NCBI GenBank assembly: GCA_904063045.1
Contig: CAJFCJ010000011.1
Location: 558,001 to 622,000 of the forward strand
DNA from: Dimorphilus gyrociliatus
Taxonomy: Eukaryota; Animalia; Annelida
Direction of reading: 5' to 3'
DNA: 64,000 bases
Positions 1 through 64,000 of the stretch are shown piece after piece. A program made the translations under genes and the position numbers. Every line of letters begins with the position of its first letter. The first letter of the stretch is position 1. The notes under the pieces were generated by a model. That model ran no database searches, was not told where the DNA came from, and worked only from the letters and a program-made list of their open reading frames with translations.

Positions 1-2
1 AA

Positions 3-3000
3 ATTCTTCCTACTGCTCAACGATTGTTAGACGAATTACTCTCCTGTCAAAATACAGCTATTAATACTGTTAGAGGGGCCCCGGATCCAACAGCTGGACC
101 TTCTGCAGCGGAACATACGACCTGGTGCCTGGATGAGAACACCTTGTATGATAATATTAGAAAGACTTTAGGAAAATTTTGTGTAGCCTCTCCAGTGGTA
201 TTTAGTGATGTTAACTACTTGTCCAGTTCCGCTCCCCCAGCAGCAACAGAATGGCAAAGTTTACTTCGTCCACTTCGAGGACGAGAACCGGAAGGCATGT
301 GGAACTTGCTGTCCATTATTAGGGAAATGTACAAAAGGAATGATAATAATGCTGTTCCTTTGTTGGAGATTGTTACAGAAGCGGTTCTTAAAACCGACCA
401 ACTTCTCATATGGTGGTTTACTACCAAAGTTTCGTCCAGCTATTGTGCTCAAGGGGTAACCAACACTAGCAATGGCCGAAATGGAGGCTCTAGCCCTAAT
501 AGCCCATATGCAGGATCGTCATTATGTGATGAAGTTGTGCAGTTATGGCGAATAGCTGCTCTTAAGCCAGGACTGGATGCGAACCACCGTCGTGAATTAG
601 CAACCCAACTTCGCTCGTGGCATATGTCTTGCATAGAAATAGTTAAAAAGGGAAAGACATCACCTTCTGGCAGCATTAGAAAAGCTGATATAGAATTATT
701 TCCAGGTTTCAAACCAGCTATAGAAGCAACTCAGCTAGATTGGAAAAACTTTGTGTTACCAGGATCAAATCAGGTTGCTTCTTGCACCAGACCATGGCGG
801 CTAAGGAAGAGAGAATCCCACAGTCCTATGCAGAAGGTGAGACATAAATCTTTGGCTGATTCCGCTAGCTCTAGCTCCGAAGGATTTTGCGACAATGCCT
901 TGCCCAATTTGGATTCTGATGATGATGATTTAGACAGGATTTACGTTTATGATCCTCACTTGCTGCGTCATAAAATGGCTGCTGCAGAAAATGAAAGTCG
1001 CAAAGATGACACGAATTATTTTGCTGGAATTAGGAAAATTGATAGTGAACAAGATATTCTCTATGCCAGAGCTGAGGCTCTGTATGCTCATGGCTTCTCT
1101 TCGGAGGCTTGTACCGTTGCAAGGCAATTGGCCGAGAGTATGTTAGCTGATACACCGAATACCCAGGATATTCAAGAAGAAGCAAAGAAAAAACGATTAG
1201 TCAACCAGGCTGCAACGTTTAACATGTGCTCATTTTCGACAACAACTCTAGCAAAAGCATGGTTCTTATGCAGTGTTCTGGCAGAGGATGTACATAGCTA
1301 TCATCTATGTTTTGATTTAGGTCTATTTGCCTTGGAGATGCCCCGTTCTCCGGGATGTAACAAGGCTTTGGAAGTAAAGTTGGCTCACCAGGAAGCCGAA
1401 TTAGCTAGTTTGTTAAAAAAGATTCCCTTACAAGCATCTGAACATCAGAAGATTCGACAAAGAGCTGAACAGCTAAGGTCAGGAAAACTAAAGTCAAGAG
1501 GGGAGTCAATGCTCCCATTATCATTAGCTGCTTTTGTCTTTGATTCTCTTTGCCTTTCAAAAACGGCATCTGCTTGCTCTCGATCTAAAGAGGACGAAGA
1601 ATTAGGGTTTGATGCGGCAGTTGCTGCTCTTGGATTAAAAGCTAACGTCAGCGAAGCGGAACACCCACTCCTTTGTGAAGGTACAAGAAGACAGAGAGGA
1701 GATTTAGCAGTAACCATGCTATTACACTACAAGGATGATCAATCAAAGTTAGACCGAATTTTGGAAAGGCTGCTAGACAGAGAAGTACATCCGGCCTTTA
1801 AAGTACCTTCTTTTTCTGCTTACACATCTATGGGAACGAAAACTTTCAATCCTTCAGCATTTTCTGTTTCTGTGCAACAACAGCAACAATATAAATCCTT
1901 GGCTGCTACTAGAGAAGAAAAAGTTGAAGATTATTTAGAAAGAAGACTAAGTGAGCTTTCTACAACTGAGGATGAAGAGCAAGACAGTAAGGAGAGATGG
2001 GTGGCATTACGATGTACATCTTTTAAAACGGGAACAAGAGCCCGTTCGGTTGGTATGGCTGCTATCGACAGCAGTGCACCGGAGACAACATCAAGCGATA
2101 ACAGTCCTACTATCGTAAGGCGGCAACCATGGCCAAAGAGTGGAGGACCTCCTTCTGATAGTGGATCTAGTGGAAGCGATGGGTCTTCTAAGCCAATAAC
2201 CGGAAGAGAGAGTCCCACTCAGCAAAGAGTTTTGGGAAATAGACATAATATACCTATAGCTATCTCTCCTGGATCTAAGTTGGGAGTGACCTCCCGCTTC
2301 GGCAAGTTGAAGAGAATTACACCGACTATTCCTAATCAACCGTCGGAAGCAGGAGCTCATTTTATGTTTGAATTGGCAAAGAATGTATTGAACAAGGCGG
2401 GCGGAAGTAGTTCTACTTCTTTGTTTACTCCTCAGCCAGCATCTCAAAATGCACACGCAGCTTCCGGCCCTCATAGAAATTTGCACATCTGCTCTTTTTT
2501 AATTGGCCTGTATGCCCTAGGGATTCATAATTGTGTAACCCCAAATTGGTTATCACGAACTTATTCGTCCCACGTATCGTGGATTACAGGACAGGCAATT
2601 GAAATAGGAGCCGTGGCTATAAATATTCTGATAGGAACCTGGGAAAAGCATCTTACACCTCCTGAAGTAGCAACTCTGGCTGATAGAGCAAGTAGAGGAA
2701 GGGATCCAGCTACTGTTAGAGTGGCTGCCGAGCTCGCTCTCTCTTGTTTGCCACACGCACATGCCTTAAATCCAAGTGAAATACAAAGGGCCCTGGTCCA
2801 ATGTAAAGAGCAATCTGTTAGTATGATCGAAGCGGCTTGTCAAGCAGTTGAAAGCGCAGCTAAGGAAGGAGGAGTCTACCCGGAAGTGTTATTTGATGTT
2901 GCTAAACGATGGTACGAACTCTATGAGGACACTACCTGTCAGGGCACCCCTCCTCTGGTTTCGGCACCACCCCCAGCTCAGCCACCACCACCTCCTCCGC

Positions 3001-3938
3001 AACCTGCTCCTGCTCATCAGGCACCTGCGGAATTGGAAGACCCTAATTTGGTTCCTATACACTTACCCTTTTCTACTAACGTTGTAGTTGGTCAAGTAGC
3101 GCCTCCTCCACTTGCGTATGCGAATCCAAACAATCAACAAACAGCTTATGTCTCTTATGGTTATGGGCCACCAGCTCCTCAAGGTCCTACAGCTTACGTC
3201 CCAGCTGCCTATCATCACCATCAATACACGGCTCCCACGTTTTATCTTCCTCCGCCCGCTTTCATACCTTCTCAAAGACCTGCCGTAATTCTTCCACCGA
3301 TCGAACACATTCAACAAGCCATTACTCCAGAATCGGCAGCCCCGCCGGCTCTTCCAGCAATATCACCAACCAACTCACCATCGGGAATTGGATACTATAT
3401 GTCGGCATATCGTGTGGGAATGTTAGCTTTGGAAACTCTATCGCGTCGCGTGCATGACGATCGCCCTCAGGTAAAATACGCAAGAAATCCAAGCTATGGC
3501 GAAGATGTTAAGTGGTTACTACAAATTTCTCTAAGAATGGGGACGTCCTATGTCCAACAATACTGTGGATCCGTTGTTAACGCCGTGCTCTCACCATTTG
3601 TTTTATACGACGTCGCAACAGAAGCAGCTCGTTATTTAGCCAGAGGTAGTCCAGCTCATTTTCAGCAACAGTTACGTTCACCCATGCTGAATGCCGTTCT
3701 AAATAAATGTCAACAAATGTTTATTCAGTCTACTCATCATAAGTTGCATTACCTTCAACCAGCAGATCACGAGGAGTTGATTGGCATTGTCTGCGCTGCT
3801 CAGCACGCTTTTTTGCTCAGTCCCGGCGGTTTAGTCCAATTCCAGGAGATGTTACAGTCTATGCGTAGGGTGAAATCATGTAAGAAGGAGCTTTGGCAAA
3901 GAATTGTGACATCTTTGAACGGTTCTTCAGCTATATAG
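3..3938 (+). CDS. ZSWIM8: ZSWIM8 (Cullin-RING substrate adaptor), 5'-truncated at the window edge; visible part is one uninterrupted exon
   Basis: Frame is open from base 3 (ILPTAQRLLDELLS) to TAG at 3938. Recognised ZSWIM8 segments: GAPDPTAGPS, LLRPLRGREPEGMWNLLSI, KLAHQE, LFDVAKRWYELY, AYRVGMLALETL, YARNPSYGEDVKWLL. The ORF-track start at 24 is a TTG, not the real start. Confidence 0.95.
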   Translation: MLPTAQRLLDELLSCQNTAINTVRGAPDPTAGPSAAEHTTWCLDENTLYDNIRKTLGKFCVASPVVFSDVNYLSSSAPPAATEWQSLLRPLRGREPEGMWNLLSIIREMYKRNDNNAVPLLEIVTEAVLKTDQLLIWWFTTKVSSSYCAQGVTNTSNGRNGGSSPNSPYAGSSLCDEVVQLWRIAALKPGLDANHRRELATQLRSWHMSCIEIVKKGKTSPSGSIRKADIELFPGFKPAIEATQLDWKNFVLPGSNQVASCTRPWRLRKRESHSPMQKVRHKSLADSASSSSEGFCDNALPNLDSDDDDLDRIYVYDPHLLRHKMAAAENESRKDDTNYFAGIRKIDSEQDILYARAEALYAHGFSSEACTVARQLAESMLADTPNTQDIQEEAKKKRLVNQAATFNMCSFSTTTLAKAWFLCSVLAEDVHSYHLCFDLGLFALEMPRSPGCNKALEVKLAHQEAELASLLKKIPLQASEHQKIRQRAEQLRSGKLKSRGESMLPLSLAAFVFDSLCLSKTASACSRSKEDEELGFDAAVAALGLKANVSEAEHPLLCEGTRRQRGDLAVTMLLHYKDDQSKLDRILERLLDREVHPAFKVPSFSAYTSMGTKTFNPSAFSVSVQQQQQYKSLAATREEKVEDYLERRLSELSTTEDEEQDSKERWVALRCTSFKTGTRARSVGMAAIDSSAPETTSSDNSPTIVRRQPWPKSGGPPSDSGSSGSDGSSKPITGRESPTQQRVLGNRHNIPIAISPGSKLGVTSRFGKLKRITPTIPNQPSEAGAHFMFELAKNVLNKAGGSSSTSLFTPQPASQNAHAASGPHRNLHICSFLIGLYALGIHNCVTPNWLSRTYSSHVSWITGQAIEIGAVAINILIGTWEKHLTPPEVATLADRASRGRDPATVRVAAELALSCLPHAHALNPSEIQRALVQCKEQSVSMIEAACQAVESAAKEGGVYPEVLFDVAKRWYELYEDTTCQGTPPLVSAPPPAQPPPPPPQPAPAHQAPAELEDPNLVPIHLPFSTNVVVGQVAPPPLAYANPNNQQTAYVSYGYGPPAPQGPTAYVPAAYHHHQYTAPTFYLPPPAFIPSQRPAVILPPIEHIQQAITPESAAPPALPAISPTNSPSGIGYYMSAYRVGMLALETLSRRVHDDRPQVKYARNPSYGEDVKWLLQISLRMGTSYVQQYCGSVVNAVLSPFVLYDVATEAARYLARGSPAHFQQQLRSPMLNAVLNKCQQMFIQSTHHKLHYLQPADHEELIGIVCAAQHAFLLSPGGLVQFQEMLQSMRRVKSCKKELWQRIVTSLNGSSAI

Positions 3939-4262
3939 AATACCGATCTCGCGTTTTGTTTTGTTTTGTTTCCGTTTTTTTTAATGATCTCTTCTGTCTA
4001 GGACTGTTTAGTGCGGTTATTTTTTCGTTGTCTCTATTATGCCGAAGTGTTGTAGCAGTAAGGCAAGCAAAAATTCGGTAAAAAAAATACCGCGACAGTG
4101 TTTTCGTGCGTAGTCGAAATAGTTGAACATTTTAAAAAATAATGTTTTCAAAAATCATTGTTTATAGGATGTATCTATTAATGATATCATTTATAGATAT
4201 ATAAGTATTTGTAAATGTAAAATTATATTTGAAAAATATAAAAAAATAAAAATAGACAACAT

Positions 4263-4446
4263 GTACTTGCATACAGTGTGTACATATATATGTATGTATG
4301 TATGCACTATATGTATTATGTATGTATATACATATATACAAATTTATATATGTGTATATATGTATATACATATTTCGTGTATATGTATATATTTACATAG
4401 ATATAGTATAGATGCGCTGTAAAAAGTTACGGTGCATACTTTATTT

Positions 4447-4482
<36 letters not shown>

Positions 4483-4538
4483 TATAGTTATAGGCATATA
4501 TAGTATGTGGATGCATTCATTTGCTCCATATAAATATA

Positions 4539-4571
<33 letters not shown>
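4263..4571. repeat. (TA)n / TATG alternating purine-pyrimidine microsatellite tract downstream of ZSWIM8
   Basis: Near-pure (TA)n runs at about 4447-4487 and 4543-4571, flanked by degenerate TATG/TACA repeats. Confidence 0.9.
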
Positions 4572-4574
<3 letters not shown>

Positions 4575-5674
4575 CAGTATACACAACCTAGTATGAAGTG
4601 AATGTTTTATTTCAATATAACATTTATTTTTATTGCAATACAATTTCTCTGTGTTTACATTGATATAATTGAATGATTGAGAAAGAAAGACAAAAGAAAA
4701 AAATTACTTTTATTGGAAATTATAATAATTTCATCATAGTTTTTCTTTTCCCTTCATATTTTTAACTATTGAGAAAAATCTACGGGTGGCCATTATCTCC
4801 TAACCAAATATAGATTATACACAAATTCTGCTTGTCACTTCCCAAATTTGTTTTATACTGACTTTGTTTTCCTTTTTGAAAGATTTTCTAGCTTTCAAGT
4901 TATATACGTTTTTATTAACATATTTTAAGCATATTTCTAAGTTGTAAGCATAATATTTTAAGGAACAAACTAATGTATACCATCTTTTTGTCTTTGTGTT
5001 GATTTTTGGCTTCAGAGTCTTTTGAGTAAGTAAAGCATGTAAAAAGTATCCTATGAGAGTCAAACGAAAAGGAGTGGGACAATTGCATGAAAAGGAAAAT
5101 GAATGAGGAAAAGCTACTTTAATTACAATTCTTTTGTAAATCCTTTGCTAACTTGTCACGAAAGCTAATTCTTTCCTTTCTCCCTTTTTTTGTTAGGCTT
5201 TACACTTAATCGCTTTCGATTTAATTGCTTAGAGTTTTTTGTTTACATAAACGTTTTTTTGAGAAAGATTTACTAAATCTAAAGAAGATTATCGTTAAAC
5301 GAAAGTCACTTGATGTCAAGAGAAAATGTTTCTGCTCCTACTCCTTCAGAAAATTATTTGAAAGGAATTATTTGTTGAGATATTTTGGAGTTTCACAGGC
5401 AGAAGCTTATCGATTTTTTTTAATACAATACTGAAGTATTCAGTTTTCTTTGTAAGGAAACGACAAAAGTGAGTGTAGAACAGCTTCCCATGGCTATGAA
5501 AAAAAATATCCCCTCTATTAAGCAAGGACTAAAGGATGAAGCTCGAGATAAAATTCGAGTAGGGGGTTGAGGGAATTCGAACGCTAGCAAAAGACCTGGC
5601 AAAGATTTTGATTACGAATGTCATTGGCAAAAATATATAATCGAGAAGGGAATGGTACTATGACAGAAAGACCT

Positions 5675-6042
5675 TCAAATTGCATTATAGTATACCCTAC
5701 TATACCTTTCATCGGAAAATGGCATACAAAGGGCGAATAATATTACTGTCAAAGGTTTTTTTTTCAAATTATTAGCTGCCAAAACTTGATTTATTATCAC
5801 CTTCAGTAACTTAGGTAGAGAGACAACAGAACTGTAATTAATTTGCAAATGAATTACAGACTTTTTAAAGCGTCTTTTTGGGTCAATAAAAATCGGATTT
5901 TTTCTTTTGAAAACATGAATATGACCCTAAAAGAGAAAATAGACGAAGATTTTAAGATGTTAAATATTTTTGCATTTGTGTAATCGATTTTATTGCTTTC
6001 AAAATACTTATTATTTACTTTTACTAAAGCAGAAAATTTCAT
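5675..6042 (-). CDS. Possible small spliced orphan gene, head-to-head with the 6250 gene
   Basis: ATG at 6042 (MKFSAL[VK]) is followed by phase-0 GT donors. A polypyrimidine-AG acceptor at 5927 opens an 83-codon stop-free frame (GHIHVFKRKNPIFIDPKRRFKKS...) to TGA at 5675. No homology recognised. Confidence 0.3.
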
Positions 6043-6249
6043 TATATGACGCTTTTCTCCTTTAATTTCTTTAGAATTGCCCTAAGTCATATAGTTAATG
6101 ACTTTTCTGATAGATGGCGCTCTCTATAGGGAACAACACCTAAGATTTTAATTAATCTAATAGGCCTTTGCTTTTTACAGCGTTTCGCTTTTTAAAAAAT
6201 CGATATTCATCAAAAACTTATTCATTCGTAACAAAGAAATTATAAAATA

Positions 6250-6774
6250 ATGTCGGGCAATAAGTACGATTTGAATGCTCCTTTTAGGACTGATTCGGAA
6301 GATCAACGCTTCAAGAACTTACCTAAAAATATAGAAAGCAGAAATAGATTCAATTCATTGCCAAGACAAACTTACACGCAGGGAGCTAATCTAACGCAGA
6401 ATAGTGTTAACAATACTTTGTCTTCGGAAGAGACAAGTTCTAACCAATTGGGAATAAACAAATGTGAAGAGAAAGTAAGCCGAGAGTCCTGCTGTGCAGT
6501 GCTCGTAGTAAATAGTTTTCTCTGGGCGTTTATGTTTGTCTTCTCAGCAATTCTAATGATTCGGTCTGAAAAAGATAGCGATGAGTATGGAATACTGAAA
6601 CAATTGTTCATATGGCTCTGCATTCTGGAGATATTTCTTTTAGGTGGTGTGCTATTTTTATGGGCGTCTCGCACATCTGCAGGGAAACGGGATATTTTTT
6701 ATCATCAACGACTAGAAAATTGGATACAAAATCTTTTAAATAAAAGAGAATATAATATTTCAAATTTCAATTGA
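6250..6774 (+). CDS. Intronless orphan membrane protein, 174 aa, two predicted TM helices
   Basis: ATG-to-TGA ORF with a polar N-terminus and two hydrophobic stretches (CCAVLVVNSFLWAFMFVFSAILMI; LFIWLCILEIFLLGGVLFLWA). An upstream YY1-like AGATGGCG lies at 6112-6119. Confidence 0.7.
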   Translation: MSGNKYDLNAPFRTDSEDQRFKNLPKNIESRNRFNSLPRQTYTQGANLTQNSVNNTLSSEETSSNQLGINKCEEKVSRESCCAVLVVNSFLWAFMFVFSAILMIRSEKDSDEYGILKQLFIWLCILEIFLLGGVLFLWASRTSAGKRDIFYHQRLENWIQNLLNKREYNISNFN

Positions 6775-7676
6775 TAATATTTTCAAAGATAATCGTTTAT
6801 TTAAAAACTATACGTGCAATTTAAAAAAAAATGCTTTTTACAATAATACACTATTAACTCGGCTATTGTTATATACTTTTTAGCACATTTTATACGATTG
6901 TTTGCTGCTAGCAATTGAAATTTTATCCAAGCAGATAAAATGTACTTTATGCAACAATTTAATTACATATTCAAAATGTCATCTATTAAATTGAAGAATG
7001 TTTACAATGAATTTTTTAAATAAATAAGCTATATTTATAATAATTAGTCAAGTTTTATTGTTTTGGGGAAGTGTATTCATAAAAATTAAACAGTAGAAAA
7101 TATTCGTCAATAAACTACGCCTAATATTTCTTAAAATATAATTAATTAGTAAATTGAGATGAACAGGCTCTTCACAACATTCTTTAATATTCAATATAAA
7201 AACTTTTACATTACAGCACCCAAGTAAAAGCATTCTAACGGGGAAAGATTTTGTCACAAGTAATAAATAATATTTTTTTTCTTTTCCTTTCATTCTTCCT
7301 CTCTCGCTGTTTTCCAATACACAATTTGCTTGCTAAATAAATAAATACGCTCATAGTTCGTAAATGTATCTAAACCGCGTAAAATACCGCCTAAATTCGA
7401 TTAATGAACGATAGGGTAAGTCGCTACATAAGTCGATAATACGAAAATCAGAAGTTGTTTCTCTTTTTTGTAATTACAATATGGCGCATGAATACAAAAA
7501 CGAAAAATTAATTGAAAAGAAATAAAGTACAAAATGAAGAAATAGCCAATTTAGCGAAAGAGAAATCATGGAGCCACTTTTGTTTTAGTTTTAGATTAAA
7601 TTCGTTACTGATATTGTAATTGAATATCAAAAGCCTAGTACAAATTAGTATCAAAGACATTTGCCTTAACAAATGT

Positions 7677-12777
<5,101 letters not shown>

Positions 12778-14680
12778 TTTAAACTAAGACTTGTCTGAAA
12801 AATTTTAAGTTATAGGTAATATTCCCAGTACAGTAGTCAAATCTTCTGATAGACAGAAAGAACGGAGGTGTATTTACCTGTTTCTTTTTTAAAAGATCCA
12901 CAAATACATTACTAAGCTAATACAATTTGCATATTTTCTTACTCATCAAACTTCCGCGGCTGCATAACAAATACAATAGGCGTAGGTGGCGCTGTGTATA
13001 GTGATGAAACAGGTTCGTATATAATTAAAAAAATTCTCAAAATCTACTGCTGTGATAAGAATTAATCTGTAAGTGCTTGGAATGATTTTTAAGGTATCAA
13101 AAAATGTCATTTCCGGTGAAGATTTGCCGCTTTATTACAAATTTCACCGGTATTCTCTTTCATGTTATACTCGCTAATACGTAGCAGCGTCTAATTTATT
13201 ATTGACTATTAAAAGCTTTATTTTACTATAGGACCAAAAATTTAAAGATTAACTTTACTATTCAATGGGTTTTGATTATGTACAATTTTACAAATAGGCC
13301 TACTGATACACCAAAGAGTTGGGGCGTTGAGTTTTTTCCGCGATTAATGCCTAAAAAATATCATTATCAAGTTATTTACTCGTCTATTAGTTAGTGCCAA
13401 GATATAACGATTTTTTTATAAGATTTTTTAACAATTCGAATTGAAAAAATTCTCCGAGTTGTGTAATTATAGTAAAGACGTTGTTAACACCACTTAATAA
13501 CATAAAAAACGAAAATCTTATTAAATATACTATTTTTGTTTATCTACAATAAAAAAAACTACGTATAATAGTCTGTGTATATAAATCTTAAATAGGAAAA
13601 AGACTTGTCTTATCGTTTGACTTTTAGATATCCTATTTTATTCCGGATAGTGAAAAGCTATGAGAAAATAAGTTATATTTGAAAATAATGAATAGTTATT
13701 TAAAAGCCTATATAAACTAGGCTAAATTTTGAACAAAAGAGTTCTGAAAGAAGAGTAAAATATGATGTATTACGCACATGCTAATAACTAAATATCTTAA
13801 TTATGATGATTATATCCCATTATCTAATGGGACAGATAAATTACTACTCTATGCTATTTTTAGTTTTCTTTTTGTTTGTTTATTTGTTTTTTGCTCCAAA
13901 GTTTTAAAATGGTTAAAAAATAGAGTAACTGGACAATTTTTGTTATGTAATAAGCAATCCTAACAGGTGGTAGTTCAATCCTATCCGTATGAATAGGGTG
14001 CTAATACAAGCAATTTACCCTTTCAACTTGCACCAATACTCACTCATAAGCGAAGAGCTGAAGTGGAATAAATTACTCCATTCTTTTGAAACCTCTCTTA
14101 AAAGTAGGATAATTGAAAAGTGATTCATGACGTCTATTACATACTTTCTGGGGTCGTAAAAAACAAACTTTTAAAACTCGTTCAATCCAATTTTCAGTTC
14201 TACTTTTTGTAAATATTGAGCTGCTATTTTTAGTTTTACATTGAAATTTCCGTTTATACAATAGCAAACGTCGTCTTAGAATAGTTTATGGTCGTCTCGT
14301 GTGCAATTCAATCCATGAGATTTGAAATAAGATTTTTCCGTTGACACAATCGCTTATTTATTATTGTAAAGCTAATGGAAAAGTATACTTTTAAGATCTG
14401 ATTTTTTAATGTATGTCCCTTAACTCTTAGGTTACACTCGAAATAGCTTCAGGGTAAGTCTTTAGAAACAGATGTTTTTTCTCAGCTACTCAATATATCT
14501 ATATATGCATTGTTTTATCTTTGAGAATCGTTATTTATCAATTTTCTCTCATCTTGAAAGAACAATTGAAAAACAAAAACCAAGTTGATAATTAGCAAGA
14601 GCAACATAGAAAAACAATAAATTCAAAAATAAAGAATTAACTTAAAAACTATATTTACAACTTATATAATATCGATTTAT

Positions 14681-15286
14681 TTATTCGTTTGTCCACTTCT
14701 TATTTCTACCCACATTCTCTGTCAAGATCGAGCATTCATTCAGATGATCTTTTGTAAAAGTTACATAGCTGTAATAACAATCAAATCCAACAGAGACAAT
14801 ATTTTCATACAAAACCCGAAATCTTAAGGGAATATAGTAAAAGTTTATGAATTGAGCAGGTATTCCTACAGTGCATTCTGCTTTATATAGTTTTAAACCT
14901 TTTTTTCTAAGATTTTCCATTATTTTGTTTGTATTAGTACCTCTCCAATACTCAATTAGTATAATATAGCCAGATATATATATTGGACAGCAAAGAGTGG
15001 TATCGATTAAGAGCTTCAAACAAGCTGCCTTCAAATTACTTCCTTTTATGAAATAATCTAATATTTTATAATAATTATGAAAAAATGGTCCAATTATTAG
15101 TCCTGAAGCTGCAATCCCTCCGGTTCTCATCCAATTCCAATGATCTTGACGTTTCTTTATCAACTCATAAGTTTGTTGCATTCCATCACCAGTAGTGCTA
15201 ATAGCAATAGTTACTGCTGTATTTGATAGTAATAAGTGTTTATTAAAGCAATAATTTATGATATTTTGCACTTTTCTAAAAAGCAT
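14681..15286 (-). CDS. MPV17L2: Mpv17/PMP22-family protein, MPV17L2-like, intronless
   Basis: LLLSNTAVTIAISTTGDGMQQ, RT..A.SGLIIGPFFHNYYK.LD, KLLID, AQFINFYYIPLRFRVLY.N.VS..FDCY.SY match the Mpv17/PMP22 pattern. Confidence 0.85.
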   Translation of the reverse strand: MLFRKVQNIINYCFNKHLLLSNTAVTIAISTTGDGMQQTYELIKKRQDHWNWMRTGGIAASGLIIGPFFHNYYKILDYFIKGSNLKAACLKLLIDTTLCCPIYISGYIILIEYWRGTNTNKIMENLRKKGLKLYKAECTVGIPAQFINFYYIPLRFRVLYENIVSVGFDCYYSYVTFTKDHLNECSILTENVGRNKKWTNE

Positions 15287-15854
15287 CCCAAGTTCGTAGT
15301 TTCACGTTTGAGCGAAAAATAGCACCGAACGAAAAAAGGAATATATAGATAAAAATTATGGTATAAACTTTTAATAAACGAAATATTATTCAAATAACTC
15401 AGTTCCAAATAACGTTGATAGGGGCCAATATATATCATAGACAAAAATTATACATATGTACTCCGAAAATGTATAAAAAATATAGAGAAACAAGCTTCTT
15501 CTTAACACGAAAAAACTCAGCCTTGACAATACACATGGTCAGAAGAGGGATTAATCACGGATTATAACTAAAGGATGTTATGTAGAGCTTGGTACCAAAT
15601 TTGAGTGGAACAAAAAAAGATATTCTAAATAAGAAATACAAGAAATAAAAACATAATTAACTTTCTAATTTAAACTAAATAAATCTCTTTATGTACCATA
15701 GGTTAAAAATTATTATTTGATTTACATTAGTGGTTTGCCTGACATTAAATTTCATTTTAAATGCACAAGACGAAGATTTAAGTAAATATTCAGTAATTAT
15801 TATGATTGCTTTTATCACAACAAAAAAAAACAACAAGATTTAACAGTCAACAAT

Positions 15855-18231
15855 TCAATCAATTAACAAATTTATCTCAAAGCTCTCACCACCTACACTT
15901 AGCATTTCTAAGAATGATGGTGATGGACAGGATAGAGATGTTGATGATTTCAATTTAATAGTCTTCGCTTTATAATAATTGAATAGATGTACTTCAGCAG
16001 CGTCACAGACGCCTTTATAACTTTCATCCTTAGCTTCAGCAAAAGTCCTTAAAACCTCCAATTGAATCTTATCGATATGGTCTTTGGGAGAACGCTTATA
16101 AAATTCTGACAAATAATCTGGCAGATGCCATAAATTTACATCCCAGGTATTATTGAAAGCAACTGATATAATCTCATCCAAAGGCTGCAGGAGGTCATAG
16201 TCTTGATCAGCGAAACCTAATATGGCTGTGATATCCAATTTATTTCTAAATTTTTGAACAATTTCATCTGACGTTTGTTTTTGAGAGCTGCAACAGTATA
16301 CAGCAGCGGCATCAATTGGGTGGGCTTCGGTGTTGAAAATATAACCTCCAGTGTCTAAAATGCATTCACCAGCGGTTGATTTAACTAGCACGCCATCAGA
16401 ACCGTGTATCCAATGATCAGGTGAGAATAATAGATATAAGTATTTCGTAGTTTCTGCTAAAAAGAATGATTCCATTCGATTATCTAATAAATGATTTTCT
16501 ACGTTCTTAACAGATGCATATCCACAAGGAGTTTTTGCAATACTTTCAATAGCTGTTAGTATTGATACTCCCATTTCCATCAATAGAGGATCTTTTGTAC
16601 TTCTATAAACATACATTATACTCTCTATTAATTCTGAAAAGTTTTCATTAAAGGGGAAATTAATAAGAAATGAAAGATATTTTTAATTATTAACCTGGTC
16701 TTAAAGGATATCCTTCTCTACTTGATTGAGCTGTTGATTTTGGAACATTATAAAATTCAGGAGTTGAACCATACTGATTCCACACTTGCATATAATTATG
16801 TAAACTCTTCAGGGCTTTTTCAGTATCACCTGTTAATGCCTACAAGAAAAAATTAAACATATATAAAAGCGTTATGACTAAAAATAAAGGTATGTCTATA
16901 ATACAGTGTATACATTTTATTATATCTTAAAATCTTACTAAAAGTCCTGGCCAAAAGGCTTCTAAAGATTGAAATATTGGCAATGATACTTGTCCTTTTT
17001 TCATGTTAACCCAAAAATACCAGTCATCTTGTTTTAAAAATTTTTCTATTGAACCTTCCAATTCTAAATGTAAAGGGTCAACTAAAATTATATAATGGGA
17101 AAAGAAAATAAATTAATGGCTTACGATGAAACATTTCCATAAGTTGGGGTTTGTCAAATAATACCGCCCCTTTGACTAGGTATTCAAAAAATGAATCTAC
17201 ACCAGCTCCAATTCCTGAGTCAAGCGCCGTCCACTTTCTAGTTTGTACATCTATATGATTGCCAACCAACCCTATTTCTGACCGGCATTCATATAAAGCA
17301 TAGAGAGCTTTTAATGCTGCTGTTTCGAAGGCAGGGTCACCCGTTAATTTAGACAGAGTGCCAAATTCAACGATGTAAGTTCCCACACCAGCAGTACACG
17401 TTATGCTAGTTTCACCAGATGGAACGCCGTATCGTAAGTTAACAGTACCGTATGGCATGCCTAACACATGAAAGATGCAAACATTATAAAAAGAATGGAA
17501 AGAAATTTATCGTACCAGATGCAGTTTGAAATGCAGGTAACAGTCGTCTTGCAACATTTTCTGCAAGTCGCAAAAGTGGTCCTGAGCAAGGCCATCCTTC
17601 TTCTATTTCTAGAGCGGCTTTTTTGCTAAAAAGATGAGCCGAAAGTAGACCCCCAACAACTGAAAAGTATGTTATCTGGTTAAAATATATTTTATATAAA
17701 AAAAATAATAAACACACTTCGAATGTTAGTTTCAAAAACTGATACATTGATGTCTTGGTCAAAATCAACTGTTTTAAGTATTATTTTAGCTACTCTTCGA
17801 AACTCAGAATAGTTTCCAAGAACGACTAGTGTATCTAATGCATCTATTAAAGTTAAAGAGTAGCTGTAAAGAAAAAATTCAATTATACAACTGGTTTGTT
17901 AAAAAAACTACATCAAACCTGCCCCAGGTGTCTTGGCCATCGCATGTTAGTGGTCGTAATTCATCATAAGGATAAGCATGTTCCCAATAAGCATTATAAG
18001 AGTGATAAAACATTGAACTAACTCTGTCTCTGCAAAAAGAAAAACAGATTAATCGCCGATAACTAGGGACTGCGCGAAAAGTAGGTAAAATCTTCTTATT
18101 CAGTCCTTCGATACAATCAAAATAAAATATTACCTGTATTTTAGTAAATCATTTTCAGAAAATTTCCTCGGTAAAACTGAACATGAAATCAAAAAGGGTA
18201 AACCTAATAGCATTACATATGTTATAAACAT
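15855..18231 (-). CDS. EDEM2: ER degradation-enhancing alpha-mannosidase-like protein 2 (GH47), multi-exon
   Basis: Signal peptide [17 protein letters not shown] (ATG 18231); [31 protein letters not shown]; [14 protein letters not shown]; [16 protein letters not shown]; [19 protein letters not shown]; FNTEAHP. Confidence 0.92.
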
Positions 18232-18282
18232 AATTGTGGACCATACTCGTCCTATGTCAGTTGGAATAGAATTCGGAAAGTG

Positions 18283-18336
18283 GCGGAAGTCTGTGAATAC
18301 TCGGGCGAAAAAGTCAATTCGATTCTACGCGGGAAA
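18283..18336. promoter_or_regulatory. Bidirectional EDEM2/POLA2 promoter with ETS-like and E2F-like sites
   Basis: The gap between the two ATGs is 155 bp. GCGGAAGT at 18283-18290 (ETS-like); GCGGGAAA at 18329-18336 (reverse complement of canonical E2F TTTCCCGC); GGGCGAAA at 18303-18310. Confidence 0.6.
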
Positions 18337-18386
18337 GCAAGCTTAGTTTTTCATTGATATAATAATCTTTTTAAATTTCGTAAAAT

Positions 18387-20976
18387 ATGTCGAGTTTTAC
18401 AAGAGAAACTCTGGAAGAAGAACTTCACATATTTGGGTTTTCTTTAGAGAATGATGGATGCTTTGAAAAAGGTTGATCTACTTTTACAAAGATAAATTGA
18501 GTATAAAAAGTACTTTCTCTAGTTAGAGATCTTGCTATGCTGCACGGCTTGGATGAGGAAGGAATAACAAATGAATTCGTTGCCTTTACCCACACTAGTA
18601 AACTAAAACATAATTCTCAGCTAACCGAAGTCTTATTACTACAATTTGAGCGAGAGGTACATATCAAGTCTTTTGCTTTCCATAGTAATACGTCATTGTT
18701 AATTGTAGAGATTGTCCAAGAAGGCTCATAAACAAGCAAAAACTCCTCTATCCAAAAACAAGATAAAAAGGTTTTTCACTTAATTCATGTAACTATAAAT
18801 ACTTAATATTAGAATTGAACTTAAATCAGAGAAGCCTATGATGATTCTTGCTTAGATGACTCGTACAACGCGTTTGACGGAGAAACAAAGGTAAAATTAT
18901 TGCATTAAAGTTTCAAAACGATTAATAAGTCTGAATTAGAAATCGGTAAATTCTCCTGCTAATTTTAAACAATCTGGATCAAGAAATTATTCTACCATCA
19001 CTCAATCACCATCTTGGTATTTAAAAGAAACAATTTACTGAAAAAAATAATAATTAATCGTTTTGACAGCACTGACAATTACACTAAAAGAAATAATTCT
19101 GGAGATATAATATGCAAATTTGGGTCTTTAGCACCGAAGGAAGTTGTTAGGAAAGAATCAGATACTAAAATTTCATTTCTAATTCCGGAGGAAGAAATGA
19201 ATCGCTTGGACAAATTTATGTTTCAAAAAAACAGTGATAAATCAATGGGTAAAATTTGTTCGCATATTAAAATTTTTGTGATAATCATCTTCCTCTTATA
19301 GTCGTAAATGATATCTTGGAAGAAACAAGCTCCCTTTACAAATTATTTAACAATATTGAGCATTTTGGTCATGTAAGCCTTCCTTTACAGGTTTGATAGT
19401 ATTTAAATTCCTTTACCCGAGAGTTTACAATAATTATTTACCAGGAAAAAACAACTATTTGTGGCCGAATTGTTTCAGAGGGTGAATCAAAGCTGAACTC
19501 GAGCACTGTACTAATACAAGGATCTTTAGAAACATCCGGTGGACGGTGCTGTAAGCTTGACTTGTCAAATCTAAATAAATATTCACTCTTTCCCGGACAA
19601 GTACACTTCTTCAACAGTTATTAATATTTTTGACTAATAATTTGTTTGTCAGATAGTTGCTTTTGAAGGTGTGAATAATAATGGGAGAAGTTTTGTAGCT
19701 AGTAAAATTTTAGAGGTAAGGAAAGAATTTGAACAGACTTTAACTGAAAAAATTTCTACATAGAGTCTTTGGAAGAATCCAGAAGAAGTTCTTTTGAAAG
19801 GTAACTAAAAAACTAAATCCTAATAAAATTATATAGAATATTTTCTAAAGACGATATGAAAATTATAATTTCTGCTGGGCCATATGCAACGAATAGTTCA
19901 GATTTAGAACCTTTCCATGATCTAATACAAGTTATTAAGAGAGAGAATCCAGATATATGCATTATGGTAATTGACAAATTCTTTTTCCTCAATTTTATAG
20001 CACAAAAATATTCCAGATGGGTCCATTTGTTGACTGCAAAAATCAAAATTTAATGGTACTGAACTCAATGATAAACTTTTCATGTATCTAACTGTTTCGT
20101 TTCCTGATAGATGCAAAATAAATCTTATGAAGATATTTTTTCAGATATGATGAAATATCTGAGACAAGAAGTTGAAGGGTATTATAAATTTTTAAATACA
20201 TGTAAAATCTGGATAAATCCTCATAACTATTAGATTACATACGAAGTTTTTCATTATTCCATCGGAGAGAGATGCTCACCACGATATGGTCTATCCCCAA
20301 AATTCATTTTCTTTAAAATCAGATGAGGTGGTAATTTCAGCATCTAAACAATTTTTAAAATCAAGATTACCTACAGAAAAATTTACGCTATTTGATGAAT
20401 CCTGGTATACTTGATTGTGATGGTTTAATTTTGGGCTACACATCTACAGACATTATTATTCATATGGCCAGTGAGGAAATTGCAAGGTATGTTCTGTTTT
20501 CATAAGAGACATGTTCCTATAGTTAATACTTTTTGCAGCTCTAATCATCCCGAAGACAAAGTCACAAGAGTTTTAAAGCATATTTTGCAGCAGAAACAGT
20601 ACGTTTTATTCTGTATTCGGATTTTATCCTACACATTTTATCTCATCAGATTTTACCCCTTGAACCCACCTCACCATGATATCAATATTGAGTATGAAAT
20701 GCTCGAATACTATGGAAAAATATCGGTTACTCCTCATATTTTAATCACGCCCTCAGATTTAAAATATTTCATAAAGGTTATGAAATTTTTATCAGTAGAA
20801 ATTTCAGCGATAACTTTGTTTATTTTACATAGGAAATAAATGGAACTCTTTGTATCAATCCTGGAAGGTTAGCCAGAGGAAATGCTGGTGGAACTTACGG
20901 CAAGGCTCTTTTAAAAGGTGATGCGAAGTCAAAATTGAACTTAGAAACAATGCGTTTTGAGATTATTAGAATTTAA
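18387..20976 (+). CDS. POLA2: DNA polymerase alpha subunit B, multi-exon
   Basis: MSSFTRETLEEELHIFG; SLFPGQ; II.AGPY..S....EP..DLI..I....PDICI.. GPFVD; TPHILITPSDLKYFIK; CINPGRLARGNAGGTY; C-terminal FEIIRI* at 20976. Confidence 0.93.
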
Positions 20977-21242
20977 AAAAAATCTTGTAAAACAACTGCT
21001 CTTATATTTTGCAATAAAATCAAAATTCTGTATCTTCTCTTTAGAGCTTAATCCCATTTAAAATTGTTATTTCATGGCAATAAAAGAAAAATTTGGATTT
21101 TCGTGTATTCGTTACACAGTACTACTGAATTTAATGTTTTATTCACAGTATTGTGAAAAGTTAATGAATAACAATCTTCATTATAAAGTAAAACTTCCAG
21201 TAGTAAAATCCTAATGTTTTGGATACGCATAATATATATAAG

Positions 21243-22843
21243 TTAACGTTTTCTTAATCCAGTCAGAAGCGAACCCTTGCCCATCGTGTCCATTTGCTTC
21301 CTACGATCCTCTTCCATCTGAAATTAAAATTAGCATAAAGTTCAATTATGATTAAAATTTCTTACCCTTAATCTCTGCTGATTCTCCCTAAACGCCTCAA
21401 CAGGATCATCGAATTGATTATAATGATCTATAACAGTTCTAACATCTTCTACGTTGCTTATTGCAATTGTTTTGAGAAAAAGAGCAAGATCTATAAGTGT
21501 ACGATCACTATCAGCTCCTGTCCATTTGGGCATTCCAATGGCATTACGTGGATGGAATTTAAAGGCATTAGGATCGCAATCGACTATAATTACTTTTGAT
21601 AAATCCCTATTTAAATGATCCAAATCCTGTCAGAGAATTTTCGTAAAAATTTATGAAAACATATAAAAAACATTACTTTTATATGATGACCATCTTTATA
21701 TCGTGTGGCATCTCTAAAAAGTCGATGAGCAACAACACCTTTAGAATCTATACCATCTATTATCGGCATAGCGGTCTGAAAATAAATTATTCATAAAAAC
21801 TTTTCAACATTTCTTTGTCTTAAATACTTACAAAAACTGTTTCTTTCGTGAATATTACAACCTCGAACAAAGGATGTGATACATTCTCCAGAAAATAATC
21901 AACGGCTGGTCTTTTCTTAAACCTCCATCCTGTACCCAACTATATGCATAACATTAACAATTATTAAAAAAATAATGAATATAATTTTTACCGTCCAATC
22001 TGGATGAACTAAAACTCCTGTTAGTTCTAAAACAAGAGTATATGGTGGTTGGTAAAACGGTTCTTTAACGGGATCGGGCAAAAGCTTTCGGCTGGATGGA
22101 TCTCTCATAGACTAAAAATATGCGACTTGAAGATGATTTAGCTCAAAGTTAACAAATCTAACCTGCATAAAGAGCTGAGCTTCATTAAATGCTCTTTTTA
22201 TATATCCTTTCCACTTCGGTACTAAAATGAGGAATACTTAAAGGAATTTTTCATTGCATCAAACTCAAAACTTACAACTGGAATATTCATCGATAATCTG
22301 AGATAAAAAATTATAAATTCTTAGAAATTAAATATTTTTTACAGATGTACTTACTTCGTTTCCTTCGTCATCATGACTTGGCAGCCCTAGAATATTGTTT
22401 ATTTTATTAGAGTATTTTTCTACTCTTTTGTAGTACTTACCCCACATTACTATAAGGTTACCGGTCATAATTAAACCCATTACACCAAAACCTATTAAGC
22501 CTAATTTCCATGAATGTTGGCTGCTAAACCATGAGTTTGATTTCTTATCGTCTTCTTTTGACTTTTTATCATCTTGTGGTTGTTCAGCAATACGTTTATT
22601 TAAGATTTCTTCTGTTATCCGGCCATCCGTTTTTAAAAGTCGAATGGAGCGAAAGTCAACTCCTGATTTATCCTTTGATTTAATATTAACTAATGAATAT
22701 ACTACTCGTTGTCGGGTAGTTTCTGAAACTAATGTACTATATGGCAATGCCCATAAGGTTTTTGTAACATGTTGAGCTCTAGTATCTCGCAAAAATTTTG
22801 TCAGTGACAAACTGTTTCGAAAAACCCACGAGGGCACCGCCAT
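21243..22843 (-). CDS. TIMM50: Mitochondrial import inner membrane translocase subunit TIM50, multi-exon
   Basis: ATG at 22843 (MAVPSW), presequence-like N-terminus, TM segment [19 protein letters not shown]; [29 protein letters not shown]; GWRFKKRP; [17 protein letters not shown]. Last exon ends LRKR* at 21243. Confidence 0.93.
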
Positions 22844-23010
22844 TTTGTAAGTCACTTTTTTCGTAATATTATAAATATTAAACAAAAAATTTTGTAAGAA
22901 AAATATGTCAACAATAAGAAATTAAAAACATGAATTTATTATATTTAATTTTATTTAGTGCGGACTCAATATATAACGAAAATTTTGTGCGAGTCAACTA
23001 GTGTTATGGG

Positions 23011-25045
23011 ATGGAAAGTACTGAAAAACTTTATTACTCCTAGCTCCATTTTTAAATTCAAAACATGAGGTAGCGATTGTAGAGTAATATTTCGGATAGT
23101 TTATGGAATACGTAAAAGGCCGCGGAATACGCGGGAGGAAAGTATGCAAACCGGAAATTTGGAATCGTGTGGTTAGTGTCAACTTTTCGTTTTGGTTTCC
23201 TTCCAGCGCTTGACAGCGCGACTTTTCACTAATTTATTTTTAATTTTTAGACTGCGAATAAGCATAACGACAATCGTAAGCCTGAGACGGCTCCCGTAAT
23301 AGTACAATCACCAATGGCGATATTGGCCAAACAGGACGAAAATACGGTTTGTTGATTCAGGTCATAAGTGAATATAGGAATTAACCCGATTTTTGTGTTT
23401 TTAAGCAACCCTCAAGTGTTGAGAATGTACCGAAAAGTGTAAATAATCCAATAAAGCGCAAGATACTGATAAAGCCTAGAGATAGTAAGTCAGACACGAT
23501 AGCAGTTGCTAAGCAAGTTAGTGCTCGGTTACCAGTCTAATACTATAAAATGTAAGAACATGTATATCGTTTGTCGTTACTTTAGAACAATGCTGTCGAC
23601 AAAAAGGCAGGTCATCAAGGGGATCAGGCGAGAAAATTGGAAATATCAGCCAATATGAAAATGCCCCGTAATATAAAAACCCCTTTTCAGATTATTGATG
23701 AGGGTGGACAATGGATAGGTGACGTTTGTGCAGACTATACTATAGATCAAAGTAACTATTGTGTTGTTGGGGTTATTGGTGGTCAAGGTGTCGGTAAGTC
23801 AACAATAGCTTCTCTGTTAGCGTCTAAAGACAATTCAGAAATTTTAAAGTGAGTGTTTAATATACTTGAATCTTTGAATTTTTAAAAAAAATTGATTTTG
23901 TTTAACGTAGAGATGGTCCATTCGTAATAAGTCCAAGGGAGATTCGCGAAGCAGCCTTGTATCAAACAGCTGGAATTGATTTATTCATTACCCCAGAAAG
24001 AATGATAATTTTAGATACTTATGTAAGATTTAGTCAAAAAGCTATAATAGTTATTTAATCCTGAATATTTCTAATAGCCGCTTCTCAGCATTGCTCACTT
24101 CACCGAAAGCTCTCCATTTAGAGATTCGAAATATGAAAGAGGTTTAATGGAAAATCAATCAGAACTACACGTAAGCAAAAAAAAATTAAAATTTTAAATT
24201 TTTGTAATAAGATATTTTATTTATTTATTTATATTAATTTATATTTTGCAGGCATTACAGCTCATTCTGTTTTTGATTAATATTTGTCATTCGATAATAG
24301 TTGTAAGCGATTGCGGCATAGACTTAAATTTATGCCGGTTACTTCTAACGGCTGAAATGCTGCGATCAGATTTAGCTGAAAATGTAAATCCAGAACTACC
24401 ATATTTAGGTAATAATATACTTTTCTAAAGAATATTTCTATAAACAAATGTATTTCCAGTTTTCTTGAACAATCGAATTTCAGTGCAAGAACTGAACAGG
24501 CACGTCTTTAGAAGTAATGTGGAATTGCTAAATGAAATGTTTTCCACCTCACAATATAAAATTACAGGTTTCATTTAAAACTCACTTATTGTTAATGAGT
24601 GCTTATGTTTAAACGATTTTCAGGTGTTGATGCACATCGTGTAGAATTGCCTCATCTACGTGTAAAAAGACCAGCGAATTTGTTTCTTTTACCAGAAATT
24701 GATGCAGATAAACCTGCAGCTTTTTCCGCTGATAGAGGTTTTAATTACTCTAACTACTCAATGATAAAGTCATGATCCTATCTAAATTCTAAAATCTAGG
24801 TTTTGTTGACGGAAAGATACCCCCTATTAAATGTTTCGTAAGAAGCTTGACTCGTCAAATTTTGGGTTTACGTCGCTCTTATCCACAGAAAAGTGGGCAA
24901 AGTGAGAAGGCGTGGTAAGTTAACTGGATTCGTTACAGAAAATTTCTTCAGAGTTTTGTCTTCCAGGTTGCAGTCTGCTTCCAGAGCCTGGAATGCCTCT
25001 AAGAAGAGTAGTCTATTATCGGAATTCACTCAATTCGTACCTTGA
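23011..25045 (+). CDS. SMG9: Nonsense-mediated decay factor SMG9, multi-exon
   Basis: N-terminal YGIRKR; P-loop VVGVIGGQGVGKSTIASLL; QTAGIDLFITPERMIILD; LFLINICHSIIVV; LCRLLLTAEMLR; SRAWNASKKSSLLSEF. The start is inferred as a 7-nt first coding exon (ATG GAA A) and is uncertain. Confidence 0.88.
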
Positions 25046-26080
25046 TGGATGTATTCGAAATCTCGTTGATAATTAGTAAAAGTGAAATCGATAACTTAAT
25101 TCATGGAGTGGGTTAAACGAAGACGTTGTTTCGTTTCGTTGAAATCGAAGTCAAAAGGCTCTCTTTTAAATGTCAGCCACCCGGCTAAAACATCAAAGCA
25201 CCGCCATGAACTTCTTGGCGGTTATTAAAAACAGTAATTAAAGCCAAATAACTTTCTAATACTGAATGATAAACGACCGCTGCTGTGTAAAATTGGTGAA
25301 AATCTGAAGGGCCCCACATGCATCTAATCGAAATCTTCGACATAAAGGTGGTTATTGGAATTAAAAAAGGCAAGAAATATAATATCAGTATCGCATAAAT
25401 TTAATAATTCCACAATAACCAAATTGTTCCATTTTCAAACAAAACCAATTTGAGGACGGAGCAATTATAAACATATTATAAAGCTAAGTAATTAGACATC
25501 AAATTGTGAAATAATCTATATTGGAATATCCAGATTTTTTTCAATAGAAACTAGTATTTGGAAGTGTTTTCTGTATGTCGCCTTTTTAAAAATGTAAAAA
25601 TTATGGTATTATCCCACCCCAATCTCTATTTTCAATTTTGCCTATTTGTCATAATACTGTTAATAGAGTTTATGTTTTCGCCCTCGTTTTTAATGATTTC
25701 GAGGTAACTTTGGCGACAACTCGTTGTTCTGGGGAGCTAATTGGTTGTTTACTTTTTTTTATAGAGAACAATATTTTCACAAAAGTAATGTCCAAGTATA
25801 TCAATTTACTCTTAAAATCCATATTAATTTCTCTGTGTTGTCTTAATAGGTTGTGGATGTGTCTTTGCTTATAATACACTTTATTTTATTAATTGACCAC
25901 TATGAAATTTTGATAAACTAATCAATCACCGCGTCTTACGCGTACTTGGTGCAATCGATTCTAAATGAAAAAAATACACTATCAACATTAAATATACTAA
26001 TGAGTAACTTTAATTCACTATATTCGAAAGTGCCAAGAGTTTCTTTATCAACCCGCACTAGGTTTATATTTCCCTGTCAA

Positions 26081-26090
26081 CGCATGCGCG
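26081..26090. promoter_or_regulatory. NRF1-like element upstream of FNTB
   Basis: CGCATGCGCG lies about 65 bp before the FNTB ATG, in otherwise AT-rich DNA. Confidence 0.45.
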
Positions 26091-26153
26091 AAAGATATTG
26101 ATTGTCTTTAACTACTTGAATTCTGCAACATTAGGACTGAATTTCGTCTAGTC

Positions 26154-27585
26154 ATGACATTAAGGTGTCTTGAAGAAGATCATTTCTCTCGGAAAACAAC
26201 ATGTGAGGGATATCCCACTGAAACATATGCTGAACAGGTAATACTTTAGTCTCTGCAATAATTTGAAGTTCCAAATTCTGACGGATTTTTATTTTCGTAG
26301 GCTGAAGTAGAAGACACAATTCATGAATTATTTAAAGCTTTCAAAAGAAAATTAGATTTGGAAGATGATATCCCAAAGTTAAATCGTGAAAAACACCTCT
26401 CCTTTCTAAATAAGGGTACAGAAAATCTGGGTCCTACTTATTCAGTTAGTAGATTGTTATGAATTTTAAAATGTTTAATCTTGTATTATTTTAGTGTCTA
26501 GATTCGAGTAGGCCTTGGCTTGTTTATTGGATTTTAAATTCTTTCCAATTGCTTTCTTATGAGATCCCGGAAGCTCTAGGCGACAAGTGAGATGTTTAAG
26601 CTATGATCTCCTTTAGATTAACATTACCAAGAGTTTCTTAACCTACAGGATATCTGATTTTTTAGGAAGATGCCAATCTGAAACTGGAGGCTTTGGTGGA
26701 GGGCCTGGACAACTACCTCATTTAGCCTCAACATATGCTGCCGTATGCGCTCTGTGTATAATAGGAACTGAACGCAGTCTTAGCATTATAAACAAAGATA
26801 CATTGAGGAATTATTTGATGAAAAGTCATCAATTGGACGGCTCTTTCGTTATGCACGAAGGTGGTGAAATAGATATTAGAGGAGTTTATTGCGCCGCTGT
26901 TGTAGCAAAATTAACAAATATGCTAAGCCCTGAGATGTTTGACAACACTGGAGAATGGTTAGCTAGTTGTCAGACTTACGAAGGAGGATTTGGGGCAATG
27001 CCAGGTTTGGAAGCACATGGGGGATATTCCTTTTGTGGCCTTGCAGCCGCAATCCTCCTGAAAAGAGAGAAGTTAATAGACACACAGTCATTTTTAAGAT
27101 GGCTGGTTCTTCGACAAATGACATTTGAAGGTGGATTTCAAGGAAGAACGAATAAAATGGTTGATGGGTGCTACTCTTTCTGGCAAGGCGGTGCTTTTCC
27201 ACTTATTCATGTACTTTTAGATTTATCCACACCTGAATATAAAGAACTATTATTTGATCATAGAGCCCTGCAGGAATATGTGCTTATATGCTGTCAGCAC
27301 CGAGATGGTGGTTTGGTTGATAAGCCAGGAAAAAATCGTGACTACTACCACACTTGTTATTGTCTATCGGGCTTATCAATAGCTCAAAATAGCTGTAATG
27401 CCCTAGGAAGTTCCGATCCAGATATTGTTGGCTGCTCTACTAACTTACTGGTAAGTAAATTACAACATTGATAAACAGATTTATCCATTTTATTTTCTAT
27501 CCTTCAACAGTCTGCAGTTCATCCAATTTTCAATTTCTCCTACACATCAGTAAAAAGAGCTCTTGATTTTTTCAACCAAGTTTAA
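26154..27585 (+). CDS. FNTB: Protein farnesyltransferase subunit beta, multi-exon
   Basis: LDSSRPWLVYWILNS; CQSETGGFGGGPGQLPHLASTYAAV; GGEIDIRGVYCA; CQTYEGGF; EAHGGYSFCG; FQGRTNKMVDGCYSFWQ; DKPGKNRDYYHTCYCLSGLS (Zn-ligand motifs); stop at 27585. Confidence 0.96.
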
Positions 27586-27863
27586 TCATAAAAACGTTAA
27601 GACTTAAAGATGGGAGAAATTGTTTAAAAATATGTCAATAAATTGATAAAGGTGCCGATACTTGTGTTTGTCTTAGAAAAAGCATTTCGCTTATTAAACA
27701 CTCTTAAATATCAAAGAAGATGTTAAAAAAGGACATTTTAATAAGTATATTAATTCTTCAAAAGAATTAGAACAAAAGTTTAATACACTTGAAATCAATC
27801 TTTTAAAAATATTCAAATTTCATTTTCCCTAGAAATTTTTGATAGCAAACTAAGAGAGTAATT

Positions 27864-29354
27864 TCATATGATTCTGACTAAGTGATCTTCGGGTAATGGA
27901 ACAAGTTGACTGAGCTAATATGAAAAACAATTTTATGATCCAAAAATAATGTCTATTTATGTAATTGTTCAACCTACCAATCTCTCTAAATTGATTTTTC
28001 TAATACTATCAGGCATTTTATTAACGTGATTTAATAACATTGTAAAGGCATATACATTCTTAATTTGCGACTGCAAATGCCTGTTTAAAGAAGGAACTGT
28101 CGGTTTGGTAATGTACTCTATATCTTTTTTTTCTAGTTGAAACAAGTCATTCGCATGATAAATCATGAAAGTAGTTAGAGAAACAATAAAGTTATCTAAG
28201 AACTTTTTAACCATATCAGTAATTTCGCCCATTTTGCGATTACCTAAATTTTTTGGAGTTTCATAGTCCCCTCTTGGAAATGGGTTAAACAGGCCGTTAC
28301 TAACAATGGAAGCTATTTTCGTAACTGTCAAATTATTTTTTTCTATAAAAATTAATAGAAAACGTGAAAGTAAAAGAATTTTTTGAAGAATCTTATAGTT
28401 AAAGGTTGGTAGACTATGAATGATAAATCGGAGTAATTCTATTTTGATCTTTTCATCATTAGCAGCTAATAAAAAAATTGTTTATTAAAATAATACACAA
28501 ATATAAAAGATAGACATAACCGTTTATCAAATAGTATGCAATTATATTTTGTTGTGGCATAATTGGCTGGGGAGAATTTGATAAGAGCCTTTTAAACGGA
28601 TCGGTTAGATATTCTGTACGCCAGTTATTATCCTCCAAAAATGATAGAATTTCATCAGGTAACACAGGATTTCTCATATCATTGAGCCTATCATAGATTA
28701 GTTTACTATATTTTTCTTTCTTGCATCGACGAAATAAACTATTTGAAATGACAACTAAAGAAAAATTAATGGATTTTCTATCGAAAAGAGAAAAAGAAAA
28801 ATATTGGTATACTCTTTTCATTCTCTAAAACGTCAATTAAAATATTTAGAGCATGAAGAAACTGATCTTCTCTCAACCGAAACCTATTTAGCTTGTATTT
28901 TTGATCTTCATTATTAAGAGAAAATCAAACTCTCTTAAAGTTTATTACAGTTTTTAAATGTTATTTTTACTTACCAAAGCTTTCGCAAAGTCGTTTACCA
29001 ACTTGACCTTTTATACTCGATGCAAATATATCATTTAAACTCAATTCATCATTCAAGTATTTCTATTTAGGTAGAAAAAGAAAGCTAAATATCATTTTTT
29101 TTTTAATTCAATTCTTTTCGCATACAGAAAATAGAAATAAAATGCTTTTTTTACTTTTTTAATACTATCTTCTAAATTAAGAAGATTAGAAATTTTAAGT
29201 TTAGAATATATTTTCAATTTTCTTGGATATTTCTTTCTTATCTCTTCTACTTGTTTGTCAGAGAGGAAATTTTTTCTAATTAAAACGATATAAAAAGTGA
29301 ATTTATAGTTGAAATCAATCGAATAATTTTGTATACAAACTGATCTTCAGTCAT
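27864..29354 (-). CDS. Orphan multi-exon protein of unknown function
   Basis: Two 120-aa ORFs (27969-28331, 28459-28821) are bounded by GT/AG. A phase-compatible first exon (ATG 29354, MTEDQ|KNFLSDK) and last exon (ERL|LSQLVPLPEDHLVRII*, 27864) were found. Some internal junctions were not resolved; no family recognised. Confidence 0.55.
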
Positions 29355-29547
29355 AATTTATTAATTCTTAATAACTATATTTGTTTACATAATTTTTAAA
29401 TGATATTTGAGTAGTATTAAAAAATTATTATTTTTAGAAGAATGTATTTTTAAAACACATTGCTATCAGATAACGTACATACAAAAAATCATTAATCTAT
29501 GATAGATTATCTCACAATCTATGATTTTTGCAGTTTTGGTCATTATC

Positions 29548-29574
29548 TATATATATATATATATATATATATAT
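29548..29574. repeat. (AT)n microsatellite
   Basis: Uninterrupted AT dinucleotide run. Confidence 0.9.
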
Positions 29575-29907
29575 CTTTTTAACAATAATGGCTTTTAAGT
29601 CATTTTTTCTATAAAAATCTCAAAAGATAAAAACATTAAAGGTGGAAAATAGAAAGTCTACTTTCTGCTAAAATTAGTGGGACAGCTGATTTAGGCGTCA
29701 AAGAATTGATCAAATGACAAACCTTTTTCCAAGTAGACGTAAGATAAAGCTTTTTATTTATTTATTGGGCGTTTCTGGGCAGTACATAATATCATTAACT
29801 ATACTATCAAACTACGATCGCAAAATGACAGACTACATTTCTTTGCATGCTTCACACATCTAAAGTTTTTGCTTTGCGATAAAGACTCTTTGCATACACA
29901 AAGTTGG

Positions 29908-30664
29908 TTATCTGATTACTTGCTTAGTAACATCAACATACGTGGCTCCATCTGGTATTTTACAGTCATATTCCAGGAAATTGGCTAAGTCACCCCATTT
30001 ACAATGCGTCTTTTCCTCTTCTTTATATAGTTTGCACTGTAGTGTTGTCTTCAATTCAACAATGACGCCCGAGACTTTCAGCTGTAGAATAATAATAAAA
30101 AAATTGTAATATGCCTTCAGACGACTAATTAGTACTCTAATCAATATAGAGAAAAGTTTTATAAGGAATTCACGGCCCACAGTGCAAATCAATATCTATT
30201 TTCCTTGGGAAATGTGTGTCTCATGAGAAATAAGTGTAAAGAAAATTTACAATAATATTTAATATACTAACCCTTATTATAATGATGATCTGCTGTCTAT
30301 TTCCTTTTTTATTGGGTGAGAAACTGGTGCTTGTCCATTCACATGTATATAGGCTTTCTCCAGCCTTTCCGCTCTTCCCTTCGTTGAGAGAAATGCTACT
30401 TCCTTGTATAGCTAGATCTCTATTGTGAAGGACGAGAAGACATTAAACGACCAAGTGATTTTGTAATAGAAATGAATAGAAAAAAACAAACGCTTACAAT
30501 ACTTCAATTTCCTGTGTTAAACGTAATTCCAACAGATAAGGTGTATCGACGTTCAGTTTTAAGGTTTTTTCACTGTCAAATCGACCTCCATCTATTTTAA
30601 AACGAACTGGTTCATTGTCATCCTTCCTCTTCAACCCCAACTGCAATTTAAAGGTGGTCGCCAT
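29908..30664 (-). CDS. CNRIP1: CB1 cannabinoid receptor-interacting protein 1 orthologue, 3 exons
   Basis: MATTFKLQLGLKRKDDNEPVRFKIDGGRFDSEKTLKL; YTCEWTSTSFSPNKKGNRQQI; LQCKLYKEEEKTHCKWGDLANFLEYDCK. These match the recalled CRIP1a pattern (PVF.KVDG.RF...RT.KL; HC.WG..F..IEY.C). Confidence 0.88.
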
Positions 30665-30758
30665 AAGTAACGACAGCCAGCAGCTAAGGCTAATTTTTCC
30701 AAATATCGATCCCCCCACTAGCTACTGTAGGAAACGATGAAACCGCCTACTGATTTCA

Positions 30759-30769
30759 CCGCCATCTTG
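30759..30769 (-). promoter_or_regulatory. YY1 consensus in the CNRIP1 / isonitrile synthase bidirectional promoter
   Basis: CCGCCATCTTG is CAAGATGGCGG on the minus strand, inside the 185-bp gap between the two ATGs. Confidence 0.55.
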
Positions 30770-30849
30770 TGGAAGCTTGAATAGACCTAATCATTTAAAT
30801 GTCACACTTTCATTGTCACAGTTTCTTATACCAGTTTTATTAGTCAGGT

Positions 30850-32471
30850 ATGACAGCTTCAGCGTTGCAATTGTTGAAAACGAATGAAATATTCTCGAAG
30901 GAGATTGAACCATTAGTAAACTCTAGTAATTTTCTTATTTATATGTTTATTAATTCTACCTAATTGTAGAAAATATTACACGAGAAAACCGCAGTTTTAT
31001 GCACCGATACAATCAAGAGACGATTATTTGACACAGAAGCATCGGTGAAAAATCTATTTCAATGTGCTGAGAGAGTTCTAGGAAGTAATTGGGAAGAGGA
31101 ATTTCGAAGTAACAACTCGCTTAGATGATTATTGATCATTAAATAAAAAAAATGAAGCTATTTTTTTTTATAAAGAATGGCAGTCCGGAATAGAGACAGA
31201 CGAGGAGAAAATAACAATTCTTGAAGCATTAAAGAGTATAATTCGGTATACGATAATTTTTTATGCTAATGGGGGCAATTTTTATCTATCCAATCATCAT
31301 TCAATGTTTCCAATTTCTTTCAACGATAAAGTCAATAAACTAACTTCTCTTATCAATGCTGGTATTCCTTCTTATATCCCGTCCGTTTGGTTATCAATTG
31401 TTCAGCATGTTATGAGCTGTTTCGAAAAGATTCGCCTCCGTCCCCAAAATGATAAATGGCTAATTTCTGGCAATTCAGAGAAATTTCGTCGAAAAGTTCT
31501 TGGGTATGTGGTAGGTGGTGCTCCAATTCCATTCGTTCTACCCGCTTTCCCAATGAAGAGTAAGAATAGGATAAAGAAGACAATTGGTCCCCTCCCCGAT
31601 ATGGCAGAATGGATTTCTTTGAAGCATTTGGCAAATTTTTGTAGGGAAATCCGTAAAATTTATGCACCTGGAGTAAAGATACTTATTTTTGGAGATGGAC
31701 GATTATATGGTAAAATATTAAAGTATGATGATAGCGAAATAACCGAATATGAAAGAGTTTTCAAGGATATGCTATCGAGATTACCTGAAGAAATTCACGA
31801 TCAACTCCTTTATGCCGGTATCGATGACTACTTTGAACGAGACATGGGATATGATAAAATTCGATCATACGTATACTCTCTTTATGATGTTACAATGGAA
31901 GAAGTTGATAATGCAATTAGGGTACATACTGCATTTTAGTATGTATTATATTTGTCTATACTAATCAGCACTTCAACATACTTTTAGACTAATGAAAATA
32001 TAAATAACGTCTACAAGGGATTTGCACGCTATCTCGACGAGGACCTTGAAGGTGATATACCAAAGGATATTTCTAGAACAAAGCGCAAACAAATAACAAA
32101 GGATTTTGCAAGAAAATTGTTGAGAGGTAATATGGTTTATAGTTTGGTGATAAAGGATATTTTTCCTCATCACCTTCGTCTTTCCATACATCCTCATAAC
32201 AATGAGGATAAGGTTGGGGTTTCCCTGTTGGAGAATCAAAGATTTTCTGCTGGAACACCTGTAAGTTGATTACTTTTACGTTTCATTTCAATATAACAAA
32301 AAAACATTATGTTTTCTTCAGTGGCATCGGGTAGCCGCCAAGAAAAAAGATGGACATTGGTATTTCATGAGACGAATTGATGCTGAGGCAATGAATTATA
32401 AATTAAAAGGGCAGTTTAACGGCGAAGGAACAGCCAACAGAGAAAATTGGCCTCATTATGTTGAAGAGTAA
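30850..32471 (+). CDS. Isonitrile (isocyanide) synthase, PvcA/Dit1/IsnA family (DIT1_PvcA domain), 6 exons, about 425 aa
   Basis: Exons 30850-30915, 30970-31108, 31176-31235, 31332-31921, 31988-32260 and 32322-32471 join in frame through five GT-AG introns (1278 nt in total). Family motifs occur in order: PIPFVLPAFPMKS (31538-31561 for LPAFPMKS), LPDMAE, IYAPG.KILIFGDGRLY, HLRLSIHPH (RLSIHPH 32177-32197) and GTP|WH. Confidence 0.9.
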
Positions 32472-32652
32472 AAAGTTTAAAGTACAAAATTTACAAATGA
32501 ATCGAAATATATTTTGACTATTTAAAAATGGAAGAATAAATGATACTTTGAAAATATTTTGTCTTTGTTCTTATTGCATAATAATTTATTCAATTATTAA
32601 AATATTATATTTGTATTCAAAGTGGACGGAACGATTGAATGTGATAAACGAA

Positions 32653-35137
32653 TTATTTTTGTCTTACTGCCTTAATGAACATTGACTTCGTCTGTTCTAT
32701 GACTTGCTGATAGATTTTCAAATCTTCTTCTTTTGCTGATATAGATCTATCTAAAGCCATTTTCAGCATATCAATTTCATCACTTTTAAATAGAATATCA
32801 TTTTCTAAATCATCAATTTTTGTTGCTAATAAATCTGTTTCTGTTTCCTCGAGTTTTCTTCCTTCGCTTTTTAGTCTACCAACCTGTTTCTCAAGGATAG
32901 CAGTCTTTTTTCTTTCTGACTTTAAGTGTTGTTCACTTTGTAGTCTCTTTTCTTCACTATCTTGAACCCTTTTTTGCATAACTCCTATAAGTTCGACTAA
33001 TTTGTCACGTTCAACTTGAGCTGTTTGACTAGGGCGAAAAAACACAATCAAATAATTTAACTTCAAAAAAACTTATTAAATAATCTGTTACCTTAGTACT
33101 TTGTAGTGTTCTATGTCTGCCCTCGGCGTTTCGGCTAATCGCGAAGACGATCTTGAAGATAATCTTGAGCTATTTCTTCTGGCAGAACCCATTTCTTCAG
33201 AATCGATCGTTACGACCGCGATATTATGTTCAATTCTGCATTGTGACAATCTAGAGGTCTTTTGAGTAAAGTGAGTTTTGGATTGAGAAGTTTTTCTTTT
33301 CAAACTATCAAACTCGTTCTCAAGCTCTATTAAATGATCATCGCGTTCACGAATAGTATTTTCCAACTGTTTTATTCTATTAAGATATTGTTCCGATTGC
33401 ACTTTCAAATCAGACATATTTTTATTAAATTTTTCGCTAGAGTCAGATTTATTCTTAGTGGCAGACACCAAACCTTTCTGTAACTGTTCTATTTGTTTCT
33501 AAAATATTAAGAAAGTATCAATTATAGAATACGAATGACTATGTATCATTCAAAGGTTTATTACCATCAATGCTTGTATTAGCTCATTATCGTGGTTATT
33601 CTTAGTTAGTAACGTTTGAGTTTGATTTTTCAGCGATTTAATTTCGTTGGAAAGAACTTTGTTTCTGAAGATATATTTAAATTAGTTCTTCAAAATCGAA
33701 ATAAACATTTGTCTATTCTGTTACCTGGCCTTTGATGCGTCTAATTTTCCTTTAAGATCATCTCTTTCCTTCTCTAATTCTGAAATTGTTTCTCCCATCT
33801 TTTGTAAGTTTTCTTTTCTATCTTTTTCCAATTTCCTAATTTGATCTTTATGTTGGATATCCAAGGTGGCTGTCCGTCGACCAGACACAGCACTTCCAGT
33901 ACCAAAATCCATTTCGGAGCCTTCTAACTGTGATTTTAATTCACTTACTTTTTGCTGTAAACTTAAAATTTGTTGAGATCTTCCTCTCCAAGTACTATCC
34001 GACTTTAACACAGCTTGAACGCTGGTGTTTTCACCGATTTCGTTAGAAAGTGCTTTTTGAGCCAGTTTTAGTTCCTGTTTTAAACTTGAATTTTGATTCC
34101 GATATTCAGCCATTTTCAGTTCGCTCTGTCTCAATTTTTCAGAGGTTGCTTTTAATTCTAGTTGTAATTTCTCTTCATCCAAGATTTCTCTAGGTTTTTC
34201 TGATCCTCCATTCTGTAGCTGTTAATATTTTATAAGATAGAGGTAAAAATAAGAGGATTGACGATATTACTTACTTGATTGCTCAACTCGTAGATTCTAC
34301 GTGTGGACAGTCGATTCTTGTTCCTTTCACTTTCTAATTCGGCATTTAATTCTCGTACTTTTTTGGATAATTCTACGATCTTCGTTGACGCTGCATCAGA
34401 AGTTGATCCCGCTGAAAATCTGTTGCCGTAAAATAATATATTACATTTGAAAATTAATTTTAAAGAAGAACACACACGTTTCTAATAGAATCTTATCTTT
34501 CTCCCATTTTTTCCTGAGTAATTTAGCTTCTACTTCCTTCTCTTTAACAAGTTGGAGTAAACGACCATTTTCATCTTCCAGGGATCTTATCCTATTCGTA
34601 TATTCCTCTTTAGCACTTTGAAATTCGTTTTTCAGTTGATCTTGCTGCATCGTATCCGCTCCCTAGTTTGAAAAATATATTTATTGTAAAATAAAATTCA
34701 CAATCTCTGTTTTGAGCATATTTTAAAGCGACCTCTCAATGTTTGAAATAAATACCACTTTACCCAATATTAAATATTTACTTAATTATTAATAACATGA
34801 ACCTTTGCGATATAAGTCAAAACGGTTGAAATGTAAATAGAAAATATAAAACTGGGATTGATCCACTGTCATATTAGATTGTTGATTAGATAATATAAGT
34901 GAGAAAATACTAGGAGAATAAGTCAAAGCTGAGTTTCATTTCAATTTCATAACCAGAAAGTTGAACTATACTCACCATTAATCCTAAATCATCACTTAGA
35001 GTAAGAGACTCTTCATTATCCCCATTCTGTTGTTTAGATTTCGCAGCTTGCTGTTGTTTAATTCGAACAAATTTCTTTTTTTGTTTTTCTTGGATCGCTT
35101 CAAATTGTAACCTTAGATCGTCTTGTGTCGAAGTCAT
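32653..35137 (-). CDS. CCDC13: Coiled-coil domain-containing protein 13 (centriolar satellite), multi-exon
   Basis: MTSTQDDLRLQFEAIQEKQ; KIVELSKKVRELNAELESER; YRNQNSSLKQELKLAQKAL..EIGE; WRGRSQQILSLQQKV; EEDLKIYQQVIEQTK.MF.KA. Confidence 0.85.
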
Positions 35138-35486
35138 CCTCACTATATATTTTTAAAAGTGAACGATAATCGAGGATATATCGGAGATTTATCTTTTTAC
35201 CTTAAAAAATGAAACCATCTGTAAAAAAGAACCCAATGTATTTATATTAAAGTTAGTTTAAAACATCTTATTGAAGTAAATTATTAAGATCAAATTGATA
35301 AGCTTCTTAATATCTTTAAAAATCGATGTAAACAAAATCTTCACTAACAGGCGCGCAGAGATTTTTAAGGAATGAGAAAAGCTAAATTCGCGGTTTTTCG
35401 AATGGTAAGTTTGTTAAAGTGTCAAATAAAGTTGTCACACTTATTTTAAAATTAATTCTATTAGTCAATAAATCTTCAGATTCAAT

Positions 35487-36388
35487 ATGCATTTCTCAAC
35501 TTTAGACTTCATTAATCTAAGCTTCCTATTACTAATTTATATCGGCCAAAACAACAAGTTGGACTAATTTAGGCTTCTTTTTTCCCAATATAGTGTATAC
35601 TAATACATTTCTAAAGTAAGATTAACGTACACAAACCCTGGGTTTTTTATCCGAGTTCTGATTATATTTTGTATTTGAAATATTTCGTAATTATATACGA
35701 GACATTCGACATAGATCAAACAAAATAGAGGCATAAATTAGTCTGTACGAGGCCGGAAGAGTAGAGAAACGTAATGTTAACGGATCTTCAACATCTTCAA
35801 AGAAATTATATTTCAAGGATGAGCTAATTGGGAAAGGATTAATTATAGCATCTTCGGCGACAGGGATACTTTTTGCAATGGTCTTTCCATGTTTATGCTG
35901 CATTTGTAGGCATATATCAGCTAAAATTGTAAATAGGTCTTTTTAATACGTGTCTATTATGAAATAGCAAAGATTACTTTTTAGAATGAGGAAATGGAAG
36001 AATTTCGTGAAATGAATCCTGATTTGGAAGATAAGAAGACAAGAAGTTTCTTCAAGTTCCCAATAAAAGGTAAAGAAGACTCAATTATTAATTTATGTTG
36101 AGAAACTATTTTTAAGGCTTGAGAGAAAGAACTGGAGGAAGAAGAAGGGAAAATCGCCTGAAAGATACAGCGAAAATAACAGTGGAGCTTAAAAAAGAAA
36201 TTCCGCCTGGATATGAGCTGGCTTGGGTAAGAACAAGTACGGGTATACGATATCTTGAACTTGTTCCTTCCGAAAAGATACCTATAAGAAAAAAAATAGG
36301 AGAAGCAAGAAGTCGTTCTCGTAACTACATTGACGATTCTGCAATTCGAAACAGAAAATTAACCGGAGACAACGAAGCTTCAGTATAA
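35487..36388 (+). CDS. Orphan single-pass membrane protein with juxtamembrane Cys cluster, about 4 exons
   Basis: Hand model: hydrophobic N-terminus MHFSTLDFINLSFLLLIYIG | ...LIGKGLIIASSATGILFAMVFPCLCCICRHISAKI | NEEMEEFREMNPDL...PIK | GLRERTGG...EASV*. Junction phases are compatible; no homology recognised. Confidence 0.55.
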
Positions 36389-36561
36389 ACTGTAAAGCGC
36401 CCATAGAATTTAGCATAATTTGTATTTAAAGTAACTTTGGATTCAATATAGAAGATAAGATTCAATATGATTATATATGATCTCTCTTCTCAGTCAATAG
36501 GCTCAAACAAGTGATAAATCTTACAATTTGTCATTCTTAAGTGAAATTAAAAAACAAAACT

Positions 36562-36634
36562 TGGTTCCGCCGAGGATCGAACTCGGGACCTCTCGCGTGT
36601 GAAGCGAGCGTGATAACCACTACACTACAGAACC
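36562..36634 (-). tRNA. tRNA-Val(CAC)
   Basis: GGTTCTGTAGTGTAGTGGTTATCACGCTCGCTTCACACGCGAGAGGTCCCGAGTTCGATCCTCGGCGGAACCA: 73 nt, full cloverleaf, GTTCGA T-loop, downstream T-run terminator. Confidence 0.97.
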
Positions 36635-36718
36635 CATGAGATTTGCTTTGTCAGTCTGACAGTTAGAGTCCACCGGATTAAGTTTCGTCAAAAAACGGTC
36701 AAGTAAAAAAAAAAATTA

Positions 36719-36791
36719 TGATTCCGCCGAGGATCGAACTCGGGACCTCTCGCGTGTTAGGCGAGCGTGATAACCGCTACACTACGGAATC
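36719..36791 (-). tRNA. tRNA-Val(AAC)
   Basis: GATTCCGTAGTGTAGCGGTTATCACGCTCGCCTAACACGCGAGAGGTCCCGAGTTCGATCCTCGGCGGAATCA: 73 nt cloverleaf, followed by a T11 Pol III terminator (A-run at 36705-36715). Confidence 0.97.
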
Positions 36792-38554
36792 GCTGAATAA
36801 TAAGCGATTAATTGAGGCATCTGAGTTACCAAAAAAAACTGAAGCAATGATATAAAAGAATTAGAAGTGCGCAACAAATACAATTTGAATTAATTATGTA
36901 GATATAGGCATATTCAACCACTATAAATAGTATATTTACAAATTACAATTACGACTTAAGTTATTTTGTAACTTTATTACTGTATCAAAAACTGTGTTTA
37001 TTCAAAAATAGTACAGTATATTCTTGAAAGTCAGTTTAATATGAGAATCTCATCAGCCGTTCAAAATACTAAAATTTGTAGAAAATACATTTTGGAAATC
37101 TGCTGAAAATTTTCCAACTTCTTTCTCTTCTTTCCGCTTTGTTTGTCAGTTCTTACATTTCACCAACTATCTCTTGTTTTGTATGTTTCTGTAAAATTAT
37201 TCAAAACTTAATTAATTGTATTTGACTGCAGCATTACGCTACCGTTTTTCGATATTAGTTTTTGCTATCAATATGTCACATTTTTCTGATTTAGCTTGTC
37301 ATGTTTTCTTTCCTGCAGACGGTTACAAAGAATTAAATCAAACTGATTAGCAGATTTCAAATATTCAATAAAAATTTAGCGATATATAATTATATAGAAT
37401 ACAGAAGCCTAAGCTAATGAGGAGTTTGAGGGCATCTTTTTCTCTTCGAAATACTTCAAACTTTCAGACCACAAGCGGCGAATTCAAGCAGTTGCTGAGG
37501 AAAAGACTGTTTAAGAAGAGTAAACATTCTTAAAACAGTCTCAGATTTCGATCTATTCGACTAAAATTTATATAAAAATTCCAACGAATTAGAATAGCAA
37601 ATTGAAAGTCAAACGACATTAACTTAATTTAAACATTACTTAAAATCGACGTGTTCAAGTTCCGTTTGTAAAAAAATTACACTCTGCTATGAGATAGACT
37701 GATCTTAAATTCCAAGTAAGCTGGTTGATGAAAAGCCATTTCAGAGCTCACTGCTTAGAAGCGATCACCAGACCATCAAGAAACCAAAGCTAAGATACTC
37801 TATGTAATTGGTATCTGTAGTGCCATCTCAAATGGGTTTTGATATGAGAATGCTAATTTAAAATTAACTACTAATTCAAGTAAGGTATTTTATCATACTA
37901 CAAAATTAATAAATTCATATCAAGTTAATTTAATTGATGACACGACGAAATACAATAAATTTGCATATATTACCCCTGAAATAGGATTATGTTTAGAAAT
38001 CACTCATCTGAGGCGAAAAAAAGATAACTTTACCAAAGACGAGAATGTGCCAACCACCTGTTGTCTTGGGAACTCCACAAACCATTAAAGAGAACTTTCC
38101 AGGAATAAAAAATATTACGCAAAAATTCAACGATCTCGAAAAAAAATTTGCTTTCGAGTAAAATGACCAAATTCAACAATTTCACTTACTTGCTCATTCA
38201 ATATAACATAATCAGAAGATCAAAGAAGTGTCAAATTATTATCATTTCATCTTGGCTGTTCAAAATGTCTATTGACAATGACAATTTTCTTTAGCAAAAC
38301 AATTGAAAAATAAAATCACTGTTAACACCGTGTATTTCCTCTCAAGTATCTCAACACAACACAATAGTTCTTGAGACTTTCTCCAATTTCAAAATACAAT
38401 TACGGTATTGTAAAAACACAAAGTCAATAAACAAACATATAATCTAATTTTAATTGTGTCCAAAAATCCCTTTTTCAATTAATTAACGAGCGCAGATTTA
38501 CTAACTATTATGAAAAAGAGACATACCGAGCATTTCTCTCTTCTCGTTCTCTCG

Positions 38555-40726
38555 CTACGGCATTCGATCATATCTAACTTCAATTCTTCGTCCATCGACA
38601 TTGGCCCCATCGAATTTTTCTGTTATAAAAAAGAAAAAACAATTCGATTACATATAATAAGCTCCATATATAGTTCATGATTTCGGCACCTATTGCTCTT
38701 CTTGCGGATTCATAGGAATGAAATCGCACAATTCCACACCCCTTAGACTTTCCGTTATCAGTTTTAATTTCAGCAAACCGAACTTCACCACATGACCTGA
38801 ACTTTTCTTTTAGATCTTGCCATGTGTACTTGAATGGTAAATTTCTAACAAACACTGAATTTGAGTCTCTTCTTTCTCTATCACGTTCTCGAGACGAGGA
38901 TGACATATACATATTGTCTCGATAATCTTCTCGAAACGATCCAACTTCAAATAAAGAATTCGTCCCTTTAAAGCTTGAGCTTCTACTTAATCCAGAAAAG
39001 AAGTTTGAGGACGCACCACTACTTAAACTATTCAATAAAGTTGAGCTATTGCTATTTATAGAATCAAAATTCATTCCACTCCCTATATAAGGTACAAAGA
39101 TTTTAATCCGGATTTAAAATTCATTTATAAACAATAACCTGAAAAACCCAAAGAGCCACTATTCAATCCAACGGATGAACTTAAACCACCTAAACTACTA
39201 AGTAATGAATTTGTGCCGCTATTGCCATTTCCACTTCCACTTCCACCTACGCTACTACTCCCGACTCCTGCTCCAACGTTATTCAAGCTTAATGGATTGC
39301 CAATACCTCTAAGACCAGCCGGTAATTTTCTTGGAAGGTCTCCAGGAACTGATCCCGAACTAGCTAATTTGTCCATCTTTACGTTCATTGCACGTTCGTA
39401 CAACATTTGTCTATTAAACATGGATATAGCTTGACAAGCTTCTAATGCGGTTTCAAATTGAACAGTTGCCATCCCTCGACTTTTTCCTTCTTTATCTTCC
39501 AGCAATTCCACAGCCGTTATTCGACCTGCCAGTCTGAAAACCTCATGCAATTTTTTTTGAGTGACTTTATAATCAAGGTTTGCTATGAACACCTAAAATG
39601 ATCACAAAATTTTAGTTAAAAACTATCTCATTTACCAGATTAGTAGCATCACATACCTGATTGGTAACTGATCCTTCTATTCCCAATTGTTGAAGAATTT
39701 GTGGAGTAACACCCTGAGTATTGACATTGTTGTTGATTGGTGCATTGTCAACCATTAAAGGAGGAGGTTGGTGTCTAATATTATCAGGTCTTTGACACAT
39801 TTCTTTATTCCTCTGTAGTCTGCGTCGATCCTTTTCAGTTTCTTCTCTAACAATAATCTTTCTTCCCCGTAACTCGTACCTGTGTGAACATAAAAGCTGA
39901 AATACTTAATAAACATTGACAATTTAACTCTATTAGAATGAATTTATATCTGCCTTTCCATAAATGGTAAACGTACCCAAAGGGATTTAATTGAAAATTA
40001 ATTTGTATTAAATGTTATGTGAAGTTACGTTTTATCGTAATTTAATTAATAATTCACATAATATATAGATAATAATTGATAGAAGTATTTACATTGAAAA
40101 TAAATATTATACATATATGTTGTATAAAGTCTCACCTGTCCATCTTCTCTAGGGCTTTCTGGGCGAGTTTTTCGTCTTTGAACTCTATTAAACCTGATCC
40201 CAATGGCTTTCCATCTGGTGCATCTGGTAGCTCTACGTAAGTTACTTCGCCAATCTCTTTTCGAAACAAGTCTTTGACTGCTTGCCAACGCAGTTCATAG
40301 GGAATATTAGATATAAATAATCGCCTAGTTTTGCATATTCTATCAGAATTAGATTTTCTCCTCCTCTCCCTTGATCTTGAACGTGAATTTGAATCCTCCC
40401 TAAAATTATCAACAACAGTTTTTACACTTTAAAAAAATTCTCTTTCAAGAGCTGCATCAGATATGTCTATCACTGACAGCTTCTATGACAGACCCAAGCT
40501 AAATAAAAATATACCTTCGATTTAGCGGCGATCTTGAGCGGTCTCTCTTCTGATCAGAGTCACCTTCTCTGCATTGATAAACTTGTTAATAGCCTAAGAA
40601 AAGCCTTTTCTAATTTAAATTTCCTTACCTTAAGGGAGAGAAATTTGCATCATCAGCATTTGCAAACTCATCATCGTTTGGATCATATATATCATCAGAA
40701 GATTTTTGATCAGTTTCAGCGGCCAT
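38555..40726 (-). CDS. MYEF2: hnRNP M / myelin expression factor 2 family, three RRMs, multi-exon
   Basis: ATG 40726 (MAAETDQK). RRM1 RLFISNIPYELRWQAVKDLFRKEIGEVTYVE; RRM2 VFIANLDYKV..KKLHEVFRLAG..DKEGKSRGMATVQF; RRM3 SVFVRNLPFKYTWQDLKEKF..CG.V.FAEIK..NGKSKGCG.VRF; end GRRIEVRYDRMP*. Co-orthologue of MYEF2 and HNRNPM. Confidence 0.9.
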
Positions 40727-41172
40727 TTTAAAAATAGAAATGTTGTCACAAGCAGTAATGGTTTCCATAAGAACAATGTCTCACCCTTTTGCAATCGTTG
40801 ACTTTTTTTGCAGTTCAAAGAATTATCTTACAGTTAAATTTAAATCCAAAAAAAATATTAATATTTCTCAAATTAAGGCTTAACTCTATAAAATATATTT
40901 TATGTAGAATTAATTGAAAAACCGCATAATAAAAAATTTAGAACTTAAATATAATTAAACTTTCAAAAGTGGTGTAGCAAATAAATAAAAATCATTTACC
41001 TATTTTTGAAAAAAGATTTTTAGAAATTTAAATACTTTCTCAACAGAATGTTGACCTTCTATATACAATACAATCTCTTCAACCTACCAGTTTTTATTAT
41101 TTATGTGTGTTTTTCACACAACCACGTTTTCTTGTTTTCGCTCAATAGTACGGTAGAGTGCTTTAACGCATA

Positions 41173-42691
41173 ATGTCTAGTTTCAAGACTGCCGAACTTT
41201 GCCCGAAACAAAAAACTGAAATTGTTTCCGAATATTGGGACAATTATAGGCAGTTAAATGTGCGAAAGGAAACTGGGGCCGCCAATTGGGTTGAATATCA
41301 TCCAGAACAAGAAGATGTGCTTCTCTTCACATGCGGAAGCCGGGTGTCAATTGTTGATAGCAATATGGAACCTACAAAAACTTTTAGTAGATTCAAAGAA
41401 GATGTGTACAGTGCAAGATGGCGCTCTGATGGTTCTTTGATAACTTGTGGCGGTCAACAGGGAAAACTTCATGTTCTTCATCCCCAGCACGTTAGTTTCT
41501 TATATAAGTATGCTATGTAAAAGGATTTATTTCTAAATTCTTGGGCCTAAATTGAATTTTTAAAAATTATTCCAAGAGTATATTCTTTTACAGGGTGAAC
41601 TGCGAAGAATAAAAGCTCACAAGCAAGCCATCAGAAGCTGCGGTTTTACAAAAGATAATCATCGAATAATTTCTGGAAGCGATGACAACGAAGTGAAGAT
41701 TTGGGATATTGCTACAGGGGAATGTGTGCAAACTTTTAGATCTCATAGCGATCATGTGAGATCAGTGTCTCCAAGTTCGACAAATTCTCAACACTTTGTT
41801 TCTTCTAGTTACGACCATACCATAAAGTTGTGGGATTGCAGACATCCAGATACTGAGGTTTTAACAATGCAGCACAATACTCCTGTTGAATGCGTTTTAT
41901 TCGCAAATGAACTTTGCATTAGTGCTGGAGGAAATTCTGTAAAGATTTGGGATTTATTAGCCGGTGGCAGATTGCTTAAAGAGTTACGCGACCATCATAA
42001 AACTCCAACATGCGTAAAGTTCTCGTCAGGAAGAAGCTATATGCTCACAACAGGTCTTGATAAAAGGATTCTTATCTATGATTGGAATGGTTTTGAATAT
42101 GCTCATTCATTTAAAACTTCTGCCCCAGCTCTATCTGTTGCCGTTTCCAAAGGCGATAAAAGATTTTCTGTTGGATTGGAAGATGGTTTAATAACTACCT
42201 TTGAGAAGAAAGAAAAATTAGAGAAATGGCGCGAGCCTAAAGAAGAAATAGAAGAAGATTGGAAGCCAAAAAATATGTCTAAAGCCGACAAGCATCTAAG
42301 ACATTTTGAGCATTCAAAAGCCTTAGATTTTGTTTTGAAGAAAAATCAAGGAGGAATGAAAGTAGATCAAGTCATCAGTGTTCTTCAAGAGTTAATAAGA
42401 AGAGATGTCTTACATGCAGCAATTGCAAGTCGAAGTGAGAAATCTTCACTCGAACACCTTTTAAAATTTGTATTATACAATATAGGTGTACAGCGATATA
42501 CAGCTCCTTTAATAGAAGTAGCTAATGTCATCTTAGATATTGAGCTACAGACTGAAGAAGTTCCACAACCCGAAGTGGTAGATTTATTAAATAGACTCCG
42601 ACGAGCAGTTAAAAGTGAAATTGAAATGTGCGATAAGATCGCTCAAATGAGGGGTGCTCTTGAAATTATAATGAACTGTAATTCTGCATAA
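41173..42691 (+). CDS. UTP15: U3 snoRNA-associated protein 15 (WD40 plus UTP15 C-terminal domain), 2 exons
   Basis: MSSFKTAEL..; FSRFKEDVYSARWRSDGSLI; SGSDD..VKIWDIATG; H.DHVRS; SSSYDHTIKLWD; H..PVECVL; GGNSVKIWDLLAGG; L..FEHSKALD; EL.RRD.L..AIA.R. One intron at about 41490-41573. Confidence 0.92.
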
Positions 42692-43159
42692 ATTTTCTTA
42701 TTAATGATGTAAATATCTCATAATTTCATAAAGACTTTGTTAAGATGAATTGATTATTAGTGTTATCCTTACATTTGAATTTAAGTTTAGCATTTACGAG
42801 ATACTTTTGCCTAATGTATCCTTCTTTTGTACTAGCGCTCTACAATGAGAGATAAGCAAACAAGCTTTCAATATTAAGACACTGTACTTATTCTTCTGTC
42901 AGACTAGTTATTCTTAATATCCCAGGAATTATAGTAGCTCATAGGTTTATATTTGTTTATTAGAAAGAAAACTAAAGATAAACGCTATTAAAAAACTCTC
43001 AAGCAAAAACTGCTGAATTCTTGAATGTGAGCGATACTAGACACATAGTGCGACTCTATATGCAATGAGACCTATCAAACACCAGTTTTCTGTAGAAACC
43101 GGTATAAGCTCATACTTCCAAAGACAACTGGATCAAAAATTATCACTTTCCTATAAACC

Positions 43160-45008
43160 ATGGTAATTATTTTTATTTTCTATTAATAGAAAAATTTATT
43201 TATAATTTTTTCAGGACGTTAAGAAGGAAGAAGATGTTGAGGATCCGATTGTTGAAGAACGAAATGTTTATTTGAACAAACAGTTAATGATGTATTTGCT
43301 TCGCTTCCCTCTACGTCCTGCAAATTCAGATATGACTTCATTCTGTTCTGCAAAGATTAAACCGAAACAAAGAGAAGTTGAACTAGAATCCCGCTTAGAA
43401 GAAAATTCTCATTATTCAAAAACGAAGGCTGCTGAAATAGCATGCAATAGCAACATGGATGCAGACATAAGAAGAATTGCTCTTTCCAGCTCTATTACTA
43501 ATGCGAACGAAGGGAGCTATGCCGTTGCTTTTATATCTTCAGATGGAAATTTTAATTTGTGCCCAGTAACAAGTATTTTAGAAATGAGGCCATCACTTAA
43601 TTACTTAGATTCTGAAAGGCGTTCTAAAGATGAAGTAATAACAAATGACACAGAAGAGAAAGTATCTGTCCATTATGCTCGAAAAGAATCGGATGCAGCA
43701 AAAGCCAAGCGCCTAGCTTCATATGATTACCATATGAAAAACAAAGCCAAAGAGAGATGGATTAGTCTTGATTATAGAAAAGCAGATAGTCGTCAAGCAG
43801 TTGCTGAACGTTCGCTCCTTGTAAGAGAAATGGGAGATAATTTTCAGTCTCAGTCTTTAGAATGGTTAGATACAACACCTGATGAATATGCTAAAAAATT
43901 ATTACCCGCTGTTGAGGAAGAAGTGGAGTCACACACGCCCTTACCTTATCATATGCTTTCACTCTCGCAGCTAAGAACTCGGCCATTATTAGATCAGGTC
44001 AAACAATTATTGCGTCAGGCCAAGGTTATGAAATTTTCTCAGTTACAGACATTAGTGGGAGGTTGTTCTGATTCTTCTACGCTTCTATGGCAAGTTCAGC
44101 AAGTTGGTTTGCTGATCCAAGGTTGTTGGGTGTTAAAATCAGAAATTTTATATGATGAAAGTCAAAAACACTTAGTAAGTCCCCGAGATTTCGTTCTTTG
44201 GAAATTTGTGCAATCTAGAGATATTCTTCGAAAAGATCTAGCTCAAGCATTAAAGATTTCTCCAGACCAATTAAAAAATGTTTTATTGACAGTGGCTAGA
44301 TCAAAAGGTGTAACTAGGCATTGGGAATTCTTAATGGATACAGATAAAGACTTTATAGATAATCATCCTGAGACTGTCCATAAACAGCAGCGACAATGGA
44401 TTGCTAAACAGCAGGAATTACAAAAGATTCTGAACATTGACCTCACAACAAATCAAAAACGAAGGCGTCAAAGTTCAACTAGAATAGATGATGATACAAA
44501 GTCTCCTAAAGTAAGGAGCCGTCACACCAGTGGAAAGTCACAGGAATCTCCAGCTATTGATGCGAAAAGCCTAAATGATAAATTAACTGAGGTTGATCGG
44601 GAAAAGAGCCTACAATCTTTCATTAAAATCCTTATGACGAATCATCACGTCCTATCACTAACCGAGATCCGCCGGCAGTTAAATATGAAATTAGCTCAAC
44701 TGGATGCAGGACATCCTCTGACTTGTGTTTCTGAGGTTGAGTTAGAAGAAGCTGTAACCAAAGCAGGGTCAAAAAAATTTGGTCAAGTTTTTGTCATGAT
44801 GGAATATGGTGACGGTTTAGACATTATTAGACAATGCGTCTTAGATAAAATGAATAAAGATTTCAAAGTTCGGATAGGTCTAGTAAAAGAGCGTGTTGAA
44901 GAAGTTACAGGCAAACCCGCAAATGAAGCTGAATGTAAAAGAATTCTGAAAGATATGTGCAGTAGCAGGGGTTCATTATGGGTTTTAAAAAATTCTGTTA
45001 GTTCTTGA
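43160..45008 (+). CDS. POLR3E: RNA polymerase III subunit RPC5 (Sin-like domain)
   Basis: ATG|GT intron at 43160-43215, then DVKKEEDVEDPIVEERNVYLNK; YLLRFPLRP; KIKPKQREVELE; PVTSILEMRPSLNYLD; V.V.YARKES; LLIQGCWVLKSEILY; RDFVLWKF. Confidence 0.9.
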
Positions 45009-45051
45009 AGAAAAAAATTAAATAAACTTAAATATGTCTTTCATGTTTTGA

Positions 45052-45888
45052 TCACATATTTTGTTCCTTGGTGTTGATTGGAGTCATTCCGTCAGTTGGT
45101 AGAGGTGACTTAATGAAAGCACAGAGCCAAGCGTAGCGCCAGTTTTTTCCCAAGCGATGTATTATATTCTTTTCCCTACTTTGAGTATATTCAAAGATTC
45201 CATAGGAGGATTCCGTAGTAGTTTGCCCATTCATTAAATTACGAAGATGATAAATAAATATGGCTGTCACGTACAGGCAGCCACCTATGCAAAGTGTGCA
45301 CATGGCGCAAGGTAAGAGAGTACCATGAGGCATGAGCCCTAAAATCCAGGCAAAGGATGGTACTATCATCGAAACTACTGCCTTCCAACTCCATCCGTGC
45401 AAAATATCATATATATAATCCATATTTAAGAAGACACAGTAAGTAGAACCTAGCACATAGTAAAAGAGAAGAAAGAAAAAATAGCGCATATTCCTGTGGC
45501 CAATACATTTGCCGCCAAATGCACAATGATGATCGCGCTCCAAAATGCAAGAGTTGCAAGAGATGCAGTGCTTTGCTCTGGGAGGATAGTTAGCTTCACA
45601 AACCGGACAGAACTTCCACCCAGGTTTTAGTAAATAAGGAAGCATAATGCCCTGACAGCTTGAATCGTTTGTGATCATCATATAATAATGAGTTATTACA
45701 TTGAAGTACAAGAAAATTCCAATAAGAACATGGGCAAAATAGTGGCTTGTATATTCAGGATCAATTGTGGGTAGAATGATGAATAATTCAAAGAGAACAA
45801 TTCCATGCGTTATAATGATAGTAAATGCTATAGCCATCCAATCTGACTTTTGGTATGGTAAATATCTTTTCCATTTGACTGAATCCAT
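45052..45888 (-). CDS. ZDHHC24: DHHC palmitoyltransferase, ZDHHC24-like, intronless
   Basis: DHHC-CRD: WKFCPVCEANYPPRAKHCISCNSCILERDHHCAFGGKCIGHRNMRYFFFLLFY, with TM helices on both sides. First ATG is at 45888; the track start at 45921 is a TTG. Confidence 0.8.
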   Translation of the reverse strand: MDSVKWKRYLPYQKSDWMAIAFTIIITHGIVLFELFIILPTIDPEYTSHYFAHVLIGIFLYFNVITHYYMMITNDSSCQGIMLPYLLKPGWKFCPVCEANYPPRAKHCISCNSCILERDHHCAFGGKCIGHRNMRYFFFLLFYYVLGSTYCVFLNMDYIYDILHGWSWKAVVSMIVPSFAWILGLMPHGTLLPCAMCTLCIGGCLYVTAIFIYHLRNLMNGQTTTESSYGIFEYTQSREKNIIHRLGKNWRYAWLCAFIKSPLPTDGMTPINTKEQNM

Positions 45889-46357
45889 CAGAATTATACC
45901 AGTAAAAAAAGGGACATACAAAGAATTTAGTTTTCCTTTTATTAAGAAAACTGGTTAAGAATGGGCGAAACATACATTTAACCGGTATCATCATATTTTA
46001 AATCGTGTATAAACTAAGCTCCATTTCATCGAAATAGGTGTGCTACCCTCAGAAAAATGCAGATATAGGAAATATATTATCCAATCAGAGCATCTGCGAT
46101 ATTTTAAACCTGTCATAAAACTTCTATGTATTCTCTTGACATGCTCTTTTTTATCGGAGAAAAGCTATTTATTGTATAGCTATTTAATATTTTATATATT
46201 TCTATCAAATTTATTTCTTTAATATATAGAAATAAATGCTTATATGTCATATATAAAAGCTTTCAATGAATTACTTTATTGTAAATCACACATTTTATTT
46301 GCTTAAAATGTAGAACAATCTACGATCTGATAAATTTAAATCAAAACATTTAACTGT

Positions 46358-46581
46358 TCATTTATCCTTCTTTCCTCCTATCATTTTCTTCAAAACTACT
46401 GCACCGGTTATGGTTCCCAGTGTCAGGCAAACCCACTGTAAAATTATTCATTAACTTTTATCGAAAAATTGGTTCAAGAACTTACGTTAAACCTTCCCCT
46501 GAGTGTATACGAATTTAAATAAAACCTCCATCCCTGGAATCTGTATTGTGGGTCGTTTTCACTTGCGAAATCTCCAGCCAT
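46358..46581 (-). CDS. ATP5MK: ATP synthase membrane subunit K (DAPIT/USMG5), 57 aa, 2 coding exons; absent from the ORF track
   Basis: Exons 46581-46486 and 46435-46358, joined by a 50-nt GT-AG intron, give MAGDFASENDPQYRFQGWRFYLNSYTLRGRFNWVCLTLGTITGAVVLKKMIGGKKDK*. This matches the DAPIT signature QY.F.G...Y.NSYTL.GR.N followed by a TM helix. Confidence 0.9.
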
Positions 46582-46809
46582 GTCGACTTAGGGCCTTCAA
46601 GGTCTGCACGAAATAAAAGAACAATTGTAAGTAAAGCATGTAAAGCAACATTCTTATTGAAGCTTTAATGGTATTACATCATACTTTAAGTATTTGTAAT
46701 TGTTACAATTATTAAAGTAATGAATGTAAATTCCTTCAGAAATACAGCTGAGAAACCTTACCTTAATTTTTCAAAGAGAATTTTAGGATATTGTCAAGGT
46801 TGAAACGCA

Positions 46810-46819
46810 GTCACGTGAC
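46810..46819. promoter_or_regulatory. Palindromic E-box (GTCACGTGAC; USF/TFE CLEAR-type) upstream of ATP5MK
   Basis: Perfect 10-bp palindrome just upstream of a likely non-coding first exon (donor near 46760). A second GTCACGTGAT lies at 47582-47591. Confidence 0.5.
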
Positions 46820-47779
46820 GTGTTCCGAATGATAACCAATGCCATCTAGAGTAGTTTTAACTATTGGAGATAAGTTAATGAAAAAGTAACTTTACCAAGT
46901 ATTTCTGTTATCGAAGTATTATATTAATTATTATAAAGTAATCCTGATAGTTCTTCTCTGAATTATTTTAAGTGTAATTGTAAAAATATTATATCTCACG
47001 TCTTAGAAAAAGTCTTCATACTTGAGACTTTATAAAAACCTTCGTTGTCTTCTCTGAGGTATGCAAATCTTTCACAAGCTTATGATATTGCCTGTATGAG
47101 CTTAATTAATAGTATGTGCATTAGCTGCTGAGAATTATTGTTCGTATATGATCCTTAACACGTTTCCAGATTTTAATAAAGTCCTTTTTTATAAATCATT
47201 AAGCACAACATTAAAAATAACATCTCAGTAATGGAGCTAATTTTTGAATGTACATGTGTTTACTGTTCATGTGAAAGTAAAAACCAACGAAATAAAAAAT
47301 TGATTGAAAAAATTCTTATGGAAACAATCTAAGACCGATCGTACTTTCAGTTGTTTTTCCTTGTTACATCTTGCTAACAATCAGGGGTAGCCTAGTATGT
47401 CACATTAATACCTTATTCTACTTGAAGTAATAAGCACTTTGTTTGTTTACTTTGTTTTTGACAAAATACTATCTTTTATCCGAATAATTTGTTAATACTT
47501 TATTATTTAATTAAATACGCGCGCTTTTCCCATTGCACAAAATATCCTTCACCTTGACGCATATAAATGAGATGGATGTCAGTCACGTGATATTTCTGCA
47601 TAATGAGGACAGAAAAGGCTTAGTCTCGAAAATGCCACTCTTAGCTATCGTCTTTAAAAGGCAAGCTCTTTTTCTCGATTATTGTAATAGTTTATTCTCT
47701 TCTATATTTTCTGAAGAGATATGCTACCTACAGTAGATATTTAAATAAATGCAATCGCCTTAAAAATACGACTGTCAGA

Positions 47780-47816
47780 GCGGAAGTATCGCCATTTTTG
47801 TATTTACTGCGCATGC
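47780..47816. promoter_or_regulatory. Housekeeping-type promoter cluster (ETS, YY1, NRF1) upstream of ARID4
   Basis: GCGGAAGT at 47780-47787, CGCCATTTT at 47790-47798 and TGCGCATGC at 47808-47816, all within 37 bp. Confidence 0.55.
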
Positions 47817-48193
47817 CCGAGTAGCGGTCTGTGCGCAAAAGGGGAATGTTTCATCAATCAAAAGTATGATTACACTTTTTAATCAAAATATATATGATTA
47901 TCCTTAAATTTAAGTTTGAAAAACTATTTATTTTTATAAAAACTTTTTTAATAATTCTTTATGAGCTAAATTATTTTTTTTAAAAAAGCATTAAGTATAA
48001 AAATTTTTTTTACTGAAATTATGCCCAAAGAGTTGTTTTGTCGGCCATGATCGTCTGTTTCCGAATGCGCTGTGTTACATTGTGTGAAGTGGTAGTTTTT
48101 AATGAAATGCTCGAAATCTACGGACATTTGATCTGTTAGAATTATTCGTTTATGTGATTCTACATTCCTGCTCTTACTTCTAAAGCTGACAAT

Positions 48194-51100
48194 ATGGTAA
48201 GTTGTGTAGTTTATGCAAAAAATCGTAACGTTTATCACAGCGATGGACACTCGCACGGCAGTATAAATCTTAACGTTGCCAAGTCGTATTTTTTAGTATA
48301 TAAATTTTTTCTAAGTGTGTATTGGGCAGATTTGCTTTTACAGATCGAATATCGAACGAGATTTTGATAAAAGATAGTAAAACTTCTCACGATGTTAAAT
48401 TTTTGTGCCAAAATGTTCTGAACATCTTTGGAGCGATTCGGTACTCCGCCATTATGCTACTCGTACAATATTGGTCAACGTTTTAGCGAAATTCTTCAAT
48501 TATCGTAGGGTTGCCTACTAAACTAACGATGACTATTATATTTTCAGATTTATAACCGATTTCTTTATTTCAGTATGATCCTGCCTATCTTTCAGTAGGA
48601 ACTGAAGTAAGTGCAAAATATCGAGGCGCTTTTTGCGAGGCACGAGTAAAGAAAGTTGTGAAACATGTTAAATGCAAGGTATAATTTATATTGCGTCCAA
48701 GGTTTTTTGTTGAATCATCACATAAATTAAATATCTTCAGGTGACGTTGGTAGACCAAACGCAACAGTCATTTTTTCTAAGTGATGAAGATATACAAGGG
48801 CATATTAAGGTAGCTACTTCGGATTAATTTCATGTAAGACTATATTTGCATAATTTTTAAACAAATAGCTAAACAACAAAGTGAAGGTAAAAAGATCAGA
48901 TAGCGACGAATGGTCACAAGCTATCATCAATAAAATTATTGATTCAAGTACCTACACCGTTGGTACGTATAGTTATTTCAATTTTGAAAACTAGCTCTAT
49001 TTGAAAATTTCCTTCCTTCAGAGTTTAATGATGGAGACGAAAATACTCTAAAACGGACACAAATATGTCCCAAAGGCGACAAGCATTTCGACAAAAGCGA
49101 GGTAACATTTGAAATTATTCTTCTCTTTACAGTTAACCACGCCTCTCTATACAGACTCTAGATAATTTACCGTTATCTCATCCTGAGCATTTTGGTATTC
49201 CTGTCAAAGGCAAGGACAGCTCAAAGAGAAAGAAGAATATCAATGAGTACGCCAATTTTTATAAATGTTAAAAAAATATTTCTAAGTAGTGCTTTTAGAT
49301 CTGATGAAAGTGATTCGGAGAATGATGAAGGACCTGAAAAGAAAAGAGTTTTCAAAGGAAAAGCATCTGATTCCATCGGTCTTCTCGTATTAGCAGATGT
49401 TGGTGAACGTAAAAAACAAACAGCCCCATGTTTAATAGTAAAGTTGACCGCAAGTGAGATTCCCGTTAGAGCAAAGGATCAAGTCCTTGTAAAAAGCTTT
49501 AGAGATAACAAATTGTAAGTACATCTTGAAAAAATTCAAGCTAACGACAATAAAGCAACTCATTGTAACTTTCTTTAGCTATGCTGTGTCTAAGAAGGAT
49601 ATGAAGGAGTTTGACAAAGAGGATGCCAAAAGATATGATGATAAAATGCTGAGAACAAGTATAGAGAAAGCATTAACATACTTGGACACCCGTGAGTTAC
49701 CTTCCAATTGGCCAAAGAACTTATTAGCGGATGAAGACCCTACAAACGATACTGAAATAGACGATGAAGTGATGGTAGTAATCGTAGTCTCTGCCAATAG
49801 TATTACTAATTATCTTTTTTTAGGATTCTGAGGATGAGAAGTCCAGTTTAGAGAGAGATAATTTTATAGCTCATATATACAAGTTTAACGAAGAAAATGG
49901 AAGTCCAATCAGTAAAACACCGACTGTTGTCAATAAGGAACTGGACTTATTTAAGTTCTCTCAATTGGTTCGTCAGCAAGGTGGATTCAACAATGTTACA
50001 AAAACTAATAAATGGAAACATATATACTCACGGATGGGATTACCTCCTTTCAACGGGGGTGTAACGCAACTGAGAAAAGTTTATAAACGGTAAATTGCCA
50101 AATATCATTTAATCGATTTTAATATATTTGAAATTTTAGTTATCTTCTGAGTTATGAGGACTTTGGCAGAAAATATGAGGCAATTGAGTGTCGATCATCA
50201 GGTCGTACTCGCGCAACAACAGCCAGAATGGCTATATCACAAAAAGAGAAATCAAAAACAATTGAAGATAGTGACAATGACGATAAGTCATTTACAAAAG
50301 AGGGAGAATCAACAAGCAATAATGATAAACCTAAATCTGGAGTAGGAAATGACCCTAGAAGTGAAAAATCCATTATTCTTGAACCTGATGAAAGCAAGTT
50401 GAAAAGGAGACTTGGTTTAAAAGAGGAGGATAACATTCGTAAGCCACGCGTTTCTAACTCTAGGGATGATACCCCTGGGAGGATTATGGTTATGCGTGAA
50501 AAAGGAGGAAGAGATGATTCTAAAAAACCTTTTGGAAATAGAAAAGAAGATGATGATAAAAGAAAGCGTCCTCAAAGAACTAGAAACACTAAAGACGACG
50601 AGGAGGAATCAAAATTGGACAAAAGAAAAAAATCTAATGATTTGAAATCAGATGCGACGTCAAACTTTGATTCATCTGAACAAGATATCGACATATCGAG
50701 TTCTGAAAGTGCAACACCAAAAGGAAATAATTTACCTGATGTTATACCTATTAATTCTCGATTATTAGTGAGATACGGACGGGGACGAACCCTTAAAGCT
50801 TATGATGCAAAAGTAATTAGCACGGAGGAGCAAAATGATGAAACTTTCTATCTGGTCCATTATGCTGGATGGAACAACAGGTATGATGAGTGGGTTGGAA
50901 GAGAAAAAATTGTACAAATGCTAGAAGAGGGCGATGGAAAGTATCAAATGAAAAATACACGTCCCTTTGTATCACCAAGAAATAAAAATGCTGTTGTGGA
51001 AAAAGCACTTCCTGGAAGGAAAAAGCTGCTCTGTAACTCGGCTGAGGGTAAATTTAAGACAAAAGCTGGGGTAAAATCAAATACTCAGACTAAGGCTGGT

Positions 51101-52780
51101 CGATTAACTCGATCCTCCAGCATGGAAACGGCTCAGCTTCCCCCACCCCCTCGAAAAGGCAGAGCCCGCAAAACTTCAAGTGTTGCTGATAATGACAGTC
51201 AGACGTCAGATGTCAAAAGTACAGACGATTCGTTTCAAACTGAAGATCCACTAGCGAATGAAGTCACTGAAGATGAAACAATATCTATAAAAGACGAGAA
51301 AGTTGCAGAGGAACCTCCTATATTAGTCGAAGTTAAAACCGAACAAGCAATGAGCATAGTTGAAAAAGAATCTCCTGAGGTTGAAGTTAAACAGGAAGTG
51401 AACAAAGAAGTAGTTGAAGCAAAAGTAGCTGTCGAATTACCAGTAAAATCTCCAGGACGAGGTAGACCTCGTTCCTCAACCAAGTCTCCGAAAAATGCCT
51501 CTGTAAAATCCCGCAATCTAAAAGCTGAGCGTGAAGAACAAAAAGAAAAGGAAGAACCACCGAAAGAAAGTGTTAAGCCGAAAGAAAGTGTTAAGCCGAA
51601 AGAAAGTGTCAAACCGAAAGAACAGCCTGTTGTAGTTGAACCAGAACTCAAAGAGGAAACTGAAGAAAAAAAGAAGCTGGAAGAAAATGTACCTGAAGTT
51701 ACATTAACAGCTAAAGTTGAGGAAATGAAAGAGATAGAACAAAAAGAAGAAACGACTGAATGTGTTAAGCCCGAGGAAACTGAAGAAGTTAAAGATGATA
51801 AGGAGCCAGCTATCGTTGGAGATGTAGACTTGACTTGTAATGAAATTGGGGCAATAGAGAAGATGGAAGCTCTGGCCTCTCAAGAAGAAGAACGAAAGGA
51901 GACAGAGTGTCGATTACTTGAATCTGTAGGTGATGCTGCCGCAGCTGAAACAGACACCAAAAATGCAAAGAAAATTAAAAAAGCAAAGAAAGTGGACAAA
52001 GTGAAAGTTTTTAACGATGACGAAAAGAAAAAGAAAAGTAAGAAAGATAAAGACGATGCCAGTGCATTTACTCCGCCATATACTCCCCCTGAAGATATGG
52101 CAAAAAATAAAAGTGCTTCTTCTTCACCATCAGCACAAGGTGATGAAGTAGGAGGAAATCCTTCACCGATTAGCAATGGAAATTTAACTGCAGACAATGT
52201 GTCTGTTGCATCGACCTCCCGTCCCACAGAGCAAGTTACTCAGGTACCTGTATCCGCTCCTGTCAAGAAAAGAAGACCCAGGTTACGGGGTCGCAGATCA
52301 GCACGCCACAATAGCGACAGCGATGATAACCTCAAAAGTCCAAATTTCCATTCCCCATCCAAATCTATTCCTACATTAATTCACGTTGATCCTCAGCAAA
52401 TGGAACTAACTTTGAAAAAGTATAATTTGTCTTTCGGTAAGTGAATATTGATTTCAATTTCTTTAACTTTGCTAATATTTAAAATATCACACAGACGAAG
52501 GCGAGCAATTAGATGGAGACAATAAGATTGCTTTCTTACAAAGGAAAATGCAAGAAATTCGCACCATTTATATGCAGTTAAAAAGCGACTTATCTTGTTT
52601 AGACAGGAGGTATAAGAGATGTAGAAAAAGACATAAGCAAAGTAAGTCATATGAGTAAGAAGATATCAGGTTAGGTTATTTAAAATGGAATATTGACATT
52701 TAGAATCAGAAGATACATCTTTTTCAACGAATTCGGCAACCTCGAGCTCATCATTCAATCACAACGGCGGAACGAGGTAG
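48194..52780 (+). CDS. ARID4B: ARID4A/ARID4B (RBBP1-like) Sin3-HDAC subunit: Tudor, RBB1NT, ARID and chromo-barrel domains, multi-exon
   Basis: ATG|GT at 48194, then [23 protein letters not shown]; [36 protein letters not shown]; [34 protein letters not shown]; chromo-barrel KAYDAKV...[16 protein letters not shown]; C-terminal [22 protein letters not shown]. Co-orthologue of ARID4A and ARID4B. Confidence 0.93.
51560..51622 (+). repeat. 18-bp coding tandem repeat (PKESVK x3.5) inside ARID4
   Basis: CCGAAAGAAAGTGTTAAG x2, then CCGAAAGAAAGTGTCAAA, then CCGAAAGAA. Confidence 0.9.
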
Positions 52781-53447
52781 CGTGCAAGACTGAAAGTCAA
52801 TCATTCCAATCGCCGATCTCGAACTAGCATACCTGCCGTTGAAATGTGCTTGATAGTACGTTTTTGCCATATATATATATATGTATTATATATATATACG
52901 TACATATATTTTCTGTGTGTACTATTTATAGAGTAGTATCATCGTTATTTACTAAACGAAAGCAATTTTAGGTGAATTAAAGGCCTGCACTAGACAATTT
53001 TTTTTATAAGAAGTTGGTCTTTTTTATTGGGGTTGAAATCTTTTTGCTTGTCCATGTTGAACTTTGCTTTAATTAAATCGTTTCTGTATTGTTGATGAAT
53101 GCATACGTAATACGTAGATGTTTCTTTAACTCTTGTCAATACATTCAATATTAACATGTCGCGTGGTTGTCTTCTGTGTAATCATTTGATTATTTGATTG
53201 GAAAAGAACTGCAATCTATAGATAGATAAAATAGATGAATTTAACTATACAACTGTTTTCATTTTTTGAGTAATATTGAAAAAAATGTCCTAAGCACTAA
53301 CATATTGGAAAAATGTTTTGTAAGTTGAGATAATAAACTTATGCTTTTTATACGATTTACATGTTATTTGGCGCGAAAGCTGCCATTTTGAGAACGTCAA
53401 CTGCCGAATGTTTCGCGACAAGAATAATTTGAATTCCTTAAAAAATT

Positions 53448-56304
53448 ATGTCGCTTTCGTTAAGAATTCTTCTTAATCGTTATAATATTATATGCCAAAG
53501 GGAAAAGTTTTTAAATACTGAAGAATACTTCAATTTTGTTGAAGAAGTAAATATTTTTCTAGTCGTTCCTCTTTTATCGCTCCTCGTGTGAAACTCAATA
53601 GAAAATTTCATAGTAGAATACTTTTAACGTAAATGCAAAACTTATTTTTATCAATTACAATTTGTTTACTTTTCAGATAATGAACGATATTGGTTGTATA
53701 AATATTGGCTTGGAAGAGAAAGAAGCTTTATCTCAACTTTTACTCAAGCTACTACTTTTAACTTGTTCTAAGATGTCTAATTCATTATTTCATGACAAAT
53801 GCAGAAATTCTCATAGACTTCTTGATCGACTTACTCAAAATATTTATCGTTTATATTTACATCCCGAAGTTTTCAGTGATAGGAATTATATTCGAAAAAA
53901 TCTGAAAGCATATGAGGATAATGATGAATTTTTTTCGAAACTTGGATACTCATCTTTAAGTAAGACAATATAGTAAGTTTATAACTAATTAGTTACATAC
54001 GTTAAAGTTATTTACGATTAATATTTTAGCTGTATTCTAAAAGAGCCTTGGAGTTTATACAAGAAACTTTTAAACCCCGAAATCAATACATTTCCATACA
54101 GAGTATACTTATTTAACAACTGCGAAAGTGAGGATTTAATTCGCTGTCGAATTCGCCTTTTGATTGAGGCGAGGCAACATAACCTTGTCTTATTCGTCTT
54201 AAATTCCTGGCTACAGTTTGAATCAGTTCGCTATAATTCAGAGTTAAGATGTTATGCAATAGTAAATGCCTATCTATATGGTGATATTGGGGCTCTAAAT
54301 GAATATGTGGGTTAAAGTCATTTCAATTTTTATTTACGAAATCTAATTTAGCATTTATAGCTCAAGTATTTTACATTTAAAGACATAATTTTTTCTTTGA
54401 CTTTTTTAAAAAAAAGTATAACTTATCATAAAGACAAAGAACCCGCAAGGAAAGGCAAGGAAACACTTAAACATTTCCGTTTATTTCATATAACTACAGT
54501 ACTTTAATTTCAGGTCACGGTCCCACTTCATGGCATTTGAATTTATTTTCGTCGACACCATATTACTTATCTATCCAATCGGACACTCTGCAACATCTAA
54601 TAAATACAGTATGCAATCATTCTCAGGTTTTTCAGCTTCTTGGATCTTCACACCTACAGCTAGGATATGAAGTAAAACTATAATTTCGATTTAACATTTA
54701 AATATTAACAAACGTTCTTGCCATTTAGGAAACACTTTACCAATGGATAGAAGAAGTAATTACTAACTCAAATCAAAAAAACTTTTTGTTTGAAAAATTA
54801 ATCTCAAGTATTAAAGTTGATTTATTAAATAAAGTCTCATTAATTATTAATATCTTCAGCAAACTGGTAAAAATTTCTAGTATTTCTGATATGCTCTTGA
54901 ATTAAATAATTTATTCAAGCTTTCATACTCTTTGAACTCTCAAATAGGGCAAAGCAAAAGAAAACTTTGGAATTATTTTGAAATGCGTTATGTTTTCACT
55001 TGCAAAAGTTTTTTATTTTGCTGAAGAAGACAAGGAAAGTGATTTACTTGAAACTGCAAATCTATTTGAAGCCTTATCTAATACAATGAAAGATGCTTAT
55101 CCTTTGTTTCGCCGTGCTGCATCATTAGCGAGTTTCACGTTAAAACCGAGTAAATCGACGAAGGATGCGATCATTGACTCATATGAAAGACTCCAAGAAC
55201 CTCTAACTTCAATTCTTATCATTCAGAAGCACGATATAAAAGGCCAATTTGATCATAATTTACGTGGAAATATTAAAACTTTTCGAGAATTTTTTTATTC
55301 GGACTCAAAACGAGTAATCGTTAAAGAAATAACCAAGGCTATGACAAATATAAGGAGCTATTGTGCTACAAATGTAGATTGGCCAGAGGAAATTATTCTT
55401 TTCGAGTATGTTCTGGATACGAATAACATAATATAATAATTTGAATATTTGATATATACTTTCCAGATATGCTTTACCAACTTTTGAGATCGACGACGAA
55501 AATATTTTAATTGCGGTCTTTCATATTCTTGCAGCTGTGACTCGGCGTCGACTGTTGGCGCTGACTCACGATAAGGAGATTTTAAAAAATGTTCTTGACG
55601 ATATGCTTGAAGCTATAGATAGGAATATAAGTGTCGAAAGAGAGTCTGTTAGACTGCAAAGTGTGTGCGATGAAACAGCTGGGTCACTCACGTCAAATAT
55701 TAATACATACCTACAAAATATAGATAGAATATTTCCACCTCTCGAAGATGGTTTGCTTAAAATGAATAGTATCTTTGACAAAAAGAAACTGGAATATGAA
55801 AAGAAATATAATAACTGTGAAATTGAACTTCGCAAGAAGAGAAAGATTGGCTTGGCATGTTATCACGCTGCTTCTCTAGACTATGATTCTGATATGAAAT
55901 GCCGGTTATCAGGGAGAAAGTCTGACATGGAAACGTGCGATACTAAATACACTATACGTGTCAAATTTATCAAAGAAAAGATATCAGAAACAGTTGATAA
56001 ATCTTTTTTGATACCGTTTTCTGATCTGAATTCTAGAGTATTGTCGGAAACTTATAGCAATGCTATTTTCAAAGAGTTTGAGCAATATCCAGCTTATTTC
56101 TACAAAACAAAAATGAATGCAGATAAATATGCAATAATGTTTTTTGACGAATCGAAACAGTATATCACCCAGACAACACTAGAAAATGTTCAAGATTGCG
56201 GTAAAAAAAAGAATACATTAGAAAGTAAAAATGACATAAGCTCGAACATTTCTAAAATAGACTCTAGTAGAAGTTATTTATATGTAAATGGTCACAGACA
56301 ATAA
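53448..56304 (+). CDS. Orphan large multi-exon protein, unknown function
   Basis: ATG 53448. Phase-compatible junctions at 53546/53677, 53972/54030 and about 55405/55469 link the 103-, 152- and 255-aa ORFs. The 54450-54950 junctions were not resolved; no family recognised. Confidence 0.6.
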
Positions 56305-56546
56305 GTTGCTGCAAAATGAGTTTGTGTAATTTTCAATTTATGTTTTCCGATCCTCGTCGAAAAAAAAGTAGCCGTTTATTTACAGGATTTCAATGATAGA
56401 CATTTGGAAGTTTAAATAATGTACGCTAATTTTTCTAAGAATATTAAAAAAATTTATAGGTGTAAATAAATATTCTTTCTGCTGTATTTTGAAAAACAAA
56501 AGCAATAATTGTCACTTTTAACTACATTTAAAAATATGAATTATAA

Positions 56547-58021
56547 ATGCTATTGTATTTTTATTTTCAAGTATTTTTGTGTATTTTTGTTCAAACTAAA
56601 AAATTACAAACGCTCAGAAAGACAAAAATTTTTCATTTAAAACAATTTTACAGAAGATACCTAGAGAAAGACGCGTATTATCCAGACGAAGAATATGCTT
56701 TTTCTGAAATTTACTCAAGAACTTTGTGGCGAAGTAAATCAGACTTCGTTTCAATCGAAAAGTTAAAGACTTTTAATGATTTTTGTGAATGCGCTGTTTC
56801 TTCAACTGAAATAACTGTAGCTTGCGATAAAAGTCCAGATAAAAAGAGAAAATCTAACCGGTTATGTAATCGTAAAGGGTTTCTTGGTAGGGAGTCACTT
56901 GTTATAAAATGCAATATGCTTAATAGACAAGGATTAAATAAAAGGCCGCAAGTACGAGTTTTAGCTGAGGCAATTTCATCTTATAAAACAAAAATTGAAA
57001 TAATTAACTGTCCTGCTGACTTCTTTAAATTCCTTCCCGATTGCCAACTTAAACCGGAAGTTGGTTACTTTTATGAAGGTATGGATTTTTAAAAATTTTT
57101 CAGTTATTTGTCTAATATTTTCATTCTTAAATAGAAAACAGAGCTAATAAATTAGAAGCTGAATTGGTGTTAGTCAATACCCCAAGCGTTCCTTGCGAAC
57201 TAATCGGGGATAATGTAAATTTAACATTAATTCTAGAGCCACCTGCTACTGAGATAGCTCGCTATTTTTTCAAGCCCGATGATCGGCAGGATTGGCTGAG
57301 CTGGATCATACAAATGAATATGACTGATCATGATATACATTATTTTCTAATTTCTAATATAATAAGACCAAAACACTGTAAATTTTCAGGCCCTAAGATT
57401 CTACTATCCAACATTAATATACTATTTCAGCCCTTTGCCTTCAAAGTAAATATCGTTTTAATTGATAATATTCTAAGTTTATTCAAAATGGAAGAATTAA
57501 AGATGTTGGATACCATTGTATTTTCAATGAATACTATTGTGGAAGTTACTATACGCGAACCTGAGGATGAGGAAGAGAAGGCTTTAATGATAAATAAAAT
57601 AAGACAATTAATTGTTAAAAAGATATTAGCTGAGGGATGTGAAAGTTCTCATGGAGCAGCCCTCTTAATTCAATATTTACCATATGCCCTTAACATAAAA
57701 TACGGAAAGATAGATTATTGGCCGGAGGGAGATATATATGTTTTTATTGAACACGCTGATGGAGAAGTTGGAGTTTTATTTTACGATTACTGTTGTTACA
57801 AGGAAAAATCAGTAGCATATAGTATGCCTAACGAGGTTATTCGAGATGAAAATGGGATTAATCGCATTGTGATAAAAAAGGAAGATCAACTTTGGGAATT
57901 TCCTTTAGATAATTGCCCTAAACGCCCGAAATATAGATCGTATCCGAATGAGACGTCGCTAATTAAGCAATATGCTGAAAACCTGCTAAATGAAATTTAT
58001 GGAGTAGGAGTGGCAGATTAG
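56547..58021 (+). CDS. Orphan 2-exon protein (about 470 aa) with signal-peptide-like N-terminus
   Basis: MLLYFYFQVFLCIFVQT start. Donor GAA G|GTATG (about 57080) joins acceptor TAG|AA AAC (57135) in frame with the 57164-58021 ORF. Several Cys are present. Confidence 0.6.
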
Positions 58022-58089
58022 AAGAAACATTTAAGTCTAAAAGTAATTATTTGTTTATTTAAAGAAAAAGAGACCTTGATAAACATAGG

Positions 58090-59164
58090 TTATTCTATCG
58101 ACTCTTCCCTGTTCATAGTCGTTAATGCTCTTTTGAATACCTCTGAGACTTCTCTAGGCATTTGTTTTCCATATAATCGAATGTATCTACATAAGGTTAA
58201 ACCTTGGACAGAGTTAGGATCTACGCCTTCGGGCCATTTTTCGGAATTAAATACTTTCATCATTGTTGACAAAGTCAGTCCAACGTTTGATGCTCTTCTG
58301 AAATTCTTTTCTTCCTCTACTGGAGGAGGTGTTGCTTTCCTAACATATGGTTTGGCTGTTTCTGTGATTGTAGAAGAGTTATAAAGTTTACAATTGGCAC
58401 ATACAAAAATAATATACCATATTTAGATATATTTTCGTATAAAGTCTCTTTCTTCAAGTCTAAGTTGTCTATAATGCCAGTTTCTTTCTCAAGTAATTTT
58501 TTTCTTTTATATTCCTCTCTGCGTTTTGAAGGCGGTTCTTCCCATTGTTTTCTTTGAAACACACCCTCGCTAATCAAACGACCAGTCGAATCTTTCCTAT
58601 ACAATGGAAGAAGTTCATTATCTAGTTGCTCTTTTCGCCTTATTTCTAAAAGTCTTCTTCTTCTCATATTCTCTTGCGCTATTGAATCATTTTTAATAGG
58701 TGAATTCTTGTTACTTCCATTAAAGGGATGAGCCTTCAACCAATTTTCAACTTTTTCCTTCTGTTCAATTCCCTCTAAGCTGTCGAAACGAAGTATAATA
58801 TATTTTTATTTAGCGAACTTTAGAGAGTTTATAATTGCGATAAACTGATTTAAGTGAATCATAAAATTCTGCCTTTTTTTAATAATAAAATATTAATATA
58901 TCTCTACCGTATTCTTCTTTCTATCTTTTTTCGCTCTCCAGCTAATCTGACCATTGCAACGTAAACATTTTGCTGTAGACGTTCAATTCTTGTTAAAGCC
59001 GCATTCTGTTGATTAAACCAACAGTCAACAGACTGTGACAGCTTTGATTTTACCGCTTTATTCCTTCCAACGGTTGTTGGATGAGATTCACTAATAAGTG
59101 GTCTAACTAGTCCATGAAGGTTGTCTCCACTCATTTGGGAGCGTTTGTACCTCATCGCTGCCAT
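58090..59164 (-). CDS. Orphan 3-exon basic/coiled-coil protein
   Basis: ATG 59164 (MAAMRYKRSQ). The ORFs 58904-59215, 58317-58739 and 58090-58272 are separated by short GT-AG gaps; the model ends REESIE*. Confidence 0.55.
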
Positions 59165-59870
59165 ATTTTGAAATACTCTTTGGGGGCAAAAAGTTTGAGA
59201 AGAGGGAGTAAGCACGACCTACCAAACAAAGATTTAGTTAGTCAATTAAAATCCAACAATAAGAAAGGCCAATATTCGATATATATAAATGAGATTTTTA
59301 TTGCAAATCTGGTAATCCGTTCAATCGTACTAAAAAATACACTGTAAACACATTTTCGTGCTTAAAATAAATACAATTCTTTCAGACTAGTGCATTTGAA
59401 AGAATTTAAAAAAGTACTGCAGCGCTCTTGAGAGAGAATTAACTGTATGATATGTAATTAAATGGTATATACTACAGACATAAAACAACGTTTTAAGCAA
59501 ATATTTTCCATAAATTCATAATATCCCATTATCCTAAGCTATTTTTAATTGATTCAATAAATAAACTTAGTTTTATGAACGCTTGTGATAAAAATTGAGA
59601 TTTTCCATATAGCAGAATAATGTAAACTTAAATAATTCAAAAGATCATTCGGCTGTACATTAAGAATTGAGTTTTTCTCCTATTTATAAATATTAAACTT
59701 ATCCTTTATTACATTTTTAATAGGCTTAGTGATCCTTTAAAATAAATTACACAATTACAAAATATAGCGTCATTATACCATCACTTTTAAATTTTAAATT
59801 TCAGCTATTAAAACATCGTTTAACACCATATCAATATCTTTCGCAAAAAAATTATCACTAACAATATACT

Positions 59871-62800
59871 ATGACAGACTGTCCCTGCAAAGAAGACTTA
59901 TCCAAGAGAACAAAGAACAAATGGAAAATTTTCTCGAAAAGAAAACCCTTCACGAATGAAAAAAAAGATAAATGCAGCGTTTGCACAAATATGTTCAATG
60001 CTTGTTCGATATGCCAAACACCAGTGGTACAGTTTCCTATTGTTTTCCAGCCGACAGAAATACGAGGAGGTAGTTCAGTTAATAGCTTCAAAGCTATTCT
60101 AGTACCAAATGTCGAAACTTCTTCAAAGACACTTTTCCAAATCAATTTAGGACAGTTTATTTTTGATTATCATACTGTAGAGATGGTTGAATTGAATTAC
60201 GAAAATGAAAATGCTAGAGTTATCCTATATTGTACAATAGGGTTACAATCCGGTAAGACAAATTTTAATGGTTATGCTGTTGAAAAAGATCAAAAGTTAA
60301 CCCTAATCTGTACCTGGCGATCAAAGGAAGATGCTGGAAAATCTTTTAAAAGACAACTAAACATTAAGCCTTTTGTAGAGGCTAAAACAGATCAATATGT
60401 TGAAGATGATGATGCCTCATTTCATATACAACTTAGACCAACTGGTTTCATAGAAGACGATGAAAATATATATCAAGTTGATGATAAAGAGAGGAGACCT
60501 ATATCCGTCTCAATTGAAATGGACTCAGATGCTAAAATATTTGACGAGGAACTATCAATAGTTCATCACAACATGAGTCGGCATGAACCAGGCGTTTGGA
60601 GCTGGAAAAGGTTTCATAGAAAGACGTCTAATTCCTTAGATGATAAACCAATCGTTTGTTCCCAATTTCAATATCAAGGTTTAGAAACGTTTCGTCGACC
60701 AGAAACATTCATTCGCATTGTTAGCGATACTATCGATGAAAAACTAATAAGGGCGGCCGTTACCGATAATCCCATTCTTTTAGCCGTTATAAAGGCGTTC
60801 GAAGTAAGGTTATCAGAAGCAACTGTAATAAATATTGATGAAATTATTAAAAGACAATTTGAAGCCGTGCTTTTTAAACCAAATTCATTTAAAGAAATTG
60901 TTTATAATATAGACATTGAAACACCTTCAAGGGAGCGTCAAAAGTATGTTACCATTGTTTCGGAGCAAACGAGTGGAATTATTAACACGGAAACCGTTCC
61001 ACTAACTTATATTGTTAAAGAAGATTCCTCCTCCTTTGAAGATGGTCTTCAAGTTGTCAACAAATCAGAGGATTCTCTAGACGATAATGAAATATATATT
61101 ATGGTTTCAGAAATTGGTTTTACTGAAAACAAAGTTCTTTTGAAGATACTGAATCCTTTTAAATACTTCAAGTAGGTTGCATTTTGTAAATACTCTATTA
61201 ATTTTTTATTAATTAAAGATTATAATTTTTTATTCAATTAAGAAAAAACTTAAAGGAGTGTTTACCTACTCATGCTTCCAATTTTATAAGCGTCCTCTCC
61301 TGGGTACTACAGAATTACTGGATATCAGGCGAAAGAGAGGATGGTTTATGCAATGATAATCGAACAGCATCATTTTGCTGGAGACGTACATCAACTCCAA
61401 TGAATAAGCATATGTGGAACGAAAGAAATGCCAGATCAGATGGAATAGACTTGGGAGCTATATGGAGGTCTGATTTGAAAAATGATATTGCTATGGACAC
61501 GGAAAATCAGTCCAGAGGAGAAAATGAATTTTGGACAGAAGACTTTGGTATTGTCGAGTTAAGGAATAGTGCATTTACTTCGGAAGAAGTTAAAACTTTA
61601 CCTACTTCTATTAAGGAAGAGACTTTTCCAGTTGTTGTTGACCATGAATCTCTACGTGCCGAATCAGTGTCACTTGAGGATGCTGTCTCGACTAATTTGA
61701 ATAATGACCATGTTGTTTATGACGAACGGGAACAAGAAATTGACGAGAGGTTTGATGTAAAGGTCTCTCCGGAGTCTAATTTCGAAGAAGATTTGATTCT
61801 TGTCAATGATTTGGAGCCATCACTCATAGAATCTTTAGATGATAAAAACGATTCAAAGATTCCAACGATCAAAATTAAAGAGGAACTTGGAGGGACATAC
61901 TCTATCTTGTCCGAAACTGACCAGGAGAATAAATTGGTAATTGAAAATGAAAAGAATACATCTATCATTGAAGGGAGTAATTCTCTTAAACAATCGTTTA
62001 ATATTGATGAAAGTGCAAATAGCATTCAACAATCGAAGGAGAAAGAGGCAATTAACATTCGTGAGGAAAATTTGATAATTAATGAAAACCCAGCAGAAAA
62101 TAACGATAAAGACGATAATGCTATGATCCAAGACAATATAGATGATAAGACATCTCCGAAAAGTCCCTTAGCCCTTGAAATAAAAAAAGAGAAAAAAAAC
62201 AAGCGTAAATTTTGGAAACGAAATCATAAGCCTTCAAACATAGAGGATAAATCTTCCAGAGAAGACTCAAAAAGACGATCTAAAAAACGAAATTTACTTA
62301 TCAAATGTTTAATTGGAGGGGGAACAAATTCTTCAATTGATCTCAGTCGACAAGAAGTCAAAGTTAATGAAGAAAAAAAACAATCAGTTATTGAACTTAT
62401 TGATAAGATAAGATCAGAGGAAAATATCTTGAAACCCCAGTCCAAAAAGAGTAATATATCTATGAACTCGTCAAAAACTTCTATTAAATCAAAGAGATCA
62501 CAAGCTCTACTGTCTAACAGACAGAGATCTATGGGAAGTATAAACTTGCTTTCACAGAAGGAAAGAGAAGAGAAGGAGCAGGAGGATAAAAAAAAAGATG
62601 AAGAAGAAGAGAAGAAAAAAGTCTCAAAATCTAATAAGAAAAAATTTTTTAATTTCAAACCAAGAAAAATTATTACAAAGCATCCTAAGAAGTCAGATTT
62701 AAAAAAACGTGCTAGTGTTCGCCTATCGGAAGGATCTCGAACAGTAAGGAAAGCAAGAGAATGTAATGAAACTGAGGAAGCGCTCTTCACTATGATCTCA

Positions 62801-63404
62801 CAGGGAAGTCAAACTGCTCAGAAAAATCCTCATAGTGAAATTTGTGAAAAAATAAGTCCATTTTCCGTTAATGAACCTCAATCCCTCAGGGAAGATATTG
62901 TTAACGAAATAGAACGTCGTATTATTCAAGAAGCTACTTTACATAAATACCTTGCCCTATGGTAAAAACTTAATATTTTCTTATTATTTTACCGTATAAT
63001 GATTTACTACCCAAAAAAACATAGGAGAAACGAAGAGGAAACTAACAAAAGGATGGATCTTTTAAGTGAAATGCTTAAAAGAATGGAAGAAATAGAATCG
63101 GAAATGATGAGAACTAGTTTACCTCCCGCTCAGGCTAAAAAGACAGATCTTACAATGACTGTATTCGAAAATTCTCCACTACAAGGTTTGCTAAATATTT
63201 TTCGATACTTTTTGTTATTAATTTAAACATTTCTCATTATATATAGATTTATACAAAGAATTTATAAATGATAGATCAAAGCTTAAAGCGAAATATGACA
63301 TGATAACTAACAATGTGCAAAAACAAGCCGTACTTGAAAGCGTGGATGAGATTATTAAAAGTTATACTTTATTTAAGAAGGCATTGGAAGCAAAGATTGT
63401 ATAA
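59871..63404 (+). CDS. Orphan large protein (about 1,100 aa), probably one 4-exon gene joining the 434-aa and 521-aa ORFs
   Basis: Donor AA|GTAGG at 61171/61172 and acceptor TTATAAG|C at 61290/61291 join in frame (61292 to 61400 is 108 nt with no stop). Further introns at 62962-63024 and about 63188-63247; stop at 63404. Confidence 0.55.
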
Positions 63405-63443
63405 TGTGCAAAAGAATAATATCTAATAAACTGTCAATCCTCA

Positions 63444-63476
63444 CTCTTTCTCCCTCTCTCTCTCTCTCTCTCTCTT
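63444..63476. repeat. (CT)n microsatellite
   Basis: CT dinucleotide run just downstream of the last gene. Confidence 0.85.
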
Positions 63477-64000
63477 TTGAAGTATTATCTCAATGAAAAT
63501 AATAAAGTTTTTGTAAATTGTCTTTAATAAAAATTTGAAATGATTATTATAAAGTTTAGGAAAGCGATATTAAAAAAGTTGGTTATAAATTAATATGCAT
63601 TTATTAATAGTAAATGAATAGAAAAATACTTGAAAATCAAATATTTAATCTTAATTAGCAATAACAATTCAATTTGAATTCGTACTCTTTCACCGAGCTT
63701 ATTGATCTGTGCCAAAGTACAAAGAATATTTGAATATTATCAATAAAAGGAGAGCTAAAGTATTTATAAAAACTTATACTTATTGTTAAGCCAAACATAT
63801 TTTTTTCTTTTGGTTACAATTGTTTATATAAGTTCAAAGGACTCGTAATAAAAATTGTAGTTATATACGATTATAAACCATTTAATCTACTATACACGTT
63901 ATCTTCTTTTCTCTTTTTCTATATTTATCTTTCCAGCAAGTCGTTAAATGTAGCTAAAATCACGAACTGGAATATCTATTTAACGAAGTAAATAAATCAT

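Follow-up and report, generated by a model that had tools for sequence, protein, structure and literature searches.

Does an annelid carry, express and use a gene for an enzyme of the isonitrile synthase (ICS) family, and if so, how did it come by it? The question is raised by a locus of Dimorphilus gyrociliatus in a 64-kb window, which is the whole stretch of DNA analysed here. For the isonitriles of animals such as sponges and nudibranchs, inorganic cyanide is the presumed precursor, and no enzyme of the route has been identified (PMC9992776). Bacteria and fungi are the only organisms for which a ribulose-5-phosphate-dependent ICS route has been reported (10.1101/2023.04.17.537281; PMC5974471), and we found no description of an animal-encoded ICS in the literature searched. 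Here we show that the locus holds a genuine single-copy nuclear gene of D. gyrociliatus, and we weigh where the gene came from and what its product may do.

An intact open reading frame runs along the plus strand from an ATG at 30850 to a stop codon at 32469–32471, exactly where the first-pass annotation had placed it. Translation of the window, combined with spliced contigs from public sequencing runs, gives a gene of five exons and four introns that codes for 457 amino acids (Table 1). The six exons and the product of about 425 residues proposed earlier had to be revised accordingly, the only joints being the four listed in Table 1. A sixth exon set off by an intron near 31250 was ruled out, as contigs of four runs cross 31176–31921 without a joint. 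All four introns are GT..AG and AT-rich, with a GC content of 0.20–0.27. The five motifs on which the gene had originally been recognized, LPAFPMKS, PDMAE, GDGRLY, RLSIHPH and TPWH, were all found in the translation and in that order. Exon 5 ends in a sequence that resembles the C-terminal LPYY.E of a clade of long-form relatives, which is described in a later paragraph.

Table 1. Features of the ICS-family gene and its flanking genes, in positions of the 64-kb window
Feature	Position	Strand	Details
CNRIP1 orthologue	29800..30664	-	head-to-head with the gene; Pfam PF15043 E 1e-12 and 3.5e-12; CT..AC joints in four runs
CNRIP1 introns	30082-30271, 30420-30497	-	CT..AC joints
Exon 1	30850..30915	+	22 codons; begins at first ATG past an in-frame stop; from translation
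Intron 1	30916..30969	+	54 nt, GT..AG, GC 0.20; joint 30915/30970 in X1, X4
Exon 2	30970..31108	+	139 nt, phase 1 at end; from translation and contigs
Intron 2	31109..31175	+	67 nt, GT..AG; joint 31108/31176 in X1, X3
Exon 3	31176..31921	+	746 nt; end of unique N-terminal extension and first half of PF05141 (LPAFPMKS, PDMAE, GDGRLY)
Annotated start, Met112	31304	+	inside exon 3
LPAFPMKS	31538-31561	+	motif, from translation
PDMAE	31595-31609	+	motif, from translation
GDGRLY	31691-31708	+	motif, from translation
Intron 3	31922..31987	+	66 nt, GT..AG, phase 0; joint 31921/31988 in X1, X3, X4, X5
Exon 4	31988..32260	+	91 codons; second half of PF05141 with RLSIHPH; last residues ..TP
RLSIHPH	32177-32197	+	motif, from translation
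TPWH	32255-32327	+	motif; intron 4 lies between P and W
Intron 4	32261..32321	+	61 nt, GT..AG, phase 0; cuts invariant TP/WH; joint 32260/32322 in X1, X3, X4, X5
Exon 5	32322..32471	+	49 codons and stop; WH at start, WPHYVEE at end
Coiled-coil gene (candidate CCDC13), 3' part	32627..33600	-	convergent, downstream; CT..AC spliced contigs; generic coiled-coil Pfam matches only

From Met112 onward, the product is identical to the public D. gyrociliatus model DgyrCDS8449 (CAD5119865.1, UniRef A0A7I8VVW4), which is annotated with 346 amino acids on a 1.3-Mb scaffold. The 111 codons upstream of Met112 are open, which chance alone would produce in about 6e-4 of cases, given how often stop codons occur locally. 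Because these codons are open and exons 1 and 2 join exon 3 in frame, DgyrCDS8449 is probably 5'-truncated and should be read as 457 amino acids. Residues 1 to about 111 precede the part that superposes on PvcA. This N-terminal extension of about 110 residues matched no Pfam family, and comparison with a profile built from the N-termini of the long-form clade gave no match either (E 0.13, negative score), so that a GAF-like extension in the worm protein was rejected. The protein is probably cytosolic, since no N-terminal signal peptide is evident in its sequence.

The membership of the product in the DIT1_PvcA family, as first proposed, was borne out by matches far past chance. Pfam PF05141, a profile of 273 positions with a curated cut-off of 26.4 bits, matched exon 3 with 107.5 bits (E 1.1e-30, profile positions 4–112) and exon 4 with 70 bits (E 3.1e-19, profile positions 153–244). 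In a sequence search of the PDB, the best matches were PvcA of P. aeruginosa (3E59, E 1.5e-18) and the L-Tyr/L-Trp isonitrile synthase PIsnA (9DH4/9DHM). An AlphaFold2 model of residues 112–457, built from a 72-sequence alignment, has a mean pLDDT of 93 and a pTM of 0.90. When this model was compared with the PDB by Foldseek, the top eight matches were all PIsnA (9dhm/9dh4) or PvcA (3e59), with E-values of 2e-21 to 6e-20 and TM-scores of 0.74–0.88, those at the top reaching E 2e-21 with TM-scores of 0.77–0.88; the next matches, tyrosyl-tRNA synthetases and cyclodipeptide synthases, came after a gap at E>3e-3.

Close inspection of the alignment with 72 bacterial, fungal, protist and environmental sequences revealed that the worm protein keeps every one of the 12 family-invariant columns, which form the elements FP.KS, PD..E, DGR, RLSIH, K and TPWH. 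In the numbering of the 457-residue product, the residues are P194, K196, D210, E213, G234, D242, R381, S383, H385, K392, P408 and W409. Among the 40 columns that are conserved at 85% or more, 35 are kept. The five well-conserved positions that are altered include SDGR, which reads GDGR in the worm, and a 93%-conserved Asp that is replaced by Lys; the same Asp is Ser in two members of the long-form clade, P0061 and P0032. Taken together, the alignments and the predicted structure make a solid case that the region from about residue 112 to 457 is a complete catalytic domain of the PvcA/IsnA/Dit1 type (PF05141). The worm protein thus shares the Pfam family, fold, signature motifs and invariant residues with PvcA and PIsnA, whereas its identity to them is only 26–28% and it carries about 110 additional N-terminal residues. 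The gene also differs from those of PvcA and PIsnA in having four spliceosomal introns, in lying on an animal chromosome, and in having no PvcB/IsnB-type Fe/2OG dioxygenase next to it.

The gene is transcribed and spliced in four RNA-type data sets. Over 29800–33600, contigs from these public runs (X1 and X3–X5) show the four introns removed with zero mismatches. All four GT..AG joints are present in X1, which is a 2017 run from another study and under another species label. X3, X4 and X5 are 2020 runs, each of which contains the joints of introns 3 and 4, with that of intron 1 also found in X4 and that of intron 2 in X3. The assembler depth, which is only a rough guide, was 15–26 for the gene versus 58–250 for its neighbors.

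The gene is embedded among genes of the host. As the first-pass annotation had stated, its upstream neighbor is CNRIP1, which is transcribed from the minus strand and is identified by two Pfam matches; its ATG (30664) lies 185 bp from that of our gene (30850). The downstream neighbor is a coiled-coil gene, for which the earlier name "CCDC13" is kept here as a candidate identity. Other genes in the window are ordinary animal genes, including ZSWIM8, UTP15, RPC5, a DHHC palmitoyltransferase, a GH47 mannosidase and a prenyltransferase. The continuity of the locus, which had been singled out for checking, is supported by two contigs. A single X1 RNA contig bridges the 5' ends of CNRIP1, with its CT..AC joints, and of the gene, and a DNA contig of 7,038 nt (X2), possibly the assembly's own source, is colinear with the window over 29800–33600 (3.8 kb). 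In composition, the gene is host-like as well. With a GC3 of 0.315, it falls inside the range of host genes (0.22–0.39), and its RSCU values correlate with those of pooled host ORFs at 0.82, compared with 0.27–0.89 for host-gene controls. The introns of 54–67 nt are close to the genome median of 66 bp (PMC7854359) and are therefore host-like in size.

These data also bear on whether contaminant DNA, or a misassembly, was joined to worm sequence. The suspicion is a natural one in that the PF05141 family is otherwise microbial and proteobacterial contigs had to be purged from one assembly described in the genome methods (PMC7854359). However, the scaffold is 1.3 Mb long and has CNRIP1 at 185 bp from the start codon, a transcriptome contig from an independent 2017 run covers the 5' ends of both genes, the separately assembled DNA contig is colinear, and the gene has four host-sized spliceosomal introns. 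Host-like codon usage and intron sizes show that the gene is neither a contaminant nor a recent insertion. We regard this explanation as effectively refuted, with a negligible chance of being right. The gene is fully ameliorated and is thus unlikely to have arrived recently.

Published surveys of the family record it in bacteria and fungi and, sporadically, in ten oomycetes, a single amoebozoan and a single moss, with "metazoans" mentioned once as outliers without detail (PMC5974471). When 1.84 billion cluster representatives were scanned exhaustively with HMMER, 1,230 matched; only the worm's own protein reached E<=1e-30, and the best other match had 40% identity over exon 3. No relative of more than 40% identity turned up in about 15 billion proteins. 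A word-indexed search of 5.8 billion proteins brought up no named animal protein, and the range from 33% to 100% identity was empty. In a further search, the named matches belonged to Actinomycetota, Bacteroidota, Myxococcota, Pseudomonadota and Ascomycota. A profile search with a 14-sequence alignment of the long-form clade, restricted in scoring to the 8000 candidates with the most words in common, gave only five matches and was uninformative. The highest pairwise identities, 34–35%, were to the short sequences P0018 and P0010 (about 305 aa). No named animal homologue was found in about 15 billion proteins, a collection that lacks the worm's own 457-aa transcript product and covers transcriptomes incompletely. 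Beyond the one-word mention of metazoans, nothing in the literature searched ties PF05141 or ICS genes to animals or rotifers at all, or to horizontal transfer into animals, rotifers or annelids.

In maximum-likelihood trees, the worm protein falls inside a clade of long-form sequences (420–694 aa) that are eukaryote-like by gene context. The SH-aLRT support for this clade is 98 in a 118-row tree and 92 in a 138-row tree, and its support in a careful 72-row tree is 99/92; in the last, the named bacteria (100/99) and the named fungi (100/100) each make up a clade of their own. The sister of the worm protein is P0019 (95/73). Both branches are long, that of the worm protein measuring 1.08 substitutions per site, and the pairing may be a product of long-branch attraction. 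AU tests rejected neither trees that force the worm protein next to the bacterial clade (p 0.07) nor those that force it next to the fungal clade (p 0.11), so the placement in the long-form clade is a best estimate and not proven.

The clade includes P0019, P0133, P0008, P0067, P0022, P0032 and others, with GAF-ICS and ICS-RRM fusions among them. P0022 has an N-terminal GAF domain (Pfam E 3e-5), P0032 is a transcript coding for an ICS-RRM fusion, and the AlphaFold-DB cluster that best matches the worm model is that of A0A816XMB0, a "GAF domain-containing protein" of 500 aa. The metagenome contig that carries P0019 is 37.5 kb long and also holds RhoGAP, RRM, protein-kinase and ARMET fragments. 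P0065 and P0175 come from GC-rich contigs, where the neighbors are a type III PKS, an MFS and a WD40/BRE1-like gene and no Shine-Dalgarno motif was found upstream of the gene starts. P0133 is intronless and sits on a 16-kb contig of run SRR13325274 alongside a rhodopsin-family GPCR (7tm_1, Pfam E 2.9e-41) and a PDZ exon (E 3.9e-9); from these neighbors, the P0133 locus (L014) looks like part of a second animal genome. It is not sister to the worm gene and groups with P0065 and P0175 in a 100/99 subclade. The worm protein shares with the long-form clade, its nearest neighbor in the tree, a long N-terminal extension, a similar C-terminal ending and a eukaryote-like context, whereas the identities are 28–33%, the clade genes are called as single intronless ORFs and the worm extension is not detectably GAF-like. 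Two points of the first-pass annotation can be taken up again here. The absence of the family from the standard animal gene set is consistent with the lack of any named animal protein among the matches, but a clade member, P0133, stands in an animal-like context. As to whether the closest matches are bacterial or fungal, the named ones are to bacteria and Ascomycota, but the tree groups the gene with eukaryote-like long forms.

How did the gene reach the worm? Family membership, spliceosomal introns, a host-embedded and expressed locus, and the lack of close named-animal relatives together make a domesticated foreign gene the best reading: a metabolic enzyme gene of foreign type in an animal genome, and a divergent member of PF05141. 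We consider a foreign origin likely, and the tree suggests that the donor was probably a microbial eukaryote with a long-form enzyme. The gene would have entered the lineage horizontally and long ago, most likely from such a eukaryote with an N-terminally extended form, and introns and the bidirectional promoter arrangement with CNRIP1 would have been gained after the transfer. We hold the full account, an old horizontal gain of a PvcA-type enzyme that has since been integrated, with moderate confidence. The old transfer proposed by the first-pass annotation therefore stands as far as domestication of a foreign gene is concerned, while its donor group is left loose by the AU tests. Against this account, it should be noted that the worm extension does not resemble the GAF-like ones found in the clade, and that the long branches of the worm protein and P0019, the unrejected AU alternatives, the five changed conserved positions and the lack of a dioxygenase partner in the window also weigh on it.

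Two other origins have to be set against a horizontal gain from a microbial eukaryote. By vertical descent, an ancient eukaryotic long-form PF05141 gene would have been kept in this annelid and a few animals and lost in nearly all other animal lineages. A nearest clade that is eukaryotic throughout by appearance, the animal-like context of P0133, the deep position of the worm protein on a long branch within the long-form clade, and the fully host-like composition would all suit such a history. We nevertheless think it unlikely: with no named animal, choanoflagellate or other opisthokont (fungi aside, which form a separate clade) among about 15 billion proteins, very many independent losses would be needed, and P0133 falls not beside the worm gene but with GC-rich sequences in microbial-eukaryotic-looking neighborhoods. 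More doubtful still, in our view, is a gene taken directly from a bacterium or archaeon that then diverged fast, gained introns and acquired an N-terminal extension. The best tree parts the gene from named bacteria and places it, with 99/92 support, in a eukaryotic environmental clade, with which it also has the long-form architecture and the C-terminal ..P.Y.E ending in common. This has to be balanced against the prokaryote-like length of P0018 and P0010, to which the top pairwise identities point, the presence of a related short form (P0014) on an archaeal-type contig, and the unrejected position beside the bacterial clade.

What could the enzyme do? With all invariant residues kept, the PvcA fold confidently predicted and a long reading frame open, the protein is probably an active enzyme, by prediction an isonitrile synthase, and the animal itself may make isocyanide or N-formyl amino acids. 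By analogy with known members of the family, the alpha-amino group of an amino acid, presumably Tyr or Trp, would be condensed with the C2 carbonyl of ribulose-5-phosphate, and fragmentation of the adduct would yield an alpha-isocyano acid, which could be used as such or hydrated to an N-formyl amino acid, as proposed for yeast Dit1. A tblastn search of the 64-kb window with nine ICS-dioxygenase fusions matched only through their ICS part (31475–32260), revealing no PvcB/IsnB-type dioxygenase, and no tailoring enzyme is found among the adjoining genes, which are CNRIP1 and the coiled-coil gene. Since no tailoring partner is adjacent, the product would probably be used directly or be processed by unlinked host enzymes. 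Roles in metal binding, antimicrobial defense or the cross-linking of egg cocoon or cuticle are speculation.

It is also conceivable that the gene is transcribed but no longer codes for an isonitrile synthase, the product being a pseudo-enzyme or acting in another reaction or on another substrate. The five changed conserved positions, in particular the Asp to Lys replacement, could be read in this way, as could the long branch, the lack of a partner enzyme nearby and the assembler depth below that of the neighbors; moreover, yeast Dit1, a member of the same family, is reported not to be an isocyanide synthase (PMC7345447). On the other side, the 12 invariant residues and four signature motifs are intact, all 457 codons are open, including the 111 upstream of Met112 that would hardly stay so by chance, and the fold is predicted with high confidence. 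We judge such a loss or change of activity to be rather unlikely. We put forward tentatively, as a possibility well short of a firm expectation, the more specific proposal of an active animal-encoded isonitrile synthase, which would convert an amino acid and ribulose-5-phosphate to an isocyano or N-formyl amino acid and whose eukaryote-specific long-form branch would have entered animal genomes at least twice, here and at L014.

Among characterized eukaryotic members, Dit1 of Saccharomyces cerevisiae resembles the worm protein in that both are stand-alone eukaryotic PF05141 proteins with an N-terminal extension. Dit1 is cytosolic, as is predicted for the worm protein, and acts in the spore-wall N-formyl-tyrosine pathway (PMC7345447). 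The worm product, too, may be an N-formyl amino acid that goes into a cross-linked layer outside the cell. In the trees, however, the named fungal ICS clade (100/100) does not include the worm gene, and no Dit1-type fungal sequence was confirmed in them. The fungal ICS-dioxygenase and ICS-NRPS enzymes XanB and CrmA likewise combine a catalytic ICS domain with a eukaryotic host. Enzymes of this type are multidomain and lie inside biosynthetic gene clusters (PMC5974471), whereas the worm protein has one domain plus its extension and is flanked by housekeeping-type animal genes.

Several consequences follow for the family and for the worm. The locus corrects a public gene model from 346 to 457 amino acids, and it exposes a poorly sampled eukaryotic branch of PF05141 with GAF and RRM fusions. 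It offers a clean example of an enzyme gene of foreign type with acquired host introns and a shared promoter region. The worm can be cultured in the laboratory and has a compact genome, and its intact and expressed gene of the ICS family provides a direct experimental handle on whether animals can carry out this chemistry themselves.

The public model of the ICS-family gene, DgyrCDS8449, begins at Met112, and spliced contigs together with an open frame back 111 further N-terminal codons upstream of it, which are spread over exons 1 and 2 and the beginning of exon 3. No homologue of this N-terminal part was detectable with Pfam or with a profile of the clade N-termini. CNRIP1 and the ICS-family gene are arranged head-to-head with start codons only 185 bp apart (window 30664-30850), a spacing that suggests a common bidirectional promoter. 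The two genes are joined within a single transcriptome contig of X1, a 2017 public RNA-type run.

Features of the window and of contigs bearing PF05141 relatives
Feature	Location	Size	Remarks
DgyrCDS8449, public model	start Met112 = 31304; window 30850-31303 upstream	346 aa	ICS-family gene
ZSWIM8	window 24-3938	1304 aa	one uninterrupted ORF; TPR and C-terminal domains
Two long ORFs	window 59871-62965, + strand	434 and 521 aa	
P0133, intronless PF05141 gene	L014:1843-13105 (region)	420 aa	Logan SRR13325274 contig; GPCR and PDZ neighbours
Type III polyketide synthase, two MFS transporters, PF05141 protein	L008:1921-8846, all same strand	582 aa (PF05141 protein)	
P0014, short-form PF05141 gene	L012:6001-6927		JGI 3300009373, 95-kb contig; archaeal-type neighbours

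Elsewhere in the window, the GC content of the ZSWIM8 region (0.43-0.47) is distinctly above that of the remainder (about 0.27-0.39), and the two long ORFs matched no Pfam family at E<=0.001.

Uncommon domain fusions are present in the clade nearest to the worm protein (L003:137-2107; P0061; P0022). RRM_1 lies C-terminal to PF05141 in P0032 and P0061, and P0022 combines an N-terminal GAF domain with PF05141; A0A816XMB0, the top AlphaFold-DB cluster match, bears the name 'GAF domain-containing protein'. On L014, P0133 adjoins an intronless rhodopsin-family GPCR gene and PDZ-domain exons, and this contig probably represents a second animal genome with a member of the worm gene's clade.

The array on L008, a GC-rich contig from an ENA groundwater metagenome (Hain_H41), may be an isonitrile gene cluster carried by a eukaryote-like microbe; no Shine-Dalgarno motif was found upstream of its gene starts. 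The archaeal-type neighbours of P0014 are RLI/ABCE1, the DNA primase small subunit and NFACT_N, and from this gene context the PF05141 family seems to extend to archaea too.
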